35,454 nucleotides of DNA, taken from Lentisphaeria bacterium (GTDB lineage Bacteria; Verrucomicrobiota; Lentisphaeria; JABSQK01; CAJWLW01). Location of the stretch: NCBI GenBank assembly GCA_963582235.1, contig CAUZRT010000003.1, positions 1 through 35,454 of the forward strand, in the 5' to 3' direction. The translations under genes and the position numbers were made by a program. Shown piece after piece: positions 1-35,454 of the stretch (position 1 is the first letter of the stretch; each line of letters opens with the position of its first letter). The notes beneath the pieces were generated by a model. The model ran no database searches. It was given only the letters and a program-made list of their open reading frames with translations, and had not been told where the DNA came from.

Positions 1-72
1 ATACAACCGGAACCTGCTTATCAGGTGGTTGTTAAACGGTCTGGCACCAATGCCAGAATGACGATCCGGGCA

Positions 73-883
73 TCAGGCCTGCTCGCTCGCCTCACTATCG
101 AGGTAATCTTTCTTATAATCGCGTTCTTTTCGGTTCCAGTAGAAATCGCGCGGTTTGTCGCGCTGGGCCGGTGGCGTGCCCACGGTTAAGATCAGGGCGC
201 GTCGCGGCTCGTCGGTTCGGTTGCCGGTGGTGTATAGTGCAAGGTTCGGGCGCTGTGCACCGTCGCCCCGCCGGCGGGCAGCGGACAGGCGATGGCCTGC
301 AATTCATCCATGGAGTTGGCGTCGACTTCCAGGGCGATGATATTCGGGTCGTTCTTCCACGAGTGGTGCCGATTAACCTTGCCGTGATGGCTCCCGGGGA
401 TAAACTGCATGCAGCCCATTTGCTCAGTCGTCTCCTGAAGGGCGAACCAGACGGACAGCTCCTGATAGATCTTGTCCTCTTCCCAGTAGGCTTCGTCCTG
501 ATGCCAGGGCGTGGGGCCGGTGGAGTGCGGGGGTTTGACGATCATGTGATCGCGTACGATCAGGTCTTGGCGCCTGTGCTGGTCCATCTCGAACAATTGT
601 TCGAGATGTCTAGCGCGGCCTGCCAGGCCGCCGACTGCGGTAGATCGGTGACGTGGTGCGAGGGGTGCAACAGTTGCGGCACCGAGCCTTTCTCCAATTC
701 GCTGTTGGGATCTTTGCCGGTCAGGTCGAAGTACAGCGGTTTGCCGCCGTCGGCCGGCGGCGTGAACAGCCGATCGAAGGTGTCACGCTGGCGCGCGATA
801 TCAGTGTCGTCGAGGATAGGCAGCAGGGCGACGAAACCCTGCTCATGATACGCGGCTTTTTGTTCGTTTGTTAGTTGGATTAT
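73..883 (-). pseudogene. Phytanoyl-CoA dioxygenase (PhyH) family Fe(II)/2OG dioxygenase, frameshifted
   Basis: ORF 192..596 has WHQDEAYW (HxD), MQFIPGSH and HSARTLHY. A typical N-terminus (LTNEQKAAYHEQGFV) lies in another frame upstream (874-600). A typical C-terminus (GNRTDEPRRALIL...EQA*, stop at 73-75) lies in another frame downstream. The expected start position reads ATA (881-883). Confidence 0.8.
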
Positions 884-1210
884 TCTGGAAAAACAGTTGT
901 CTGCGGATCACGCGGATGGGTTAGTATCTATGAAGAAAGGAGTTCTAGTTTTCCGCGTTGTGCAGGCATTTTCACCCAATGGGTGAATTGCCGTGGACGG
1001 TGCCCGCAGGTCTGATTTCACACTGATTACCGATAACTGATCATCACGTGATCCGTCGGCTTGACGGATGGTTGATCACTTGGTTCGCACACGGACGATA
1101 CGCTCGGCACGTCTGCAAAGATCGATAGCGTTCACGACACGGTTTCCACCACAGGCGGACCAGCCGTGGTTGGCACGACACGGGTTGCGCAGTCCGCAGC
1201 CAGAGAGAGA

Positions 1211-2056
1211 TTACCCCTGAAAATGATCTTCGAGGTATCCTTTGACCCAATGGACGGTGTCCGGAATCTTATCGAGCAAGGCCGCCGCCAGGATGGTGCA
1301 ACCAATAATCCGATCCTCTTTGATGTACTGTACTGCTTTATTGAATTGAAACTCCAGAAGCTTCCGGTGAATAGGTTGGCAGTCAACGTAGTCATAAAGA
1401 TAGAGACCAAGGAGGATGGGTTTGCCGGCAAAGACCTGCGGGCACTGGTCAATGTATTCGTCGAGCTTATCCAGATCCTGGTTCGGGTTACCAACCCAGA
1501 TGTTGACGATATCGACATACGGAACGTACTCGGCCAGACGGGGAAGCCCAAAGTGTTCCCCATAAAACACGCCGTAAAGGTCGAGAGCTGAATTGTGCTG
1601 TTTCAGCGTCTCGTATATGTTCTGCATCTGCGCCGGGGTTGCATGCCCGTGTTTGATGTAGTGTGGACTGAGATCGTCATTGATCGCGCCGACGACGTTG
1701 GAATACTCGGTCGACAGCCGGCTCACATTCTGCGCTTCGTCCCGCGAAACGTCGGCTGCTGTGCCCGTATCCTCGCCGATAAGCGTGTCGAAGTAGGCCT
1801 TTTGCGGTTTTTCCTCGCCTTCGATACTCACCGTTTTCAGGACTGGTCTTGACTTCGTGATGTCCAAGACGACTCGTTTAAAGTCCCGTAATCTATCAAG
1901 GGCAATTTCGTTGTTTTCGCCCCAGAGATACATGACATTTGGCGACTTGAAGAAACTGGCGGTGTCGCCCAATCCATAGATAGAGGGTCCCGGGTTTGGG
2001 TAGGCATAACCGATGACCCCGTCCCAAATCCAGATCTGGTCCATATTGGGTTCCAT
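1211..2056 (-). CDS. Hypothetical protein, possibly a TIM-barrel/glycoside-hydrolase-like fold
   Basis: 281-aa ORF with protein-like composition and alternating strand/helix patterns (VVGAINDD, LDLYGVFY, VDIVNIWV, PILLGLYLYDY). Family not recognised. Confidence 0.6.
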   Translation of the reverse strand: MEPNMDQIWIWDGVIGYAYPNPGPSIYGLGDTASFFKSPNVMYLWGENNEIALDRLRDFKRVVLDITKSRPVLKTVSIEGEEKPQKAYFDTLIGEDTGTAADVSRDEAQNVSRLSTEYSNVVGAINDDLSPHYIKHGHATPAQMQNIYETLKQHNSALDLYGVFYGEHFGLPRLAEYVPYVDIVNIWVGNPNQDLDKLDEYIDQCPQVFAGKPILLGLYLYDYVDCQPIHRKLLEFQFNKAVQYIKEDRIIGCTILAAALLDKIPDTVHWVKGYLEDHFQG

Positions 2057-2142
2057 GAGAGTCAGCCTTGCTCGTCAGTATTACTACCGGCAGAGCCGGT
2101 GGCTTGAGGAAGCCTGGAGTTTCAGGTGATAACCTATTTCAG

Positions 2143-3234
2143 TCACTGGAACCAACCGGTGATCTCGCCGATAGTCGCGGCCCACAGGTCCCATGTCCGA
2201 CTGTACGCATAGGCCCGGGCGGCTTCATTGTTGCCGGCGGGCGACCGCAGAATCTCCTTCAGACATGCGGCCAGCGCCTCGGCGTCACCAGCGGGGAAGG
2301 TGACGCCCAGGTTGTTTGCCGTCTCGCCGAGGACCGGATGATCGCTGTGCACAACCGGCGTCTGGCAGGCCATGGCTTCCAGTACCGGTAGGCCGAATCC
2401 TTCCTCGACGGATGGCATGACGAAGGCGGCAGCTTCGCCATAGAGAGCAGGGAGCAGACGGCGATCAATATAGCCGAGCCGCTTGATCGTGCCGCGGCCC
2501 TTGTATGCCTTGATCCGATCGACTACGTCGCGACATCGCCAGCCGACCCGACCGGCCAGAATAAGATTGACTTCATAGGCGGCCAGTTTATCGAATGCGG
2601 CTACGAGGGTTCCCAGGTCTTTCTTCGGTTCAATGTTGCCGACAAAAAGGATATACGGTTTGAGCTCGCGAATCGCATCGGGCAGCGGCGGCGGTGGCGT
2701 GTCCGCGAGAAAGATGTCATCAACACCGAGAGGCACAACATGCACTTTCGCCTGGCCGACGCAGCCAATACGAACGACTTCGTCGGCGACGCGGGTGGAG
2801 GAGGTGATGATGGTCTCGGCCCGCCTGATGCTGCCTGGCATCAATGTGCGCATGTGCAAGGCGTTCAATCGGTTGCATAAGAGGGGCCGACGCAAAGCGA
2901 TCGTATCGTGGACCTGCAGTGCATACGGCACCGGGCACTTCACCGGTGCCGTGTAAGCGAGGGCGAACAAACGATCACAGCCCAGGCGGCGCAGTCGACC
3001 GGGCAAAGCGGTCTGCTGCCAGAGTATTCGGCGTGAAACACGACGGAGCCCCGGCGGCAGGGCGGGAGCGCCGGTCTGCGCACGCCCTGCCGCGGCACGT
3101 ATTTCGGCATCGAGAGTGAAACAGACCAGTTGACCCGGAGAACAGTGACGCAGGAGAGCTATAATCTGATTCTTTACGGCATAATGAACGCCGCTGAGGG
3201 GTGGACGGATGACGGTACCATCAAGAGCAAGCAT
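2143..3234 (-). CDS. Glycosyltransferase family 4 (GT-B)
   Basis: FVGNIEPKKD and PSVEEGFGLPVLEAMAC (EX7E) motifs, plus VHD and VVPLGVD. Confidence 0.92.
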   Translation of the reverse strand: MLALDGTVIRPPLSGVHYAVKNQIIALLRHCSPGQLVCFTLDAEIRAAAGRAQTGAPALPPGLRRVSRRILWQQTALPGRLRRLGCDRLFALAYTAPVKCPVPYALQVHDTIALRRPLLCNRLNALHMRTLMPGSIRRAETIITSSTRVADEVVRIGCVGQAKVHVVPLGVDDIFLADTPPPPLPDAIRELKPYILFVGNIEPKKDLGTLVAAFDKLAAYEVNLILAGRVGWRCRDVVDRIKAYKGRGTIKRLGYIDRRLLPALYGEAAAFVMPSVEEGFGLPVLEAMACQTPVVHSDHPVLGETANNLGVTFPAGDAEALAACLKEILRSPAGNNEAARAYAYSRTWDLWAATIGEITGWFQ

Positions 3235-3280
3235 GGGAGGAATGGGGAATTCCTATACTGATCAAATTACCGACGACGCG

Positions 3281-4321
3281 TCAGTCCTTTCTGCCGATCG
3301 CCAGCATACGATCGATGGCGCCGCGGGCCCGCACGCGGATGTCCTCCGGCACGGTGATGACATATTGAATGTGACGGAGCGCGTCCAGCGTTTCTTCCAG
3401 CGTGATTTCGTTCATGTGCGGACAGCGAATACTGCAAATCCGAACCATCTCCTTATCCGGATTCTCCGCAATGATGTTGTCACCCATGCTGCATTCCGTC
3501 AATATCAGATAGCGGTCGGCATTGCTGTTCTGGACGTACTTGACCATGGCCGTCGTACTGCCGGAATAATCGGACGCCTCGACGACGTCCGGCGGACACT
3601 CGGGATGCGCGAGGACGACAACGTCCGGAAACTGCCTTCGCGCGTTGTCGATGTCATCGACGGTGAACTTCTCATGCACCTCACAGCGGCCATGCCAACC
3701 GATGAGCTCGTAGTCCAGCTCCGGGTCGGTCTTCGGTGTGTGTGTGGGGAAAATAATGTGTTTGCCGGTTTCGCGGGCAACGTTCTTTGCCAAATACTCA
3801 TCCGGAAGGAAAATGACGGTATCGGTGTCGAACGATTCAACGACCGCCCGGGCGTTGCTGGACGTACAGCAGATATCCGTTTCTGCTTTGACGTCGGCAT
3901 AGGTATTGATGTAGGTGACGACCGGCACCCCGGGATACTGTTCCTTCAAGTTGCGAACGTCATCGGCCGTGATGCTGGCGGCCAGGGAGCAGCCGGCCCG
4001 TTTCGCCGGCAGCAGCACGGTCTTTTCAGGGCAAAGTATCTTCGCCGTTTCCGCCATGAATCGAACGCCGCAGAAGACAATGATGTCTTTGTCCGTTGCC
4101 GCCGCCTGGCGGCTCAACTCGAGCGAATCCCCCGTGAAGTCGGGGACCGTGTGAAAAAGGGCAGGCTCCATGTAATTATGGCCGAGAATGACGGCATTGC
4201 GCTCTTTCTTGAGCGTATTGATCTCGGCGACCAGGTCTGCCTTGATGCGCAGCTCGAAATCGGGAATGATATCGCCGAGCTTCGCTTTCATTTTTTCATA
4301 GGTCTGTTGGACGGTACTCAT
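3281..4321 (-). CDS. nadA: Quinolinate synthase NadA
   Basis: ILGHNY, FCGVRFMAE, AGCSLA, YINT, CTSSNA, CEVHE, AHPEC and CPHMN motifs. Start placed at ATG 4321 (MSTVQQ). Confidence 0.96.
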   Translation of the reverse strand: MSTVQQTYEKMKAKLGDIIPDFELRIKADLVAEINTLKKERNAVILGHNYMEPALFHTVPDFTGDSLELSRQAAATDKDIIVFCGVRFMAETAKILCPEKTVLLPAKRAGCSLAASITADDVRNLKEQYPGVPVVTYINTYADVKAETDICCTSSNARAVVESFDTDTVIFLPDEYLAKNVARETGKHIIFPTHTPKTDPELDYELIGWHGRCEVHEKFTVDDIDNARRQFPDVVVLAHPECPPDVVEASDYSGSTTAMVKYVQNSNADRYLILTECSMGDNIIAENPDKEMVRICSIRCPHMNEITLEETLDALRHIQYVITVPEDIRVRARGAIDRMLAIGRKD

Positions 4322-4412
4322 GGGGTATCTTATCTGCAGGACCCGGATTCGATTGTTTTCGCGGACTCCGCAAAAACATATTGTCTTACGCATCCCGTTG
4401 ATTAACATATCG

Positions 4413-4437
4413 CGGTATGGTACTGTTGCCAATACCG
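4413..4437. promoter_or_regulatory. Imperfect palindrome between divergent nadA and cinA, candidate NrtR-like operator
   Basis: CGGTATGGTACTGTTGCCAATACCG contains TAT-G-GT-N7-CC-A-ATA, one mismatch from the GT-N7-AC core. Confidence 0.25.
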
Positions 4438-4585
4438 CTGCCCCGTGCACCGCCCCCGCCAGCGGCAGTGCCAAAGTCAATTCTCAGTGTATCCGTCTGC
4501 CGACGACGAATGATTCCGCTCGTCCTGCAACGGGCAGGCGCCGAAGCCACGACTGCGGGTTCCCTGAATTTTTACCGCATAAGAC

Positions 4586-5827
4586 GTGAATATTCAAGTC
4601 ATCAGCATAGGTACGGAAATCCTCCTCGGGTCGACAGTAAACACAAATCTGACTTACATCGGCACGGTCCTTGACGACTGCGGCCTGGCAATCGATCGCG
4701 AAGTCTGTATCCCCGATATCCGCGCGGCCATCGAAACGGCGGTGGCCTCGGCGCTCTCCGCCGCAGATGTCGTATTCACGGTCGGCGGGCTGGGACCGAC
4801 AGTGGACGACATTACCCGCGATGTCGTTGCCGAGGCGCTTGAAATGCCGCTCGAATACAACGAAACGGAAGCGCTCCGCATTCGTTCGTACTTCGATAAA
4901 CGCAACATCGAGATGAACGAATCCATGCTGCGTCAGGCGTATGTGCCCGTCGGTGCCGACGTTGTGCCGAACGACTACGGGACGGCGTCGGGTCTGTGGT
5001 GCAAGCGGGGCGGCCGGCATGTTATCATGCTGCCGGGACCGCCGCGCGAACTGAAACCGATGGTGAGCAACCACGTGATGCCGCGGCTGACGTCGATCTT
5101 TCCGCCGGAGATTGCGAGACTCACCATATCGGTCTGCGGCATTCCGGAATCGTCACTCGAGGAGCAGGTGAACCGCATTCTGCTGGACTTCCCGGATGTC
5201 GAGCCGGCCTACTGCGTCAAACGCGACAAGACGGATGTCCGACTGACGGCAAGGGAGACGGAAAAGACCGTTCTGCAGAATGCCGTGGCGGCAGTCCGCC
5301 TTGCCTTCGACGATCAGGTCATCGATGACGACGGCGGCCTGGTTGCCGCCATCTGTCGTCTTTTACGCGAACTCTCATGGTCGCTGGCGACTGCGGAATC
5401 ATGCACTGGCGGCGGCATCGGGACCTACATCACCGATCTGGCAGGCGTCTCCGACGTGTTCGCGGGTTCGTTGGTGACCTACTCGAATGAACTCAAGACG
5501 CAACTCCTGGGGGTTCGTGCGGAAACGCTGGCGTCGTTCGGCGCCGTCAGTGCGGAGACCGCCGCAGAAATGGTGACCGGCCTGGCATCGCGGCTCAATG
5601 TCGAAGCCGGAATCGCCGTTACCGGCATTGCCGGCCCAACCGGCGGGACGCCGGAAAAGCCGGTCGGCCTCGTGTATGTGGCGACCTATGCGGACGGCGA
5701 TGTGTGGACTTCCGAGCAGATGTTTCCGGTGGACCGCCAACGGATGCGCGATCGCACGGTGATCAGTGCCTTGAATCAGTTGCGCCGCCATTTGCGTCGA
5801 CTGGTGTCGAAAAAATCCGGGAAATAA
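4586..5827 (+). CDS. cinA: CinA family protein (MoCF-like domain plus PncC NMN deamidase domain)
   Basis: IGTEILLG, GGLGPTVDDIT, LPGPPRE, AESCTGG, GAVS and TGIAGPTGG motifs. Lies directly upstream of recA. Confidence 0.95.
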   Translation: MNIQVISIGTEILLGSTVNTNLTYIGTVLDDCGLAIDREVCIPDIRAAIETAVASALSAADVVFTVGGLGPTVDDITRDVVAEALEMPLEYNETEALRIRSYFDKRNIEMNESMLRQAYVPVGADVVPNDYGTASGLWCKRGGRHVIMLPGPPRELKPMVSNHVMPRLTSIFPPEIARLTISVCGIPESSLEEQVNRILLDFPDVEPAYCVKRDKTDVRLTARETEKTVLQNAVAAVRLAFDDQVIDDDGGLVAAICRLLRELSWSLATAESCTGGGIGTYITDLAGVSDVFAGSLVTYSNELKTQLLGVRAETLASFGAVSAETAAEMVTGLASRLNVEAGIAVTGIAGPTGGTPEKPVGLVYVATYADGDVWTSEQMFPVDRQRMRDRTVISALNQLRRHLRRLVSKKSGK

Positions 5828-5931
5828 AACCGTGTCACGTTTGATGAACGGGGCATAGCAGTGTAAGCTGTCAGGAACAAATTGTCCCGCTTTTAACCGT
5901 TTATCCAGGCTTGACTCAAGGATCGATGCAA

Positions 5932-7023
5932 ATGGCCAAAGCTAACAACTCAAAATCACCGCAGAACGAACGCGACCGGAATCTCGATGTGGCGCTGGCA
6001 CAGATCGAACGAGAGTTTGGTGAGGGAACGATCATGCGCCTCGGCGACGGCTTCCGCAAGGACGTGTCGACCATCAGCACGGGCGCTTTGTCGCTCGACA
6101 TGGCGCTTGGCATCGGCGGCATGCCGCGCGGGCGCATCGTCGAAATCTACGGCCCCGAATCCTCAGGTAAGACGACCGTCTGTCTGCATGCGATTGCCAA
6201 CGCCCAGAATGCCGGCGGCATGTGCGCTTTTATCGACACCGAGCACGCCCTCGATCCGCAGTACGCCAACGTGATCGGGGTGAACACGCGCGAACTCTTG
6301 GTTTCGCAGCCGGACTGCGGTGAAGATGCTCTCAACATTACTGAAACGCTGGTACGCAGCAATTCGCTTGATGTCCTGGTTATCGACTCGGTCGCGGCGC
6401 TCGTACCCCGGGCCGAAATCGAAGGGCAGATGGGCGATATCCATGTTGGGCTGCAGGCTCGGCTGATGTCCCAGGCCCTGCGCAAACTGACCGGTGCCAT
6501 CGGCAAAAGCAAAACCTGCGTCATATTCACCAATCAGATTCGCGAGAAGATCGGCGTCATGTTCGGCAATCCCGAAACGACGACGGGCGGTAATGCACTG
6601 AAGTTTTACAGCTCAATCCGCCTGGATATTCGGCGGTCGGAAGCGATCAAGTCATCGATGGGCGAAATCATCGGTAATCGCGTCCGCGTAAAAGTGGTCA
6701 AGAATAAACTGGCACCGCCCTTCAGGAAGGCTGAGTTCGACATCATGTATGCCGAGGGGGTTTCCCGCTCCGGTTCCATTCTGGATGTGGCCGGCGAATT
6801 AAAGGTGATCGAGAAGCGCGGCTCCTGGTTCTCGTTTGGGTCCGAACAGCTCGGCCAGGGACGGGAACAGGCCAAGGACGCGATCAAAGAAGACGCGGAG
6901 TTGCAGGATCGCATTCTAGCCGCCATCCGGGAAAAGATGTCACCCGTCAAAGACGAGAACGCCGGTGCGGGTGCGGAAGACGCCAAGGCACACAAGCCCG
7001 AGGTCGTTGCGGTAAAGGCATAA
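5932..7023 (+). CDS. recA: Recombinase RecA
   Basis: [36 protein letters not shown] and KVVKNK motifs. Confidence 0.99.
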
Positions 7024-7127
7024 GACATTCCGCTTGGCGCACCCTATTTCCCACGGCCCGGTACGGCGCATCGCCGCCCCCAGCGATTCGTCCGCATTCT
7101 CACCGCTCCTTTCCATACGAAGAGCGC

Positions 7128-8360
7128 ATGCAGAAATTAAACGTTGCCTCTCTGCTGCTGTTTCTCAGCGTCGCGGCTCTGAGCATTTTCGGTCTCGTGA
7201 TGCTTTACTCGACCTCCGGTGCGATCCATGGCGAACGCCTGCTGATCAAGCAATCCATCTGGATCGGCCTGGGCGTCGCCGGCGCCCTGCTCCTTTACTG
7301 TCTGGACTATCGCCGGATCGGGCGATTCAGCGGCTGGCTCCTGCTGGTGGTAAGCTTGCCACTGGTGTATCTGGCACTGATGCACCTGCTGGCCCGGGCC
7401 GGGATGCCGGACGCCATCCTGTCACAGTTCCCGCTCGCCAGTAAAGGCGCAACTAAAGGTGCCTATCGCTGGCTCTACTTTGGCAGCTTCACGGTGCAGC
7501 CGTCGGAATTCGCCAAGCTGGCGATCATCATCTTTCTGGCGCATTATTACGGCAAGTATCCGCGTTCAGTCCAGAGTTTCAAGCGCGGCGTATGGCAACC
7601 CATGTTGGTTGTCGGATCGGTCCTTGTCGCGATTCTGCTCGGCGGCAGCCTGAGCGTGACAATGATCACCGGTATGGTCGTACTCGGGTTGCTGTTTGTC
7701 GCCGGTGTCCGCTTACGATATTTGGTGTTGCCGCTGCTAGCCGGTGCGCTGCTGTTCTTGATCGCGTTGCTGGTGAGCCCCGAGCGCGTTTCCCGAATCA
7801 CGTCGTATCGCAACCCCGAGGCGTTCAAGGCGGACAAAGGTTATCAGCTCTACTGCTCGCAATTGGCCCTCGGATCGGGATTCTGGCGCGGCATTGGTTT
7901 CAATCAGAGCCGGATGAAACAGCGGTATCTGCCAGAATCGCACACTGATTTCATTTTGTCGATCGTCGGTGAGGAACTCGGTTTCGCCGCCGCGGTCGGT
8001 GTGATGTTGCTGTATATGATGCTGATCTCGGCGGCGCTGATGATCAGTATCTACGCCATGGATCGCGAGGGCATGCTGCTGGCGGCCGGCATCGGGATTT
8101 CTATCGGACTCCACGCCTTCATTCACCTCGGTGTCGTCAGCGGCTTCGTGCCGACCACCGGTATCACGGCGCCCTTGATCAGCTACGGCGGTTCGCATAT
8201 GCTCATGACCTGGGCCGGCATCGGGTTTCTTTTGAACATCACGCGGGTCCGCCGGATTACGCCGGATCCGCAACCCGAGTCGGCACAAAGGAAACAATGC
8301 GCGGGTATGACGACCGGTCGCGGGCGATGCGTCCTCAATCACCCGTTTGCGACGCGCTAG
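7128..8360 (+). CDS. ftsW: SEDS family peptidoglycan polymerase (FtsW/RodA)
   Basis: Multi-TM protein with RW...QPSEFAK, GYQ, LPESHTDFI, GEELG and PLISYGGS. The ftsW versus rodA assignment is tentative. Confidence 0.85.
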   Translation: MQKLNVASLLLFLSVAALSIFGLVMLYSTSGAIHGERLLIKQSIWIGLGVAGALLLYCLDYRRIGRFSGWLLLVVSLPLVYLALMHLLARAGMPDAILSQFPLASKGATKGAYRWLYFGSFTVQPSEFAKLAIIIFLAHYYGKYPRSVQSFKRGVWQPMLVVGSVLVAILLGGSLSVTMITGMVVLGLLFVAGVRLRYLVLPLLAGALLFLIALLVSPERVSRITSYRNPEAFKADKGYQLYCSQLALGSGFWRGIGFNQSRMKQRYLPESHTDFILSIVGEELGFAAAVGVMLLYMMLISAALMISIYAMDREGMLLAAGIGISIGLHAFIHLGVVSGFVPTTGITAPLISYGGSHMLMTWAGIGFLLNITRVRRITPDPQPESAQRKQCAGMTTGRGRCVLNHPFATR

Positions 8361-8364
8361 TTAG

Positions 8365-8973
8365 ATGGAAGTTATTGCAAACTATCTCGAGCCGGTTCAG
8401 GTGGGGATCTATATCTGCTTCGGGCTGGTGTACTGCTTTTTAGGGTACCATTTTCTACGATTCCTCCTGGTCGTCTTCGGGTGTTTCTTTGGGCTACTGC
8501 TGGCCGACGTGATAGCCGGGCTGTTCTTTCCGGAAAACATCCTCGCATTCGTCTGTATCGGCATCGTTGCCATGATCATCGGCGGTTTCCTGTTCAAACT
8601 TCTGTACCGGCTGGCCGTCTTCCTGATCGGGTTCATATGCGGCGCCTTTCTGGCGCCGCCGGTTCTATCGCTTAGTTCCATACCGGCGACGAGTGCCGCC
8701 GGTTACATGATCATATTGCTGTTGTGCCTGGTTGCCGGCTTTATCGCCCTCAATCTGCAGAAGACGCTTCTGATTTTCTTTACCTCCGCCACTGGTGCGA
8801 TAATTATTGTCATGGGCGGCCGCCTCGTCATCACGAGAGAGTTCGACTTGACGCCATCCATCCTGGCCAATGCCTACGAAAAAACAATGACCGGCATGTG
8901 GTGGCTGGTGATACTGCTGATGCTTGCGGGCGTTTTTTATCAACATCGTCTGCGGCGCCCGGCGGAGGAGTGA
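8365..8973 (+). CDS. Integral membrane protein, DUF4203/TMEM198-like
   Basis: About 7 hydrophobic segments, GLVYCFLGY near the N-terminus, TSATGA, and a C-terminal G-x-x-YQ. Confidence 0.7.
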   Translation: MEVIANYLEPVQVGIYICFGLVYCFLGYHFLRFLLVVFGCFFGLLLADVIAGLFFPENILAFVCIGIVAMIIGGFLFKLLYRLAVFLIGFICGAFLAPPVLSLSSIPATSAAGYMIILLLCLVAGFIALNLQKTLLIFFTSATGAIIIVMGGRLVITREFDLTPSILANAYEKTMTGMWWLVILLMLAGVFYQHRLRRPAEE

Positions 8974-8999
8974 ATGAGGGCAGGAGAGTCGCGGCGCAA

Positions 9000-10016
9000 T
9001 CAGACAACCTCGGGCCGCCTGAATTTGTAGGTTATGAAGAAGAATCCCCCGGTCAGACTGACGCTGGCGATGACGATGCTTAACATAACCGGAATGATGT
9101 TGGCCTTCGCCGCATCGGCGCCGGCAGCGTCTAAGAACGCTGATAGGACAAAGTCGCGACTGCCCAGGCCGGCAGGCGTCAGGGGAATGGATGCGATGGT
9201 GTTGGCAACTAGTGTCGCCAAAAAGTATTGAGGAAGGGCAACCGTCTCCTCGCGAAAACTTTTGCCGATAACAAAAACGCTGGCGGCAAATACTGAATGG
9301 GTGCCGACCGAAAGCAGCACTGCCACGGCAACAACGCCGGACTTCCGGCGATAGAGATTGAGGGCCGTTGACAGACGGCCGACGACGTTGGTGATGCGCG
9401 CCGGTAAATGCCGGGCGCCGGCTGTTATTGCATGGCGAACGCCTGGCAGCCCTTCGAGTCGCTCGCGGAATCGGACGGCCAGGATCGCCATCATGCCGGC
9501 AATGCTGCCGCTGGCAACAATGACGGTCGCCAACTGGATCGTCGCCGACGCATCCAGTAAAAACCGAAGCGACAGGAGTACCGACAACAGAGCGACGATA
9601 AAGAGCCCGAAAATGCCGAAGATGCGGTCAAGCATAATGGTAAGCATAGCCTCACCCATTCTACCGCGCACATGCGGTGTCAGGAATGCCATCTTCACCA
9701 GATCGCCGCTGACGGTGCCGGGAATCGCGAGGCTGAAGAAGATCCCGATCATCGTCAAGCTGATCACCTCGCGTGCCGGTAGATCAATTCCCTGAACCTT
9801 GAGCAGCAGATGCCATCGATATGCGGCGGTGCCGATGACTAGGAAGTAAGCGCCAAAGGGAATCGCCAGCAGGGGTAGGATGCACCGACGCAGTTCGGCA
9901 GCGAAATCAACGTCATTTCGCGACAGGACGAAGTAAATGAGAAAGGCCGCCAGCGTGATACCGACGGTAGCCCGAAGAGCGGTAACGGTCAGGGATCTCA
10001 GACGGTGAGCTGCCAT
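9000..10016 (-). CDS. Lysylphosphatidylglycerol synthase TM / flippase-like (UPF0104) protein
   Basis: RWHLLL, PGTVSGDLVK, LDRIFG and IPLTPAGLGSRD motifs. Confidence 0.88.
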   Translation of the reverse strand: MAAHRLRSLTVTALRATVGITLAAFLIYFVLSRNDVDFAAELRRCILPLLAIPFGAYFLVIGTAAYRWHLLLKVQGIDLPAREVISLTMIGIFFSLAIPGTVSGDLVKMAFLTPHVRGRMGEAMLTIMLDRIFGIFGLFIVALLSVLLSLRFLLDASATIQLATVIVASGSIAGMMAILAVRFRERLEGLPGVRHAITAGARHLPARITNVVGRLSTALNLYRRKSGVVAVAVLLSVGTHSVFAASVFVIGKSFREETVALPQYFLATLVANTIASIPLTPAGLGSRDFVLSAFLDAAGADAAKANIIPVMLSIVIASVSLTGGFFFITYKFRRPEVV

Positions 10017-10103
10017 GCGGCTATATGACCCCAGGCACGGGCGGCAGTTCGAAGATTATGCTTGTCAACAGTGTGTTGTGACCTGATCATGACAGATGCC
10101 ACA

Positions 10104-10166
10104 CAAAAAAAATTATGAAATTTTTTCCCGGTCAGTATTGCAATGAAACTAGGGTCACTCTATAAT
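10104..10166 (+). promoter_or_regulatory. sigma70-type promoter with upstream A/T tracts (UP-element-like)
   Basis: TTGCAA (10138-10143), a 17-bp spacer and TATAAT (10161-10166), preceded by AAAAAAAATTATGAAATTTTTT in an otherwise GC-rich sequence. Confidence 0.75.
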
Positions 10167-10394
10167 AGAGATTCGACATGGGAATTACTCATCCGATTCC
10201 GGGGTAATTTTCGCTTTTAGGTAGCACAACAAATGCCCGCATCTCGGGGCCCTTGACGGACTACATCGGCAGGTTTCCATCCGGCTTCCGTCGACTGCGG
10301 AATCGGTATATTTCGTCCGTGTCAACAGCCGGAGTTTCCATCCGTCCCTGTTGCAAAGCCAACCCCGTACAACGTGGAGCCGAGTTAGGCAATA

Positions 10395-11663
10395 ATGTAC
10401 CACAAGAATGATCCGATGAAAGTCTATATGCAGGATATAGGCGAGATCCCACTGATCACCAAGCTGGAGGAAGTTGAACTGGCCGCCAAGATCAAGGTTG
10501 GTGACGAGCTGGCGCGGCAAAAGCTGATCAAGGCCAATCTGCGTCTGGTCGTCAAAATTGCTCATGATTTCAAAGGATTCGGGCTTCCATTACTTGACCT
10601 GATATCCGAGGGGAATATCGGATTGATGCGCGCCGCCGAGAAATTCGACCCGGCCAAGGGCGCCAAGTTCAGCAGTTACTCAGCTTGGTGGATCAAGCAG
10701 TCCATGCGCCGGGCGCTGTCCCAGAAGAGCCGAACGATTCGCGTCCCCGTCGCCTCCGCCGGTAAAATCAATAAGATCCGCACGGCCAAGATCCAACTCG
10801 CCGAGAAGCTTGGCAGGGTAGCGACAGATACTGAAATCGCCGAGCATCTCGACTTTACCAAGCGAACCGTACAGGGATTGAAACTTGCCGACCTGAAAAC
10901 CTTCTCGCTTCATGATCCGATTCAAAAAGGCGAAGAAGGTAGTTTCGAGGACATCATTCCCGACTCCTCGGCGTCGACTCCCGATGAAATTATTGAAGAC
11001 ACCGAAAGCATCCAGCGTCTGCGGGGTCTCATTCACAACCTGGATGAGCGCGAAAAGACGATTCTGATCATGCGTTACGGCCTCGATGGAAATCGCCCGA
11101 AGACGTTGGAGGAGGTGAGCCGGATCATCGGCCGTACCCGCGAACGCGTCCGCCAGATTCAGATGCAGTCGCTGAAAAAACTCAAGGCCATGATCGATGA
11201 TGAGACGTTCGATAATGACGGGAAACGGCTGTTGCAGTCGCAGAAGTCGCAAGAAGAGGGTTGGCCGTCATCCGACGCTGCCGGACTGTCGAACAACGGC
11301 AAGCGCATGGCAGCAACGGATGCAGACGATATGAAAAAGGCGTCAGGCGGGCGAGCCAATTTCCGGACTAACGGCCGCAGCCAATTATTCCGTACGATGT
11401 CGAAGAATGGGCAGCCTTTGATCGATGCCAAGATTCGGCGAATGAAGAATGGGGCTCTGGGGGCTGCGAAAGCCGGACTGAGCACCCTGAAAATATCAAC
11501 CCGCAGCATGAATAGTCTGCGGTCCGTGGGTGTCCGGTCGGTGGCGGAATTGGCGTCGAAGTCTCCAGTCGAACTCCTCGGCATTCGCTTCTTTGGCGAG
11601 AAATGTCTGGCGGAGGCTCAGTTGGCGTTGGCTAAATACTACAAGGTTTCGAATCATCGGTGA
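10395..11663 (+). CDS. RpoD/RpoS-like (group-2-like) sigma70 factor fused to a C-terminal RNAP alpha-CTD domain
   Basis: Region 1.2 DPMKVYMQDIG, region 2 NLRLVV...DLISEGNIGLMRAAEKFDP...WWIKQ, region 4 TLEEV...RERVRQI. No region 1.1. The C-terminus LKISTRSMNSLRSVGVRSVAELASKSPVELLGIRFFGEKCLAEAQLAL resembles alpha-CTD. Confidence 0.9.
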   Translation: MYHKNDPMKVYMQDIGEIPLITKLEEVELAAKIKVGDELARQKLIKANLRLVVKIAHDFKGFGLPLLDLISEGNIGLMRAAEKFDPAKGAKFSSYSAWWIKQSMRRALSQKSRTIRVPVASAGKINKIRTAKIQLAEKLGRVATDTEIAEHLDFTKRTVQGLKLADLKTFSLHDPIQKGEEGSFEDIIPDSSASTPDEIIEDTESIQRLRGLIHNLDEREKTILIMRYGLDGNRPKTLEEVSRIIGRTRERVRQIQMQSLKKLKAMIDDETFDNDGKRLLQSQKSQEEGWPSSDAAGLSNNGKRMAATDADDMKKASGGRANFRTNGRSQLFRTMSKNGQPLIDAKIRRMKNGALGAAKAGLSTLKISTRSMNSLRSVGVRSVAELASKSPVELLGIRFFGEKCLAEAQLALAKYYKVSNHR

Positions 11664-11705
11664 CCTGCCTCGTTGGCCGGATGCCGATAATTGATCCGTC
11701 TGTGC

Positions 11706-11754
11706 AACAGCGCCGGCCCGGGAACGATTTCCGGGCCGGCGTTGTTTTGTTTTT
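11706..11754 (+). terminator. Rho-independent terminator after the sigma gene
   Basis: AACAGCGCCGGCCCGGGAA-CGA-TTTCCGGGCCGGCGTTGTT stem followed by TTGTTTTT. Confidence 0.85.
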
Positions 11755-11768
11755 GGCTGGGTGTTTGG

Positions 11769-11929
11769 GCGTAACTACTCAGGTGGAAGGGGGATAGTGG
11801 ACGATGGATGGTGGACAGTCGCGACCGAGTTCCAGCGTTTAACGCCAAATTAGCAAAGGCCATTTCTGTGAACATGCGACGGACGTTGGACGGATCTTCT
11901 GCCTCCACCTTCCACCTGAGTAGTTACGC
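11769..11929. mobile_element. MITE-like element, copy 1
   Basis: Perfect 22-bp inverted repeat: GCGTAACTACTCAGGTGGAAGG (11769-11790) and CCTTCCACCTGAGTAGTTACGC (11908-11929). A diverged copy lies at 33839-33974. Confidence 0.75.
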
Positions 11930-12363
11930 TCGGGCTAGTCCGAAAATTAGCGATCCTATAATGATTGTCCAGCGGCCGGGCGCCAGCCACCGCCAGCCTC
12001 CTCACGTGCGGCATTGAATCGTAATTTCCGGCAGATTCGCCGTCAGCGGCGGCGGTTCACGCGTCACCGTTGCCCGGCGAAGGGGTCGGGGAGAGAAATC
12101 GAGAGGTGGATCAAATCAGTATGGTGGGCGCTAGGTTCCGGCGATGAGAACATAGCGGGCTTGCACTCTCGCTCGGGTCAAGCTGCCAACCTCCGGCCGG
12201 CCGGATCGATCCGACGCGGCCATGCGCTGCCAGCCACAGCCCGCGGTTGCCGCACACTCTGCCACGAACTCACCTGAAATTCACGTGCGGCTGCTATGCA
12301 GATACTTGACGCCGGACTATAATCCACGAATGCATCGGCGGTTTTACACAAACCGGAGCCCGA

Positions 12364-12384
12364 TATCGGCTATCGGCTATCGGG
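12364..12384. repeat. Heptamer tandem repeat (TATCGGC)
   Basis: TATCGGC TATCGGC TATCGGG. Confidence 0.6.
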
Positions 12385-12427
12385 ATCGCTTATGGCGGGG
12401 CTAGTAGTCCGCACAGCGTACTTAAGG

Positions 12428-12640
12428 TGACGGAAAATACCCAAATACCCAAGGGATGTCACAATCCGAATGGCGAAGCTATTTGCGGTCGTGGGTCGGC
12501 CGGTCTCTCCCGCACCTAATGACGAGTGACGACGTTGCTTTCGCCTGTGCGCGTCCGGTCGTTTGGACGGCGGATTTGGAATTTCCCGCCAGGGGGGGCG
12601 GCCAGGCTGTCATTCCCTTGGGTATTTGGGTATTTCGTCA
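12428..12640. repeat. Inverted-repeat element at the aspS 3' end (second MITE-like type)
   Basis: Perfect 22-bp IR: AAATACCCAAATACCCAAGGGA (12435-12456) and TCCCTTGGGTATTTGGGTATTT (12614-12635). It extends imperfectly to TGACG/CGTCA, which includes the aspS stop codon. Confidence 0.7.
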
Positions 12641-14425
12641 TTCCTTGCGGCTCGATTTCGGCATCTGCACTCGGATGTGCAATTCGCGTAACTGGCGCTC
12701 GGTGACTTCCGACGGGGCGCTCATCATCAGATCCTGCGCCTGCTGATTCATTGGAAAGGCGATGACTTCGCGAATGTTCTGTGCCTTCGCCAGCAGCATG
12801 ACGATGCGATCGATTCCCGGGGCAATGCCGCCATGGGGCGGCGCGCCGTACCGAAAGGCATTGATCAGACCGGGGAACTTCGTGTCGACCACAGCGGGAC
12901 CGTGCCCGGCAATCTCGAACGCCTTGTACATGATCTCCCGGCGGTGATTCCGAATCGCACCGCTGGACAGTTCGAGGCCGTTGCACACCAGATCATACTG
13001 GTAGGCAAGGATCTCAAGGGGGTTCTGCGTTTCCAGCGCCGCCATCTCGCCCTGAGGCATTGAAAACGGATTGTGCGAAAATCCGATCTCGCCGGTTGAA
13101 TCGTCACGCTCGAACATCGGATAATCGACAATCCAACAGAAACGGTAGGCATTCGCCTCGAGCAGATCCAATCGGTTCGCCAGTTCCGTCCGCACGGCTG
13201 CGCCGATTTCACAGGCGCCCTTCTCTTTGTCGGCGATAAAGAACATCACATCGCCGTCTTCAATCTGCCCCGCCTGCTTTAATTTCTCAAGGGTATCCGG
13301 CGACAGAAACTTGACAATGGGGCTGCGCTCCTCGCCATTTTTCCAGCCGATATAGGCCAGCCCCTTGGCGCCGACGGACTGGGCATAGGCGATCATGTCG
13401 TCAAAGAATTTGCGCGGCTGATCGACAATCCCCTTCACGGAAATCGCCCGCACCACACCGCCTTTCTTGACGACTCCGGCAAAGGCATTGAATGCGGAGT
13501 CCGCAAATGCTGCCGTCACGTCGATGAGGCGCAGCGGGTTGCGTAAGTCGGGCTTGTCACTGCCGAATTCGAACAGTGCCTGTTTATATGGAATCCGGAC
13601 GAAGGGCGCTGCCGCGACATGTGCGTCTTCGGAGAACTCCGAGAAGACACCTGTCATGACCGCTTCGACGACCCCGAAGATGTCATCCTGGGTGGCAAAC
13701 GACATTTCCAAGTCCAATTGGTAAAACTCGCCCGGCGAGCGATCGGCGCGGGAATCCTCATCGCGGAAACACGGGGCGATTTGAAAGTAGCGGTCGAACC
13801 CGGCGACCATCAGGAGTTGCTTGAAGATTTGCGGCGCCTGGGGAAGCGCATAGAATTTACCCGGATGCAGTCGGCTGGGCACAAGAAAATCGCGGGCGCC
13901 CTCCGGTGAGCTTGATGTCAGGATCGGCGTCTGGATCTCGTTGAAGCTCAGATCGACCATGCGCCGGCGAATACTTGCAATGATGGCCGATCGCAGACGG
14001 ATGCCGGTCTGCAGTGCCTCCCGGCGCAGATCCAGGAATCGGTAACGCAGGCGGGTGCTCTCCGGGCACGGCATCTCATCGGCGACGCTGATCGGCAGGA
14101 TCTCGGCGCGGCTCAATACCGTCATGGTTTCGGCGACCAGCTCGATTTCGCCGGTGGCGAGCTTTTTATTGACTGTCTCTGGATCTCGCCGGACCACCTC
14201 GCCGGTGAAAGAGACGACGGATTCGAGGCGCCAATGGTGCACGTCTTCATAAAATTCGCGTTCCGGCCGGACGACAATCTGGGTCAGCCCGTAGTGGTCG
14301 CGAAGGTCGAGAAATACAATCCCGCCATGATCCCGGACGCGATGGATCCAACCCGACAAACGCGCGGTCTGTCCGATGTGTTCAGGACGCAAATCATCGC
14401 AGGTGTGTGTTCGATATTGATGCAT
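12638..14425 (-). CDS. aspS: Aspartate--tRNA ligase
   Basis: YRTHTC, RDHGG, PEGARDF, LPQAPQ, FRDED, GGIAPGIDR and VIAFP motifs. Start placed at ATG 14425 (MHQYRTH). Confidence 0.98.
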   Translation of the reverse strand: MHQYRTHTCDDLRPEHIGQTARLSGWIHRVRDHGGIVFLDLRDHYGLTQIVVRPEREFYEDVHHWRLESVVSFTGEVVRRDPETVNKKLATGEIELVAETMTVLSRAEILPISVADEMPCPESTRLRYRFLDLRREALQTGIRLRSAIIASIRRRMVDLSFNEIQTPILTSSSPEGARDFLVPSRLHPGKFYALPQAPQIFKQLLMVAGFDRYFQIAPCFRDEDSRADRSPGEFYQLDLEMSFATQDDIFGVVEAVMTGVFSEFSEDAHVAAAPFVRIPYKQALFEFGSDKPDLRNPLRLIDVTAAFADSAFNAFAGVVKKGGVVRAISVKGIVDQPRKFFDDMIAYAQSVGAKGLAYIGWKNGEERSPIVKFLSPDTLEKLKQAGQIEDGDVMFFIADKEKGACEIGAAVRTELANRLDLLEANAYRFCWIVDYPMFERDDSTGEIGFSHNPFSMPQGEMAALETQNPLEILAYQYDLVCNGLELSSGAIRNHRREIMYKAFEIAGHGPAVVDTKFPGLINAFRYGAPPHGGIAPGIDRIVMLLAKAQNIREVIAFPMNQQAQDLMMSAPSEVTERQLRELHIRVQMPKSSRKE

Positions 14426-14582
14426 CTGCCTTGCCGCAGCCGCCGGTAATTTCCCGGGGCGCATCTGTGAATTGGTCAATTGCAGACCCCGTTAAATCCC
14501 GTCACGGCATTCGTAAGCGGATCGTGTATGATCAAAAAAATACATAATTTAATACGAATCCATGAAAATAGAAAGAACGCGA

Positions 14583-15209
14583 TCAAATTGATAGCTGTCC
14601 CCGGGTCTTGGTTTCAACGTCGCGGCGGCACCAGCACTCCACCAGGCGCGCCTGTTCCGCCGCGGGCAGGAAGCAGCCGCGGCGGCGGCGCCGGTAGACA
14701 GCCGAAAAATGTTGCAGCAGTATTGCCGTGGCGACCGAGATATTGAGGCTTGGCGTAAAACCGGACATGGGAATAGTGATGAATGCGTCGCAGGCGGCGA
14801 GGAGTTCATCACTCAGTCCGTCCGCCTCGTTGCCGGCCAAGACCGCGATTTTGGCCGGCAGGGAAATTTCTGAGAACGCCGGAGCTTCGGGATTCGGGAC
14901 GGTGCCGAGCAAGATGAAGCCCCGGGCGCGCAGCGACTCGACGGCCCGCTGAGCGGTATCGTGACATTGGACATCGAGCCAACGGTCCGCGTACTGCGAC
15001 ACATGCTCGTTGATTTCGTACGGTCGCGGGCTAACAACATGCACCGATGGCAACCCGAAGGCCTCGGCGCTGCGGATGCATGCACTGATATTGTGCGGGT
15101 CCGTCAGATTCTCGGAGAGTAGTGTCAGGCAATTCAGCCGCGTCGCGGCGATCCTACGAAACCGTTCGAGCCGGTCGTTTGTAAGTAACTGTTCAACAAG
15201 AGGGTCCAT
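14583..15209 (-). CDS. trmH: SpoU/TrmH family RNA 2'-O-methyltransferase
   Basis: DPHNISACIRSAEAFG, GNEADGLS and IPMSGFTPSLNISVA motifs. Confidence 0.85.
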   Translation of the reverse strand: MDPLVEQLLTNDRLERFRRIAATRLNCLTLLSENLTDPHNISACIRSAEAFGLPSVHVVSPRPYEINEHVSQYADRWLDVQCHDTAQRAVESLRARGFILLGTVPNPEAPAFSEISLPAKIAVLAGNEADGLSDELLAACDAFITIPMSGFTPSLNISVATAILLQHFSAVYRRRRRGCFLPAAEQARLVECWCRRDVETKTRGQLSI

Positions 15210-15364
15210 AAGATTGTTAATATAGGCCCGTCGAGCGATACCCACACTGTGGCCGGCGGTGACAACTCATTTGACTTCCAACGCGCGTTACAACGGATAT
15301 ATTCAGTAACAGCGCCTGTCAACGCGCGTGCCGTAATTTATTGAAATGCTGGAGGGTGAGCACT

Positions 15365-16507
15365 GTGACCGATAGTTCGCGCAATAGCGCCGCGGCCGCC
15401 GACGCCGATTCGAACCGCGATCCTGCGGCCGGAGAATTTGATTCCCGGCAGTTCGTGCGGTTTGCTTTTTACAAGCTCGACCGCACCTGGCTGTCGCTGC
15501 CGCCGGAGCAGCAGATGGACAGCAAGGCAGGGTTTATTGACATGGTCAAGAACTTCAGCCGCCGGATGCTGTTGAAGTCGTATTCGCTGGTCGGCATCCG
15601 GGGCGATGTCGACTTCCTGCTTTGGCAGATTGCTTATCAGCCCGACATATTCCAACAGTTCGAAACAAAGATTCGAGACACGCGGTTGGGACAATTTTTG
15701 ACAACGCCGCACGCGTACTTCGCCCAGACCAAGCGGAGCATTTACGACATCCCCGGCGAGGAGGACGGCGACCTGCAGCGACTCATTATCGATCCGGGCG
15801 AGCGAAATTATCTTTTTGTTTACCCATTTGTCAAGACACGTGCTTGGTACGCGCTTGATATGGACGCCCGGCAGCGGATGATCGATGAGCATATCCAGGT
15901 GGGGCGAAAGTTTCCGAATATCCGTCTCAATACTACGTATTCCTATGGCCTCGACGATCAGGAGTTTGTGGTTGCGTTCGAGACCGACGATGCGGGCGAT
16001 TTTCTCAATCTTGTCATGGAGTTGCGCGAGACCGAGGCCAGCGCTTACACCCTCAAAGACACACCGACATTTACCTGTATCTCGTGCAGTCTGCCGGAAA
16101 TGCTCGACAGCCTCGGCGGCGAGCCGGTGCAGATTGCCGCGGGCGAAAGTGAGGGTGACGGCTGGGTCAGCATTGCGCGGCTCGACGAGATTCCGGCCGG
16201 GCAACCGCAGCTCGTTTTTGCCGGCTCGCGCCAGCTTGCCCTTTTCAATATTGACGGTCGAATTTTTGCCGTCGACAATCGGTGCCCGCATTCGCGCGGC
16301 CCGCTGTGCCACGGTCGGCTCGGCCGCATCGGCAATGGCGAGACCGACGGCTCGGGGCATCCGACGATCTCGTGTCCATGGCATCATGCGACATTCGATC
16401 TTATCACCGGCGCCGCGCAGCCTGGGAGTATCACCGAAACACCGGTGCCGGTGTACGATGTAAAAGTCACGGACGGCATCGTATCCGTGCACATCGCCCA
16501 TCCGTGA
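15365..16507 (+). CDS. chdC: Coproheme decarboxylase (ChdC/HemQ, Cld superfamily) fused to a C-terminal Rieske [2Fe-2S] domain
   Basis: YPFVK...WY, MIDEH and SYGLDDQEF motifs, then Rieske CPHSRGPL...CPWH. Adjacent to hemE and a ferrochelatase. GGAGG precedes GTG 15365. Confidence 0.8.
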   Translation: MTDSSRNSAAAADADSNRDPAAGEFDSRQFVRFAFYKLDRTWLSLPPEQQMDSKAGFIDMVKNFSRRMLLKSYSLVGIRGDVDFLLWQIAYQPDIFQQFETKIRDTRLGQFLTTPHAYFAQTKRSIYDIPGEEDGDLQRLIIDPGERNYLFVYPFVKTRAWYALDMDARQRMIDEHIQVGRKFPNIRLNTTYSYGLDDQEFVVAFETDDAGDFLNLVMELRETEASAYTLKDTPTFTCISCSLPEMLDSLGGEPVQIAAGESEGDGWVSIARLDEIPAGQPQLVFAGSRQLALFNIDGRIFAVDNRCPHSRGPLCHGRLGRIGNGETDGSGHPTISCPWHHATFDLITGAAQPGSITETPVPVYDVKVTDGIVSVHIAHP

Positions 16508-16553
16508 GCATGAGAGGGTTCAGGCTCACGTCATCCTTCAGGAATGCCGCTTC

Positions 16554-17609
16554 ATGGCACGTGCCGATCGATTCTTGAGAGCCTGCCGCCGGCAGCCAAC
16601 GGACGCGACGCCGATCTGGCTGATGCGTCAGGCCGGTCGATATCTGCCCGAATATCAGCGGCTCAAACAGCAATACTCGATTCTCGAATTGGTCAAGAAT
16701 CCGGATCTCGCCGTCGAGATTACGCTGCAGCCGGTGCACGCCTTCGAGGTCGATGCCGCCATTATATTCGCCGATATCCTGCCGCTTCTGGAAGGAATGG
16801 GATTGCGTCTTCGGTTTGTCGAGGGCAACGGCCCGGTCATTGACAACCCGCTGCGGGAGTCGGCCGATATCGACGCCCTGGCCATACCGGCGGCGGATGA
16901 AGCGTTCGACTTCACCATGCGCGCTATCCGCAGCGTTCGCCAATCGCTTGCCGGTAAAGTGCCGCTCATTGGCTTTTCCGGGGCGCCGTTTACTTTGGCA
17001 TGTTATGCTGTCGAGGGACGCTCGAGTAAGGACTTCGCATCGGTTAAGCGGTTGCTCTATAACCAGCCCAGAATGTGGCACCGGCTGCTCGAAAAGCTGG
17101 CCGCGGCGGTTGCCAATTACGCCCGCTGCCAGATTGCCGCGGGCGCCCAGGCGATTCAGCTGTTTGACTCATGGGCCGGCGTGCTCAGTCCGCATGATTA
17201 TCATGAATATGTGCTGCCGCACGTCCGCCGTGTTATAGGGGAAATTAAAGAAATGGACGTAACGATCCCGGTTATCTATTTCGGGACCGGCACCGCGGGT
17301 TATCTGCCGCTCTTCAAGCAGGCGGGCTGCGATGTCCTGGGCGTCGACTGGCGAATTTCCCTTTCCGATGCCTGGGCTCAAGTCGGCGACGACTTGGCGT
17401 TGCAGGGAAACCTCGACCCGGCCGTGCTGCAGGCGCCGCTGGCTGAAGTGCGACGCCAGGCCGCCTGCATCCTGGACGACGTCAAGGGCCGTAACGGCCA
17501 CATATTCAACCTCGGCCACGGCGTCACCAAGGAAACCCCGGTCGAGGCTGTCGACGAGCTGGTCAATTTCGTTCACGAGTACACGCGCAACGGGACGATG
17601 GGGGCATGA
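16554..17609 (+). CDS. hemE: Uroporphyrinogen decarboxylase
   Basis: WLMRQAGRYLPEY, FADIL, QLFDSW, QGNLDP and FNLGHG motifs. Confidence 0.98.
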   Translation: MARADRFLRACRRQPTDATPIWLMRQAGRYLPEYQRLKQQYSILELVKNPDLAVEITLQPVHAFEVDAAIIFADILPLLEGMGLRLRFVEGNGPVIDNPLRESADIDALAIPAADEAFDFTMRAIRSVRQSLAGKVPLIGFSGAPFTLACYAVEGRSSKDFASVKRLLYNQPRMWHRLLEKLAAAVANYARCQIAAGAQAIQLFDSWAGVLSPHDYHEYVLPHVRRVIGEIKEMDVTIPVIYFGTGTAGYLPLFKQAGCDVLGVDWRISLSDAWAQVGDDLALQGNLDPAVLQAPLAEVRRQAACILDDVKGRNGHIFNLGHGVTKETPVEAVDELVNFVHEYTRNGTMGA

Positions 17610-17673
17610 GTGGGGTCGGAATGTTCTCTCAAGCCAGGATTAACGAATGCGGGTGCTGAGTGACGCCTTTCAG

Positions 17674-17908
17674 TCCGCCGGCTGGCGGATCCTTGTCCCC
17701 AGTCCCGATCCGCAAGAGTCGGGACGGTCCTCGTCCTCGGAGCGCGTCAGCGCGATCTTCGGACGTTAAAATGAAGCAATAGGAATCGAGGACGAGGACG
17801 ACGCGAGTCGCGTTGCGACAACGTCCCTCACGCGATACAGAACGTCCGGGCTCGGAAACGCGGACTGGAGGCGATCCAGACAGTTGAGCTGATCCGTCGG
17901 CTGACGGA
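17674..17908. repeat. Cluster of short palindromes and an inverted repeat in the hemE-hemH spacer
   Basis: TCCGCCGGCTGGCGGA (17674-17689), GTCCCGA...TCGGGAC (17702-17725), the IR GTCCTCGTCCTCG (17727-17739) / CGAGGACGAGGAC (17787-17799), and TCCGTCGGCTGACGGA (17893-17908). Confidence 0.65.
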
Positions 17909-18120
17909 GTAATTCGCGCGATCAATCACTAGCCGAGTTGGCATCAATGCAGCGATCCGTGAGCCGCCGGCCGTCGGCGGCTGCAGCTCACTTCCGCGTT
18001 CCATTCCCCCATGGACCGGATCCGCTGCCGCTGGCGAGCGGTATACGAGTTCGCTGTTCGCTGAGCGATTGCCCGCGGCGCTTTGGTTTTATCCCATTCA
18101 AACGACACTATTCTGCCGCT

Positions 18121-19038
18121 ATGAGCCCGCCATCTGCAGTCCTGATACTCGCCTACGGCAGTCCCGAATCCCTCGACGATATTGAGGCATACCTGCTGGA
18201 TATCCGCGGCGGCCGCCCGACTTCACCCGGGTTGGTTGCCGAAATCAAAGACCGCTACGCCCGGATCGGTGGTGCATCCCCCCTCTACCGCATCACGGTT
18301 GCCCAGGCACAAGCCACCGCTGCGGTCCTGCGAGACCGTGGATTCGACGTGCCGGTCTATACCGGAATGCGCCATTGGCAGCCTCGCATTCACGAGACCG
18401 TATCCAAAATGGCGGCTGCCGGTGTTCGTCAGGCGGTTGCCATCGTCATGGCGCCCCACTACTCGGCGCTTAGCATCAGCCGCTACTGGCAGGCGATCGC
18501 GGCTGCCAATAGTGAGCTGGCCGATCCCATTTGCTTTCGGTATGTCGACACGTGGTGGGACCAGCCGTCCTTGCTGGACGCACAGACGGCGGCGGTCGCG
18601 GATGCACTTGCGACCGTGCCGGACTGGAAGAATCAGAAGCTTAAGGCGGTCTTCTCGGCCCACAGCCTGCCGGCGCGCTACCTCGATCCTGGTGATCCGT
18701 ATCAGGACCAGTTTCTCGGCAACGCCCAAGCCATCGCAGCTCGATTCGATGGGCTTGATTGGATGCTTGCGTATCAGAGCGCCGGCGTCGACGGCGGGGA
18801 TTGGCTGGGGCCGCTAATCGAGGACGTGATTCCGGATCTCGGGCGCCAAAACTACGACACTGTACTCATCGCACCCATCGGCTTTGTCTGTGACCATGTC
18901 GAGATTCTCTATGACCTTGATATCGAAGCGCGGGCGATCGCTGAGCACAACGGCCTGGCGCTCATCCGAACAGAATCAATGAACACAGCGCCAATGTTTG
19001 TCGCCGCCATCGCCGATGCGGTGATGAGCGAAACTTAA
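18121..19038 (+). CDS. hemH: Ferrochelatase, coproporphyrin (CpfC)-like
   Basis: LAYGSP, IRGGR, Y..IGGASPL, FSAHSLP, WLGP and GFVCDHVEILYDLD, resembling the Bacillus-type enzyme. Start at ATG 18121. Confidence 0.93.
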   Translation: MSPPSAVLILAYGSPESLDDIEAYLLDIRGGRPTSPGLVAEIKDRYARIGGASPLYRITVAQAQATAAVLRDRGFDVPVYTGMRHWQPRIHETVSKMAAAGVRQAVAIVMAPHYSALSISRYWQAIAAANSELADPICFRYVDTWWDQPSLLDAQTAAVADALATVPDWKNQKLKAVFSAHSLPARYLDPGDPYQDQFLGNAQAIAARFDGLDWMLAYQSAGVDGGDWLGPLIEDVIPDLGRQNYDTVLIAPIGFVCDHVEILYDLDIEARAIAEHNGLALIRTESMNTAPMFVAAIADAVMSET

Positions 19039-19069
19039 TTAGAAAACGTCGTGTACGACGTTTTCTAAT
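19038..19069. terminator. Bidirectional terminator between convergent hemH and pheT
   Basis: Perfect hairpin ATTAGAAAACGTCGT-GT-ACGACGTTTTCTAAT. Confidence 0.8.
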
Positions 19070-19070
19070 G

Positions 19071-21467
19071 CTACCGAATCTCGATCGGCAGTTCCTGCGC
19101 CAGGCGGGCCTTCAGAGCTTCGTGAGCATCGTTCACTTCCTCATCCTTCAACGTCCTTTCCGACGACCGGAAGGTGAGCGAGTAGGCCATGCTTTTCCGA
19201 TTCGGGCCGAGCGTTTTGTCATCTCGAAACACATCGAAAAGCTCGGTCTTTTCCAAAATGTCGATTCTTGTGCCGTTGATGACATCGAGCACCTGCTGAT
19301 GCAATAGCCCTTCGGCGGTGACGAACGAGACGTCGCGGTTGGTGGCCGGAAACTGCGGCAGCGACCGATACCGTGACGGCTCTGATTCGCTTGCCCATAA
19401 AACATCGATCTGAACAAGGGCCAGAAAAAGCGGATTGGCAATACGCATATCGGCGACGAGCGTGTCGGCGATGCAGCCAAAAACGGCGGCCGACTTACCG
19501 TTGACAGCCAGTTCGGCGCAGATGCCCGGACGTAACGCGGGATGCTCCGTGGGCCGGATCACATAGCTGCCGGTCCGGCGCCTTGCCATCCAATCTTCGA
19601 GGAGGCCGCGCAGATCGCAAAACTGATAGACTTCCGTTTTCTCGTCGGAATACCTTTCCGGATGCCGACGACCGGTCAGTGCGATGCACGCCTCTTGCCG
19701 CTCTTCGGTGTACGCATCGCTGTGGCAATAGACACGGCCGAGTTCGAACAGAGCCAGATCGCTGTTGCCATGGGCGATGTTGTGCGCCACCGTGCGCAGC
19801 ATCCCGGAGAGCAGGGACGGCCGCATGACCGCGACTTCGGTGCTCAGGGGATTTTCCAGCGGAATCAGCTCGTCACTGTCAAAGCCGGTGCCGGTCGCCG
19901 CTTCGCGGGCCCCGGTGAGGCTCTGGGACATACATTCGAAAAGCCCCAACTCGATCAACTCATTACGGACCCTTTCATCGGCGTAATAGGCGTCGTCGGT
20001 CCTTTCGCCGCCGAGAATCGACGCCGACATGGACGATGGAATCGTGTCCAGCCCATGGACGCGGGCGACCTCCTCGATGAGATCCGCCTCCCGTGTCAGA
20101 TCTAGGCGAAACGAGGGGATCGCCGCAACACATTTGTCGCCGCCGGCGGTCTTGATTGTCATTCCCAGGTTGCTCAGGATGGCACGCACACGGTCGGGTT
20201 CGATGGCTACGCCAAGCATGCGTGCAACCCGGTCGTAACGGCAGACGACTTCGGGTGCGTGGTAGGCCGCGGTACGGACATCAAACTTTCCCGATGCCAA
20301 TGTGCCGCCGGCCAGCTGACATATCAGCTTCGCCGCCCGGGCACTGGCGAATTCTACCATTTCCACATCGGTACCGCGCTCGAAGCGATAGGACGAGTCA
20401 GTCGACAGGCCCAGCCGTTTCGACGTCATACGGATATTTCGGGCGTCAAAGGCCGCACTTTCGAGGAGCACCGTCTGCGTCGAGTCCTCGATCTCGCTGT
20501 TTTCGCCGCCCATCACACCGGCCAACGCGACACCGCCATCGCTATCGGCAATCAACAGATTGTCGCGCGAAAGGCCATGTTCCTGACCGTCGAGCGTACG
20601 GATCGTCTCGGCGTCGACGGCACGCCGGATGATGAGCCGGCAGCCCGCCAGTTTTCGGCAGTCGAACGCGTGCAGCGGCTGCCCGCATTCCATCAGCACG
20701 AAATTGGTGATATCGACAACACTGCTGATCGGCCGCAGCCCGACGGCGCGCAGATATTTCTGCATCCATTCCGGGCTCGGCCCGATGCGCACGTCCTTGA
20801 TGAGCCGGCCGATATAGCGCGGACAGAGGTCAGGGTCGGCGACTTCGATGCTGAATTCCTTGTCGATGGCGGTCGGATCGGCTTCCGGAAGCTCAATATC
20901 CGGGAGGCGCAAACCGGTCCCGGTCAAGGCTGCGATTTCGCGTGCAATACCGAGATGCGACAACCAGTCAGGCCGATTCGGCGTCACTTCCCAATCAATG
21001 ACGGTGTCGGTCCCCATGTACTCGCGGAGCGGCATGCCGATCACCGCATCTTCGGGCAGAATCATGATCCCGGTGTGATCGTCCCCAATCTCGAGCTCGC
21101 GTTCGCTACACAGCATTCCGTACGAGCTCTCGCCGCGAATCTTTGCCTTGGTCAGTTCCATACCGTTCGGCAGGATGGTGCCGACATGGGCGAGAATCGC
21201 TTTACGGCCGGCGTCACAGTTCGGCGCGCCGCAGACGACCGATACGCCGCCGTTGCTGCCGTCGTTTACTTCACAGACACTGAGCCGGTCGGCGTTTGGA
21301 TGCTGCGTTCGTGAAACTATCTCTGCAACGACGATCGAGTCCGGAAAATCACCGATCGTCTCGATGCTCTCCACTTCGAGCCCTGCCATGGTCAGCCTTG
21401 CCGCCAGTTCCTGCGGCGACCAGGGCGTTTCAACATATTCTTTGAGCCAGTTATAGGACGTCTTCAT
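19071..21467 (-). CDS. pheT: Phenylalanine--tRNA ligase beta subunit
   Basis: HPNADRL, VCGAPN, TPNRPD, GQPLHAFD, RFERG, DLIEEVAR and an FDX-ACB C-terminus. Start at ATG 21467. Confidence 0.98.
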   Translation of the reverse strand: MKTSYNWLKEYVETPWSPQELAARLTMAGLEVESIETIGDFPDSIVVAEIVSRTQHPNADRLSVCEVNDGSNGGVSVVCGAPNCDAGRKAILAHVGTILPNGMELTKAKIRGESSYGMLCSERELEIGDDHTGIMILPEDAVIGMPLREYMGTDTVIDWEVTPNRPDWLSHLGIAREIAALTGTGLRLPDIELPEADPTAIDKEFSIEVADPDLCPRYIGRLIKDVRIGPSPEWMQKYLRAVGLRPISSVVDITNFVLMECGQPLHAFDCRKLAGCRLIIRRAVDAETIRTLDGQEHGLSRDNLLIADSDGGVALAGVMGGENSEIEDSTQTVLLESAAFDARNIRMTSKRLGLSTDSSYRFERGTDVEMVEFASARAAKLICQLAGGTLASGKFDVRTAAYHAPEVVCRYDRVARMLGVAIEPDRVRAILSNLGMTIKTAGGDKCVAAIPSFRLDLTREADLIEEVARVHGLDTIPSSMSASILGGERTDDAYYADERVRNELIELGLFECMSQSLTGAREAATGTGFDSDELIPLENPLSTEVAVMRPSLLSGMLRTVAHNIAHGNSDLALFELGRVYCHSDAYTEERQEACIALTGRRHPERYSDEKTEVYQFCDLRGLLEDWMARRRTGSYVIRPTEHPALRPGICAELAVNGKSAAVFGCIADTLVADMRIANPLFLALVQIDVLWASESEPSRYRSLPQFPATNRDVSFVTAEGLLHQQVLDVINGTRIDILEKTELFDVFRDDKTLGPNRKSMAYSLTFRSSERTLKDEEVNDAHEALKARLAQELPIEIR

Positions 21468-21799
21468 TGGCCGATATAATCCGCTTTGTATCGGGGACAA
21501 CAGGTAATATAGATCAAGAGTCGCCGCGTGGCACGGCAGGGGACATCGGTCAGCCACTAATTACGCAATGCCCCTCACGTCGTATCAAGAAGCTGCTCGA
21601 ATTTCCTGACTGTATCGTGCAGTCGACCGGTCGTGCGATTGCCGGGCCCCAGGGGCATTTGGCCGGCGATAACTGGCACAGCGGAGAATCGATACCATCT
21701 TCTTTATCTCCGCATTGCCGCGCGCACGATCGAGATGTACCGTCAAAGCAAACGTCCTCAACGTAGGCCGTCAACGACGGGCCGTTGGCCGGGGTATAC

Positions 21800-22704
21800 G
21801 TCCGCCGCACGCACTTATCACATTCTGAGCGATGGGCAACGGTTACGCCTGGTACCCGCTATGGCCGATCCACCTGCAGCTGACAAAGATATTGGCGGTT
21901 TTTCTTTGCTGCTGTGCTGGTCTGCTGTTTCAAAGCAACGCCCGCATTTTCGCTGTCTGGTCGGGCTTCGGCGTTTACGGGCTTTACGGCGGAATCCTGC
22001 TACTCTGCGGGCTCAAGGAATGGCTGGATTCGGAGCATATGGGGCTCGGGCGAAACAAGATCTTTGGGATGATGATGGCGGCTCTCTTTGTGCTGATTGC
22101 CGAGGCCTGTGAGAAAGCACGGATTCGGCAGTGGGCCAATACGGTTTACCTTTTCTTTCCCCTGCCGGCCGCCTTTTTTCTCACAGTGCTCGCCCGGTAC
22201 GGCGCCGAGGAATGGTGACACACCGCGGATGGCTGGCCCGATGAAGCGACGAATCTGTTTCTGATGGCCAGCGGCGCCGTATACGCGCTGGTGGCCGTCG
22301 GCAATCTGCGTTCGCCGCGGGGGGGGGTACGTGCGCAATGTGGGGCGGTTACCTCCTGCTGCTGGTGCCGCTGAGCCTGCTGTTTTTCCGTCAAATATTC
22401 CATTCCACGAAAACGACTGGGTGATCGGCAGGCTCTGCAGTCGTGACTTCACGGTGTACGAGCTCGCCGCGGCGCTCATCGCCATCGCCCTCTGTCATAG
22501 CCGGTACCCGCGTAAGACAGACAGGCGCTCGCGATCCCGGGCCTCATCGGACTCGTGGTTTTCCTCTTTCGCGTCACCGCTTTGCACTTCGAAGCGATGA
22601 TTGCATGGCCGACATCCCGATTGACCATCGGCACTGTGCTGATGGCGACGGGGTTACTTCTTACTGTGTGGCGTGGCACGCGCCCGCATGGCCTCGAGCG
22701 TTGA
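21800..22704 (+). pseudogene. Degraded multi-pass membrane protein gene
   Basis: The hydrophobic ORF 21832..22218 continues as TM-like segments in shifting frames (NLFLMASGAVYALVAV; MWGGYLLLLVPLSLLF; YELAAALIAIAL; ALAIPGLIGLVVFLF...TIGTVLMATGLLLTVW...*) to TGA 22702-22704. The 5' limit is uncertain. Confidence 0.6.
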
Positions 22705-22809
22705 CGGCCGAGAGAAGGCCCCGTGCCGGGTCGAGGGAATCAAGGGTTTCTGAATGAGCTCTTCTGATCGCGCAACCGTGGGAAATTCTTCTTACCCCAG
22801 CGCGGTACC

Positions 22810-23235
22810 TCATCTCTTCTCCAGGCTGCGGAATTCATTGACATGTTCTGACTCGAGTTCCACTTGCTTTCTGAGAAACTCGAGAACCTTCGCTTCCGCG
22901 CCGTCACGCTCAGCAAATTCGAGCAACTCTCTGTAGCCCTCCAGGGCTGCCTCCTCAATTGTAAGAACGTCGTGGACGGCATCATCCGGCGTCGCCGGCG
23001 GCTGCTCGCAGTCCACCCGGACGCTCAGTCGGGGGACGCCGTTCAGATCTCGAATCATTGCCGCCAGCCATTCGGCGTGCTCGATGGTCTCTTCGAAGGC
23101 CTCCTGCAGGTGTGTAATGACGTCGCCGTTATCCGACTCCATGGTCACCTTCAAGTACAGGTATCGCACAGCCGCTTCGACTTCCTCGGCCAACATGCCA
23201 TTCAGCTCGTCAACCACATTGATAGGACTTTTCAT
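22810..23235 (-). CDS. Ferritin-like (bacterioferritin-type) diiron protein
   Basis: E..A..RY, EETIEHA, EEAALEGY and ESEH carboxylate/His pattern. ATGA overlap with the upstream regulator. Confidence 0.8.
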   Translation of the reverse strand: MKSPINVVDELNGMLAEEVEAAVRYLYLKVTMESDNGDVITHLQEAFEETIEHAEWLAAMIRDLNGVPRLSVRVDCEQPPATPDDAVHDVLTIEEAALEGYRELLEFAERDGAEAKVLEFLRKQVELESEHVNEFRSLEKR

Positions 23236-23801
23236 TTGCTGTCAAGTTTGGATTCAGGGTTCGGCATAAGATCGGTGATGGGCCGGCTCGCCAACCGGCT
23301 CAGGCATTCGGATTCACAGTACGGGCAAGCTTCAACGTTCTCGTCGCAGACGGTTTCATAATCCCCGAGAGCGCGGATGAAGCCTGACGCTTCCCGGACA
23401 CCGGACGCCGTAAAGCGCAGCACGTTTATGAGTCTTTGGGATGTTTGACCGGACAGCAGGTGCTCTACTTTGCATGCATCGATATCGGCCTGTTCATCCG
23501 CTACTCCGAGGACATCTGTCAGAAACCTGGCAATGAGAGCGTGGCGTGCCCGGATTGTATCGGCGATCTGCTGTCCCTCGGCACTCAGGTGAAGAAATCG
23601 ATGTTCATCCTGTATCACGAGATGCTGTGACTTGAGCGACTTGATAGTCAATGACACACTGCCCCGCGTGATCTCGAGATATCTGGCAACATCAGACACC
23701 CGGGCGTAGCCGTACTGCTTCATGAGCGAATCGATCGCCATCAGGTGGTGCGCGGCGGAGTGTGTGATGCTGTTTTGTTCGAATTTCTTCCAGGTATCCA
23801 C
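23232..23801 (-). CDS. DtxR/MntR family metal-dependent regulator with a Cys-rich tail
   Basis: ARVSDVARYLEITRGSVS wHTH, RH...FL..VLGV and DACKVEH motifs. C-terminal C-x6-CPYC-x3-C. Confidence 0.88.
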   Translation of the reverse strand: MDTWKKFEQNSITHSAAHHLMAIDSLMKQYGYARVSDVARYLEITRGSVSLTIKSLKSQHLVIQDEHRFLHLSAEGQQIADTIRARHALIARFLTDVLGVADEQADIDACKVEHLLSGQTSQRLINVLRFTASGVREASGFIRALGDYETVCDENVEACPYCESECLSRLASRPITDLMPNPESKLDSK

Positions 23802-23911
23802 GGTAACCCAAACGGTGTGATAGACCGACTACTACCAATCAAATATTAGACACCGAAGATGGTGCAACAAATCGCGCCCTACAATTCCGGAAATCCGAGG
23901 CCGGCGGTGAA

Positions 23912-24691
23912 TCACCACTTCTTCCGTATCGGCGTACCGGCGGCAATGAGATCCTTCTTGATGGCGGCAATAGTGTACTCACCGGTATGAATCATGCTCG
24001 CAATGATGGCGGCATCGGCCTGGCCGACACGAAAGACATCGGCGAGATGCTGTGTTGTGCCGCCGCCGCCCGAGGCGACGACCGGAATACGCACATTGGT
24101 CGCAATGAGCCGCGTCAGGTTGAGCTCGAAGCCCTCCCGCGTACCGTCGGCATCAACGGAATTGACCACGATTTCGCCAGCGCCCAGATCTTCCGCCTGC
24201 CTCGCCCACGTCAGGGCGTCCATGCCGGTGTGTTCACGAAAGCCGCGGATGGTTATTTCGTAACCGCTCGGGCACGACGCCGTGTCGTCGGTTCGCACCG
24301 GGTCCATCCCGAGAACGATACATTGCGAACCAAAGGCCTTGGCGCCCTCGGCAATTATCGGCGGATTCCGCACCGCCAGCGAATTGACCGAGACCTTTTC
24401 GGCACCGGCGAGCAGAACCCGGTACATGTCGTCCAGATCGGATATGCCGCCGCCGACAGCGAACGGGATGCGAATCGCGCGCGCGACATCGGCCACCATG
24501 TCGATATCGATGGGACGCCGTTCCGCGGACGCGGTAATGTCGTAGAACACCAACTCGTCACAGCCGCCGTCGCTGTATGTCACCGCCATCTCGACCGGAT
24601 CGCCGAGGTCGATGTTGTTTTGAAACTTGACGCCCTTCGTAACGACCCGGTTGCGGACATCGAGGCAGGGAATGATGCGCTTGGTCAACAT
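23912..24691 (-). CDS. hisF: Imidazole glycerol phosphate synthase cyclase subunit
   Basis: KRIIPCLDV, GDPVE, DELVFYDITAS, VGGGI, DGTREG and ASGG motifs. Confidence 0.97.
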   Translation of the reverse strand: MLTKRIIPCLDVRNRVVTKGVKFQNNIDLGDPVEMAVTYSDGGCDELVFYDITASAERRPIDIDMVADVARAIRIPFAVGGGISDLDDMYRVLLAGAEKVSVNSLAVRNPPIIAEGAKAFGSQCIVLGMDPVRTDDTASCPSGYEITIRGFREHTGMDALTWARQAEDLGAGEIVVNSVDADGTREGFELNLTRLIATNVRIPVVASGGGGTTQHLADVFRVGQADAAIIASMIHTGEYTIAAIKKDLIAAGTPIRKKW

Positions 24692-24756
24692 GCCGAATCA
24701 AGATTACACGCACATGCCAACTTGCAAGGCTGCGGCTTCAGATACTGATTCGAATT

Positions 24757-24993
24757 TCAGCGGGAAACCAGGATATTCCGGAGTCGCTGATATAGGGATG
24801 AAGGCACGTCAGAGGAGAACGTGATGCGACCCGCGTGAGATATCCATATCTCTCCATTGGCAACGGTACCGGGCGCACAGACGTCAGAAACATCTGCCAG
24901 AACTCGGGACTTGAACTTGCCCTTGATCGCTTCCGCACGGGATTCACGTATGCGTATCGCAGACTCAGCGAAAAAACGGTGGATTAGTTTCAT
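24757..24993 (-). CDS. Small protein, DUF3634-like
   Basis: 78 aa from ATG 24993. Pattern I-x-I...KG...DV...G-x-I...FS-x-x-VP...QRLRNI recalled from DUF3634, not searched. Confidence 0.5.
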   Translation of the reverse strand: MKLIHRFFAESAIRIRESRAEAIKGKFKSRVLADVSDVCAPGTVANGEIWISHAGRITFSSDVPSSLYQRLRNILVSR

Positions 24994-25063
24994 GGCCGGT
25001 CCACCAAGGGACACGACGAAGTGCGACCGTACACGTGGGGCGGACACCTCGCCATGCTTTCTT

Positions 25064-25174
25064 TCAAGGGGTCCTTTTCTGTTGATTCTCCAGCTTCTTT
25101 TTTTCCTTTTTTGCCTGTTTGTTCATCTTCTGTTTCTGGGCCCTTTCCTTATCCTTCTTGCCTTTCTCTCCCAT
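25064..25174 (-). CDS. 36-aa lysine-rich small protein
   Basis: AAAAAGGAGG SD 6 nt before ATG; MGEKGKKDKERAQKQKMNKQAKKEKKKLENQQKRTP*. Below the ORF-track cutoff. Confidence 0.65.
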   Translation of the reverse strand: MGEKGKKDKERAQKQKMNKQAKKEKKKLENQQKRTP

Positions 25175-25273
25175 TGCGTACCTCCTTTTTCTGTTGTGCC
25201 TCATCTTCTCGCCGCGAGGGCGCCGCTACGTCGTCAGTTCTGTCTTTGCCGATTTTCATGAGTATTTCTGCTT

Positions 25274-25333
25274 GGCCACCGAATCAGCTGAGGCGCGGCG
25301 TACTAGCCGTTGCCTCGATCGGCCTGATTGTCT
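25274..25333 (+). mobile_element. Degenerate integron attC-like site
   Basis: 60 bp. GGCCACC (near RYYYAAC), then the hairpin GAGGCGCGGC-GTACTA-GCCGTTGCCTC, then ATTGTCT (near GTTRRRY). Both cores are mutated. Confidence 0.45.
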
Positions 25334-25471
25334 GCCGGCCCGGCCCCAGCCGCTTATCAGCGGTACTCGTAGTACCATGCCACAGCTTCCGAGCAATTAC
25401 CAGTACCGGCTTGGCTGGGTAGTAAGACAGTCAACGACAACGGCAGCCCCACGATGGATGCCGGGATAGTC

Positions 25472-25545
25472 GAAGCGCCGGGTGCAGAGCCACATGCACG
25501 GTGGTGTGGGAGGGGCGTGCCGTGAGGGGGCGTCCCTATCCCGAT
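25472..25545 (+). mobile_element. Group IIC intron 3' remnant (domains V-VI)
   Basis: GAAGCGCCGGGTGCAGAGCCACATGCACGGTGGTGT (short DV with CGC triad), then GGGAGGGGCG...CGTCCCTATCCCGAT (DVI with bulged A and the class-C end). No RT ORF. Confidence 0.75.
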
Positions 25546-25903
25546 CGGCTCTATGCATTCTTCCCTCGGCCAAATAGGCGTGAGAAGAACGCGGATATTG
25601 CGTACTTCGGCCTCCCTCGGCCGCGTTCTACATCGTAGTGGCCACCGTCTCCTCTAGTGAGAGCGCCCGATCTCTTTGTGAGGTCGGGAGTTTTCTTTTC
25701 ATTCGAGCCGGCTTCACCGTTTACGGATCCGCCTGCGGTGGAATGCCGGCTTCTCATGTTTGCTGCAGTTGCGTCTCTCGGCATTCGTTCGGGTCAGACC
25801 GCGGTCTTGGGAAGCCGGCAGGAATTCCGGATGATCCGCGAATTGTCCATATCGACCTATTCGTCATCCATCCATTCGTAATCGGCCTCAATTGCATAAG
25901 CGC

Positions 25904-26491
25904 CTAAACCAACGGGTAGGTGTCGATGTCCGTGTGCGTTGGCCCCGCGGACGACAGTACCGAGCGTTTGAGCTTGAACTCCGTGACTGCGAATTCGAGG
26001 CTGGGCATGACAAAACCGTCTACCGTCTGCAAAAGGCGGCGGCGGTCGGCAATCGATTTGACACGGGCGATGGTCAGGTGACTCATGAACCGGCGCTCGG
26101 GTTCGAATGCTGGAGAGAGTGCCGAGTCGACGCGGCGCTGCAGGCCCACGATCGGTTCGCCGGCAATGTGGATCCAGACGATCCGAATCTGACCGTGACC
26201 GGAAAAAACACCGAGTTCCCCCAGAGCCGCCTCGAACGGCGGCAGCGAAACGTCGCGCAGGGCCGCACGAATCGGTTCCACGCCACCGGTCGACACCTCG
26301 CCGAGAAACTTCATCGTCAGGTGCAGGTTCAGCGGTTTCGTGAACCGGCCCTTGAACAATGAGTGCGACGCCAGTTCCTTCTGTATACGGGTGACTTCGT
26401 CAACCACCGGGTCGGGTAAATCAACGACAATAAAGAGCCGCTTCCGGACGCTATCCTTTTCGTTTTCATCCGCCCTCTTCGCCGTGCTCAT
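25904..26491 (-). CDS. thpR: RNA 2',3'-cyclic phosphodiesterase (2H family)
   Basis: RLFI, two HxT motifs (NLHLTMKFLG, FMSHLTIAR) and LKRSVL. Confidence 0.92.
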   Translation of the reverse strand: MSTAKRADENEKDSVRKRLFIVVDLPDPVVDEVTRIQKELASHSLFKGRFTKPLNLHLTMKFLGEVSTGGVEPIRAALRDVSLPPFEAALGELGVFSGHGQIRIVWIHIAGEPIVGLQRRVDSALSPAFEPERRFMSHLTIARVKSIADRRRLLQTVDGFVMPSLEFAVTEFKLKRSVLSSAGPTHTDIDTYPLV

Positions 26492-27264
26492 GGGGATCCG
26501 CCCGTTGATGGTTCCGTCACCACATCCAGCAGCAGTTTCGGGTCATCCGTCATTATGCCGTCGACGCCGCTGCGAATCGCACTCTCCATAGCCGGTCGGT
26601 CATTCACGGTCCACGCGCACACCCACTGGCCGCGCCCGTGAAAGGCCGTGACAAGTTCCCGGGTCACCATTCCGGCTTCCGGGTGAAACCCGGCGACCCA
26701 TGGCGGCGGGTCGCCGGGTTCGGCCGCTGTGGTGCCCAGAACCAGCCGCGAATCCGATCGATGCAGGCGATCGATGATGCCCGGATCAAAGCTGTGGAGG
26801 ACAACGGAATACCGCATTCCGGCCGCGTCCAGATCGTCAAGCAGGAGGTCTTCGAGTTCGCGGGAATAGATGCCGGGGTCGCACTTGATCTCGATCATGG
26901 GCAGGGCCTTCCCACGTACCAGTGCCAGCGCCTGCGGCAATGTCGGGATCCGTTCGCCGCGGAAGCGGGGCGCGAACCAGGCGCCGGCGTCGAGGGTCCG
27001 CAGCTCTTTGAGCGACCGCTCATGGACCGGGCCGTGTCCATCCGAACATCGTTGCAGATCGGCGTCGTGAATGACCACGATCTGTCGGTCCCGGCTCATG
27101 CGAATATCGAATTCGACGGCATCCACCCCGAGCTCGATCGCGGCGCGCATGGCGCTGATCGTGTTTTCGGGGGCCCGCATGCGATCACCGCGATGAGCAC
27201 ACACCGCGATATCTCGCTGTCGGCGTTCGCTGTCCGTCATCATGGCGGCCAACCTGACATTCAT
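26488..27264 (-). CDS. Glycerophosphodiester phosphodiesterase
   Basis: AHRG, PENT, EFDI, VIHD, IEIK, WTVN and GIMTD motifs. The start is uncertain. Confidence 0.93.
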   Translation of the reverse strand: MNVRLAAMMTDSERRQRDIAVCAHRGDRMRAPENTISAMRAAIELGVDAVEFDIRMSRDRQIVVIHDADLQRCSDGHGPVHERSLKELRTLDAGAWFAPRFRGERIPTLPQALALVRGKALPMIEIKCDPGIYSRELEDLLLDDLDAAGMRYSVVLHSFDPGIIDRLHRSDSRLVLGTTAAEPGDPPPWVAGFHPEAGMVTRELVTAFHGRGQWVCAWTVNDRPAMESAIRSGVDGIMTDDPKLLLDVVTEPSTGGSP

Positions 27265-27486
27265 GGCGGCGGCACCCACTGGTGTTTGTTTTCCATTGCG
27301 GTAATGATATACTTAAGGACGCAGGAGTGTAACTGTCAAATTGGAATCGCAAGTCTTAGGACACCCGGTTTCTCTTCCGGCCAGTGTTGATTCTTTGCCG
27401 CTCGTTATTGGTTGCCTCTGGTGTTGTATAACCAAATGACGGTTCCGGTTTGAATCGATCCCGGACCGCCTACCGAGCATCATCCA

Positions 27487-27933
27487 ATGCGAATTCTCGT
27501 ACTGAACGGCCCGAATCTTAACCTGCTGGGCACGCGGCAAAAGAGCATATACGGGAATAAAGATCTGGACTGGATCAAGGATCGCCTGGAAAAAACGGCC
27601 GCTGAACTGGGTCTGCAAATCGATTTCCGTCAGAGCAACGACGAAGGGAAATTGGTGGACTGGATCGGTGCGGCTGCCGGTCAGTTTGACGGCATGGTCA
27701 TCAATCCGGCTGCCTACACCCACACCAGCGTCGCCATCCCGGACGCCATTGCGGCAGTCCAACTGCCGAGCATCGAGGTCCACATCAGTAACGTCCACGC
27801 CCGCGAGGAGTTTCGCAAACACTCGTTTTTGGCGCCTGTCTGTGTCGGCCAGATATGCGGTCTGGGTCCGGACGGATATGAGTGGGCGCTACGCGCATTG
27901 CACCGGTACTTGAGCAAACAGGGAGAAGCGTGA
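27487..27933 (+). CDS. aroQ: Type II 3-dehydroquinate dehydratase
   Basis: LNGPNLNLLG, QSN, INPAAYTHTS and EVHISNVHAREEFR motifs. Confidence 0.97.
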   Translation: MRILVLNGPNLNLLGTRQKSIYGNKDLDWIKDRLEKTAAELGLQIDFRQSNDEGKLVDWIGAAAGQFDGMVINPAAYTHTSVAIPDAIAAVQLPSIEVHISNVHAREEFRKHSFLAPVCVGQICGLGPDGYEWALRALHRYLSKQGEA

Positions 27934-27935
27934 GG

Positions 27936-28430
27936 ATGAATCTGAAGGAAATTGCCAAGATCGTCGAGCTCATGGCCGAGCATGATCTTACCGAATTCGA
28001 CATAAAATGTGACGACATTACTTTGACCATAAAACGCAAGCGAAGCCACGAAGGCCCCGCAACAGCGTTGGTGACGGCGATCCCGAATATGCAGCCCGTC
28101 GCTACTCAGCCGCCGATCGTGGCGCCAGTCCCGCTGCCAGTTGCGGCGCCGGTTCAAGCGGCCGCCGCCGCGACGGCCGCCGATAACCACCGCGAGTGCA
28201 TCGAATCACCGGTACTTGGAACATTCTACCGGGCCCCCTCCCCGGACGCGGATCCCTTCGTCAACATCGGCGATCATGTCGAGGTCGGACAGGTTGTCTG
28301 CATCGTTGAGGCGATGAAGCAGATGAATGAAGTTACCACCGACAAGAAGGGCACCATCTGCGAGGTCCTCGTCGAGAACGGCAAGCCAGTCGAATTCGGC
28401 CAACCGCTCTTTGCGATTGAACCGCAGTAG
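27936..28430 (+). CDS. accB: Acetyl-CoA carboxylase biotin carboxyl carrier protein
   Basis: Pro/Ala linker, SP..GTFYRAPSP, the EAMK biotinylation site and VEFGQPLF. Confidence 0.96.
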   Translation: MNLKEIAKIVELMAEHDLTEFDIKCDDITLTIKRKRSHEGPATALVTAIPNMQPVATQPPIVAPVPLPVAAPVQAAAAATAADNHRECIESPVLGTFYRAPSPDADPFVNIGDHVEVGQVVCIVEAMKQMNEVTTDKKGTICEVLVENGKPVEFGQPLFAIEPQ

Positions 28431-28444
28431 GTGGCCGTCTGCCT

Positions 28445-29809
28445 ATGTTTAAGAAGATACTGATTGCCAACCGCGGGGAAATCGCCCTGCGGATCATCAG
28501 AGCCTGCCGGGAGTTGAACATTCGCACGGTAGTTGTTTACTCGCAGGCGGATGAGGACACGCTGCCAGTCCAACTCGCCGATCAGCATGTCTGCATCGGC
28601 AGTCCCGAAAGCACGGACAGCTATCTGCGCATCGACCGCATCCTGACTGCTGCCGAGATTTGCGATATCGACGCCATCCATCCCGGCTATGGGTTCCTGG
28701 CTGAAAATGCCAAGTTCGCCCGCATTTGCAGGGAATGCAAGATCAAGTTTATCGGTCCTCAAGCAGAACAGATTGCTGCCATGGGCGACAAATCGAAGGC
28801 GCGGGGCATCATGCGAGCGGCCGGTGTGCTGGTGACGCCCGGAAGCGACGGCATCATCGCCGACGAAACGGAAGCTCTGGCCATCGCCCACGATCTCGGA
28901 TATCCGGTCGTCATCAAGGCGTCGGCGGGCGGCGGTGGCTGCGGAATCCGTGTCGCCCACACCGATGCCAGCCTCATCCAGGGCTTCCATTCCTGCCGGC
29001 GCGAAGCCGAACGATCATTCGGCAGTTCTGAGATATATATCGAAAAGTTCATCGAAAAGATGCGGCATGTCGAGATCCAGATCATGGCTGATGAACACGG
29101 TAATGTTGTCCATCTCGGTGAGCGTGACTGCAGCATTCAGCGGCGCCGGCAGAAACTGATCGAAGAGTCTCCTTGCCCTGCCCTTGACGAATCCCTGCGC
29201 GCCGATATGGGGCAAGCCGCCGTGCTCGCGGCCCAGGTCTCCGATTATACCAACGCCGGGACGGTTGAATTTATTTTGACGCCGGACAAACAGTTCTACT
29301 TTATGGAGATGAACACTCGTATCCAGGTCGAACACCCGGTGACGGAGATGGTGACCGGTATCGATTTGGTAAAGGAGCAGATCCGGATCGCTGCCGGTGA
29401 ACCGCTCGGTTATACGCAGGACGATATTGAGCTGAACGGGCACGCCATCGAATGCCGGATCAATGCGGAAAACCCACAGAACGGATTCACGCCGTGCCCG
29501 GGACTGGTGTCCTTTTATTGTCCGCCCGGCGGCCTGGGCGTCCGCATTGATTCGCACGTCTACAGCGGCTATATCATTCCGCCGTACTACGACAGCATGA
29601 TCGGCAAGCTCATCGTGCACGGCAAGAACCGCGCCGAGTGCATCGTTCGCTGCCGGCGCGCCCTCAGTGAGTTCCTTGTCGAAGGGATCCATACGACGAT
29701 TCCGTTCCAACAGCAGATCCTGCTCCGACAGGACTTCATCCGCGGCGAGTACGATACGGGTACGGTTGAGCAGATTCTGGCCGACGGCATTACAACCGCG
29801 CCGCCATGA
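28445..29809 (+). CDS. accC: Biotin carboxylase
   Basis: ANRGEIA, HPGYGFLAEN, RDCSIQRR, EMNTRIQVEH and YYDSMIGK motifs. Confidence 0.98.
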   Translation: MFKKILIANRGEIALRIIRACRELNIRTVVVYSQADEDTLPVQLADQHVCIGSPESTDSYLRIDRILTAAEICDIDAIHPGYGFLAENAKFARICRECKIKFIGPQAEQIAAMGDKSKARGIMRAAGVLVTPGSDGIIADETEALAIAHDLGYPVVIKASAGGGGCGIRVAHTDASLIQGFHSCRREAERSFGSSEIYIEKFIEKMRHVEIQIMADEHGNVVHLGERDCSIQRRRQKLIEESPCPALDESLRADMGQAAVLAAQVSDYTNAGTVEFILTPDKQFYFMEMNTRIQVEHPVTEMVTGIDLVKEQIRIAAGEPLGYTQDDIELNGHAIECRINAENPQNGFTPCPGLVSFYCPPGGLGVRIDSHVYSGYIIPPYYDSMIGKLIVHGKNRAECIVRCRRALSEFLVEGIHTTIPFQQQILLRQDFIRGEYDTGTVEQILADGITTAPP

Positions 29810-29972
29810 GTTTTTTGGCGTGTCCCGCGAAAAAAGTGGCGCTTCGCGTGTCCAACGTCTAAGCACCTACGGAGCATCTGAACCGCGCGCCTAGCCGGCG
29901 GCTTGTGAGTGACAGAAACTCAGGGGTCGGACTGTCTATATTCAGTGCAGTCCAACCTGTGTCCGGATGCGA

Positions 29973-30006
29973 CCAATCCCCAAACCCTAATCCCCAATCC
30001 CTAATC
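29973..30006. repeat. C-rich heptamer tandem repeat
   Basis: CCAATCCC CAAACCC TAATCCC CAATCCC TAATC, upstream of the asp23 start. Confidence 0.7.
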
Positions 30007-30028
30007 TTAAGTTTCTCGGGAGATCACC

Positions 30029-30472
30029 ATGGCAACCAGCAAACGAAAACCACAAAAGAAGGAGTTGGCTACGCACACCATGACGCATAGCAACGGGTTC
30101 GGCAACATTCAGATCTCGGAAGACGTGATCGCGGCAGTGGTAAAGTCGTATACCCTGTCGGTTCCCGGCGTCGCCCGTCTCGCCGGTACGAGTATTGTCG
30201 GGGGACTCGCCGAAATGTTCGGCAAACGCGGCCATGACCGCGGGCTACGCGTCGAATTCGAAGAGGACAACAAGGTGTGTATTACGGTGCATATTATTAT
30301 CAAATTCGGAGAGCATGTACCGTCGGTCGCCACCAACGTTCAGAATATCTGCCACAAGTATATCGAGGAACTGACCGGCCAGCAGGTTTCCAGCGTCAAT
30401 GTGATTGTCCAGAACCTGGACTCCGAGGAGGAGTCCGAAGAGGAAGTCGAGAAAACGGACGACGAGAAGTAG
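30029..30472 (+). CDS. Asp23/Gls24 (YqhY-like) envelope stress protein
   Basis: GNIQISEDVIA, VPGV, RGLRV, VATNVQ and LTGQQVSSVNVIV motifs, with an acidic tail. Confidence 0.9.
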   Translation: MATSKRKPQKKELATHTMTHSNGFGNIQISEDVIAAVVKSYTLSVPGVARLAGTSIVGGLAEMFGKRGHDRGLRVEFEEDNKVCITVHIIIKFGEHVPSVATNVQNICHKYIEELTGQQVSSVNVIVQNLDSEEESEEEVEKTDDEK

Positions 30473-30503
30473 ACTGGGGTTTCACGATCCCGTTTGGAGG
30501 CGC

Positions 30504-30980
30504 ATGGAAACGACAAACGAACCTGCTGCCTTGGACCAGATCACATCGATTGTATTGTCCCATGGCTTTCTCTACGGCTTTGTCGGCGGTTTTGTGGTCG
30601 CCATCATTGTCGTCTTGCTGTTCGCCCTGTTGCGGCGGATCCGCAGCGGCTGTCAAACGTCCATCGAGATCAAGGGAGAACACGGATGCGTGCTCCTCAA
30701 TCGCAAAGCGGCGAGAGAATTCGTCATACAAAGTCTCGAGGAATTCGCCGGCATCGCCGTCAAGCAGGTGCACGTATACTCGCGCAAGGGCGGCTACATC
30801 ATTTCTGTTGATATCGACTTCGCCCGGGGAACTAACCTGGCCGCGCAGAAGGATGCCATGCAGCAGAAAATTGTCCGGGACTTGCAGGAAAAAGCGGGCG
30901 TGATCTCGCATCTGGCCGTCGAACTGCGAATTCTCAGCTTCAGCGGCTCCGCACCGGCGCCCGTGGAACAGCCGGATTGA
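30504..30980 (+). CDS. AmaP-like membrane anchor for Asp23 family proteins
   Basis: GGAGG SD, an N-terminal TM, then an Asp23-like domain (GEHGCVLLNRKA...Q..I...L....G). Follows asp23. Confidence 0.6.
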   Translation: METTNEPAALDQITSIVLSHGFLYGFVGGFVVAIIVVLLFALLRRIRSGCQTSIEIKGEHGCVLLNRKAAREFVIQSLEEFAGIAVKQVHVYSRKGGYIISVDIDFARGTNLAAQKDAMQQKIVRDLQEKAGVISHLAVELRILSFSGSAPAPVEQPD

Positions 30981-30990
30981 GCAACACGCT

Positions 30991-31389
30991 ATGCCCAAAA
31001 CCCAAAGCCCTGTTTACATCTGCACACGCTGCGGCAACTGCTGCCGCTGGCCCGGCGATGTCCGGCTGACAGATTCAGATATCGAACAGATCGCCGATTA
31101 CCTCGGTATGTCGCGCGCCGAAATCATTGACAGGTACACGGAGCTGACAAGTGATCGCACGGGACTGACGCTGACGGAGAAGCCGGACGGTTCCTGCATA
31201 TTTCTCGAAGACCAGAACACCTGTTCCATTAACGACGCCAAGCCGCTGCAGTGCAGGCGGTTTCCCAACGGTTGGAACTTCGAAGGTTTCGAGGACGAAT
31301 GCCCTGCCATTAAGCTCAACGTACGAATCAAGCGCCTGAACAAGGCTAAACCTTTCCGATGGAAATCCGTATATCAAAGTTCTCGATAA
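30991..31389 (+). CDS. YkgJ family CxxCxxCC cysteine-cluster protein
   Basis: CTRCGNCC, CIFL, CSI..AKPLQCRRFP and a terminal CP. Confidence 0.9.
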   Translation: MPKTQSPVYICTRCGNCCRWPGDVRLTDSDIEQIADYLGMSRAEIIDRYTELTSDRTGLTLTEKPDGSCIFLEDQNTCSINDAKPLQCRRFPNGWNFEGFEDECPAIKLNVRIKRLNKAKPFRWKSVYQSSR

Positions 31390-31479
31390 TACGGCCGAAC
31401 CGGAAGGCGGTGATTTCGGCTGCCGGCGTCAACGACGACGACAGAGAGGAAACAGAGAGGACCGTTGCGGGGGCATACA

Positions 31480-32277
31480 ATGCCGGATAATCCATTCGAT
31501 CTGACAGGCAAAGTCGCAATCGTTACCGGTACCAGTCGTGGTCTTGGGCAGTACTTCGGCCGGGCCCTGGCGCGTGCGGGCGCCGATCTTGTCATTACCA
31601 GTCGCAGCAAGGATACGCTTGAACCGTTCCGGAGCGAAATCGAGAGCCTCGGTCGCAAGGCGTTGCCGCTGGCTCTGGATGTGCGGGACTACGACAGCAT
31701 TCAGCGCATGGCGGCCGAGGCAAAGGCGGCGTACGGCCGGATTGACATCCTCGTCAATAACGCCGGTTGCAATGTTCGTAAACCGTCCGACGACATCACT
31801 TGGGACGATTGGAATCTCGTTCTCGACACGAACCTGCGGGGGATGTTCTTCACAATTCAGGCCGTGGTGCGGGGAATGCTGTCGCGTCGCTACGGGCGCA
31901 TTATCAATGTCGGGTCCGTGACCTCGGTCTTCGGGTGCGGGGGGCTGGCCCCGTATTGTGCCAGCCGCGGCGGCGTCAAGCAATTGACGATGAGTCTGGC
32001 CGACGAGTGGGGGCCGTCCGGCATCACCGTCAACTGTCTGGCGCCGGGATGGTTCAAGACGGAACAGAACAAGGTTCTGTACGAGGATGAAGATTGGGTC
32101 ACCTATATCACGGATCGCATACCGCTGAAGCGGCCCGGACAGCCGCATGACTTGGATGGATGCGTCGTCTTCCTCGCCTCGGATGCCAGCGAATATGTTA
32201 CCGGGCAGATCATCCTCATTGACGGCGGCATCAGCACCGGTGCCATGCGCGCCCTGCCGGGCAATTTCGCGAATTGA
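31480..32277 (+). CDS. SDR family oxidoreductase (gluconate 5-dehydrogenase-like)
   Basis: TGTSRGLG, NNAG, YCASR (the YxxxK position has Arg), VNCLAPG and YVTGQ. Confidence 0.9.
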   Translation: MPDNPFDLTGKVAIVTGTSRGLGQYFGRALARAGADLVITSRSKDTLEPFRSEIESLGRKALPLALDVRDYDSIQRMAAEAKAAYGRIDILVNNAGCNVRKPSDDITWDDWNLVLDTNLRGMFFTIQAVVRGMLSRRYGRIINVGSVTSVFGCGGLAPYCASRGGVKQLTMSLADEWGPSGITVNCLAPGWFKTEQNKVLYEDEDWVTYITDRIPLKRPGQPHDLDGCVVFLASDASEYVTGQIILIDGGISTGAMRALPGNFAN

Positions 32278-32324
32278 GCAACCCCCCCCCGGGTGGTTCC
32301 CCGCCCTCGTAATCGGCGTTTACA

Positions 32325-32449
32325 GGAGGGGTGGCTGAGTGGCTGAAAGTCCCGTTTGCCCGTATGGGCATCACGGGATTTAAGGCAACGGTCTTGCCAC
32401 GTGATCCGATGTGCCGCGTTGCGGCATCACGCGAAAAACCGTCGTGGGC
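32325..32449 (+). repeat. Duplicated 5' 51 nt of tRNA-Ser interrupted by two hairpin inserts
   Basis: 32325-32342 + 32379-32396 + 32435-32449 is identical to 32710-32760. Inserts are at 32343-32378 and 32397-32434. Confidence 0.92.
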
Positions 32450-32458
32450 CCGGCACCC

Positions 32459-32746
32459 ATGAGTCAGATGTATTACGTCTACGTCTTATACAGTATTAGT
32501 CACGACAAACTCTACATAGGCAGTTGTGCCGAACCGGATGAGCGATTGATCGCACACAATGCCGGGCGCGGGGGTTGGGTCCAAGCGATACCAGACCCTG
32601 GACCCGCGTTCTGCTCGAAGAGTATCCGGATCAGCCTGGCGGGTAAGCGCGGGAGGTCCCTAAAATCCGGATGGGGGCGCAGATGGCTGCAAAAATTCCT
32701 TAACTACAAGGAGGGGTGGCTGAGTGGTTTAAGGCAACGGTCTTGA
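32459..32746 (+). pseudogene. Small stand-alone GIY-YIG nuclease, internally scrambled
   Basis: YYVYVLYS...LYIGS...RL..HN.G and LKSG.GR motifs. The central SKRY/RPW..VLLEEY segment is out of frame, and the expected KRE reads KRG. Confidence 0.85.
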
Positions 32747-32801
32747 AAACCGTCGTGGGCTTTTCGGTCCACCGTGGGTTCGAATCCCACCCCCTCCGCC
32801 A
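32710..32801 (+). tRNA. tRNA-Ser(UGA)
   Basis: Acceptor stem GGAGGGG/CCCCTCC, anticodon arm ACGGT-CTTGAAA-ACCGT, long variable arm, GTTCGAATC T-loop, G73 and encoded CCA. Confidence 0.97.
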
Positions 32802-32809
32802 ACTCCCAA

Positions 32810-33193
32810 CTACCGGCATGCAATGCAGGAGATCTCGACGAGCACGTCCTTCGGCAGGCGCGCCGCTTCGATGGCCTGACGCGCGGGCGGCACTTCCCCG
32901 GAAAAATACTCGCTGTAAATCCTGTTGATAGTCGCAAAGTCACCCATGTCCTTCAGAAACAGCTCGACTTTGACGACCCGTTCAAGGCTGCTGCCGGCCG
33001 CTTCGAGGATTGTCTGCAGGTTATCGAGCACTCGTCGCGTCTGTGACTTAATGTCGACACCGACGATCTCGCCGGTCGCCGGATCCAGTGGAATCTGTCC
33101 CGAAACAAACACCAGATCCTCGGTTGCTACCGCCTGCGAATACGGACCGATGGCGGCCGGTGCCGTTTCTGTCGCGATCTTTGAAATACTCAT
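32810..33193 (-). CDS. ridA: RidA/YjgF family enamine deaminase
   Basis: [23 protein letters not shown] and LPKDVLVEI motifs. Confidence 0.93.
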
Positions 33194-33363
33194 AGTAATG
33201 ACTCTTTTTCCAGCCGGTTGATTGGTTCCGATTGCTTAACTACGTGCAACTCCTATACTGCTAAAGGACGAAAAGTAAATCTGCGTCCAGGCGGCGGCAA
33301 TCAACACGAAATCCGTATGCCGTTTTCACCCATCCCGATCGTAGCGCGACCGTATCTGAAGAA

Positions 33364-33786
33364 TCAGTCCATCAATGTCGGGATTGGTCCGCCGATCGTC
33401 GATTGCGGTCGGTTCGCTGCCTTCGGCATCAGCATCGTTGACACGCTTGGCAATGCCGGTGAGGGATCGGCTGCGGCGCGCGCCGCATCACCGTCGCCGC
33501 GTAAAAACAGCCGCCCGATGACGGTAATAATGCAACGACAATAGCCGCTTGAGCATACCGGTACGCGAACGGTGATTGAAATGAGAGCCAGTATTACCAG
33601 ACTTATAAGGAACCTCGGCCGAAACACCTTTTCGATGAATGACGCCGTATCACCCGATTCGTAGCGTACGGTCACAAGACGCGCGGTGGCGCCGCGCCCG
33701 CGACCAAGAGTCCGGTCAACCGTGAGCCGTGCGGATCGGCATGCGTGATCGCCGGTGTACAAGTCTGTCGTTATAGCCTGATCCAT
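33364..33786 (-). pseudogene. Probable degraded hypothetical gene fragment
   Basis: A plausible N-terminus (LGRGRGATARLV...IEKVFRP), then more protein-like text in other frames (YWLSFQSPFAYRYAQAAI; YYRHR). The in-frame remainder looks like a shadow translation. Confidence 0.4.
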
Positions 33787-33838
33787 TGTATCGCATCGGG
33801 GGCCGACCGGCTTCCAGCCATTAGGGCATTACCCTGTC

Positions 33839-33974
33839 GTAGCTATTGAGGTAGAAGGTGGATGGGCGCAGCCGAGTTCCAGCGTCTAACGCGACATCTG
33901 CAAAGGTAATTTCCGTGAGCATGCGATATACGGTGGACGAATCTTCCCCGTCCCCCGTCCCCCTGAGTGGTTAC
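33839..33974. mobile_element. MITE-like element, copy 2 (diverged)
   Basis: Colinear with 11771-11927, sharing CCGAGTTCCAGCGT, TAACGC, GCAAAGG, CATGCGA, TGGACG and ATCTTC. Ends are GTAGCTATTGAGG and CCTGAGTGGTTAC. Confidence 0.75.
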
Positions 33975-33980
33975 ACACCG

Positions 33981-35288
33981 TCAATAAAAGATCCCAATGT
34001 CGCTGGTGGGCAGTGAGGGGAAATTTTCGGGTTCCACGCGATCGGAAGTCCCCCAACGGCGGGAAAAGGGCCAATAGACGAAGGTTGCGCGCCCGACGAT
34101 GTTGCGGCGCGGGACCACGCCCCAAAAGCGGCTGTCGGCACTGTTCTCACTGTTGTCGCCGAGCAGAAAATATTCATCTTGCTTTAATTCGAAGACATCA
34201 TCGGGACCCGTGAGGTACTGTGCATTGGTCCGCTTTGGATCGGGATTGCTGTAACCGCGATAGCCGCCCTTGAAACTGTAAATGCGGTCGAACGCGCGTT
34301 GTACAGCGCCGCCCACCAATTTAAACTCTGTGTCCCCGGGCGCCTTGATGTACAGTTTACGATTGGCGATTTTCAGCTGGTCTCCCGGCAGGCCGACAAG
34401 CCGCTTGATGTAATACTGGCCGCGAAGTTTGTGGTTGTTCTTGTCGCGGATACCGGCAGTCGTAAAAACAGTAATATCGCCATGTTTGGGCTCGACGAAA
34501 TTATACCAGACCCGATTGACGAAGAGATGATCGCCCAGTTCCAGGTAGCCGCGCGCCAGAACTTGACCCTTGCGGAAGTATTTCTGATCAGCAAGCGGAA
34601 AGTAGTTCAGCCGGTGGCGACGGATGTAGCGCAACACGTTATCCCTGGGGCCCGGCAGTTTGTAATTCTGATCCCCGATCCGGACATTCGTATACGGGAA
34701 GAAGAAGAAGGGGTTGCGCGTTTTGGCGTACTTCAACTTGCCATCTTCCCTGATGACCACGTCGGTGTAACGTCGCGAGAGGTTGACGTAGTTCAACAGA
34801 CGCTTGACCACATTGACGTTGGCCTCGCCCTCATCGCATGGGGTGAATTGGATCCCGGACAGCGTCGGCTGCATACTGCCGGTTGGAATCTTGAATGGCT
34901 GTACGAACGGGGCACGAACGCCCATGACGACGCCGAAGACAACGATGATCAACTCGAGCCATTCCTTGACAACTGTCCATTTGTTCCGCGGCTTGATGTT
35001 GTCGAGCTGCTTCAGGGAGCGGGCGACGAACTCCTCGGTTTTCTCAACATCATCCAGGTTCTCCTGCACGGTCTGGACTCGTTCGGCCATTCCCATCAGT
35101 CTTTCGTTCTCTTGCGCGCTGAGTACGTCCCGATCCCAACGCCAGCGATATCGGATCTGGGAGTCAAGCATTCTCAGTTTTCGCCGCCGGTACTTCTGTT
35201 CACCAAGAAGAAACTGATTATAGATGTAGTGCGCCGGCCAAACAATAAAGAGCAGAACATCAAATAGAATGGATGCGACAAGACCCAT
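33981..35288 (-). CDS. lepB: Signal peptidase I with a long N-terminal extension
   Basis: FKIPTGSMQPTL (Ser), YIKRLVGLPGD (Lys) and GDNSENSADSRFWG motifs. Confidence 0.95.
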   Translation of the reverse strand: MGLVASILFDVLLFIVWPAHYIYNQFLLGEQKYRRRKLRMLDSQIRYRWRWDRDVLSAQENERLMGMAERVQTVQENLDDVEKTEEFVARSLKQLDNIKPRNKWTVVKEWLELIIVVFGVVMGVRAPFVQPFKIPTGSMQPTLSGIQFTPCDEGEANVNVVKRLLNYVNLSRRYTDVVIREDGKLKYAKTRNPFFFFPYTNVRIGDQNYKLPGPRDNVLRYIRRHRLNYFPLADQKYFRKGQVLARGYLELGDHLFVNRVWYNFVEPKHGDITVFTTAGIRDKNNHKLRGQYYIKRLVGLPGDQLKIANRKLYIKAPGDTEFKLVGGAVQRAFDRIYSFKGGYRGYSNPDPKRTNAQYLTGPDDVFELKQDEYFLLGDNSENSADSRFWGVVPRRNIVGRATFVYWPFSRRWGTSDRVEPENFPSLPTSDIGIFY

Positions 35289-35414
35289 ATTTGGGATTTG
35301 GGTTTGGGATTTGGGTTTGGGATTTGGGTTTGGGGATTTGAGTTTGGGGATTTGAGTTTGGGGATTTGAGTTTGGGGATTGCGGCTTGGGGATCCCAATC
35401 CCGAGTCCCCAATC
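35289..35414. repeat. G-rich 6-7-mer tandem repeat abutting the lepB start codon
   Basis: About 15 units of ATTTGGG/TTTGGG/TTTGGGG/ATTTGAG, followed by inverted units (CCCAATC, CCCCAATC). Confidence 0.9.
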
Positions 35415-35454
35415 AATTAGCTCACATTCGACTGCAGGACTTTGATGAATGCGT

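What the first reader, a model, noticed from the sequence alone, without database searches (positions are those of the whole stretch)
10395..11663. Sigma70 factor carrying its own RNA polymerase alpha-CTD
Seen: complete sigma regions 1.2-4.2 without region 1.1, a roughly 90-aa low-complexity charged linker, then a domain (about 11475-11640) matching alpha-CTD. STRSMN aligns to TVRSAN and FFGEKC to NLGKKS, keeping equivalents of the E. coli DNA-contacting R265, N268, G296 and K298. Known: alpha-CTD binds UP elements and activators and touches sigma region 4. Inference: this holoenzyme would have a third, sigma-tethered alpha-CTD giving built-in UP-element selectivity or activator independence. 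I do not recognise this as a characterised sigma architecture.
Basis: partly seen in the sequence, partly recalled or inferred. Interest (0 to 1): 0.85.

Follow-up and report, generated by a model that had tools for sequence, protein, structure and literature searches.

The report
Sigma factor with built-in alpha-CTD
A Lentisphaeria bacterium, like the other sequenced members of its order, has an RNA polymerase sigma factor ending in a copy of the DNA-binding domain normally found only on the polymerase's alpha subunit, probably a built-in reader of DNA just upstream of promoters.

Summary
Window 10395-11663 (+) encodes a 422-aa sigma-70 protein. It has regions 1.2, 2, 3 and 4, then an 87-aa disordered linker, then a true RNA_pol_A_CTD domain (44 bits against a cut-off of 23.8). 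A model of that domain overlays solved alpha-CTDs at 0.7-1.2 A.

It is not an assembly artefact:
- 60 of the 120 best protein clusters share the architecture.
- All 15 genomes held for the order have RpoA's CTD plus this second one. The fusion is one open frame in 14; one record is broken by N runs.
- None of 129 other genomes of the class has a second alpha-CTD.
- Contigs from 3 RNA libraries and 1 independent DNA run cross the junction without indels.

rpoA keeps its own CTD. The DNA-contact positions are invariant in 60 family members: R265 60/60, N268 60/60, G296 60/60, K298 59/60. The alpha surfaces that contact sigma and activators are not kept.

The fusion clade arose within an order-specific triplication of the class's most conserved sigma lineage.

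Best reading, at about 0.55: a sigma-tethered third alpha-CTD that binds A/T-rich DNA next to the -35 element. I found no publication describing it. I rate it a new variant of a known kind.

The parts
10105..10126 (+). A/T-rich block (21 of 22 bases are A or T), 12-33 bp upstream of the -35-like hexamer. This is where an UP element would lie.
   Evidence: Sequence read. Four same-family orthologous loci (L100, L101, L102, L104) each have an A8-A9 tract at the same place before TTGACA-17-TATxTT. Function not tested.
10138..10166 (+). Promoter-like site TTGCAA-17-TATAAT (10 of 12 matches), about 230 nt upstream of the ATG.
   Evidence: 5 sites found in the region against 1.7 expected from shuffles. 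In 2 of 3 RNA-library runs a higher-depth contig begins at 10143 or 10188. That is only a weak hint, because contigs cannot show transcript starts.
10395..11663 (+). Complete gene for the sigma70-alpha-CTD fusion protein (422 aa, P0001).
   Evidence: Contigs of 4 of 4 laid runs cover the ORF without indels.
10410..10511 (+). Sigma region 1.2 (residues 6-39).
   Evidence: Pfam PF00140, 40.3 bits, cut-off 22.
10524..10736 (+). Sigma region 2 (residues 44-114): core binding and -10 recognition.
   Evidence: Pfam PF04542, 65.8 bits. Mean column identity 0.98 in 60 family members.
10764..10988 (+). Sigma region 3 (residues 124-198).
   Evidence: Pfam PF04539, 56.2 bits.
11031..11186 (+). Sigma region 4 (residues 213-264): -35 recognition helix-turn-helix.
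   Evidence: Pfam PF04545, 50.2 bits. The E. coli R584, E585, R586, R588 and Q589 equivalents are invariant. The R603 equivalent (D268) is acidic in 15 of 15 fusion sigmas.
11199..11459 (+). Disordered linker (residues 269-355, 87 aa).
   Evidence: pLDDT below 50 over residues 282-336. Length is 42-87 aa (median 61) in 60 members, with mean column identity 0.18.
11475..11630 (+). Alpha-CTD-like helix-hairpin-helix domain (Pfam match residues 361-412; the fold runs to about residue 421).
   Evidence: PF03118, 44.1 bits against cut-off 23.8. pLDDT 91-96. Fold matches: 7vpd_S TM 0.93 at 0.7 A, 1lb2_E at 1.2 A, 3n97_B at 0.9 A. DNA-contact residues invariant.
11706..11756 (+). Terminator-like hairpin (19-bp stem, 12 G-C pairs) followed by a T-run, 43 nt after the stop codon.
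   Evidence: RNA-library contigs nevertheless run past it, so termination is not shown.
9000..10016 (-). Divergently transcribed neighbour, an LPG_synthase_TM-family membrane protein (338 aa). Its pairing with the fusion gene is conserved.
   Evidence: Pfam PF03706, 108 bits. Found next to the fusion gene in 10 related genomes of three families. Found beside 0 of the 71 non-fusion sigma loci.

Best explanation
The gene encodes a working group-1/2-type sigma-70 factor. After region 4.2, its C-terminus continues through a flexible, poorly conserved 42-87-aa tether into a DNA-binding alpha-CTD.

In the holoenzyme, region 4 sits on the -35 element. The tethered domain, held next to the upstream face of region 4, then inserts its conserved Arg/Asn/Gly-Lys helix-hairpin-helix surface into the minor groove of A/T-rich DNA just upstream of -35. 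That is the place the -35-proximal RpoA CTD occupies at UP-element promoters. The enzyme would therefore carry three alpha-CTDs, one of them specific to this sigma. This gives the sigma extra promoter affinity or selectivity that its bare-core paralogues lack, although they share the same -35 and -10 recognition residues.

Shown here: the domain identities, the fold, conservation of the DNA-contact residues, an intact RpoA CTD, restriction to one order, and presence in that order. Inferred: DNA binding, the site of binding, and the effect on transcription.
For: 1. Five Pfam domains above their cut-offs, with RNA_pol_A_CTD at 44.1 against 23.8 bits.
2. The domain-only model matches solved alpha-CTDs, including DNA-bound ones: 1lb2_E at 1.2 A over 60 columns, and 3n97_B (alpha-CTD with sigma region 4 on UP/-35 DNA) at 0.9 A over 55 columns.
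3. In 60 family members the E. coli DNA-contact positions are fixed: R265 60/60, N268 60/60, G296 60/60, K298 59/60, and position 299 is Cys in 60/60. Positions 261 and 285-287 vary, and the domain ends near position 312.
4. The domain has mean column identity 0.70 against 0.18 for the linker.
5. All 15 order genomes have the second alpha-CTD in addition to RpoA's, and it shares the sigma's open frame in 14. None of the 129 other genomes of the class has one.
6. The genome's own rpoA keeps R265, N268, C269, G296, K298 and S299.
7. The -35 recognition residues are identical in the fusion clade and its two bare-core paralogue clades, so the alpha-CTD is the main difference between them.
8. The sigma70 R603 equivalent is acidic in 15 of 15 fusion sigmas. 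Position 261 of the fused domain is basic in 34 of 60 and acidic in 2 of 60. This reverses the charges of the E. coli alpha E261 / sigma R603 contact, which I recall from Ross et al. 2003.
9. The gene's own promoter-like site has an A/T block where an UP element would lie. Four same-family loci repeat that arrangement.
10. The locus is present, without indels, in contigs of 3 RNA libraries from 3 studies.
Against: - There is no direct test of DNA binding or of holoenzyme formation.
- Positions 291 and 294 are not conserved (G/S/K... and Y/F). In E. coli these contact the DNA backbone (recalled).
- The tether (median 61 aa) is far longer than the -35-proximal site would need.
- The acidic residue at the R603 position is shared by the ORD-A paralogues, which have no alpha-CTD (D8/E2). 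It therefore predates the fusion and is not specific to it.
- Position 261 is neutral in 24 of 60 members.
- The genome-wide test was weak. An A/T run of 6 bp or more lies upstream of 59 of 269 properly spaced -35/-10-like sites and of 59 of 385 wrong-spacer decoys. A distant control window shows a similar trend, 38/269 against 42/385.
- The A-tract arrangement is not evident at the more distant orthologous loci.
- RNA-library contigs do not prove transcription.
Confidence: 0.55

Rival explanations
1. The tethered alpha-CTD is mainly a protein-docking module. It would give this sigma its own landing pad for activators or other alpha-CTD-binding partners of the kinds that bind RpoA's CTD in model bacteria, rather than binding DNA itself.
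For: Solved structures with the same fold include alpha-CTD bound to Spx (3gfk_B, 1z3e_B), CAP (1lb2_E), RpaA (9dvt_A), AfsR (8hvr_K) and GlnR (8hih_G), so the fold is a known protein hub. In metagenomic proteins the domain is also combined with TPR repeats (P0197, P0229).
Against: The known protein-contact surfaces are the least conserved parts. Position 261 is K28/N10/R5/G4 and others. Positions 285-287 vary. The segment after about position 312, which carries part of the '287 determinant' (recalled), is missing. The DNA-contact residues, by contrast, are invariant.
Confidence: 0.15
2. The acidic start of the linker and the alpha-CTD act in cis as an autoinhibitory element. They would stand in for the missing region 1.1, masking region 4 (or region 2) of free sigma until core polymerase binds.
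For: The protein lacks region 1.1. The residues just after region 4 form a conserved acidic patch (E/D 15/15, D 14/15, E 12/15, then D/E 15/15 three positions later). The long flexible tether would allow folding back.
Against: Both bare-core paralogue clades also lack region 1.1 and have no alpha-CTD, so the lineage does without such a mask. Invariance of the minor-groove-reading residues R265 and N268 is not explained by a masking role.
Confidence: 0.12
3. The fusion is an assembly or annotation artefact, or a neutral passenger domain without function.
For: The window comes from a fragmented genome (442 contigs, 88.8% complete). One related record (the G004 copy, L104) is interrupted by N runs.
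Against: - 60 of the 120 listed protein clusters, down to 54% identity, share the five-domain architecture.
- It is one open frame in 14 of 15 order genomes.
- Contigs of 4 of 4 runs cross the junction without indels.
- The domain has column identity 0.70 against 0.18 for the linker, with invariant functional residues.
- The fusion sigmas form one clade with 100/99 support.
Confidence: 0.03

Closest known systems
[quoted passage not shown] 1LB2, 3N97, 3K4G, 1COO, 7VPD)
   Same: Same Pfam family above the cut-off. Same fold at 0.7-1.2 A rmsd. Same DNA-contact residues at R265, N268, G296 and K298. It is also attached through a flexible linker.
   Different: - It is attached to the C-terminus of a sigma factor, not to the alpha N-terminal dimerisation domain.
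- The linker is 42-87 aa; RpoA's is short (recalled).
- Position 261 is mostly basic, not acidic.
- Position 299 is always Cys.
- Position 294 is Tyr or Phe.
- The domain ends near position 312.
- It scores 43-64 bits against 80-90 bits for the same genomes' RpoA CTDs.
Group 1/2 sigma-70 factors (RpoD/SigA, RpoS)
   Same: Regions 1.2, 2, 3 and 4 are present. The whole-protein model matches SigA and sigma-S chains at 34-42% identity. The -35 recognition residues are conserved.
   Different: Below every NCBIfam equivalog cut-off (RpoS 272.8 against 378.7; RpoD_Cterm 238.7 against 354). No region 1.1. Carries a C-terminal alpha-CTD.
Bare-core paralogues of the same order (ORD-A and ORD-B, about 285-320 aa) and the N-terminally extended sigma of sister orders
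   Same: 57-71% identical in the core. Sister clades in the tree. Identical -35 recognition residues.
   Different: They end a few residues after region 4.2 or carry N-terminal extensions of about 30-400 aa instead. None has an alpha-CTD.
Alpha-CTD repeats combined with Sigma70_r4 only (with or without HARE-HTH), found here in other classes of the phylum and in metagenomes
   Same: Same two domain types in one polypeptide. Examples: L025, L035, L023 and L024; P0121, P0250, P0246, P0148, P0143 and P0186.
   Different: They lack regions 1.2, 2 and 3, so they cannot act as sigma factors. The alpha-CTD usually comes before region 4 and is often repeated 2-7 times. The single-copy HARE-type alpha-CTDs (L023, L025, L035) score only 24-29 bits against the fusion-domain profile. 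I found no publication on them.
ECF sigma factors with fused C-terminal regulatory extensions (recalled; for one example, OrbS in PMC9023288, I saw only the search listing and abstract start)
   Same: A sigma-70-family protein extended at its C-terminus by an extra functional module.
   Different: Those are group 4 sigmas, and their extensions sense signals or regulate activity. Here a group-1/2-type sigma carries a borrowed polymerase DNA-binding domain.

Membership tests
Sigma-70 family, group 1/2 type | Regions 2, 3 and 4 (and 1.2) present | tested here: met
   PF04542 65.8 bits, PF04539 56.2, PF04545 50.2, PF00140 40.3, all above their cut-offs.
Sigma-70 family, group 1/2 type | Conserved -35 and -10 recognition residues (E. 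coli R584, E585, R588, Q589; Y430, W433, W434, Q437) | tested here: met
   All are invariant in the 15 fusion sigmas when aligned to E. coli RpoD from NC_000913. T440 is Arg in the whole lineage.
Group 1 (primary) sigma, RpoD | Region 1.1 or an N-terminal extension, and a score above the RpoD equivalog cut-offs | tested here: not met
   The protein starts at region 1.2. TIGR02393 scores 238.7 against a cut-off of 354, and NF004208 scores 236 against 555.
Group 1 (primary) sigma, RpoD | The essential, most conserved sigma of the genome | tested here: inconclusive
   - The fusion core is 93-95% identical within the family and 70-72% identical to the sister-order sigma.
- The other large sigma (C43 type) is only 58-62% identical within the family and 33-41% across the class, yet it scores higher on RpoD models.
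- Essentiality cannot be tested here.
RpoS (NCBIfam TIGR02394) | Score above the equivalog cut-off | tested here: not met
   272.8 bits against a cut-off of 378.7.
RNA_pol_A_CTD domain (PF03118) | Profile match above the gathering score | tested here: met
   44.1 bits against 23.8. The domain alone scores 44 bits.
RNA_pol_A_CTD domain (PF03118) | Alpha-CTD fold (compact helical double helix-hairpin-helix) | tested here: met
   pLDDT 91-96. TM-score normalised by target 0.83-0.93 and rmsd 0.7-1.2 A to solved alpha-CTDs. All top matches are alpha-CTDs.
RNA_pol_A_CTD domain (PF03118) | DNA-binding '265 determinant' (R265, N268, C269, G296, K298, S299; list recalled) | tested here: met
   R 60/60, N 60/60, G 60/60, K 59/60. 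Position 269 is S38/G17. Position 299 is C 60/60, a conservative change.
RNA polymerase alpha subunit (RpoA) | N-terminal dimerisation and assembly domain (RNA_pol_L / RNA_pol_A_bac) | tested here: not met
   No such Pfam hit in P0001. The true rpoA is on contig C35 (348 aa). The fusion is therefore not an alpha subunit.
RNA polymerase alpha subunit (RpoA) | Acidic '261 determinant' that contacts sigma region 4 (recalled) | tested here: not met
   Position 261 is K28, R5, H1, N10, G4 and others; acidic in only 2 of 60. Position 259 is A24, T10, E7 and others.
RNA polymerase alpha subunit (RpoA) | '287 determinant' for activator contact, including residues 315-318 (recalled) | tested here: not met
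   Positions 285-287 vary. Positions 313-329 are mostly gaps in the 60 members.

The most novel reading that the evidence does not exclude
In this order of Lentisphaeria the main promoter-recognition subunit has itself become the UP-element reader. After a triplication of the housekeeping sigma lineage, one copy captured an alpha-CTD. Its contact with region 4 is charge-reversed: an acidic residue at the R603 position pairs with a basic residue at position 261. The tethered domain, and not RpoA's acidic-261 CTD, would therefore be the partner next to -35. In the window's own family no ORD-A paralogue was found in 5 of 5 genomes. The fusion protein would then be the housekeeping sigma there, so the default holoenzyme of these bacteria would carry three alpha-CTDs and use a promoter grammar different from the textbook one.
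Probability: 0.25. Interest if true: 0.8.

Novelty: new variant of a known kind. Interest (0 to 1): 0.62.

Why it matters
Textbook bacterial transcription divides the work. Sigma reads the -10 and -35 elements. The two alpha-CTDs read UP elements and receive activators. Here evolution has fused the two functions and kept the fusion across a whole order.

If the tethered domain binds DNA, it is a natural experiment on three questions: how tethering and local concentration set promoter strength, how paralogous sigmas with identical -35/-10 specificity can be told apart, and whether the sigma-4/alpha-CTD contact can be rewired by a charge swap.

It also offers a compact natural design for synthetic sigma factors with built-in UP-element dependence.

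The side finding that alpha-CTD repeats are widely combined with isolated region-4 domains suggests that alpha-CTD plus sigma-4 is a reusable two-part DNA-binding unit beyond RNA polymerase.

Tried and rejected
**Complex prediction.** I sent sigma region 4 (residues 200-280) with the alpha-CTD (residues 340-422), both from alignment A1. The result was no verdict (score 0.02; the mark is 0.32). This is no evidence either way.

**Genome-wide UP-like signal in G000**. There were 269 properly spaced -35/-10-like sites and 385 wrong-spacer decoys. An A/T run of 6 bp or more lay 5-32 bp upstream in 59/269 against 59/385. In a control window the figures were 38/269 against 42/385. This is weak and not position-specific, so inconclusive. 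I analysed no comparator genome without the fusion.

**First tree**. Discarded, because my script translated 10 rows from the wrong strand. One search is the corrected tree.

**Positional orthology**. The LPG_synthase_TM neighbour lies beside 5 of 9 fusion loci in that set and beside 0 of 71 non-fusion sigma loci. Synteny therefore does not link the fusion to the ancestral sigma locus.

**Origin of the domain**. Per-domain scores against the fusion-domain profile were: own RpoA 45.1 bits, E. coli RpoA 35.6, the best mobile repeats up to 57.3, and the HARE-type 24-29. The donor is unresolved.

**Second alpha-CTD copies in other classes**. My ORF extraction gave spurious high-GC frames for 4 of 11 loci (L026, L029, L038, L039), and these stay unresolved. 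L027, L036 and L037 were judged by eye only. G218 and G395 were not examined.

**RNA evidence**. All runs are kept as contigs. They show presence in RNA libraries, not transcription, strand, starts or ends. Contigs also cover the 11750-12640 gap and run past the terminator.

**Intergenic DNA**. BLASTN of 10017-10394 and 11664-12637 against 20 related loci gave no hits.

**Rfam and tRNA scans of the window**. Only tRNA-Ser at 32710-32801.

**Literature.**
- Six searches, for which I saw listings and abstract starts only, gave no paper on a sigma/alpha-CTD fusion.
- In preprint 10.64898/2026.10.08.757525 I saw passages only. It has 0 occurrences of 'CTD' or 'alpha', and I could not see its supplementary figures.
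- Iyer and Aravind 2012 (PMC3769190) is the survey most likely to mention such an architecture, but it is not held. I saw its citation in the reference list of PMC7824862.
- Supplementary files were not consulted.
- No InterPro architecture query was possible.
Full report
**What is there.** Window 10395-11663 (+) is an ATG-initiated ORF of 422 aa.
- Pfam places Sigma70_r1_2 at residues 6-39, r2 at 44-114, r3 at 124-198 and r4 at 213-264.
- After a gap, RNA_pol_A_CTD lies at residues 361-412. It scores 44.1 bits against a gathering score of 23.8 (E 1.7e-11). The last 77 residues alone give the same score.
- There is no region 1.1.
- NCBIfam places the sigma part nearest RpoS (272.8 bits, cut-off 378.7) and RpoD_Cterm (238.7, cut-off 354). 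It is a group-1/2-type sigma that fits no curated equivalog.

**Structure.** An AlphaFold2 model from a 42-sequence family alignment is confident for sigma domains 2, 3 and 4 and for residues 361-421 (pLDDT 91-96). It is disordered over residues 282-336, with pLDDT below 50.
- The whole model matches SigA and sigma-S chains.
- A separate model of the last 85 residues matches solved alpha-CTDs: 7vpd_S (TM by target 0.93, 0.7 A), 9dvt_A, 1lb2_E (E. coli alpha-CTD with CAP and DNA, 1.2 A over 60 columns) and 3n97_B (alpha-CTD with sigma region 4 on UP/-35 DNA, 0.9 A).
- Foldseek E-values are modest (1.6e-3 and weaker), as expected for so short a domain.
- By sequence, the top PDB matches of the last 82 residues are RNA polymerase alpha chains, best E 1.4e-5.

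I took E. coli RpoA from NC_000913 and aligned it with the last 85 residues of 60 family members and with the genome's own RpoA.
- Fixed positions, in E. coli numbering (P0001 number = E. coli number + 105): R265 60/60, N268 60/60, G296 60/60, K298 59/60, L260, L289 and E302 each 60/60, and Phe at position 295 in 60/60.
- Family-specific features: Cys at 299 (60/60), Arg at 293 (58/60) and Tyr/Phe at 294 (54/60).
- Position 261 is K28/R5/H1/N10/G4 and others, with only 2 acidic. Position 259 is mostly Ala or Thr. Positions 285-287 vary.
- The alignment is mostly gaps after position 312.
- So the DNA-reading face is under strong constraint, and the known protein-contact faces are not.

**Not an artefact, and where it occurs.**
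- Of the 120 best clusters in the 5.8-billion-protein search, 60 (including the query) carry all five Pfam domains. They are 54-100% identical and 375-427 aa long. The source labels that exist are mostly Lentisphaeria; one cluster is labelled Rhodothermales.
- The window's genome (3.42 Mb, 442 contigs, 88.8% complete) has exactly two alpha-CTDs. One is the fusion. The other is in a canonical 348-aa rpoA that, judged by eye, lies between S4-like and L17-like genes. That CTD scores 90.3 bits and keeps all six DNA-contact residues.
- All 15 genomes held for the order (5 families, 11 genera) have exactly these two.
- The sigma core and the alpha-CTD lie in one open frame of the same length in 14 genomes. 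In the 15th (G004) the record is interrupted by N runs, with sigma and alpha-CTD sequence on either side.
- In a sample of 401 genomes of the phylum, the 129 genomes of the same class outside the order all have a single alpha-CTD. Only 12 of 267 genomes of other classes have more than one.
- Public records holding the fusion are titled Lentisphaeria or Lentisphaerales MAGs.
- Contigs of three RNA libraries from three studies, and of one independent DNA run, cover the whole ORF. The DNA run has 4 substitutions in the stretch laid (3 of them in the ORF). None has an indel in the ORF.

**Origin.** Non-fused relatives are 57-75% identical in the core. They are either bare cores of about 285-320 aa or carry the core at the end of a protein with a variable N-terminal extension. 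I built a maximum-likelihood tree of 62 cores, rooted on the divergent C43-type sigma.
- All 15 fusion sigmas form one clade (100/99).
- That clade is sister to 12 bare-core paralogues of the same order, ORD-B (95/95).
- Those two together are sister to 10 slower-evolving bare cores of the same order, ORD-A (92/89).
- All 37 together are sister to the N-extended sigma of other orders (87/84).
- So an order-specific triplication occurred, and one copy gained the alpha-CTD once.
- ORD-A was found in all 10 order genomes outside the window's family. It was not found in the 5 genomes of that family (84-94% complete), where an ORD-A query hits the fusion itself best, at 69% identity.

**Which sigma is the housekeeping one** is unresolved.
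- For the fusion lineage: its core is 93-95% identical within the family and still 70-72% identical to the sister-order sigma.
- For the C43 type: it has an N-terminal extension of about 230 aa and scores higher on RpoD models. However, it is only 58-62% identical within the family and 33-41% across the class.

**Mechanistic pointers.**
- The linker is 42-87 aa (median 61; the window's is the longest). It has 76% disorder-promoting residues and mean column identity 0.18, against 0.70 for the domain and 0.88-0.98 for regions 4 and 2. It behaves as a tether.
- Aligned to E. coli RpoD, the -35 recognition residues (R584, E585, R586, R588, Q589) and the region 2.3/2.4 aromatics and Q437 are invariant in the fusion clade and in both paralogue clades. 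All three should therefore read similar -35 and -10 hexamers, and the alpha-CTD is what sets the fusion apart.
- The position of sigma70 R603 contacts alpha D259/E261 in E. coli (recalled: Ross et al. 2003). It is E/D in 15 of 15 fusion sigmas, and the fused domain is mostly basic at position 261.
- The C43-type sigma keeps Arg at that position in 4 of 5, and the genome's RpoA keeps Glu at 259 and 261.
- This is what one would expect if each sigma pairs with a different alpha-CTD. But ORD-A shares the acidic residue, so the change predates the fusion.

**Gene context.**
- A promoter-like TTGCAA-17-TATAAT lies at 10138-10166. A 22-bp A/T block (10105-10126) lies 12-33 bp upstream of it, and a 19-bp-stem terminator-like hairpin lies at 11706-11746.
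- Four same-family loci have TTGACA-17-TATxTT about 205 nt before the ATG, each with an A8-A9 tract at the same relative place. More distant loci show no clear equivalent.
- A divergent LPG_synthase_TM gene (9000-10016, minus strand) accompanies the fusion gene in three families of the order, and accompanies none of 71 non-fusion sigma loci.

**The wider alpha-CTD world.**
- A profile of the fused domain finds 10,301 representatives at E <= 0.001 among 1.84 billion proteins. The top 150 are mostly proteins with 2-12 alpha-CTD repeats.
- I screened 149 of these with a sigma-core HMM. About 60 also contain a region-4-like segment, but only one (P0151, a 255-aa fragment of this family) matches more of the sigma core.
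- Pfam on 10 of them gave alpha-CTD repeats with Sigma70_r4 in 6, TPR with alpha-CTD in 2, alpha-CTD repeats alone in 1, and RNA_pol_L with three alpha-CTDs in 1.
- I examined 10 of the 12 other-class genomes that have extra copies. The 4 proteins I scanned are alpha-CTD (one to three copies) plus Sigma70_r4, one of them also with HARE-HTH.
- So alpha-CTD is a mobile module often paired with region 4. A complete sigma factor with an alpha-CTD was seen only in this family.

**Verdict.** I file it as a new variant of a known kind: a sigma-70-family factor with an accessory domain that, as far as I could find, has not been described on a sigma. I could not read the 2012 Iyer and Aravind survey or query InterPro.

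Noticed in passing
L025:1471-2517 (+), L035:1456-2523 (+), L023:652-1749 (-); also L027, L036, L037 by eye: Other classes of the same phylum encode a protein family of about 350 aa with an N-terminal alpha-CTD, then Sigma70_r4, then a C-terminal domain (HARE-HTH at 21.6 bits, below its cut-off, in L023). This is the reverse domain order and lacks sigma regions 2 and 3.
   Followed up: partly
P0121, P0122, P0123 and most of P0121-P0269; L024:1-1680 (-): Metagenomic proteins with 2-12 tandem alpha-CTD repeats. About 60 of the 149 screened also have a sigma region-4-like segment. The fused-domain profile finds 10,301 representatives at E <= 0.001.
   Followed up: partly
P0128 (326 aa); P0197 and P0229: P0128 has the RNA_pol_L dimerisation domain followed by three alpha-CTDs, so it may be an RpoA with a tripled CTD. 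P0197 and P0229 combine TPR repeats with two alpha-CTDs.
   Followed up: no
window 11664-12637: A 975-bp gap between the convergent sigma gene and aspS (12638-14479, minus strand). It has no ORF with a Pfam hit, no Rfam hit and no BLASTN conservation in relatives, yet RNA-library contigs cover it at the same depth as the sigma gene in 2 of 3 runs.
   Followed up: partly
G000:C43:2634-4037 (-) = L003: The genome's second large sigma (467 aa, N-terminal extension of about 230 aa). It scores best on RpoD models and its clade keeps Arg at the R603 position in 4 of 5 members. Yet it evolves fast: 58-62% identity within the family and 33-41% across the class.
   Followed up: partly
G000-G004 (the window's family): The slow-evolving bare-core paralogue ORD-A is present in all 10 other genomes of the order but was not found in these 5 genomes (84-94% complete). 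G000 also shows no ORD-B copy.
   Followed up: partly
L104 (= the G004 copy), about 3880-4480: This record's copy of the fusion gene is interrupted by 212 N in the linker and the start of the alpha-CTD. It therefore reads as two open frames, of 397 and 205 aa.
   Followed up: yes
P0054: One member of the fusion family is labelled 'Rhodothermales bacterium' by its source, a different phylum from all other labels. This could be mis-binning or gene transfer.
   Followed up: no
window 32710-32801: tRNA-Ser (anticodon TGA), the only RNA gene found in the window.
   Followed up: no

Follow-up and report, generated by a model that had tools for sequence, protein, structure and literature searches.

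The window, a stretch of 35,454 nucleotides from a Lentisphaeria bacterium, contains an open reading frame that turned out to be a real gene for a sigma factor with a tethered domain of the kind that forms the C-terminus of alpha subunits (alpha-CTD) in RNA polymerase (RNAP). Next to it lie aspS and a gene for an LPG_synthase_TM protein, and the fusion gene looks monocistronic. The coordinates of the gene, its domains and the surrounding signals are given in Table 1. The promoter-like site implies a ~220-nt leader before the coding sequence, and no structured RNA was found with Rfam in this leader or in the 980-nt downstream gap; the sole Rfam match was a tRNA at 32710-32798. Public records label the fusion proteins only as 'sigma-70 family RNA polymerase sigma factor' or 'primary sigma factor'.

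Table 1. Features at the fusion locus, with positions counted from the first nucleotide of the window.
Feature	Position	Strand	Basis or remark
A/T-rich tract A8-TTATGAAA-T6, UP-element-like	10105..10126	+	21/22 bases A/T
Sigma-70-type promoter-like site TTGCAA, 17 nt, TATAAT	10138..10166	+	10/12 consensus match
Sigma-alpha-CTD fusion coding sequence	10395..11663	+	422 aa plus stop
Sigma core, region 1.2 to region 4	10410..11186	+	Pfam
Disordered linker, residues 271-358, 88 aa	11205..11468	+	AlphaFold2 pLDDT, alignment
Alpha-CTD-like helix-hairpin-helix domain	11475..11630	+	Pfam RNA_pol_A_CTD, residues 361-412
Intrinsic-terminator-like hairpin, 19 pairs (12 G-C), then T-rich tail	11706..11755	+	Inverted repeat I3

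Comparison of the predicted protein with Pfam recovered Sigma70_r1_2 (residues 6-39, 40.3 bits), Sigma70_r2 (44-114, 65.8 bits), Sigma70_r3 (124-198, 56.2 bits) and Sigma70_r4 (213-264, 50.2 bits), all above their cut-offs. Sigma70_r1_1 gave no match, and just 5 residues precede region 1.2. The protein is a sigma-70 factor of RpoD/RpoS-like type that lacks region 1.1. The best NCBIfam models were RpoS and RpoD, in both cases below the equivalog threshold (272.8 bits against a cut-off of 378.7 for RpoS TIGR02394, and 238.7 against 354 for RpoD_Cterm TIGR02393). In Foldseek, SigA and RpoS chains matched the sigma part with E values of 6.5e-16 to 1e-12 and 37-41% identity, and a whole-protein AlphaFold2 model built on a 29-sequence alignment gave the sigma domains a pLDDT of 79-93. 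The sigma core is almost invariant across 29 aligned family members, all of which contain all five Pfam domains, and the N-terminus MYxxNDPMKAYMQDIG is conserved family-wide.

Region 4 is followed by a linker rich in A, G, K, R, S, D and N, with a net charge of +7 in the window protein, a pLDDT below 50 at residues 282-338, and a weakly predicted short helix at residues 345-351. The linkers of the 29 family members cannot be aligned in sequence; their length ranges from 43 to 88 aa (median 62, n=57 family members), with the window protein having the longest, and their net charge from -10 to +9. In being disordered and variable in length, they are like the natural alpha linker. The domain behind the linker matched RNA_pol_A_CTD (PF03118) with 44.1 bits (E 1.7e-11) against a gathering cut-off of 23.8 bits, and its folded unit extends over residues ~359-421. 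All 29 aligned family members passed the same test, the best E being 2.9e-18. NCBIfam rpoA models matched only residues ~74-130 of the 137-aa tail, and the N-terminal dimerisation and assembly domain of alpha is absent from the protein by Pfam. An earlier note, made from the sequence of the window, had described complete sigma regions 1.2 to 4.2 without region 1.1, a low-complexity charged linker of roughly 90 residues and a match to alpha-CTD at about 11475-11640, and this layout was recovered in every part.

By Pfam, sequence match and fold, the fused domain is a homologue of the alpha-subunit CTD. A phmmer search of the PDB returned RNAP alpha chains almost exclusively (best 7vpd_A, E 1.7e-5), and in these PDB alpha subunits the counterpart of 'STRSMNSL' was 'TVRSYNCL' and that of 'IRFFGEKC' was 'IRNFGAKS' or 'VRNLGRKS', which agrees with the motif alignments of STRSMN and FFGEKC proposed earlier. 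The AlphaFold2 structure had a pLDDT of 91-95 for this domain within the whole protein and of 93.6 when the domain was folded alone, and it has the alpha-CTD fold: all Foldseek matches listed from the PDB, to rank 37, were RNAP alpha chains. Chain 7vpd_S superposed with TM-scores of 0.85/0.95 and an rmsd of 0.6 Å over 56 columns at 38% identity, while 1lb2_B, from the E. coli alpha-CTD/CAP/DNA complex, and 3n97_C, from the alpha-CTD/sigma-4/UP-DNA complex, gave TM-scores of 0.83 and 0.81.

Although the identity of the fused domain among family members is only 38-71%, the residues L365, S368, R370, N373, L394, R398, F400, G401, C404 and E407 are invariant in the 29 aligned sequences, and K403 is found in at least 90% of them. 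The invariant set comprises hydrophobic-core positions plus R370, N373, G401 and E407. The DNA-binding '265 determinant' of the E. coli alpha-CTD consists of R265, N268, N294, G296, K298, S299 and E302, and I take R370 to be the equivalent of R265, N373 of N268, G401 of G296, K403 of K298 and E407 of E302. On this numbering, five of the seven DNA-contact positions are kept, invariant or nearly so, among them the R265, N268, G296 and K298 equivalents that the earlier note had picked out. The alignment shows both the fusion and its DNA-contact set to be under purifying selection. The position equivalent to N294 is F, Y, A or S, and that equivalent to S299 is an invariant cysteine, Cys404; position 399 is usually aromatic, and neither this aromatic nor Cys404 is a classical alpha-CTD feature. 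Because two of the seven classical contact positions have changed, the upstream specificity may differ from that of a classical UP element. The equivalents of the '261' and '287' patches (positions 363-366 and 390-393), the surfaces by which alpha-CTD contacts sigma and activators, respectively, vary across the family. The fused CTD is also basic, with a median net charge of +2 in the family and +6 in the window protein; the CTD of the genome's own rpoA has -4.

This rpoA lies on contig C35, encodes 348 aa in an rpsD-rpoA-rplQ context, and keeps its own CTD (90.3 bits), in which the R, N and N-F-G-x-K-S motifs are unaltered, so the fused domain would indeed come in addition to the alpha-CTDs of the enzyme, as the earlier note had reasoned in speaking of a third one. 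The two CTDs are only 33% identical (15/46), which rules out that the fused one is a recent copy of the rpoA one; with just this much identity left, the capture of the domain is old.

An apparent fusion may also be produced by assembly or gene calling, or be a decaying gene without function. The source genome is fragmented (442 contigs, 88.8% complete), and the CTD is missing in two of 62 close relatives, both of which speak for an artefact of this kind; orthologues ending after region 4 were also what the earlier note had pointed to as its sign. Of these two relatives, P0052 switches sequence abruptly past region 4 in a frameshift-like manner, and P0055 is truncated. Conversely, in a search of 5.8 billion proteins, 60 of the best 120 protein clusters (the query's own included) carried the same five Pfam domains; with an overall identity of 54-78% and lengths of 375-427 aa, they came from many assemblies with contigs of up to 8.8 Mb. 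Contigs from three metatranscriptome libraries (three studies) and from an independent DNA run of a fourth study span the ORF with no indel or joint, and 4 SNPs were the only differences between the DNA run and the ORF. The fusion is transcribed as one ORF and is present in RNA libraries. Together with the CTD residues that stay invariant in so divergent a domain, and with the same-order genomes and MAG records described below, this rules out an assembly artefact or frameshift and makes any artefact reading vanishingly improbable.

The taxonomic spread was mapped with a profile of 16 fused CTDs (A2), run against 401 genomes of the phylum. Matches of 95-100 bits in frames of 407-437 aa occurred in only 5 genomes, all of the window's own order, while the other 396 gave only rpoA-level matches, with a best E no better than ~1e-16; G004 and G008 had a second, different A2 match. 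In five more genomes from the order or family the fusion was present at 92-104 bits, adjoining the sigma core on the same contig. Among the genomes tested (10/10, from five families, with G412 outside the A2 test), the fusion is thus universal in this order of Lentisphaeria, which is marine and uncultured, and each of these genomes has a separate rpoA CTD. Among species-representative genomes, 8 of the 80 loci returned were full-length fusions, all in named species-level records of Lentisphaeria or Lentisphaerales MAGs, and the remaining 72 had the sigma core only (Victivallales, Lentisphaera and others).

More distant relatives were sought with HMMER among 1.84 billion representatives, in which the family forms one 50% cluster (P0029, 669 bits). 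From 150 listed representatives, 37 were picked for C-terminal extensions or multiple matched stretches and scanned, and RNA_pol_A_CTD was present in only P0143, P0156 and the fragment P0219. Two of these represent divergent fusions: P0143 has 59% core identity and a CTD of 65 bits in which the DNA-contact K is replaced by N, and P0156 has 54% core identity and a CTD of 26 bits with N replaced by S and K by Q. Many of the other scanned representatives had C-terminal extensions without a Pfam match, and P0159 had HTH_28.

Three forms exist among the close relatives of the sigma core (~74% identity): the fusion, a short form of ~285-295 aa, and an N-extended form (Victivallales and others), in which 100-400 aa rich in Lys/Ala/Pro or Lys/Ser/Glu are added at the N-terminus and nothing at the C-terminus. 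Three tblastn rows that seemingly reached the linker (L066, L115 and L116) were not fusions but Lys-rich N-terminally extended forms. Four other same-order genomes were examined, and each holds the fusion together with short paralogues. An RpoD-like sigma of 452-528 aa is also present in G070, G247 and G337, and a shorter frame of 397 aa in G352. The RpoD-like sigma of the window's own genome, on contig C43, is 467 aa long, has the non-conserved region and outscores the fusion on RpoD models (PRK05658, 321 bits; TIGR02393, 272 vs 238.7); this type of sigma occurs across the class. Searching the window's own genome (G000, 88.8% complete) with the region 3 model returned the fusion and the C43 sigma only.

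A maximum-likelihood tree was built from 40 sigma cores, of which 17 belong to fusions, 9 to N-extended forms, 6 to short forms and 8 to ORFs of the order's genomes. The fusions represent 17 of the 60 fusion clusters, with L035 and L046 left out because the core-extraction pattern missed them. All 17 fusions fell into one clade (support 98/96), sister to two short same-order paralogues (joint support 98/91). The next branch outward was a short-form clade (98/99), the N-extended forms were basal, and the RpoD-like sigma with the non-conserved region sat on a very long branch. Since the fusions form one clade that is sister to short paralogues, the fusion arose once, after a duplication. In the segments 'WWIKQSMRRAL' of region 2.4 and 'GRTRERVRQIQ' of region 4.2 the fusion does not differ from its sister paralogues, from which the same core promoter read-out is expected. 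The sister paralogues also lack region 1.1, and they have no C-terminal extension.

The A/T-rich tract in front of the fusion gene ends 11 nt upstream of the -35 hexamer, in a genome of 57% G+C, and the upstream A/T fraction of this promoter (0.74) is tied for the highest among 90 strong intergenic promoter-like sites of the genome. Orthologous loci were assessed with a score of at least 9/12 within 450 nt upstream of the gene: 8 of 11 had a promoter-like site, and no such site was found at the other three. In all 8 the 30 nt upstream of the -35 were 63-83% A/T, and most had an A-run there, even where the locus was 58-61% G+C. Genome-wide, 278 intergenic promoter-like sites were profiled crudely, and A/T content upstream of the -35 did not peak at any particular position. 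A/T runs of at least 5 were found at 21% of the 90 strong intergenic sites vs 5% of 101 coding controls, a difference that may reflect only the A/T-richer intergenic DNA. RNA-library contigs from two studies start at 10143 and 10188 and are deeper than the contigs upstream; as contigs cannot reveal a transcript start, these ends are a weak hint only. A conserved operon partner such as an anti-sigma factor or activator was not found, as four loci had four different neighbourhoods.

From established structures such as 3N97, the end of region 4 is expected at the upstream border of the -35 element in holoenzyme. Since the end of region 4 borders the -35 and the tether measures 43-88 residues, the fused CTD could act as a third alpha-CTD, in cis and specific to this sigma, and reach minor grooves from ~-40 to beyond -90. 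Judging from the alignment and the models, I lean, with some reserve, towards the reading that the sigma-tethered CTD binds A/T-rich DNA upstream of the -35 and so provides this paralogue with a promoter preference of its own. The CTD would grip the minor groove there, upstream binding would raise promoter affinity or the rate of association and promoter capture, and the fusion paralogue would gain a subset of promoters distinct from that of sister sigmas reading the same -10 and -35. The invariant R370, N373, G401 and E407, the near-invariant K403, the basic charge and the alpha-CTD fold indirectly suggest such a DNA-binding role. The UP-like A/T tract at the gene's own promoter and the A/T-rich upstream DNA at 8 of 11 loci count in favour, though UP-like tracts could equally be read by ordinary alpha CTDs. 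The changed N294 and S299 positions, the further contacts lost in P0143 and P0156, the lack of a genome-wide A/T peak over the 278 sites and the two of 62 relatives without the CTD count against. The interpretation given in the earlier note is as a whole partly supported: the layout and the logic of a third alpha-CTD hold, and built-in UP-element selectivity or activator independence is a hypothesis.

A narrower version goes further, and I regard it as conceivable but rather doubtful: the fused CTD, with its altered read-out (an aromatic at the N294 position and Cys at that of S299), might recognise an upstream motif of its own and so set up a three-part, sigma-specific promoter code that partitions the paralogues. 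The code would then consist of the -10, the -35 and a sigma-read upstream element, transcription would be split among paralogous sigmas with identical -10/-35 specificity, and promoter selectivity would come naturally from a sigma-borne alpha-CTD and not from the core enzyme.

The same conserved domain might instead serve as a docking platform for activators, regulators (class-I-type, Spx-like, NusA) or RNAP without binding DNA at all. The alpha-CTD is a known activator hub, many of the top structural matches are activator complexes (9dvt RpaA, 8igr CII, 8hvr AfsR, 1z3e Spx and 1lb2 CAP), and the invariant Cys404 together with the usually aromatic position 399 could make a new interface. It is, however, the DNA-contact set that is invariant, whereas the '287' and '261' patch equivalents vary, and the changing neighbourhoods of the gene offer no conserved partner; docking in place of DNA binding is thus unlikely.

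Two further explanations start from the missing region 1.1, and I give little credence to either. The linker and CTD might replace it as an in-cis regulatory or autoinhibitory module, which would mask region 4 or 2 in free sigma, or be a target of modification or proteolysis, and be freed on core binding. ECF sigmas that carry C-terminal extensions are controlled by these in cis, and the weakly predicted helix at 345-351 would suit such a role, but the full-length model shows no confident interdomain packing (pTM 0.32) and the linker is conserved in neither sequence, charge nor length. Alternatively, free sigma might bind promoters through sigma 2, sigma 4 and the CTD ahead of core and thereby mark them: sigma-70 derivatives that lack region 1.1 need no core to bind promoter DNA, and an added basic CTD would raise the DNA affinity of free sigma. 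Both ideas have to face the short paralogues, which likewise lack region 1.1 and yet have no extension or CTD.

The preferred reading, a sigma-tethered third alpha-CTD acting on upstream DNA, draws on two textbook domains whose contact on UP-proximal DNA is well characterised. In the E. coli assembly of alpha-CTD, UP element and sigma-70 region 4 (3N97, 1LB2), promoter DNA likewise holds these two domains next to each other, alpha-CTD directly upstream of sigma region 4, and the fused CTD superposes on the chains of that assembly. There they belong to separate subunits, whereas the fusion places both in one polypeptide with a 43-88-aa tether. The alpha '261' patch of E. coli touches sigma R603, whereas the '261' equivalent is not conserved in the fusion, and the sigma position that I take to correspond to R603 of sigma-70 is the acidic D268 (consensus 'IEDE'). 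RpoA itself (TIGR02027/PF03118) has a C-terminal domain homologous to the fused one, but also an N-terminal assembly domain and the rpsD-rpoA-rplQ context, neither of which the fusion has.

Among sigma factors, the group 1 and 2 RpoD/RpoS sigma-70 proteins have in common with the fusion regions 1.2, 2, 3 and 4 and the -35-reading segment 'RTRERVRQ'. Region 1.1 is a hallmark of group 1 primary sigmas, whereas the fusion has neither this region nor the non-conserved region, and its tether and alpha-CTD are extra to any RpoD/RpoS-type sigma. ECF41 and ECF42 are group 4 sigmas with regions 2 and 4 only and SnoaL-like or TPR sensor domains. They are like the fusion in that a C-terminal extension alters sigma activity in cis; the fusion differs in being a four-region sigma, with regions 1.2 and 3 present, that carries a DNA-binding domain of an RNAP subunit. 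Two proteins of other Verrucomicrobiota (L049 and L050) also have RNA_pol_A_CTD (49.4 bits) together with Sigma70_r4 (29.5 bits) in a single chain, but in reversed order, with the CTD N-terminal and an unrelated C-terminal part of ~200 aa; regions 2 and 3 are absent, and these proteins are not sigma factors. In the parts of the literature open to full-text searching, no description of a sigma factor fused to an alpha-CTD was found, in line with the earlier note, whose reader did not recognise the architecture as characterised; a mention in surveys or domain databases is possible.

Covalent tethers of this kind reportedly function in RNAP, as in the alpha-sigma region 4 chimeras of the two-hybrid work of Dove and Hochschild. 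Those chimeras put sigma region 4 in place of alpha-CTD, whereas the natural fusion adds alpha-CTD to sigma. UP-element recognition and activator contact belong to the textbook roles of alpha in the core enzyme and do not differ between sigmas; a sigma with its own alpha-CTD would make upstream-element recognition sigma-specific and place three CTDs on one holoenzyme. The family may thereby allow recent ideas to be tested on a natural case, namely that DNA-binding domains on flexible tethers make promoter search faster. It may also illustrate how recently duplicated sigmas whose -10/-35 reading heads are identical could come to control different regulons, and serve as a ready-made design for making synthetic promoters and sigmas orthogonal.

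The sigma gene, which encodes the sigma-70 protein fused to an alpha-CTD, has a promoter-like site with an UP-element-like A/T tract just upstream of that site (table). A promoter-like site scan found a site scoring at least 9/12 upstream of the gene in 8 of 11 orthologous loci; the loci noted with such an arrangement are the window, L051, L052, L054, L057, L009, L042, and L044. The 30 nt 5' of the -35 element were 63-83% A/T in all eight of these loci, and most of them carried a run of As there, even in loci with 58-61% G+C. These A/T tracts could mean that the order uses UP-type elements, or that the gene autoregulates. The implied 5' leader showed no Rfam match, and the leaders of the orthologues span ~77-228 nt. 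Downstream, the gap that separates the sigma terminator from the 3' end of aspS contained two long inverted repeats, had neither a long ORF nor an Rfam match, and was traversed by RNA-library contigs.

Coordinates of features around the sigma gene and of related genes elsewhere
Feature	Location	Strand	Remarks
UP-element-like A/T tract and promoter-like site	window 10105-10166	+	precedes sigma gene
Implied 5' leader	window 10173-10394		~220 nt
Gap, sigma terminator to aspS 3' end	window 11756-12637		~880 nt
Inverted repeat in gap	window 11769-11794 with 11904-11929		26 nt, 96%
Inverted repeat in gap	window 12435-12456 with 12614-12635		22 nt, 100%
Second four-region sigma	L004:1264-2667	-	467 aa; contig C43 of G000, the window's genome
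Alpha-CTD + Sigma70_r4 protein	L049:1456-2523	+	genome G008
Alpha-CTD + Sigma70_r4 protein	L050	-	genome G004; 402-aa frame

Two close relatives, P0052 and P0055, with sigma-core identities of 90% and 80%, end without the CTD. P0052 becomes unrelated past 'RQIQMQS', as if frameshifted. P0055, on a 46-kb contig, ends 67 residues past the region 4 motif.

The alpha-CTD also meets sigma region 4 elsewhere: the genomes of two other Verrucomicrobiota each contain a gene for a ~356-400-aa protein in which an N-terminal RNA_pol_A_CTD (49.4 bits) is followed by Sigma70_r4 (29.5 bits) and then by a C-terminal part of ~200 aa without assignment. This is a second, independent joining of the two domains.

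In the second four-region sigma of the window's genome, ~165 residues separate region 1.2 from region 2, as a non-conserved region would, and the protein ends in 'KLRHPSRRK'. Of the sigmas in this genome it most resembles RpoD, with a PRK05658 score of 321 bits that lies under the cut-off of 555, and full-length relatives occur across the class. Only two region-3-bearing sigmas were found in this genome, and the four other examined genomes of the same order each gave four or five matches, among them short paralogues of the fusion. Because the window's genome is 88.8% complete, its low sigma count may be due to gaps in the assembly and not to the loss of genes.

Other sigmas lacking region 1.1 carry C-terminal extensions of 100-250 aa with repeated HTH-like units (metagenomic representatives P0159, which has an HTH_28 match in its extension, P0160, P0165, P0180, and P0208). 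Among the scanned metagenomic representatives, many further sigmas without region 1.1 have a C-terminal extension with no Pfam match.

The orthologous sigma core of Victivallales and other Lentisphaeria bears an N-terminal extension of 100-400 aa (examined in P0067, P0087, L066, L115, and L116), in which Lys/Ala/Pro-rich repeats, such as KKAEPVKKAAPA units, lead into an acidic stretch. This extension is histone-H1-like and resembles the Lys-rich N-terminal part of primary sigmas from actinobacteria, which suggests that the sigma family repeatedly gains auxiliary DNA-binding parts.

What the first reader, a model, noticed from the sequence alone, without database searches (positions are those of the whole stretch)
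32325..32801. tRNA-anchored GIY-YIG cassette: [5' tRNA copy]-[mini GIY-YIG]-[intact tRNA-Ser]
Seen: the first 51 nt of tRNA-Ser(UGA) are duplicated exactly 385 bp upstream, both copies are preceded by TACA(A), and only a roughly 95-codon GIY-YIG ORF lies between them. The ORF reads into the intact tRNA (EGWLSGLRQRS) and uses the anticodon TGA as its stop. There is no integrase. Known: integrative elements usually duplicate tRNA 3' ends and encode a recombinase. Inference: a minimal nuclease-only selfish element that spreads by cutting or nicking at tRNA genes followed by recombinational repair, regenerating the tRNA and riding its transcription. This is the best candidate for an undescribed system in the window.
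Basis: partly seen in the sequence, partly recalled or inferred. Interest (0 to 1): 0.88.

Follow-up and report, generated by a model that had tools for sequence, protein, structure and literature searches.

The report
Decayed tRNA-anchored mini-nuclease cassette
A broken copy of a tiny nuclease gene sits between a hairpin-studded fragment of a serine tRNA gene and the intact gene, and it belongs to a widespread family of tRNA-hugging, selfish-looking cassettes that I could not find described in print.

Summary
tRNA-Ser(UGA) lies at 32710-32801. Its first 51 nt recur upstream, not as one block but as three exact blocks (18+18+15 nt) split by two hairpin inserts, in the D-loop (36 nt) and in the anticodon loop (38 nt). 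The 95-codon ORF between them is a dead Slx1-like/UPF0213 GIY-YIG gene, with three frameshifts and the catalytic Glu lost.

Comparison shows a recurrent architecture. In two samples of homologues, 58 of 68 and 50 of 70 evaluable loci have a same-strand tRNA directly beside the gene, against 0.18% of random intervals. Most also carry partial tRNA copies interrupted by conserved GC hairpins, and tandem arrays occur. The closest intact relatives (about 50% identity) have the same layout at tRNA-Ser. Their anticodon-loop insert is a roughly 60-nt two-hairpin module (14 of 26 pairs covary). The window's insert is a shortened copy of it (33.8 bits).

Best reading: a decayed relic of a nuclease-only, tRNA-gene-targeting selfish cassette that duplicates part of the tRNA, restores an intact gene and rides its transcription. 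The architecture and the association are shown. Cleavage and homing are inferred. Eight literature searches found no description.

The parts
32325..32342 (+). Pseudo-tRNA block 1: exact copy of tRNA-Ser nt 1-18 (acceptor 5' strand to D-loop)
   Evidence: the repeat finder D1; identity check
32343..32378 (+). Insert 1: 36-nt two-level GC hairpin in the D-loop position. Outer stem TCCCGT/ACGGGA, inner stem GCCC/GGGC. Same design as hairpin P2 of the module, and homologous to the D-loop insert of L159
   Evidence: unique in the genome; L159; the fold forms this hairpin
32379..32396 (+). Pseudo-tRNA block 2: exact copy of tRNA-Ser nt 19-36, ending ...GGTCTTG at the second anticodon base
   Evidence: the repeat finder D2
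32397..32434 (+). Insert 2: 38-nt shortened copy of the conserved two-hairpin 'module' that sits in the anticodon loop in relatives (58-75 nt in most copies, 99 nt in one). It keeps the ends CCACGTGA... and ...TCACGCGA and lacks the middle
   Evidence: regex catalogue; covariance model R1 matches 32390-32441 at 33.8 bits, E 5.6e-7; only hit in the own genome
32435..32449 (+). Pseudo-tRNA block 3: exact copy of tRNA-Ser nt 37-51 (3' strand of the anticodon stem plus the start of the variable arm)
   Evidence: the repeat finder D3
32468..32746 (+). Decayed mini GIY-YIG (Slx1-like/UPF0213) gene. The N-terminal 35 and C-terminal about 20 residues are in the ancestral frame; the middle needs three 1-nt skips (about 32570-76, 32592-95, 32632-41). 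The catalytic Glu position reads Gly. The original stop is lost, so the frame runs into the tRNA and ends at the anticodon TGA
   Evidence: the frameshifted sequence is identical in contigs of runs X3 and X4
32710..32801 (+). Intact tRNA-Ser(UGA), the only one found in the genome. It probably depends on transcription coming through the cassette
   Evidence: (60.5 bits); no promoter-like site in 32150-32900

Best explanation
The 385-nt stretch 32325-32709 is a dead copy of a small selfish cassette that lives in tRNA genes.

An active cassette, as seen in relatives, consists of three things: (i) an 80-95-aa nuclease that is a bare Slx1-like/UPF0213 GIY-YIG domain; (ii) one or more conserved GC-rich hairpins (here a two-hairpin 'module'); and (iii) a copy of one part of the host tRNA gene.

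The resulting layout is [host promoter - tRNA 1-36 | module | 37-43..51 - ribosome-binding site - nuclease ORF - intact tRNA]. The displaced tRNA fragment is disabled by hairpins placed in its loops. A complete tRNA gene is restored beside the ORF. Both the nuclease and the tRNA are then transcribed from the tRNA promoter.

Inferred mechanism: the nuclease breaks a cassette-free tRNA gene in a loop region (for the Ser lineage, after the second anticodon base). The break is repaired from a cassette-bearing copy, using the highly conserved tRNA sequence as homology arms. This copies in the module, the ORF and a replacement tRNA part. Repeated rounds would give tandem arrays and ORF-less module-only units.

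In this genome the nuclease has since decayed (three frameshifts, Glu to Gly, lost stop) and the module has suffered an internal deletion. What remains is a fossil that persists in the population.
For: SHOWN.

(1) Family. The profile of homologues hits UPF0213 structures 1zg2 and 1ywl (E 2e-13, 2.5e-12) and then SLX1. The window matches Pfam GIY-YIG.

(2) tRNA linkage.
- 7 of 9 homologous loci in 40 relatives have a same-strand tRNA directly upstream.
- 16 of 29 non-own loci from the phylum sample do as well; at least 7 of the other 13 have under 320 nt of upstream sequence.
- 58 of 68 evaluable loci from named species genomes and 50 of 70 evaluable metagenome loci have a same-strand tRNA within 200 nt upstream or 120 nt downstream.
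- The control is 366 of 200000 random intervals (0.18%) in the own genome.
- The median tRNA-to-ORF gap is 40 nt.

(3) Partial tRNA copies. 50 of 55 loci with an upstream tRNA have exact blocks of 9 nt or more. 26 of 35 ORFs with a downstream tRNA have exact 5' blocks upstream.

(4) Hairpins. A perfect 6-bp-stem TCC...GGA hairpin occurs in the non-coding zone of 62 of 80 loci, at 2.75 per kb against 0.067 per kb elsewhere. The hairpins replace or split the D, anticodon or T regions of the copies.

(5) Closest intact relatives (44-54% identity over the whole-ORF tblastn alignments; L223, at 31%, and the truncated L170 ORF are left out): L148, L149, L150, L152, L153 and L159 have the same layout at tRNA-Ser(UGA), and L155 has it at tRNA-Ser(CGA). 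Their anticodon-loop module folds into two hairpins closed by the tRNA anticodon stem; 14 of 26 pairs show compensatory changes. The window insert matches the model.

(6) The same Ser lineage also occurs with the tRNA upstream, and in arrays (L151, L154, L156, L170, L159, G176). 5' fragments lie upstream and 3' fragments downstream of the intact gene, all broken at the same anticodon-loop site.

(7) ORF-less module units exist (G008 of the same order, G176).

(8) Within a locus the fragment equals the local tRNA in 36 of 36 positions (5 of 5 loci measured), while the tRNAs of different loci share 24-30 of 36 (one pair is identical).

(9) Distribution is patchy and multi-copy: 143 of 301 genomes of the phylum sample, up to 9 matches per genome, with many interrupted copies. 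A second decayed copy lies beside tRNA-Ser(CGA) in the own genome.

(10) Nuclease lineages cluster by tRNA identity: 53 label changes against 87.9 in shuffles, with 0 of 200 shuffles as low. The Ser clade has SH-aLRT 95. An Asn group joins Lentisphaerota and Synergistota (quick tree).

(11) Decay of the window copy. The same sequence is found in other seawater runs.

INFERRED: cleavage of tRNA genes, repair-mediated copying, and the roles of the hairpins.
Against: - No cleavage activity, target site or mobility event has been shown for any member.
- The restored tRNA in a cassette-bearing genome still contains the presumed target, so self-cutting is not explained.
- The protein has no DNA-binding domain beyond the 80-95-aa catalytic core, unlike the characterised GIY-YIG homing enzymes.
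- No cassette-free allele of the same locus was recovered. The same-family relatives have a plain tRNA-Ser(UGA), but in a different gene neighbourhood. Synteny was also lost around L012.
- The 2006 survey of the superfamily treated the prokaryotic Slx1-like proteins as mostly vertically inherited (passages of PMC1564403).
- No homologue of the Ser-lineage protein was found in 50,697 phage or 72,556 plasmid records at E 1e-5, so no vehicle is known.
- The tree is a quick one on 79 columns with many unresolved forks, and related rows share labels.
- Exact 8-9-nt blocks can arise by chance (about 0.2-0.3 expected per locus), so the block counts are slightly inflated.
Confidence: 0.6

Rival explanations
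1. Host-serving accessory gene rather than a selfish element. The mini GIY-YIG would be a structure-specific nuclease or RNA-processing factor that serves highly transcribed tRNA genes (for example R-loop or cruciform removal, or precursor processing). The tRNA-derived hairpin leader would be its regulatory 5' UTR. The partial tRNA copies would be by-products of local tandem duplication.
For: The fold is closest to SLX1-type structure-specific nucleases. A tRNA methyltransferase fusion in this branch led the 2006 survey to suggest a role in RNA metabolism (passage of PMC1564403). The module is a covarying structure closed by the anticodon stem and always sits on the coding strand next to the ORF, as a leader would. 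No phage or plasmid copies were found.
Against: The family was found in only 143 of 301 genomes of one phylum sample and is patchy within genera, for example 1 of 9 and 15 of 19. Many copies are interrupted by stops or frameshifts. There are tandem arrays of near-identical units and ORF-less units. The same lineage attaches to one tRNA type across phyla. Both copies in this genome are dead. A housekeeping factor would not be expected to behave this way.
Confidence: 0.2
2. Toxin/antidote or defence module. The nuclease would cut the cognate tRNA or its gene, or invading nucleic acid. The repeated hairpin-bearing pseudo-tRNAs would act as RNA decoys or antitoxins, analogous (from recall) to the repeat arrays of type III toxin-antitoxin systems.
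For: Arrays of pseudo-tRNA repeats lie upstream of the tRNA-nuclease unit in some loci (L083, L118, G176). There are weak domain-level similarities to GIY-YIG domains of candidate defence proteins (PDC-S14, UzuA; best E 1.5e-5).
Against: The PADLOC hits cover only 30-55 residues of much larger proteins and there is no PHROG match. Arrays usually repeat the nuclease gene itself, which a toxin-antitoxin logic does not predict. The neighbours in the window are housekeeping genes, not a defence island.
Confidence: 0.07
3. Scar of a classical integrase-mediated island that entered tRNA-Ser and was later deleted down to 385 nt.
For: A partial plus a complete tRNA copy flanking an insert is the usual signature of integration into tRNA genes (passages of bioRxiv 10.1101/2022.07.05.498093).
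Against: The duplicated part is the 5' part of the tRNA, not the 3' end. No integrase was found among the 10 ORFs scanned between 26.6 and 35.3 kb. The same small layout recurs in over a hundred loci with nothing but the nuclease ORF and the hairpins between the copies.
Confidence: 0.02
4. Misassembly or chance repeat.
For: The genome is a 442-contig draft, and tRNA sequences break assemblies: the Logan contigs end inside the tRNA.
Against: Contigs from runs X3, X4 and X5 cover the fragment with both inserts, the fragment-to-ORF junction and the ORF-to-tRNA junction with 0-1 differences. One 15-kb contig of X1 (possibly the source sample) spans 31900-32798. The layout is reproduced in independent metagenomes.
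Confidence: 0.01

Closest known systems
Free-standing GIY-YIG homing endonuclease genes of T4-like phages (for example SegB in the T4 tRNA gene cluster)
   Same: A GIY-YIG nuclease gene lodged among or next to tRNA genes, without an intron or integrase, thought to spread by cutting a cassette-free allele and being copied in during repair (start of the abstract of PMC2330249 in the listing; the rest is recalled).
   Different: Seg and I-TevI-type enzymes are larger and carry separate DNA-binding modules (recalled). Here the protein is only the 80-95-aa catalytic core of the Slx1-like branch. The setting is bacterial chromosomes, with no match in the phage collection. The cassettes also carry partial tRNA duplications with conserved hairpins and form arrays, which are not features of Seg genes as far as I recall.
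Bacterial UPF0213 / Slx1-like stand-alone GIY-YIG proteins (PDB 1zg2 BH0048, 1ywl EF2693) and eukaryotic SLX1
   Same: Best sequence matches of the family profile. These are the minimal GIY-YIG domain without auxiliary domains (passage of PMC1564403).
   Different: In the passages read they are described as probable repair proteins that are mostly vertically inherited. The passages read in PMC1564403 and the eight searches turned up no mention of tRNA linkage, hairpin-bearing tRNA fragments or arrays.
Integrase-type genomic islands and prophages in tRNA genes
   Same: [quoted passage not shown]
   Different: No recombinase; the insert is 385 nt; either half of the tRNA can be the duplicated one; the displaced copy is interrupted by conserved hairpins.
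Group I introns with homing endonuclease genes in bacterial tRNA anticodon loops
   Same: Insertion exactly in the anticodon loop, and association with a GIY-YIG nuclease (title and abstract start of PMC3984707 in the listing; the rest is recalled).
   Different: No ribozyme: Rfam finds only tRNA at or above threshold in the window region and in 25 related loci. The interrupted copy lacks its other half. tRNA function is kept by duplication, not by splicing.
E. coli tyrT-distal rtT repeats (recalled; Rfam RtT RNA)
   Same: A tRNA gene followed by repeat units that contain pieces of the tRNA 3' end. A sub-threshold RtT match (37.5 bits, gathering score 45) falls on a T-loop-interrupted tRNA-Ser 3' fragment at L150:1555-1675.
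   Different: No nuclease gene is known there. The match is below threshold and may reflect only the shared tRNA 3' end. No paper on it was read (the search gave a listing only; one search found no passage).

Membership tests
GIY-YIG superfamily, Slx1-like / UPF0213 branch | Significant match to the GIY-YIG domain model | tested here: met
   Pfam PF01541 at 26.8 bits (cut-off 22.6), but only profile positions 1-37 of 78. A profile of 8 relatives scores the open frame at 52.3 bits.
GIY-YIG superfamily, Slx1-like / UPF0213 branch | Complete catalytic core (Tyr-Tyr-Arg-His ... Glu) in one reading frame | tested here: not met
   The middle third is out of frame (three 1-nt skips are needed) and the Glu position reads Gly. 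The window copy is a pseudogene of this family.
GIY-YIG superfamily, Slx1-like / UPF0213 branch | Nearest solved structures are UPF0213 and SLX1 rather than UvrC or I-TevI | tested here: met
   Profile against PDB: 1zg2 at 2e-13 and 1ywl at 2.5e-12, then five SLX1 chains.
Homing endonuclease gene (free-standing type) | Nuclease gene sits in or beside a conserved gene that could serve as target and homology | tested here: met
   58 of 68 and 50 of 70 evaluable loci are tRNA-adjacent, against 0.18% of random intervals.
Homing endonuclease gene (free-standing type) | Presence/absence polymorphism at the same site in close relatives (empty sites) | tested here: inconclusive
   Distribution within genera is patchy, and array size differs between related loci (L080 against L085). 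No syntenic empty allele was recovered.
Homing endonuclease gene (free-standing type) | Separate DNA-binding domain giving a long recognition site | tested here: not met
   The 8 intact ORFs from relatives of the own genome are 78-97 aa. In the Ser lineage the conserved protein is the same core of about 80 residues; the open frames there run 78-123 aa because they extend by unconserved tails into the adjoining tRNA or flank. [quoted passage not shown]
Homing endonuclease gene (free-standing type) | Site-specific cleavage of the cassette-free allele | not testable with these tools
   Needs biochemistry.
Integrase-mediated tRNA-integrating island | Tyrosine or serine recombinase gene inside the insert, with the tRNA 3' end duplicated | tested here: not met
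   The insert is 385 nt and holds only the nuclease ORF. The 10 ORFs scanned between 26.6 and 35.3 kb include no recombinase. The 5' part of the tRNA is the duplicated part.
Group I intron in a tRNA gene | Ribozyme core, with both exon halves flanking the insert | tested here: not met
   No intron family appears in the Rfam E-value scans. The interrupted copy ends at tRNA nt 51.
tRNA-linked mini-GIY-YIG cassette with hairpin-interrupted pseudo-tRNA (family defined here) | Mini GIY-YIG ORF next to a same-strand tRNA, a partial copy of that tRNA on the other side, and lineage-specific hairpin(s) in loop positions of the copy | tested here: met
   Window. The insert matches the Ser-lineage module model at 33.8 bits. 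The D-loop insert is homologous to that of L159.

The most novel reading that the evidence does not exclude
These cassettes are a so far undescribed class of bacterial mobile element, found in at least eight phyla. Each is a bare Slx1-like GIY-YIG nuclease plus a cognate structured hairpin module. It enters tRNA genes at loop positions (D, anticodon or T loop), perhaps by recognising the cloverleaf or cruciform form of the gene rather than a long sequence. It uses the universally conserved tRNA sequence as portable homology arms and restores the tRNA by duplicating half of it. It also has non-autonomous, module-only derivatives that are mobilised in trans. The window holds a fossil of one such event at the single tRNA-Ser(UGA) gene.
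Probability: 0.4. Interest if true: 0.85.

Novelty: new variant of a known kind. Interest (0 to 1): 0.76.

Why it matters
If the reading holds, the smallest known nuclease-only selfish element (about 0.3-0.4 kb) has colonised tRNA genes across Bacteroidota, Ignavibacteriota, Verrucomicrobiota/Lentisphaerota, Synergistota, Methylomirabilota, Patescibacteria and other phyla.

- It would give the long-unassigned bacterial UPF0213/Slx1-like proteins a biological role.
- It would explain many of the partial or odd tRNA genes that confuse tRNA annotation, and many contig breaks at tRNA genes.
- It would show a way of invading an essential single-copy gene without splicing or a recombinase, by restoring the gene through duplication.
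- It would add two or more conserved structured nucleic-acid motifs that have no Rfam match.
- It would offer a compact nuclease whose specificity might depend on DNA structure.

For this genome the practical point is modest: the cassette is dead, and the only tRNA-Ser(UGA) gene is probably transcribed through it.

Tried and rejected
- Empty site in relatives. Searching 581 nt around the cassette in the four same-family genomes matched only the tRNA part. The one tRNA-Ser(UGA) locus found (L044) has different neighbours, and L050 is masked by N inside the tRNA. This is not informative either way.
- Empty site for L012. The flanks lie on different contigs or places in the relatives of G030. No conclusion.
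- Reads. I looked for joints that skip the cassette in four seawater runs and none was listed. These are contigs, which drop rare variants, so this says nothing about absence. Parts of the stretch without cover in X3-X5 are likewise no finding.
- The two window inserts as a dispersed repeat. blastn-short found no other copy in the draft genome. This rejects the idea that they are a repeat family dispersed in this genome.
- Promoter and terminator scan of 32150-32900: nothing found. The scan covers only sigma-70-type consensus, so this is weak.
- Rfam: no family other than tRNA reached its gathering score in the window region or in the 25 related loci scanned. The sub-threshold hits (sX4, a plastid 3' UTR family, RtT) overlap tRNA sequence.
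- NCBIfam gave only a weak N-terminal similarity to the group I intron endonuclease model, far below its cut-off. PHROGs gave none and PADLOC only weak domain-level hits.
- Phage and plasmid collections: no match to the L152 protein at E 1e-5.
- Literature. Eight searches found no paper describing tRNA-linked bacterial mini GIY-YIG cassettes (and 82 for rtT). Only listings and abstract starts were seen, except for passages of PMC1564403 and of 10.1101/2022.07.05.498093. PMC10542128 held no passage with the terms. Subscription journals and supplementary files were not searchable, so prior mention elsewhere cannot be excluded.
- Programmed frameshifting as an explanation for the broken frame. 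I considered it and set it aside: three separate shifts plus loss of the catalytic Glu fit decay better.
- Not done: structure prediction, complex prediction, the large protein-database searches and the Atlas search. The PDB sequence matches already place the fold.
Full report
WHAT IS IN THE WINDOW

ARAGORN and Rfam agree on one tRNA in the window, tRNA-Ser(UGA) at 32710-32801. It is the only tRNA-Ser(UGA) among the 39 tRNAs found in the 442-contig, 88.8%-complete genome.

There are three exact blocks:
- 32325-32342 = tRNA nt 1-18
- 32379-32396 = tRNA nt 19-36
- 32435-32449 = tRNA nt 37-51

They are separated by a 36-nt insert (32343-32378) at the D-loop position and a 38-nt insert (32397-32434) placed after the second anticodon base. 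The two inserts resemble each other, both form GC-rich hairpins, and they have no other copy in the draft genome. The 'TACA(A)' shared ahead of both copies is out of register and carries no weight.

The flanking genes are ordinary: aroQ, accB, accC, an Asp23-family gene, a CxxCxxCC-domain gene, a short-chain dehydrogenase ending at 32277, a RidA-like gene on the other strand from 32810, and a signal peptidase. There is no recombinase.

THE ORF IS A DEAD GENE

The open frame 32459-32746 matches Pfam GIY-YIG only over profile positions 1-37 of 78. Against intact relatives, the N-terminal 35 residues and the C-terminal SGWGRRW region align in the open frame, but the middle does not.

A frameshift-aware alignment restores the conserved ...SKRY-RPW-RVLLEE... 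stretch by skipping one base at three places: about 32570-76, 32592-95 and 32632-41. This raises identity to L152 from 50% to 49 of 78. The position of the catalytic Glu reads Gly.

The frameshifted sequence is identical in contigs of two other seawater runs (X3 32507-32798; X4 32344-32606). It is therefore a real, population-wide pseudogene and not a sequencing error.

The same happens in the intact relatives L153 and L159. L152 stops at a TAG overlapping tRNA nt 1, and L150 stops inside the D-arm. The ORF simply has no stop of its own before the tRNA.

THE FAMILY

A profile of homologues finds the UPF0213 structures 1zg2 and 1ywl first, and SLX1 next. This is the minimal, stand-alone Slx1-like branch of the GIY-YIG superfamily described in the 2006 survey (passages of PMC1564403).

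- The 8 intact ORFs from relatives of the own genome are 78-97 aa. In the Ser lineage the conserved part is the same core of about 80 residues, and the open frames there run 78-123 aa because they extend into the adjoining tRNA or flank.
- In a sample of the window's phylum, 143 of 301 genomes have a match. There are up to nine matches per genome, many copies hold internal stops, many lie at contig ends, and several form tandem arrays with periods of about 320-410 nt.
- One relative's record (L056 = L008) is labelled Lentisphaerales, and its genome is of the same order as the window's. The source is therefore a marine Lentisphaerales-like bacterium. The runs that hold the sequence are seawater metagenomes.

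tRNA LINKAGE

| Sample | Loci with a same-strand tRNA beside the ORF |
|---|---|
| 40 relatives of the own genome | 7 of 9 (directly upstream) |
| Phylum sample, non-own loci | 16 of 29; at least 7 of the other 13 have under 320 nt of upstream sequence |
| 80 loci from named species genomes (query: L008 protein) | 58 of 68 evaluable (53 upstream, 3 downstream, 2 both) |
| 80 metagenome loci (query: window ORF) | 50 of 70 evaluable (15 upstream, 33 downstream, 2 both) |
| Random intervals in the own genome (control) | 366 of 200000 (0.18%) |

In the last three rows the criterion is a tRNA within 200 nt upstream or 120 nt downstream. The 33 metagenome loci with a downstream tRNA have the window's own arrangement. 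The median gap from tRNA to ORF is 40 nt. The own genome holds a second, also frameshifted, copy about 80 nt downstream of tRNA-Ser(CGA) on another contig.

PARTIAL tRNA COPIES WITH CONSERVED HAIRPINS

- 50 of 55 loci with an upstream tRNA have exact blocks of that tRNA, 9 nt or longer, beyond the ORF or ahead of the tRNA.
- 26 of 35 ORFs with a downstream tRNA have exact 5' blocks ahead of the ORF.
- A few of the shortest blocks may be chance (about 0.2-0.3 expected per locus), but most are 12-42 nt.

The copies are never plain. A short GC hairpin replaces or splits part of the D, anticodon or T region. In the Bacteroidota/Ignavibacteriota-type loci the hairpin is TCCGYC-loop-GRCGGA. It occurs in the non-coding zone of 62 of 80 loci, at 2.75 per kb against 0.067 per kb elsewhere. 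Another clade uses CCCGCC...GGCGGG in the D-loop.

Arrays repeat [ORF + hairpin-bearing tRNA fragment]; L068, L116 and L120 have three to five units. Arrays of fragments without an ORF also occur, in L083 and L118.

THE WINDOW'S OWN LINEAGE

The closest relatives are L148, L149, L150, L152, L153 and L159. L223 shows the same layout but is far more distant. They have this layout: [exact tRNA-Ser nt 1-36][module of about 58-75 nt][nt 37-43 or so][ribosome-binding site][ORF][intact tRNA-Ser(UGA)]. L155 has the same at tRNA-Ser(CGA).

The module begins CCACGTGA and ends TCACGCGA. It folds into two hairpins that are closed by the retained anticodon stem, and 14 of 26 predicted pairs show compensatory changes among 11 copies. 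It matches no Rfam family.

A covariance model of the module scores the window's second insert at 33.8 bits (E 5.6e-7), and this is the only hit in the whole genome. The window insert keeps both ends and lacks the middle, so it is an internally deleted module. The window's D-loop insert has the design of the module's second hairpin, and L159 has a homologous insert at the same place.

The same lineage also occurs with the tRNA upstream of the ORF (L151, L154, L156, L170) and in arrays (L154, L159, G176). In all of these, 5' fragments lie upstream and 3' fragments downstream of the one intact gene, and every fragment is broken at the same anticodon-loop point by the module.

The module was found in 5 of 151 genomes of the phylum sample. 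In G008, of the window's order, a decayed 5' fragment with a D-loop insert and a module lies 45 nt ahead of an intact tRNA-Ser(UGA) with no ORF at all.

WHAT THIS IMPLIES

Shown:
- A recurrent unit made of a bare nuclease gene, lineage-specific structured hairpins and half of a tRNA gene, always arranged so that exactly one intact tRNA remains.
- In the window-type loci the ORF abuts the tRNA, so the tRNA has to be transcribed from upstream of the fragment (no promoter-like site in the window's cassette).
- Within a locus the fragment is identical to the local tRNA (36 of 36 in 5 of 5 loci measured), while the tRNAs of different loci share only 24-30 of 36, except for one identical pair. The tRNA part is therefore made from, or kept identical to, the resident gene, whereas the hairpins and the ORF travel as a conserved set.
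- Nuclease lineages cluster by tRNA identity. The Ser clade has SH-aLRT 95; there are 53 label changes against 87.9 in shuffles; an Asn group joins Lentisphaerota and Synergistota (a quick tree with many unresolved forks).

Inferred: the nuclease breaks a cassette-free tRNA gene in a loop, and repair from a cassette-bearing copy, with the tRNA as homology, copies the unit in. The hairpins would protect the displaced fragment from re-cutting and from recombining the cassette out. Repeated rounds would give arrays and trans-mobilised ORF-less units. One further speculation: where the stop codon lies inside the tRNA, RNase P processing would leave a stop-less message, which would limit nuclease expression.

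WEAK POINTS
- There is no cleavage or mobility evidence.
- The restored tRNA still carries the presumed target.
- The protein has no DNA-binding domain.
- No syntenic empty allele was recovered.
- No phage or plasmid carriers were found.
- The 2006 survey regarded this branch as largely vertical.

The main rival is a host-serving nuclease with a tRNA-derived regulatory leader. It explains the structured leader, but it does not explain the patchiness, the pseudogenes, the arrays or the ORF-less units. Toxin-antitoxin or defence readings, an integrase scar and misassembly have little or no support.

COMPARISON WITH WHAT IS KNOWN, AND NOVELTY

The system works most like a free-standing homing endonuclease gene such as T4 SegB among tRNA genes (abstract start). 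It fails one defining feature of that class (no DNA-binding domain), and two other features could not be tested. It is not an integrase island and not a group I intron.

Eight full-text searches found no description of tRNA-linked bacterial Slx1-like cassettes or of their hairpin-bearing tRNA fragments. Journals outside the library and supplementary files were not seen.

I rate it a new variant of a known kind (a nuclease-only selfish cassette) with several unprecedented features. The window itself holds only a fossil of it.

Noticed in passing
own genome contig C146 = L003:1315-1800: A second decayed mini GIY-YIG (frameshifted after about 36 residues) lies about 80 nt downstream of tRNA-Ser(CGA). 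It belongs to the other subfamily, the one with a CCTTCGC-type leader. Both GIY-YIG relics of this genome therefore sit at serine tRNA genes.
   Followed up: partly
L005, L006, L015, L020, L027, L036, L037, L039, L042, L043 (between the tRNA CCA end and the ORF): In the phylum's commonest subfamily the tRNA is followed by a conserved 110-180-nt leader. It has a stem NCCTTCGC/GCGAAGGN that starts at the last A of the CCA end, a second stem GCC.CNCC/GGNGGGC, and a CTACGGNTGGCANGCC box. 5 of 16 predicted pairs covary. There is no Rfam match. Parts of the leader are repeated after the ORF.
   Followed up: partly
L230:1440-1711 (G008, same order); L229:1-700 (G176): Module-bearing tRNA-Ser fragments occur without any nuclease ORF next to the intact tRNA. 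G176 has two such 5' units upstream, then tRNA, ORF and a 3' unit. They look like non-autonomous derivatives or relics.
   Followed up: partly
L150:1524-1680: Downstream of the intact tRNA-Ser there is a further 3' fragment whose T-loop is split by a roughly 66-nt insert. Rfam gives a sub-threshold RtT RNA match there (37.5 bits against 45). This recalls the tRNA-3'-end-containing repeats distal to E. coli tyrT.
   Followed up: no
L012:1775-2075: The stretch after the tRNA-Cys cassette matches many other places in the same and related genomes (pieces of 48-100 nt at 77-93% identity). This is an unrelated short dispersed repeat family.
   Followed up: no
window 32281-32283: The poly-C tract just after the dehydrogenase stop codon is polymorphic between seawater runs: A>C at 32281 in X3, and a 2-nt deletion at 32282 in X5.
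   Followed up: no
own genome contig C24:16649-16733 and C141:3610-3704: ARAGORN calls an 85-nt 'tRNA-Phe(AAA)', an unusual length and anticodon. It might be an interrupted or pseudo-tRNA of the kind described here. It also calls a tRNA-SeC.
   Followed up: no
L080:1724-1818, L080:2059-2153 and L085:1724-1818: ARAGORN annotates hairpin-interrupted copies of tRNA-Val as 95-nt 'tRNA-Thr(AGT)'. This shows how these fragments can enter tRNA gene catalogues as spurious genes.
   Followed up: partly

What the first reader, a model, noticed from the sequence alone, without database searches (positions are those of the whole stretch)
32343..32434. Two related hairpins inserted precisely into the loops of the tRNA duplicate
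Seen: a 36-nt insert in the D-loop (TCCCGT-TTGCCC-GTAT-GGGCA-TC-ACGGGA) and a 38-nt insert inside the anticodon (CGTGAT-CCGATG-TGCCGC-GTT-GCGGCA-TCACG). Both end in GGCATCACG(G/C)GA, and the flanking tRNA bases are unchanged. Inference: a structure-guided process inserts short palindromes into single-stranded loops, with the dispensable tRNA copy recording the events. They might also immunise the target against the nuclease. They are not obviously introns, because the copy lacks a T-arm and acceptor 3' strand.
Basis: partly seen in the sequence, partly recalled or inferred. Interest (0 to 1): 0.8.

Follow-up and report, generated by a model that had tools for sequence, protein, structure and literature searches.

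The report
Hairpin-marked relic of tRNA-invading nuclease
The two hairpins that interrupt a leftover part-copy of a serine tRNA gene are the worn signature of a small, apparently undescribed mobile element, a tiny nuclease gene with conserved double hairpins, that sits inside tRNA genes in many bacterial phyla.

Summary
A 51-nt 5' copy of tRNA-Ser(UGA) is split into three exact blocks by a 36-nt insert in the D loop and a 38-nt insert between anticodon bases 2 and 3. A GIY-YIG gene and the intact tRNA follow.

The pair is not unique. Relatives of this small GIY-YIG gene were fetched at 59 loci from several phyla, and 52 have a same-strand tRNA within 500 nt, mostly tRNA-Ser. In 27 of them a conserved two-helix module ("P1P2", about 75 nt) sits at exactly this anticodon position of a partial tRNA copy. 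It shows strong covariation, no G-U pairs and no Rfam match.

Insert 2 is a decayed P1P2. Insert 1 is a single "P2" module (E 1.5e-6 with a model built without it). Such singles occur in D, variable and T loops of other partial copies, and dispersed in this genome.

Empty, occupied and decayed sites in one bacterial family show that the element is an insertion into the tRNA gene.

The window's copy is dead: three frameshifts and a lost catalytic Glu.

The mechanism is inferred, not shown: cutting of tRNA loops by a structure-specific nuclease, then repair that copies the element.

The parts
32325..32342 (+). Partial tRNA copy, block 1 (tRNA-Ser nt 1-18: acceptor 5' strand, D stem 5' strand and D loop up to the conserved GG)
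   Evidence: Exact match to 32710-32727 (the block also includes 32324 = 32709).
32343..32378 (+). Insert 1 in the D loop: 7-nt leader CTGAAAG plus a single P2-type hairpin module at 32350-32378 (TCCCGT-T-TGCCC-GTAT-GGGCA-TC-ACGGGA)
   Evidence: DNA fold z -5.2. Model R2, built without this copy and without L014's, scores 34.1 bits, E 1.5e-6, plus strand only. The L014 insert at the same tRNA position is nearly the same; 86% over 80 nt including the flanks.
32379..32396 (+). Partial tRNA copy, block 2 (nt 19-36: rest of the D arm, anticodon stem 5' strand, loop up to anticodon base 2)
   Evidence: Exact match to 32728-32745.
32397..32434 (+). Insert 2 between anticodon bases 2 and 3: a decayed P1P2 junction module. 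P1 is reduced to CCACGTGA. The P2 5' strand is mutated to TCCGAT. The P2 inner hairpin TGCCGC-GTT-GCGGCA and the 3' strand TCACGCGA are kept.
   Evidence: Model R1 scores 30.7 bits, E 3.5e-7 over window plus loci. Its alignment shows 24 interior P1 positions missing and 3 broken pairs in the outer P2 stem. Closest full copy is L032.
32435..32449 (+). Partial tRNA copy, block 3 (nt 37-51: anticodon base 3, anticodon stem 3' strand, variable-arm 5' strand)
   Evidence: Exact match to 32746-32760. Other loci keep at least AAAACCG at this place.
32468..32701 (+). GIY-YIG (Slx1/UPF0213-type) pseudogene. Frame 0 covers 32468-32578, frame +1 covers 32580-32591, frame +2 covers 32593-32634, and frame 0 returns at 32645-32701. 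The catalytic Glu is replaced (KRERYLK is KRGRSLK here). The open frame 32411-32746 runs into the tRNA and stops at the anticodon TGA.
   Evidence: Pfam PF01541 E 8.5e-6, N-terminal half only. Family alignment A2. Frame mapping. The same sequence stands in independent contigs.
32710..32801 (+). Intact tRNA-Ser(UGA), the only tRNA-Ser(UGA) found in this assembly
   Evidence: ARAGORN; Rfam RF00005 60.5 bits.
17808..17835 (+). Another P2-type module, in an intergenic mosaic of hairpin repeats (17610-17937). It belongs to the genome's dispersed family.
   Evidence: R2 22.7 bits, E 0.0011. Sequence and ORF context.

Best explanation
What it is (about 0.85). The region is a decayed copy of a small mobile element that lives inside tRNA genes. 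Its layout is: tRNA 1-18, a P2 hairpin module, tRNA 19-36, a decayed P1P2 module, tRNA 37-51, a dead GIY-YIG gene, then the intact tRNA-Ser(UGA).

In intact relatives the unit holds three things:
- P1P2, a roughly 75-nt pair of helices placed exactly between anticodon bases 2 and 3 and flanked by both strands of the anticodon stem;
- an 80-90-aa GIY-YIG nuclease of the Slx1/UPF0213 clade;
- a tRNA fragment that rebuilds a working tRNA, either nt 1-36 or nt 37 to the end.

Insert 2 is therefore the family's junction module, inherited with the element and later damaged. Insert 1 is a secondary single P2 module.

How it works (inferred, about 0.5). The nuclease cuts the tRNA gene in a loop. The break is repaired from an element-bearing copy. 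The interrupted part-copy cannot be cut and serves as the template. Repeated cutting of the rebuilt tRNA yields tandem arrays.

Role of the hairpins (inferred, about 0.3-0.4). The helices are a folded-DNA site read by the nuclease, and single P2 modules spread to other loops and to intergenic sites.

In this genome the system is extinct.
For: Family and context.
- The ORF has 30 homologues at E<=1e-3; the 28 that cover most of it are 44-57% identical. Their called ends carry translated tRNA pieces.
- 52 of 59 fetched loci have a same-strand tRNA within 500 nt: 30 Ser-UGA and 7 Ser-CGA among them, with 26 upstream and 26 downstream of the gene.
- Partial tRNA copies break at 36/37.

The P1P2 module.
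- On 20 sequences, 98.1% of cells pair and 17 of 27 pairs change on both sides. Covariation is 0.545 against 0.131 in shuffles (0 of 500 reach it), and slid controls pair only 30-43%.
- Model R1 finds it at 60 bits or more in 27 of 59 loci, always in tRNA orientation apart from one ambiguous case (L018). It also finds the window's insert 2.
- No Rfam family covers it.
- G-U pairs are 0 of 480 stem cells, against 35 of 714 in tRNA-Ser stems of the same loci (Fisher 1.3e-8; related sequences are not independent).

The P2 module. On 26 sequences 97.4% of cells pair. Insert 1 scores E 1.5e-6.

Insertion shown by comparison in the family of Pontiella.
- G190 has the upstream flank joined directly to the intact tRNA.
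- G178 has the homologous flank, then tRNA 1-36, P1P2, nt 37-44, the GIY gene and the full tRNA.
- G196 keeps only the part-copy and the gene's 3' end.
- tRNAs of element-free relatives are 98-100% identical to G178's.

Other points.
- Arrays occur in L038, L041, L055, G176 and L125.
- L014's part-copy matches another lineage's tRNA better than its own, so the fragment travels with the element.
- The protein profile hits UPF0213 (1ywl, E 1.7e-7) and SLX1 (6seh, E 4.4e-7).
- Decay in the window is shown.
Against: No activity has been measured for any member. Cutting, its site and its substrate (DNA or RNA) are all inferred.

The element rebuilds an intact target, so a simple homing endonuclease would keep cutting its own host. 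I read the arrays as the result of that, but they also fit plain slippage or unequal recombination.

The link between the nuclease and the dispersed P2 modules is weak.
- This genome has at least 35 P2 hits but no intact family gene (the assembly is 88.8% complete).
- The Pontiella genome has an intact gene but no dispersed modules above the control (4 hits against 3).

One junction insert lies in a stem (L068, tRNA-Leu T stem).

More distant GIY relatives beside other tRNAs carry other hairpins, and R1 finds nothing there.

The lack of G-U pairs does not exclude an RNA role.

No allele without an insert was seen (these are contigs, which drop rare variants).

The loci came from two peptide patterns, and related loci are not independent.
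Confidence: 0.6

Rival explanations
1. Short palindromes are inserted one by one, by a structure-guided process, into single-stranded loops. The dispensable tRNA copy simply records two such events, and the inserts protect the target from the nuclease.
For: Secondary single modules in 9-11 part-copies all lie in D, variable or T loops, at differing positions, which implies independent events. L034's P2 hairpin holds a nested P1-type module. L014 and the window share a near-identical D-loop module, yet their GIY genes are only about 50% identical and do not align as DNA. P2 modules are also dispersed in two genomes.
Against: Insert 2 is the conserved junction module, present in 27 of 59 loci at the same site, so it is not a separate recorded event. 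The functional tRNA stays an intact target, so protection of the host gene is not achieved. Loop-only positions could also reflect selection to keep the stems. No allele lacking an insert was found.
Confidence: 0.25
2. RNA-level role. The part-tRNA plus P1P2 is a structured leader or trailer of the nuclease mRNA, transcribed from the tRNA promoter. It would control processing, stability or translation, or act as an RNA that holds the nuclease in check, as in type III toxin-antitoxin repeats (that comparison is recalled).
For: In layout A the native tRNA upstream flank lies before the part-copy, so the gene and the intact tRNA must be read through P1P2. The ORF starts 10-25 nt after the module, or ends inside P1 (...GLAT stop). 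The orientation is fixed relative to the tRNA. Contigs from two RNA libraries cover the region, although DNA carry-over is not excluded. Arrays of module units stand before the gene in G176.
Against: The module lies upstream of the gene in one layout and downstream in the other. G-U pairs are 0 of 480 stem cells, against 4.9% in neighbouring tRNAs. No Rfam family matches. Solo modules persist without any gene. The scan found no terminator-like site.
Confidence: 0.2
3. Host repeats unrelated to the nuclease. The hairpins belong to the genome's REP/BIME-like intergenic repeats, moved by a Y1 (RAYT-type) transposase or by recombination, and merely landed in neutral DNA.
For: This genome is full of hairpin repeats. 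CGTGAGTCNCGT occurs 70 times, and TCCGTC-N3-5-GACGGA occurs 298 times counting both strands. It holds a Y1_Tnp-like gene flanked by REP-like hairpins. Insert 1 shares its outer stem with the dispersed family.
Against: P1P2 is conserved across phyla only beside these GIY-YIG genes and tRNA-Ser. The Pontiella genome has it at that locus alone. The modules lack the 5' GTAG of REPs (recalled feature), and the GTAG-type hairpin here is a different repeat. The Y1 gene carries a stop.
Confidence: 0.1
4. The inserts are small introns or self-cleaving RNAs that are removed to give a working tRNA.
For: They sit in loops, and one is in the anticodon loop, where bacterial group I introns occur (recalled).
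Against: Interrupted copies are never full-length: the window's lacks nt 52-92, and others lack nt 1-26 or 45 to the end. No intron or ribozyme family matches at E<=1. RNA-library contigs carry both inserts unspliced and show no joints.
Confidence: 0.03

Closest known systems
Free-standing GIY-YIG homing endonucleases, e.g. phage T4 SegB in the tRNA gene cluster (PMC13096335 and PMC2988022: search listings and abstract starts only; the SegB details are recalled)
   Same: A GIY-YIG nuclease gene sits among or next to tRNA genes and is thought to spread by double-strand-break repair. Amplification of segments is reported for SegB.
   Different: Those enzymes are I-TevI-like, with a separate DNA-binding domain, and they live in phages. 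This family is an 80-90-aa Slx1/UPF0213-type domain alone, lies in bacterial chromosomes, duplicates part of the tRNA and carries a conserved double hairpin. None was found in viral contigs.
SLX1 and bacterial UPF0213 (YhbQ-like) GIY-YIG proteins (PDB 6seh, 1ywl, 1zg2; PMC6902002 abstract start; PMC1564403 passages)
   Same: These are the closest solved sequences (E 1.7e-7 to 1.3e-4). SLX1 cuts branched DNA near branch points. PMC1564403 notes a Slx1-like domain fused to a tRNA methyltransferase homologue.
   Different: SLX1 needs SLX4 and has a RING domain. No tRNA-gene association, partial duplication or hairpin module is described in the passages I read.
Integrative elements that target tRNA genes in the anticodon loop or T loop (recalled: Williams 2002)
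   Same: The crossover lies in a loop flanked by stem-coding inverted repeats. The element carries a tRNA piece that restores the gene and leaves a partial copy.
   Different: There is no integrase. The unit is only about 0.35 kb. Either the 5' or the 3' part is duplicated. The boundaries of the duplicated part vary (nt 44, 51, 53), and the junction carries P1P2.
Double-hairpin elements of fungal mitochondria (PMC10085805 and PMC3787672 passages; the Paquin papers are known from those reference lists and from recall)
   Same: Short GC-rich pairs of hairpins, thought to be mobile, found in intergenic regions and inside rRNA genes, and highly conserved across species.
   Different: They are mitochondrial. 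No enzyme is assigned to them, and they are not tied to tRNA loops or to a nuclease gene.
REP/BIME repeats with RAYT transposases, and integron attC sites (recalled)
   Same: Folded single-strand DNA sites with a conserved stem base, unpaired signature bases and a variable tip. They are dispersed or arrayed.
   Different: Those are handled by HUH or tyrosine enzymes. Here the only conserved partner is a GIY-YIG nuclease, and no transposition chemistry is known for that fold.

Membership tests
GIY-YIG nuclease superfamily (Pfam PF01541) | Match to the domain profile over the curated cut-off | tested here: met
   26.4 bits against a cut-off of 22.6, E 8.5e-6, but only profile positions 1-37 of 78. 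Intact homologues carry PF01541.
GIY-YIG nuclease superfamily (Pfam PF01541) | Intact reading frame and catalytic residues (two Tyr, Arg, and the Glu of the KRERYLK stretch) | tested here: not met
   Three +1 frame shifts. Glu is replaced by Gly when set against alignment A2. The same sequence stands in independent contigs. The window copy is a pseudogene.
Slx1/UPF0213 clade of GIY-YIG | Closest solved relatives are UPF0213 or SLX1 rather than I-TevI or UvrC | tested here: met
   All 7 chains hit at E<=1 are UPF0213 or SLX1; the best is E 1.7e-7.
tRNA-Ser P1P2 module (defined here, model R1) | Two covarying helices between GGTCTTG and AAAACCG at anticodon nt 36/37 | tested here: inconclusive
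   The position and flanks are exact. The score is 30.7 bits, E 3.5e-7, against 60-93 bits for full copies. The P1 interior is missing and the outer P2 stem is half broken. It is a degraded member.
Single P2 module (defined here, model R2) | YCSCGT-T-[variable hairpin]-TC-ACGSGR, strand-specific | tested here: met
   Insert 1 scores 34.1 bits, E 1.5e-6, and is the top hit in the window; the minus strand gives 11.6 bits. The model was built without the window and L014 copies.
Homing-endonuclease-type mobile element | Presence/absence polymorphism at one defined site in related genomes | tested here: met
   G190 is empty, G178 and G208 are occupied, and G196 is decayed, with homologous flanks. 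This was shown in another lineage, not in the window's own.
Homing-endonuclease-type mobile element | Site-specific cleavage of the empty allele, with the occupied allele resistant | not testable with these tools
   There is no assay. The occupied allele also contains an intact tRNA that is 98-100% identical to empty-site tRNAs.
tRNA intron (group I or bulge-helix-bulge) | Complete exons on both sides and a known intron fold | tested here: not met
   The copy lacks nt 52-92. No intron family appears at E<=1 in 10 intact loci, nor in the window at gathering scores.
REP/RAYT system | REP hairpins flanking, or co-occurring with, a Y1 transposase | tested here: inconclusive
   One Y1_Tnp-like gene with a stop is flanked by a different hairpin type. 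No P2 module was seen beside it in the 1.5 kb that I read.

The most novel reading that the evidence does not exclude
The P1 and P2 hairpins are a new class of mobile folded-DNA modules. A minimal Slx1-like GIY-YIG nuclease nicks single-stranded loops of extruded stem-loop DNA (tRNA genes being the richest source) and inserts or copies the modules there. That would be a nuclease-driven, structure-targeted route of transposition or homing, unrelated to HUH, DDE, serine or tyrosine enzymes. It would also explain both the tRNA-locked elements and the dispersed hairpin repeats.
Probability: 0.15. Interest if true: 0.9.

Novelty: new variant of a known kind. Interest (0 to 1): 0.72.

Why it matters
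If the family is what it seems, bacteria in several phyla carry a minimal selfish element of roughly 350 nt. The phyla seen include Verrucomicrobiota, Kiritimatiellia, Lentisphaerae, Bacteroidota, Planctomycetota and Omnitrophota, with relatives in Patescibacteria. The element invades essential tRNA genes without killing them, because it brings the missing tRNA piece with it.

It would give the large, unstudied UPF0213/Slx1-like group of bacterial GIY-YIG proteins a first biological context.

It also offers a compact and strongly covarying nucleic-acid module with no Rfam entry.

It explains odd tRNA fragments, tandem pseudo-tRNA arrays and over-extended ORF calls that run through tRNA genes in metagenome-assembled genomes.

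Finally, it makes a long-standing question testable in a culturable host (Pontiella): how do small hairpin repeats spread?

Tried and rejected
- A two-sequence MAFFT alignment of the copy and the tRNA failed to open the long gaps. I used blastn blocks instead.
Two are the inserts themselves, and two (C83, C261) have no hairpin context. The motif was too narrow, so I generalised it.
- The best tRNA-Ser loci of 40 relatives showed no GIY-YIG beside them in the 11 loci I looked at.
- I looked for an empty site in the window's own family. SDR and RidA are not next to tRNA-Ser(UGA) in 7 fetched regions, so there was no usable comparison there.
- Rfam gave only tRNA at gathering scores. At E<=1 on 10 loci it gave only tRNA and tRNA-overlapping chance hits.
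- NCBIfam gave no family for 4 proteins. PADLOC and PHROGs gave only weak hits, E 0.001-0.009.
- The promoter and terminator scan of 32150-32900 found 0 and 0 sites, which is uninformative.
- In viral contigs, 2 pattern matches were found and none was confirmed.
- The metagenome scan for the insert-1 module gave 1 hit, in a non-tRNA intergenic spot.
- Reads: only contigs were available. No joints, indels or insert-less alleles were seen in 4 runs. Stretches without cover in some runs prove nothing.
- R1 over 151 genomes of the phylum found 3 genomes with hits. Stricter filters applied, and the window's own weak copy was missed there.
- Literature: 7 searches found no paper on bacterial tRNA-linked GIY-YIG genes with hairpin modules. 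All 14 papers that hold both 'GIY-YIG' and 'tRNA-Ser' concern fungal mitochondria or a phage (listing only). Supplementary files were not consulted. Subscription journals are not covered.
- Taxon of the window: not determined, because relatives are unnamed.
- I considered and dropped a hammerhead-like reading of the three-way junction, because the junction strands (4, 0 and 3-4 nt) do not fit. That rests on the recalled core and no call.
Full report
**1. The observation**

The window is contig C3 of a 442-contig, 3.42-Mb, 57% G+C assembly that is 88.8% complete. The same sequence is found in seawater metagenomes.

ARAGORN and Rfam find one tRNA in the window, tRNA-Ser(UGA) at 32710-32801.

blastn of 32301-32820 against the genome returns three exact blocks upstream of it: 32324-32342, 32379-32396 and 32435-32449. 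They correspond to tRNA nt 1-18, 19-36 and 37-51.

- The first lies just after the conserved GG of the D loop.
- The second lies between the second and third anticodon bases.
- The copy ends in the loop of the variable arm.

Both inserts fold as hairpins. Insert 1 does so far better than shuffles (z -5.2, 0 of 200). Insert 2 is unremarkable by that measure (z -1.9, 10 of 200).

Contigs from two further DNA runs and two RNA-library runs carry the same sequence across both inserts and across the gene behind them. They show 0-1 differences and no indels or joints. The arrangement is therefore real, and no allele lacking an insert was seen. These are contigs only, so rare variants could be missed.

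**2. What lies behind the copy**

An open frame at 32411-32746 matches the GIY-YIG domain in its N-terminal half only.

Set against 22 homologues, the family consensus is read in four pieces:

- frame 0 up to 32578;
- frame +1 for SKRY (32580-32591);
- frame +2 for RPWTRVLLEEYPDQ (32593-32634);
- frame 0 again from 32645.

That makes three +1 shifts. The conserved KRERYLK stretch reads KRGRSLK here, so the catalytic Glu is lost. Independent contigs agree with this sequence. The gene is dead.

The frame runs into the intact tRNA and stops at its anticodon TGA.

**3. The gene family is tied to tRNA genes**

The homologues' called proteins already gave this away. Their C-terminal tails read EGWQSG or EGWLSG, which is the tRNA 5' end translated. 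Some N-terminal extensions are whole translated tRNAs. Others read RRSCHV...HAKNR, which resembles the window's frame through insert 2.

A scan of one genome per species with the alignment returned 59 loci. They come from Verrucomicrobiota, Kiritimatiellia (Pontiella), Lentisphaerae/Victivallales, Bacteroidota, Omnitrophota, Planctomycetota, Patescibacteria and others.

Of these, 52 of 59 have a same-strand tRNA within 500 nt. The tRNA lies upstream of the gene in 26 and downstream in 26. By type they are 30 Ser-UGA, 7 Ser-CGA and 15 others.

In the window's own class the family is patchy, present in 14 of 41 genomes. Of 19 loci there, 11 again lie beside tRNAs (Asn, Ala, Cys, His, Met and others).

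A profile of the family hits only UPF0213 proteins and SLX1 among solved structures: 7 of 7 hits, best E 1.7e-7. It belongs to the structure-specific Slx1 branch, not the I-TevI branch.

**4. Two layouts and a conserved junction module**

Self-comparison of each locus shows partial tRNA copies that break at nt 36/37.

- Layout A is [tRNA 1-36]-module-[37 to about 44]-gene-[full tRNA].
- Layout B is [full tRNA]-gene-[about 27-36]-module-[37 to the end]. Here the ORF ends ...GLAT-stop inside the module.

The module, which I call P1P2, reads CCACGTG-[hairpin]-ACGTGG directly followed by TCGCGTT-[hairpin]-TCACGCGA.

On 20 distinct copies the proposed structure holds well:

- 98.1% of cells pair.
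- 17 of 27 pairs change on both sides.
- Covariation is 0.545 against 0.131 in shuffles (0 of 500 reach it).
- Slid controls pair at only 30-43%.

The outer stems are nearly fixed in sequence but do covary: CCACGT/ACGTGG becomes TCGCGT/ACGCGA in two lineages. The inner stems vary freely.

A covariance model (R1) finds the module at 60-93 bits in 27 of the 59 loci. Outside these it finds the window's insert 2 at 30.7 bits (E 3.5e-7).

Rfam has nothing for it.

The stems contain no G-U pairs: 0 of 480 cells. tRNA-Ser stems from the same loci have 35 of 714 (Fisher 1.3e-8; related sequences are not independent). That pattern is what one expects if the DNA itself, or both strands, must fold. It does not prove it.

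**5. The window's inserts in this light**

The R1 alignment shows what insert 2 is. It is a P1P2 whose P1 interior (24 model positions) is gone. What is left is CCACGTGA, a mutated P2 5' strand (TCCGAT where the family has TCGCGT), an intact P2 inner hairpin, and the P2 3' strand TCACGCGA. The flanks GGTCTTG and AAAACCG are exact.

Insert 1 is a single P2-type module. A second model (R2) was built from 26 P2 copies, leaving out the window's and L014's. On those copies 97.4% of cells pair and covariation is 0.665 against 0.131. R2 ranks insert 1 first in the whole window: 34.1 bits, E 1.5e-6, plus strand only.

L014, an unrelated Verrucomicrobiota assembly, has almost the same module at the same D-loop position. 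The match is 86% over 80 nt including the flanks. Yet the two GIY genes do not align as DNA.

**6. Modules in other loops, and elsewhere**

I chained exact tRNA blocks in all loci. That gave these secondary inserts:

- D loop: the window and L014 at 18/19, L023 at 22/23, L038 at 13/14, L055 at 21/22, and L067 (tRNA-Asp) at 15/16.
- Variable loop: L029.
- T loop: L027 and L034 (the same insert), and L038.

By eye I add L033 at 14/15, the four-unit array L125 at 17/18, and a decayed case in G008.

None of these 9-11 events lies in a stem. D, variable and T loops make up roughly a quarter of the gene's positions. That fraction is my estimate from the annotation, and no formal test was run.

There is one exception among junction inserts. 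In L068 (tRNA-Leu, a distant relative) a different palindrome sits inside the T stem.

L034's P2 hairpin contains a nested P1-type module.

More distant relatives beside tRNA-Asn, tRNA-Met and tRNA-Cys have other hairpins at the junction of the gene and the partial 3' copy, in the anticodon or T loop.

This genome also has a dispersed family with the core TTTCCGCC-NCG-GCGGA-CGTGAG-TCCCGT-T-GGGACG...CGTCCC-TCACGGGA:

- 19 of 38 loose-pattern hits are of this type.
- 16 copies were aligned.
- R2 gives 35 hits at E<=0.01, with only 150 of 2517 candidates scored.
- One of them lies in the window at 17808-17835.

A second genome (G179) has 7 near-identical mosaic repeats of 230 nt or more, each with three P2-type modules. 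The Pontiella genome has none above the control (4 hits against 3).

**7. It is an insertion**

In the family of Pontiella the same tRNA-Ser locus exists in three states.

- G190: the upstream flank is joined directly to the intact tRNA.
- G178 (Pontiella sulfatireligans, locus L017): the homologous flank (83%) is followed by tRNA 1-36, P1P2, nt 37-44, the gene and the full tRNA.
- G196: only a mutated part-copy, about 85 nt of debris including the gene's last codons, and the tRNA.

Three of the 30 relatives show matches into the element (G208, G204, G192). Several others match only the tRNA, at 98-100% identity.

The native upstream flank ends up in front of the part-copy. The gene and the working tRNA must therefore be transcribed through the module. 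This is an inference.

L014's part-copy fits another lineage's tRNA better than its own. It shows three differences to its own tRNA, two of them in the acceptor stem. So the tRNA piece travels with the element.

The end of the duplicated part varies (nt 44, 51 in the window, 53 in L032). That fits repair synthesis better than precise transposition.

Tandem arrays of the whole unit, or of gene-less units, occur in L038 (399-nt period), L041, L055, G176 and L125 (176-nt period).

**8. Mechanism**

Shown:

- an insertion polymorphism inside tRNA-Ser at the anticodon;
- a conserved, covarying, strand-specific module at the junction;
- a Slx1-type nuclease gene as the only conserved protein partner;
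- the decay series.

Inferred: the nuclease cuts the tRNA gene in a loop. Repair copies the element from a donor whose part-copy is interrupted by P1P2 and so cannot be cut. Re-cutting of the rebuilt tRNA and repair from the neighbouring part-copy add units and build arrays. The helices are the nuclease's folded-DNA handle, and single P2 modules reach other loops and intergenic sites by the same activity.

Problems with this reading:

- There is no assay.
- The host's tRNA remains a perfect target.
- Dispersed modules and intact genes do not go together in the two best-resolved genomes.
- An RNA role is not excluded.

**9. Comparison with what is known, and novelty**

The logic resembles four known systems:

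- free-standing GIY-YIG homing genes such as T4 SegB;
- tRNA-targeting integrative elements;
- fungal mitochondrial double-hairpin elements;
- REP or attC folded sites.

It differs from each in enzyme clade, size, the duplicated tRNA piece and the module.

Seven literature searches found no description. I read passages of PMC1564403, PMC10085805 and PMC3787672. All other papers I know only from listings or recall.

I rate the family as a new variant of a known kind. The window's copy is a degraded member of it.

Noticed in passing
window 17610-17937: This intergenic stretch is a mosaic of hairpin repeats. It holds a P2-type module at 17808-17835 (R2 22.7 bits) and a TCCGTCGGCTGACGGA hairpin near 17894-17909. 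The same small hairpin stands at the GIY/tRNA-Asn junction of another genome (L081).
   Followed up: partly
G000 contig C146:4281-4560 (own genome, outside the window): tRNA-Ser(CGA) is followed about 80 nt later by a truncated remnant of a different small GIY-YIG gene (FTLYILQS...HNSG). No P1P2 or partial tRNA copy was seen beside it.
   Followed up: partly
G000 contig C81:5653-5829: A Y1_Tnp (RAYT/IS200-like) gene with an in-frame TAG, flanked by GGCTTCCAGCCTGTG-type hairpins. These also occur, with a 5' GTAG, in the mosaic repeats. It is probably a separate REP system.
   Followed up: partly
window 32744-32746 and homologous loci: The nuclease ORFs are welded to tRNA sequence. In the window the frame ends at the tRNA's own anticodon TGA. 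In layout B the frame ends ...GLAT-stop, encoded by GGTCTTGCCACGTGA (the anticodon stem-loop plus P1). Gene callers therefore extend these ORFs through tRNA genes.
   Followed up: partly
window 32325 (run X5, record 18): One RNA-library fragment, 31756-32325, is bounded by adapter sequence on both sides. It ends at the first base of the partial tRNA copy, and the next contig starts at 32329. Another RNA-library contig (X4, 31871-32423) runs across this point. This is a single observation and no conclusion is drawn.
   Followed up: no
L068:2360-2468 (Planctomycetota MAG, tRNA-Leu-CAG): A 36-nt perfect palindrome of another family interrupts the partial tRNA copy inside the T stem (63/64). It is the only stem insertion seen.
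   Followed up: no
G179 (L118-L124; L125): Seven near-identical dispersed repeats of 230 nt or more each hold three P2-type modules. A four-unit, 176-nt-period array of gene-less [part-tRNA with D-loop insert]-P1P2 units stands before tRNA-Ser(CGA).
   Followed up: partly
window 35174-35453, minus strand: The long signal-peptidase-like ORF (33981-35288) can be read further upstream through a low-complexity repeat (PNPNPKPKSQTQIP...) that runs off the contig end.
   Followed up: no
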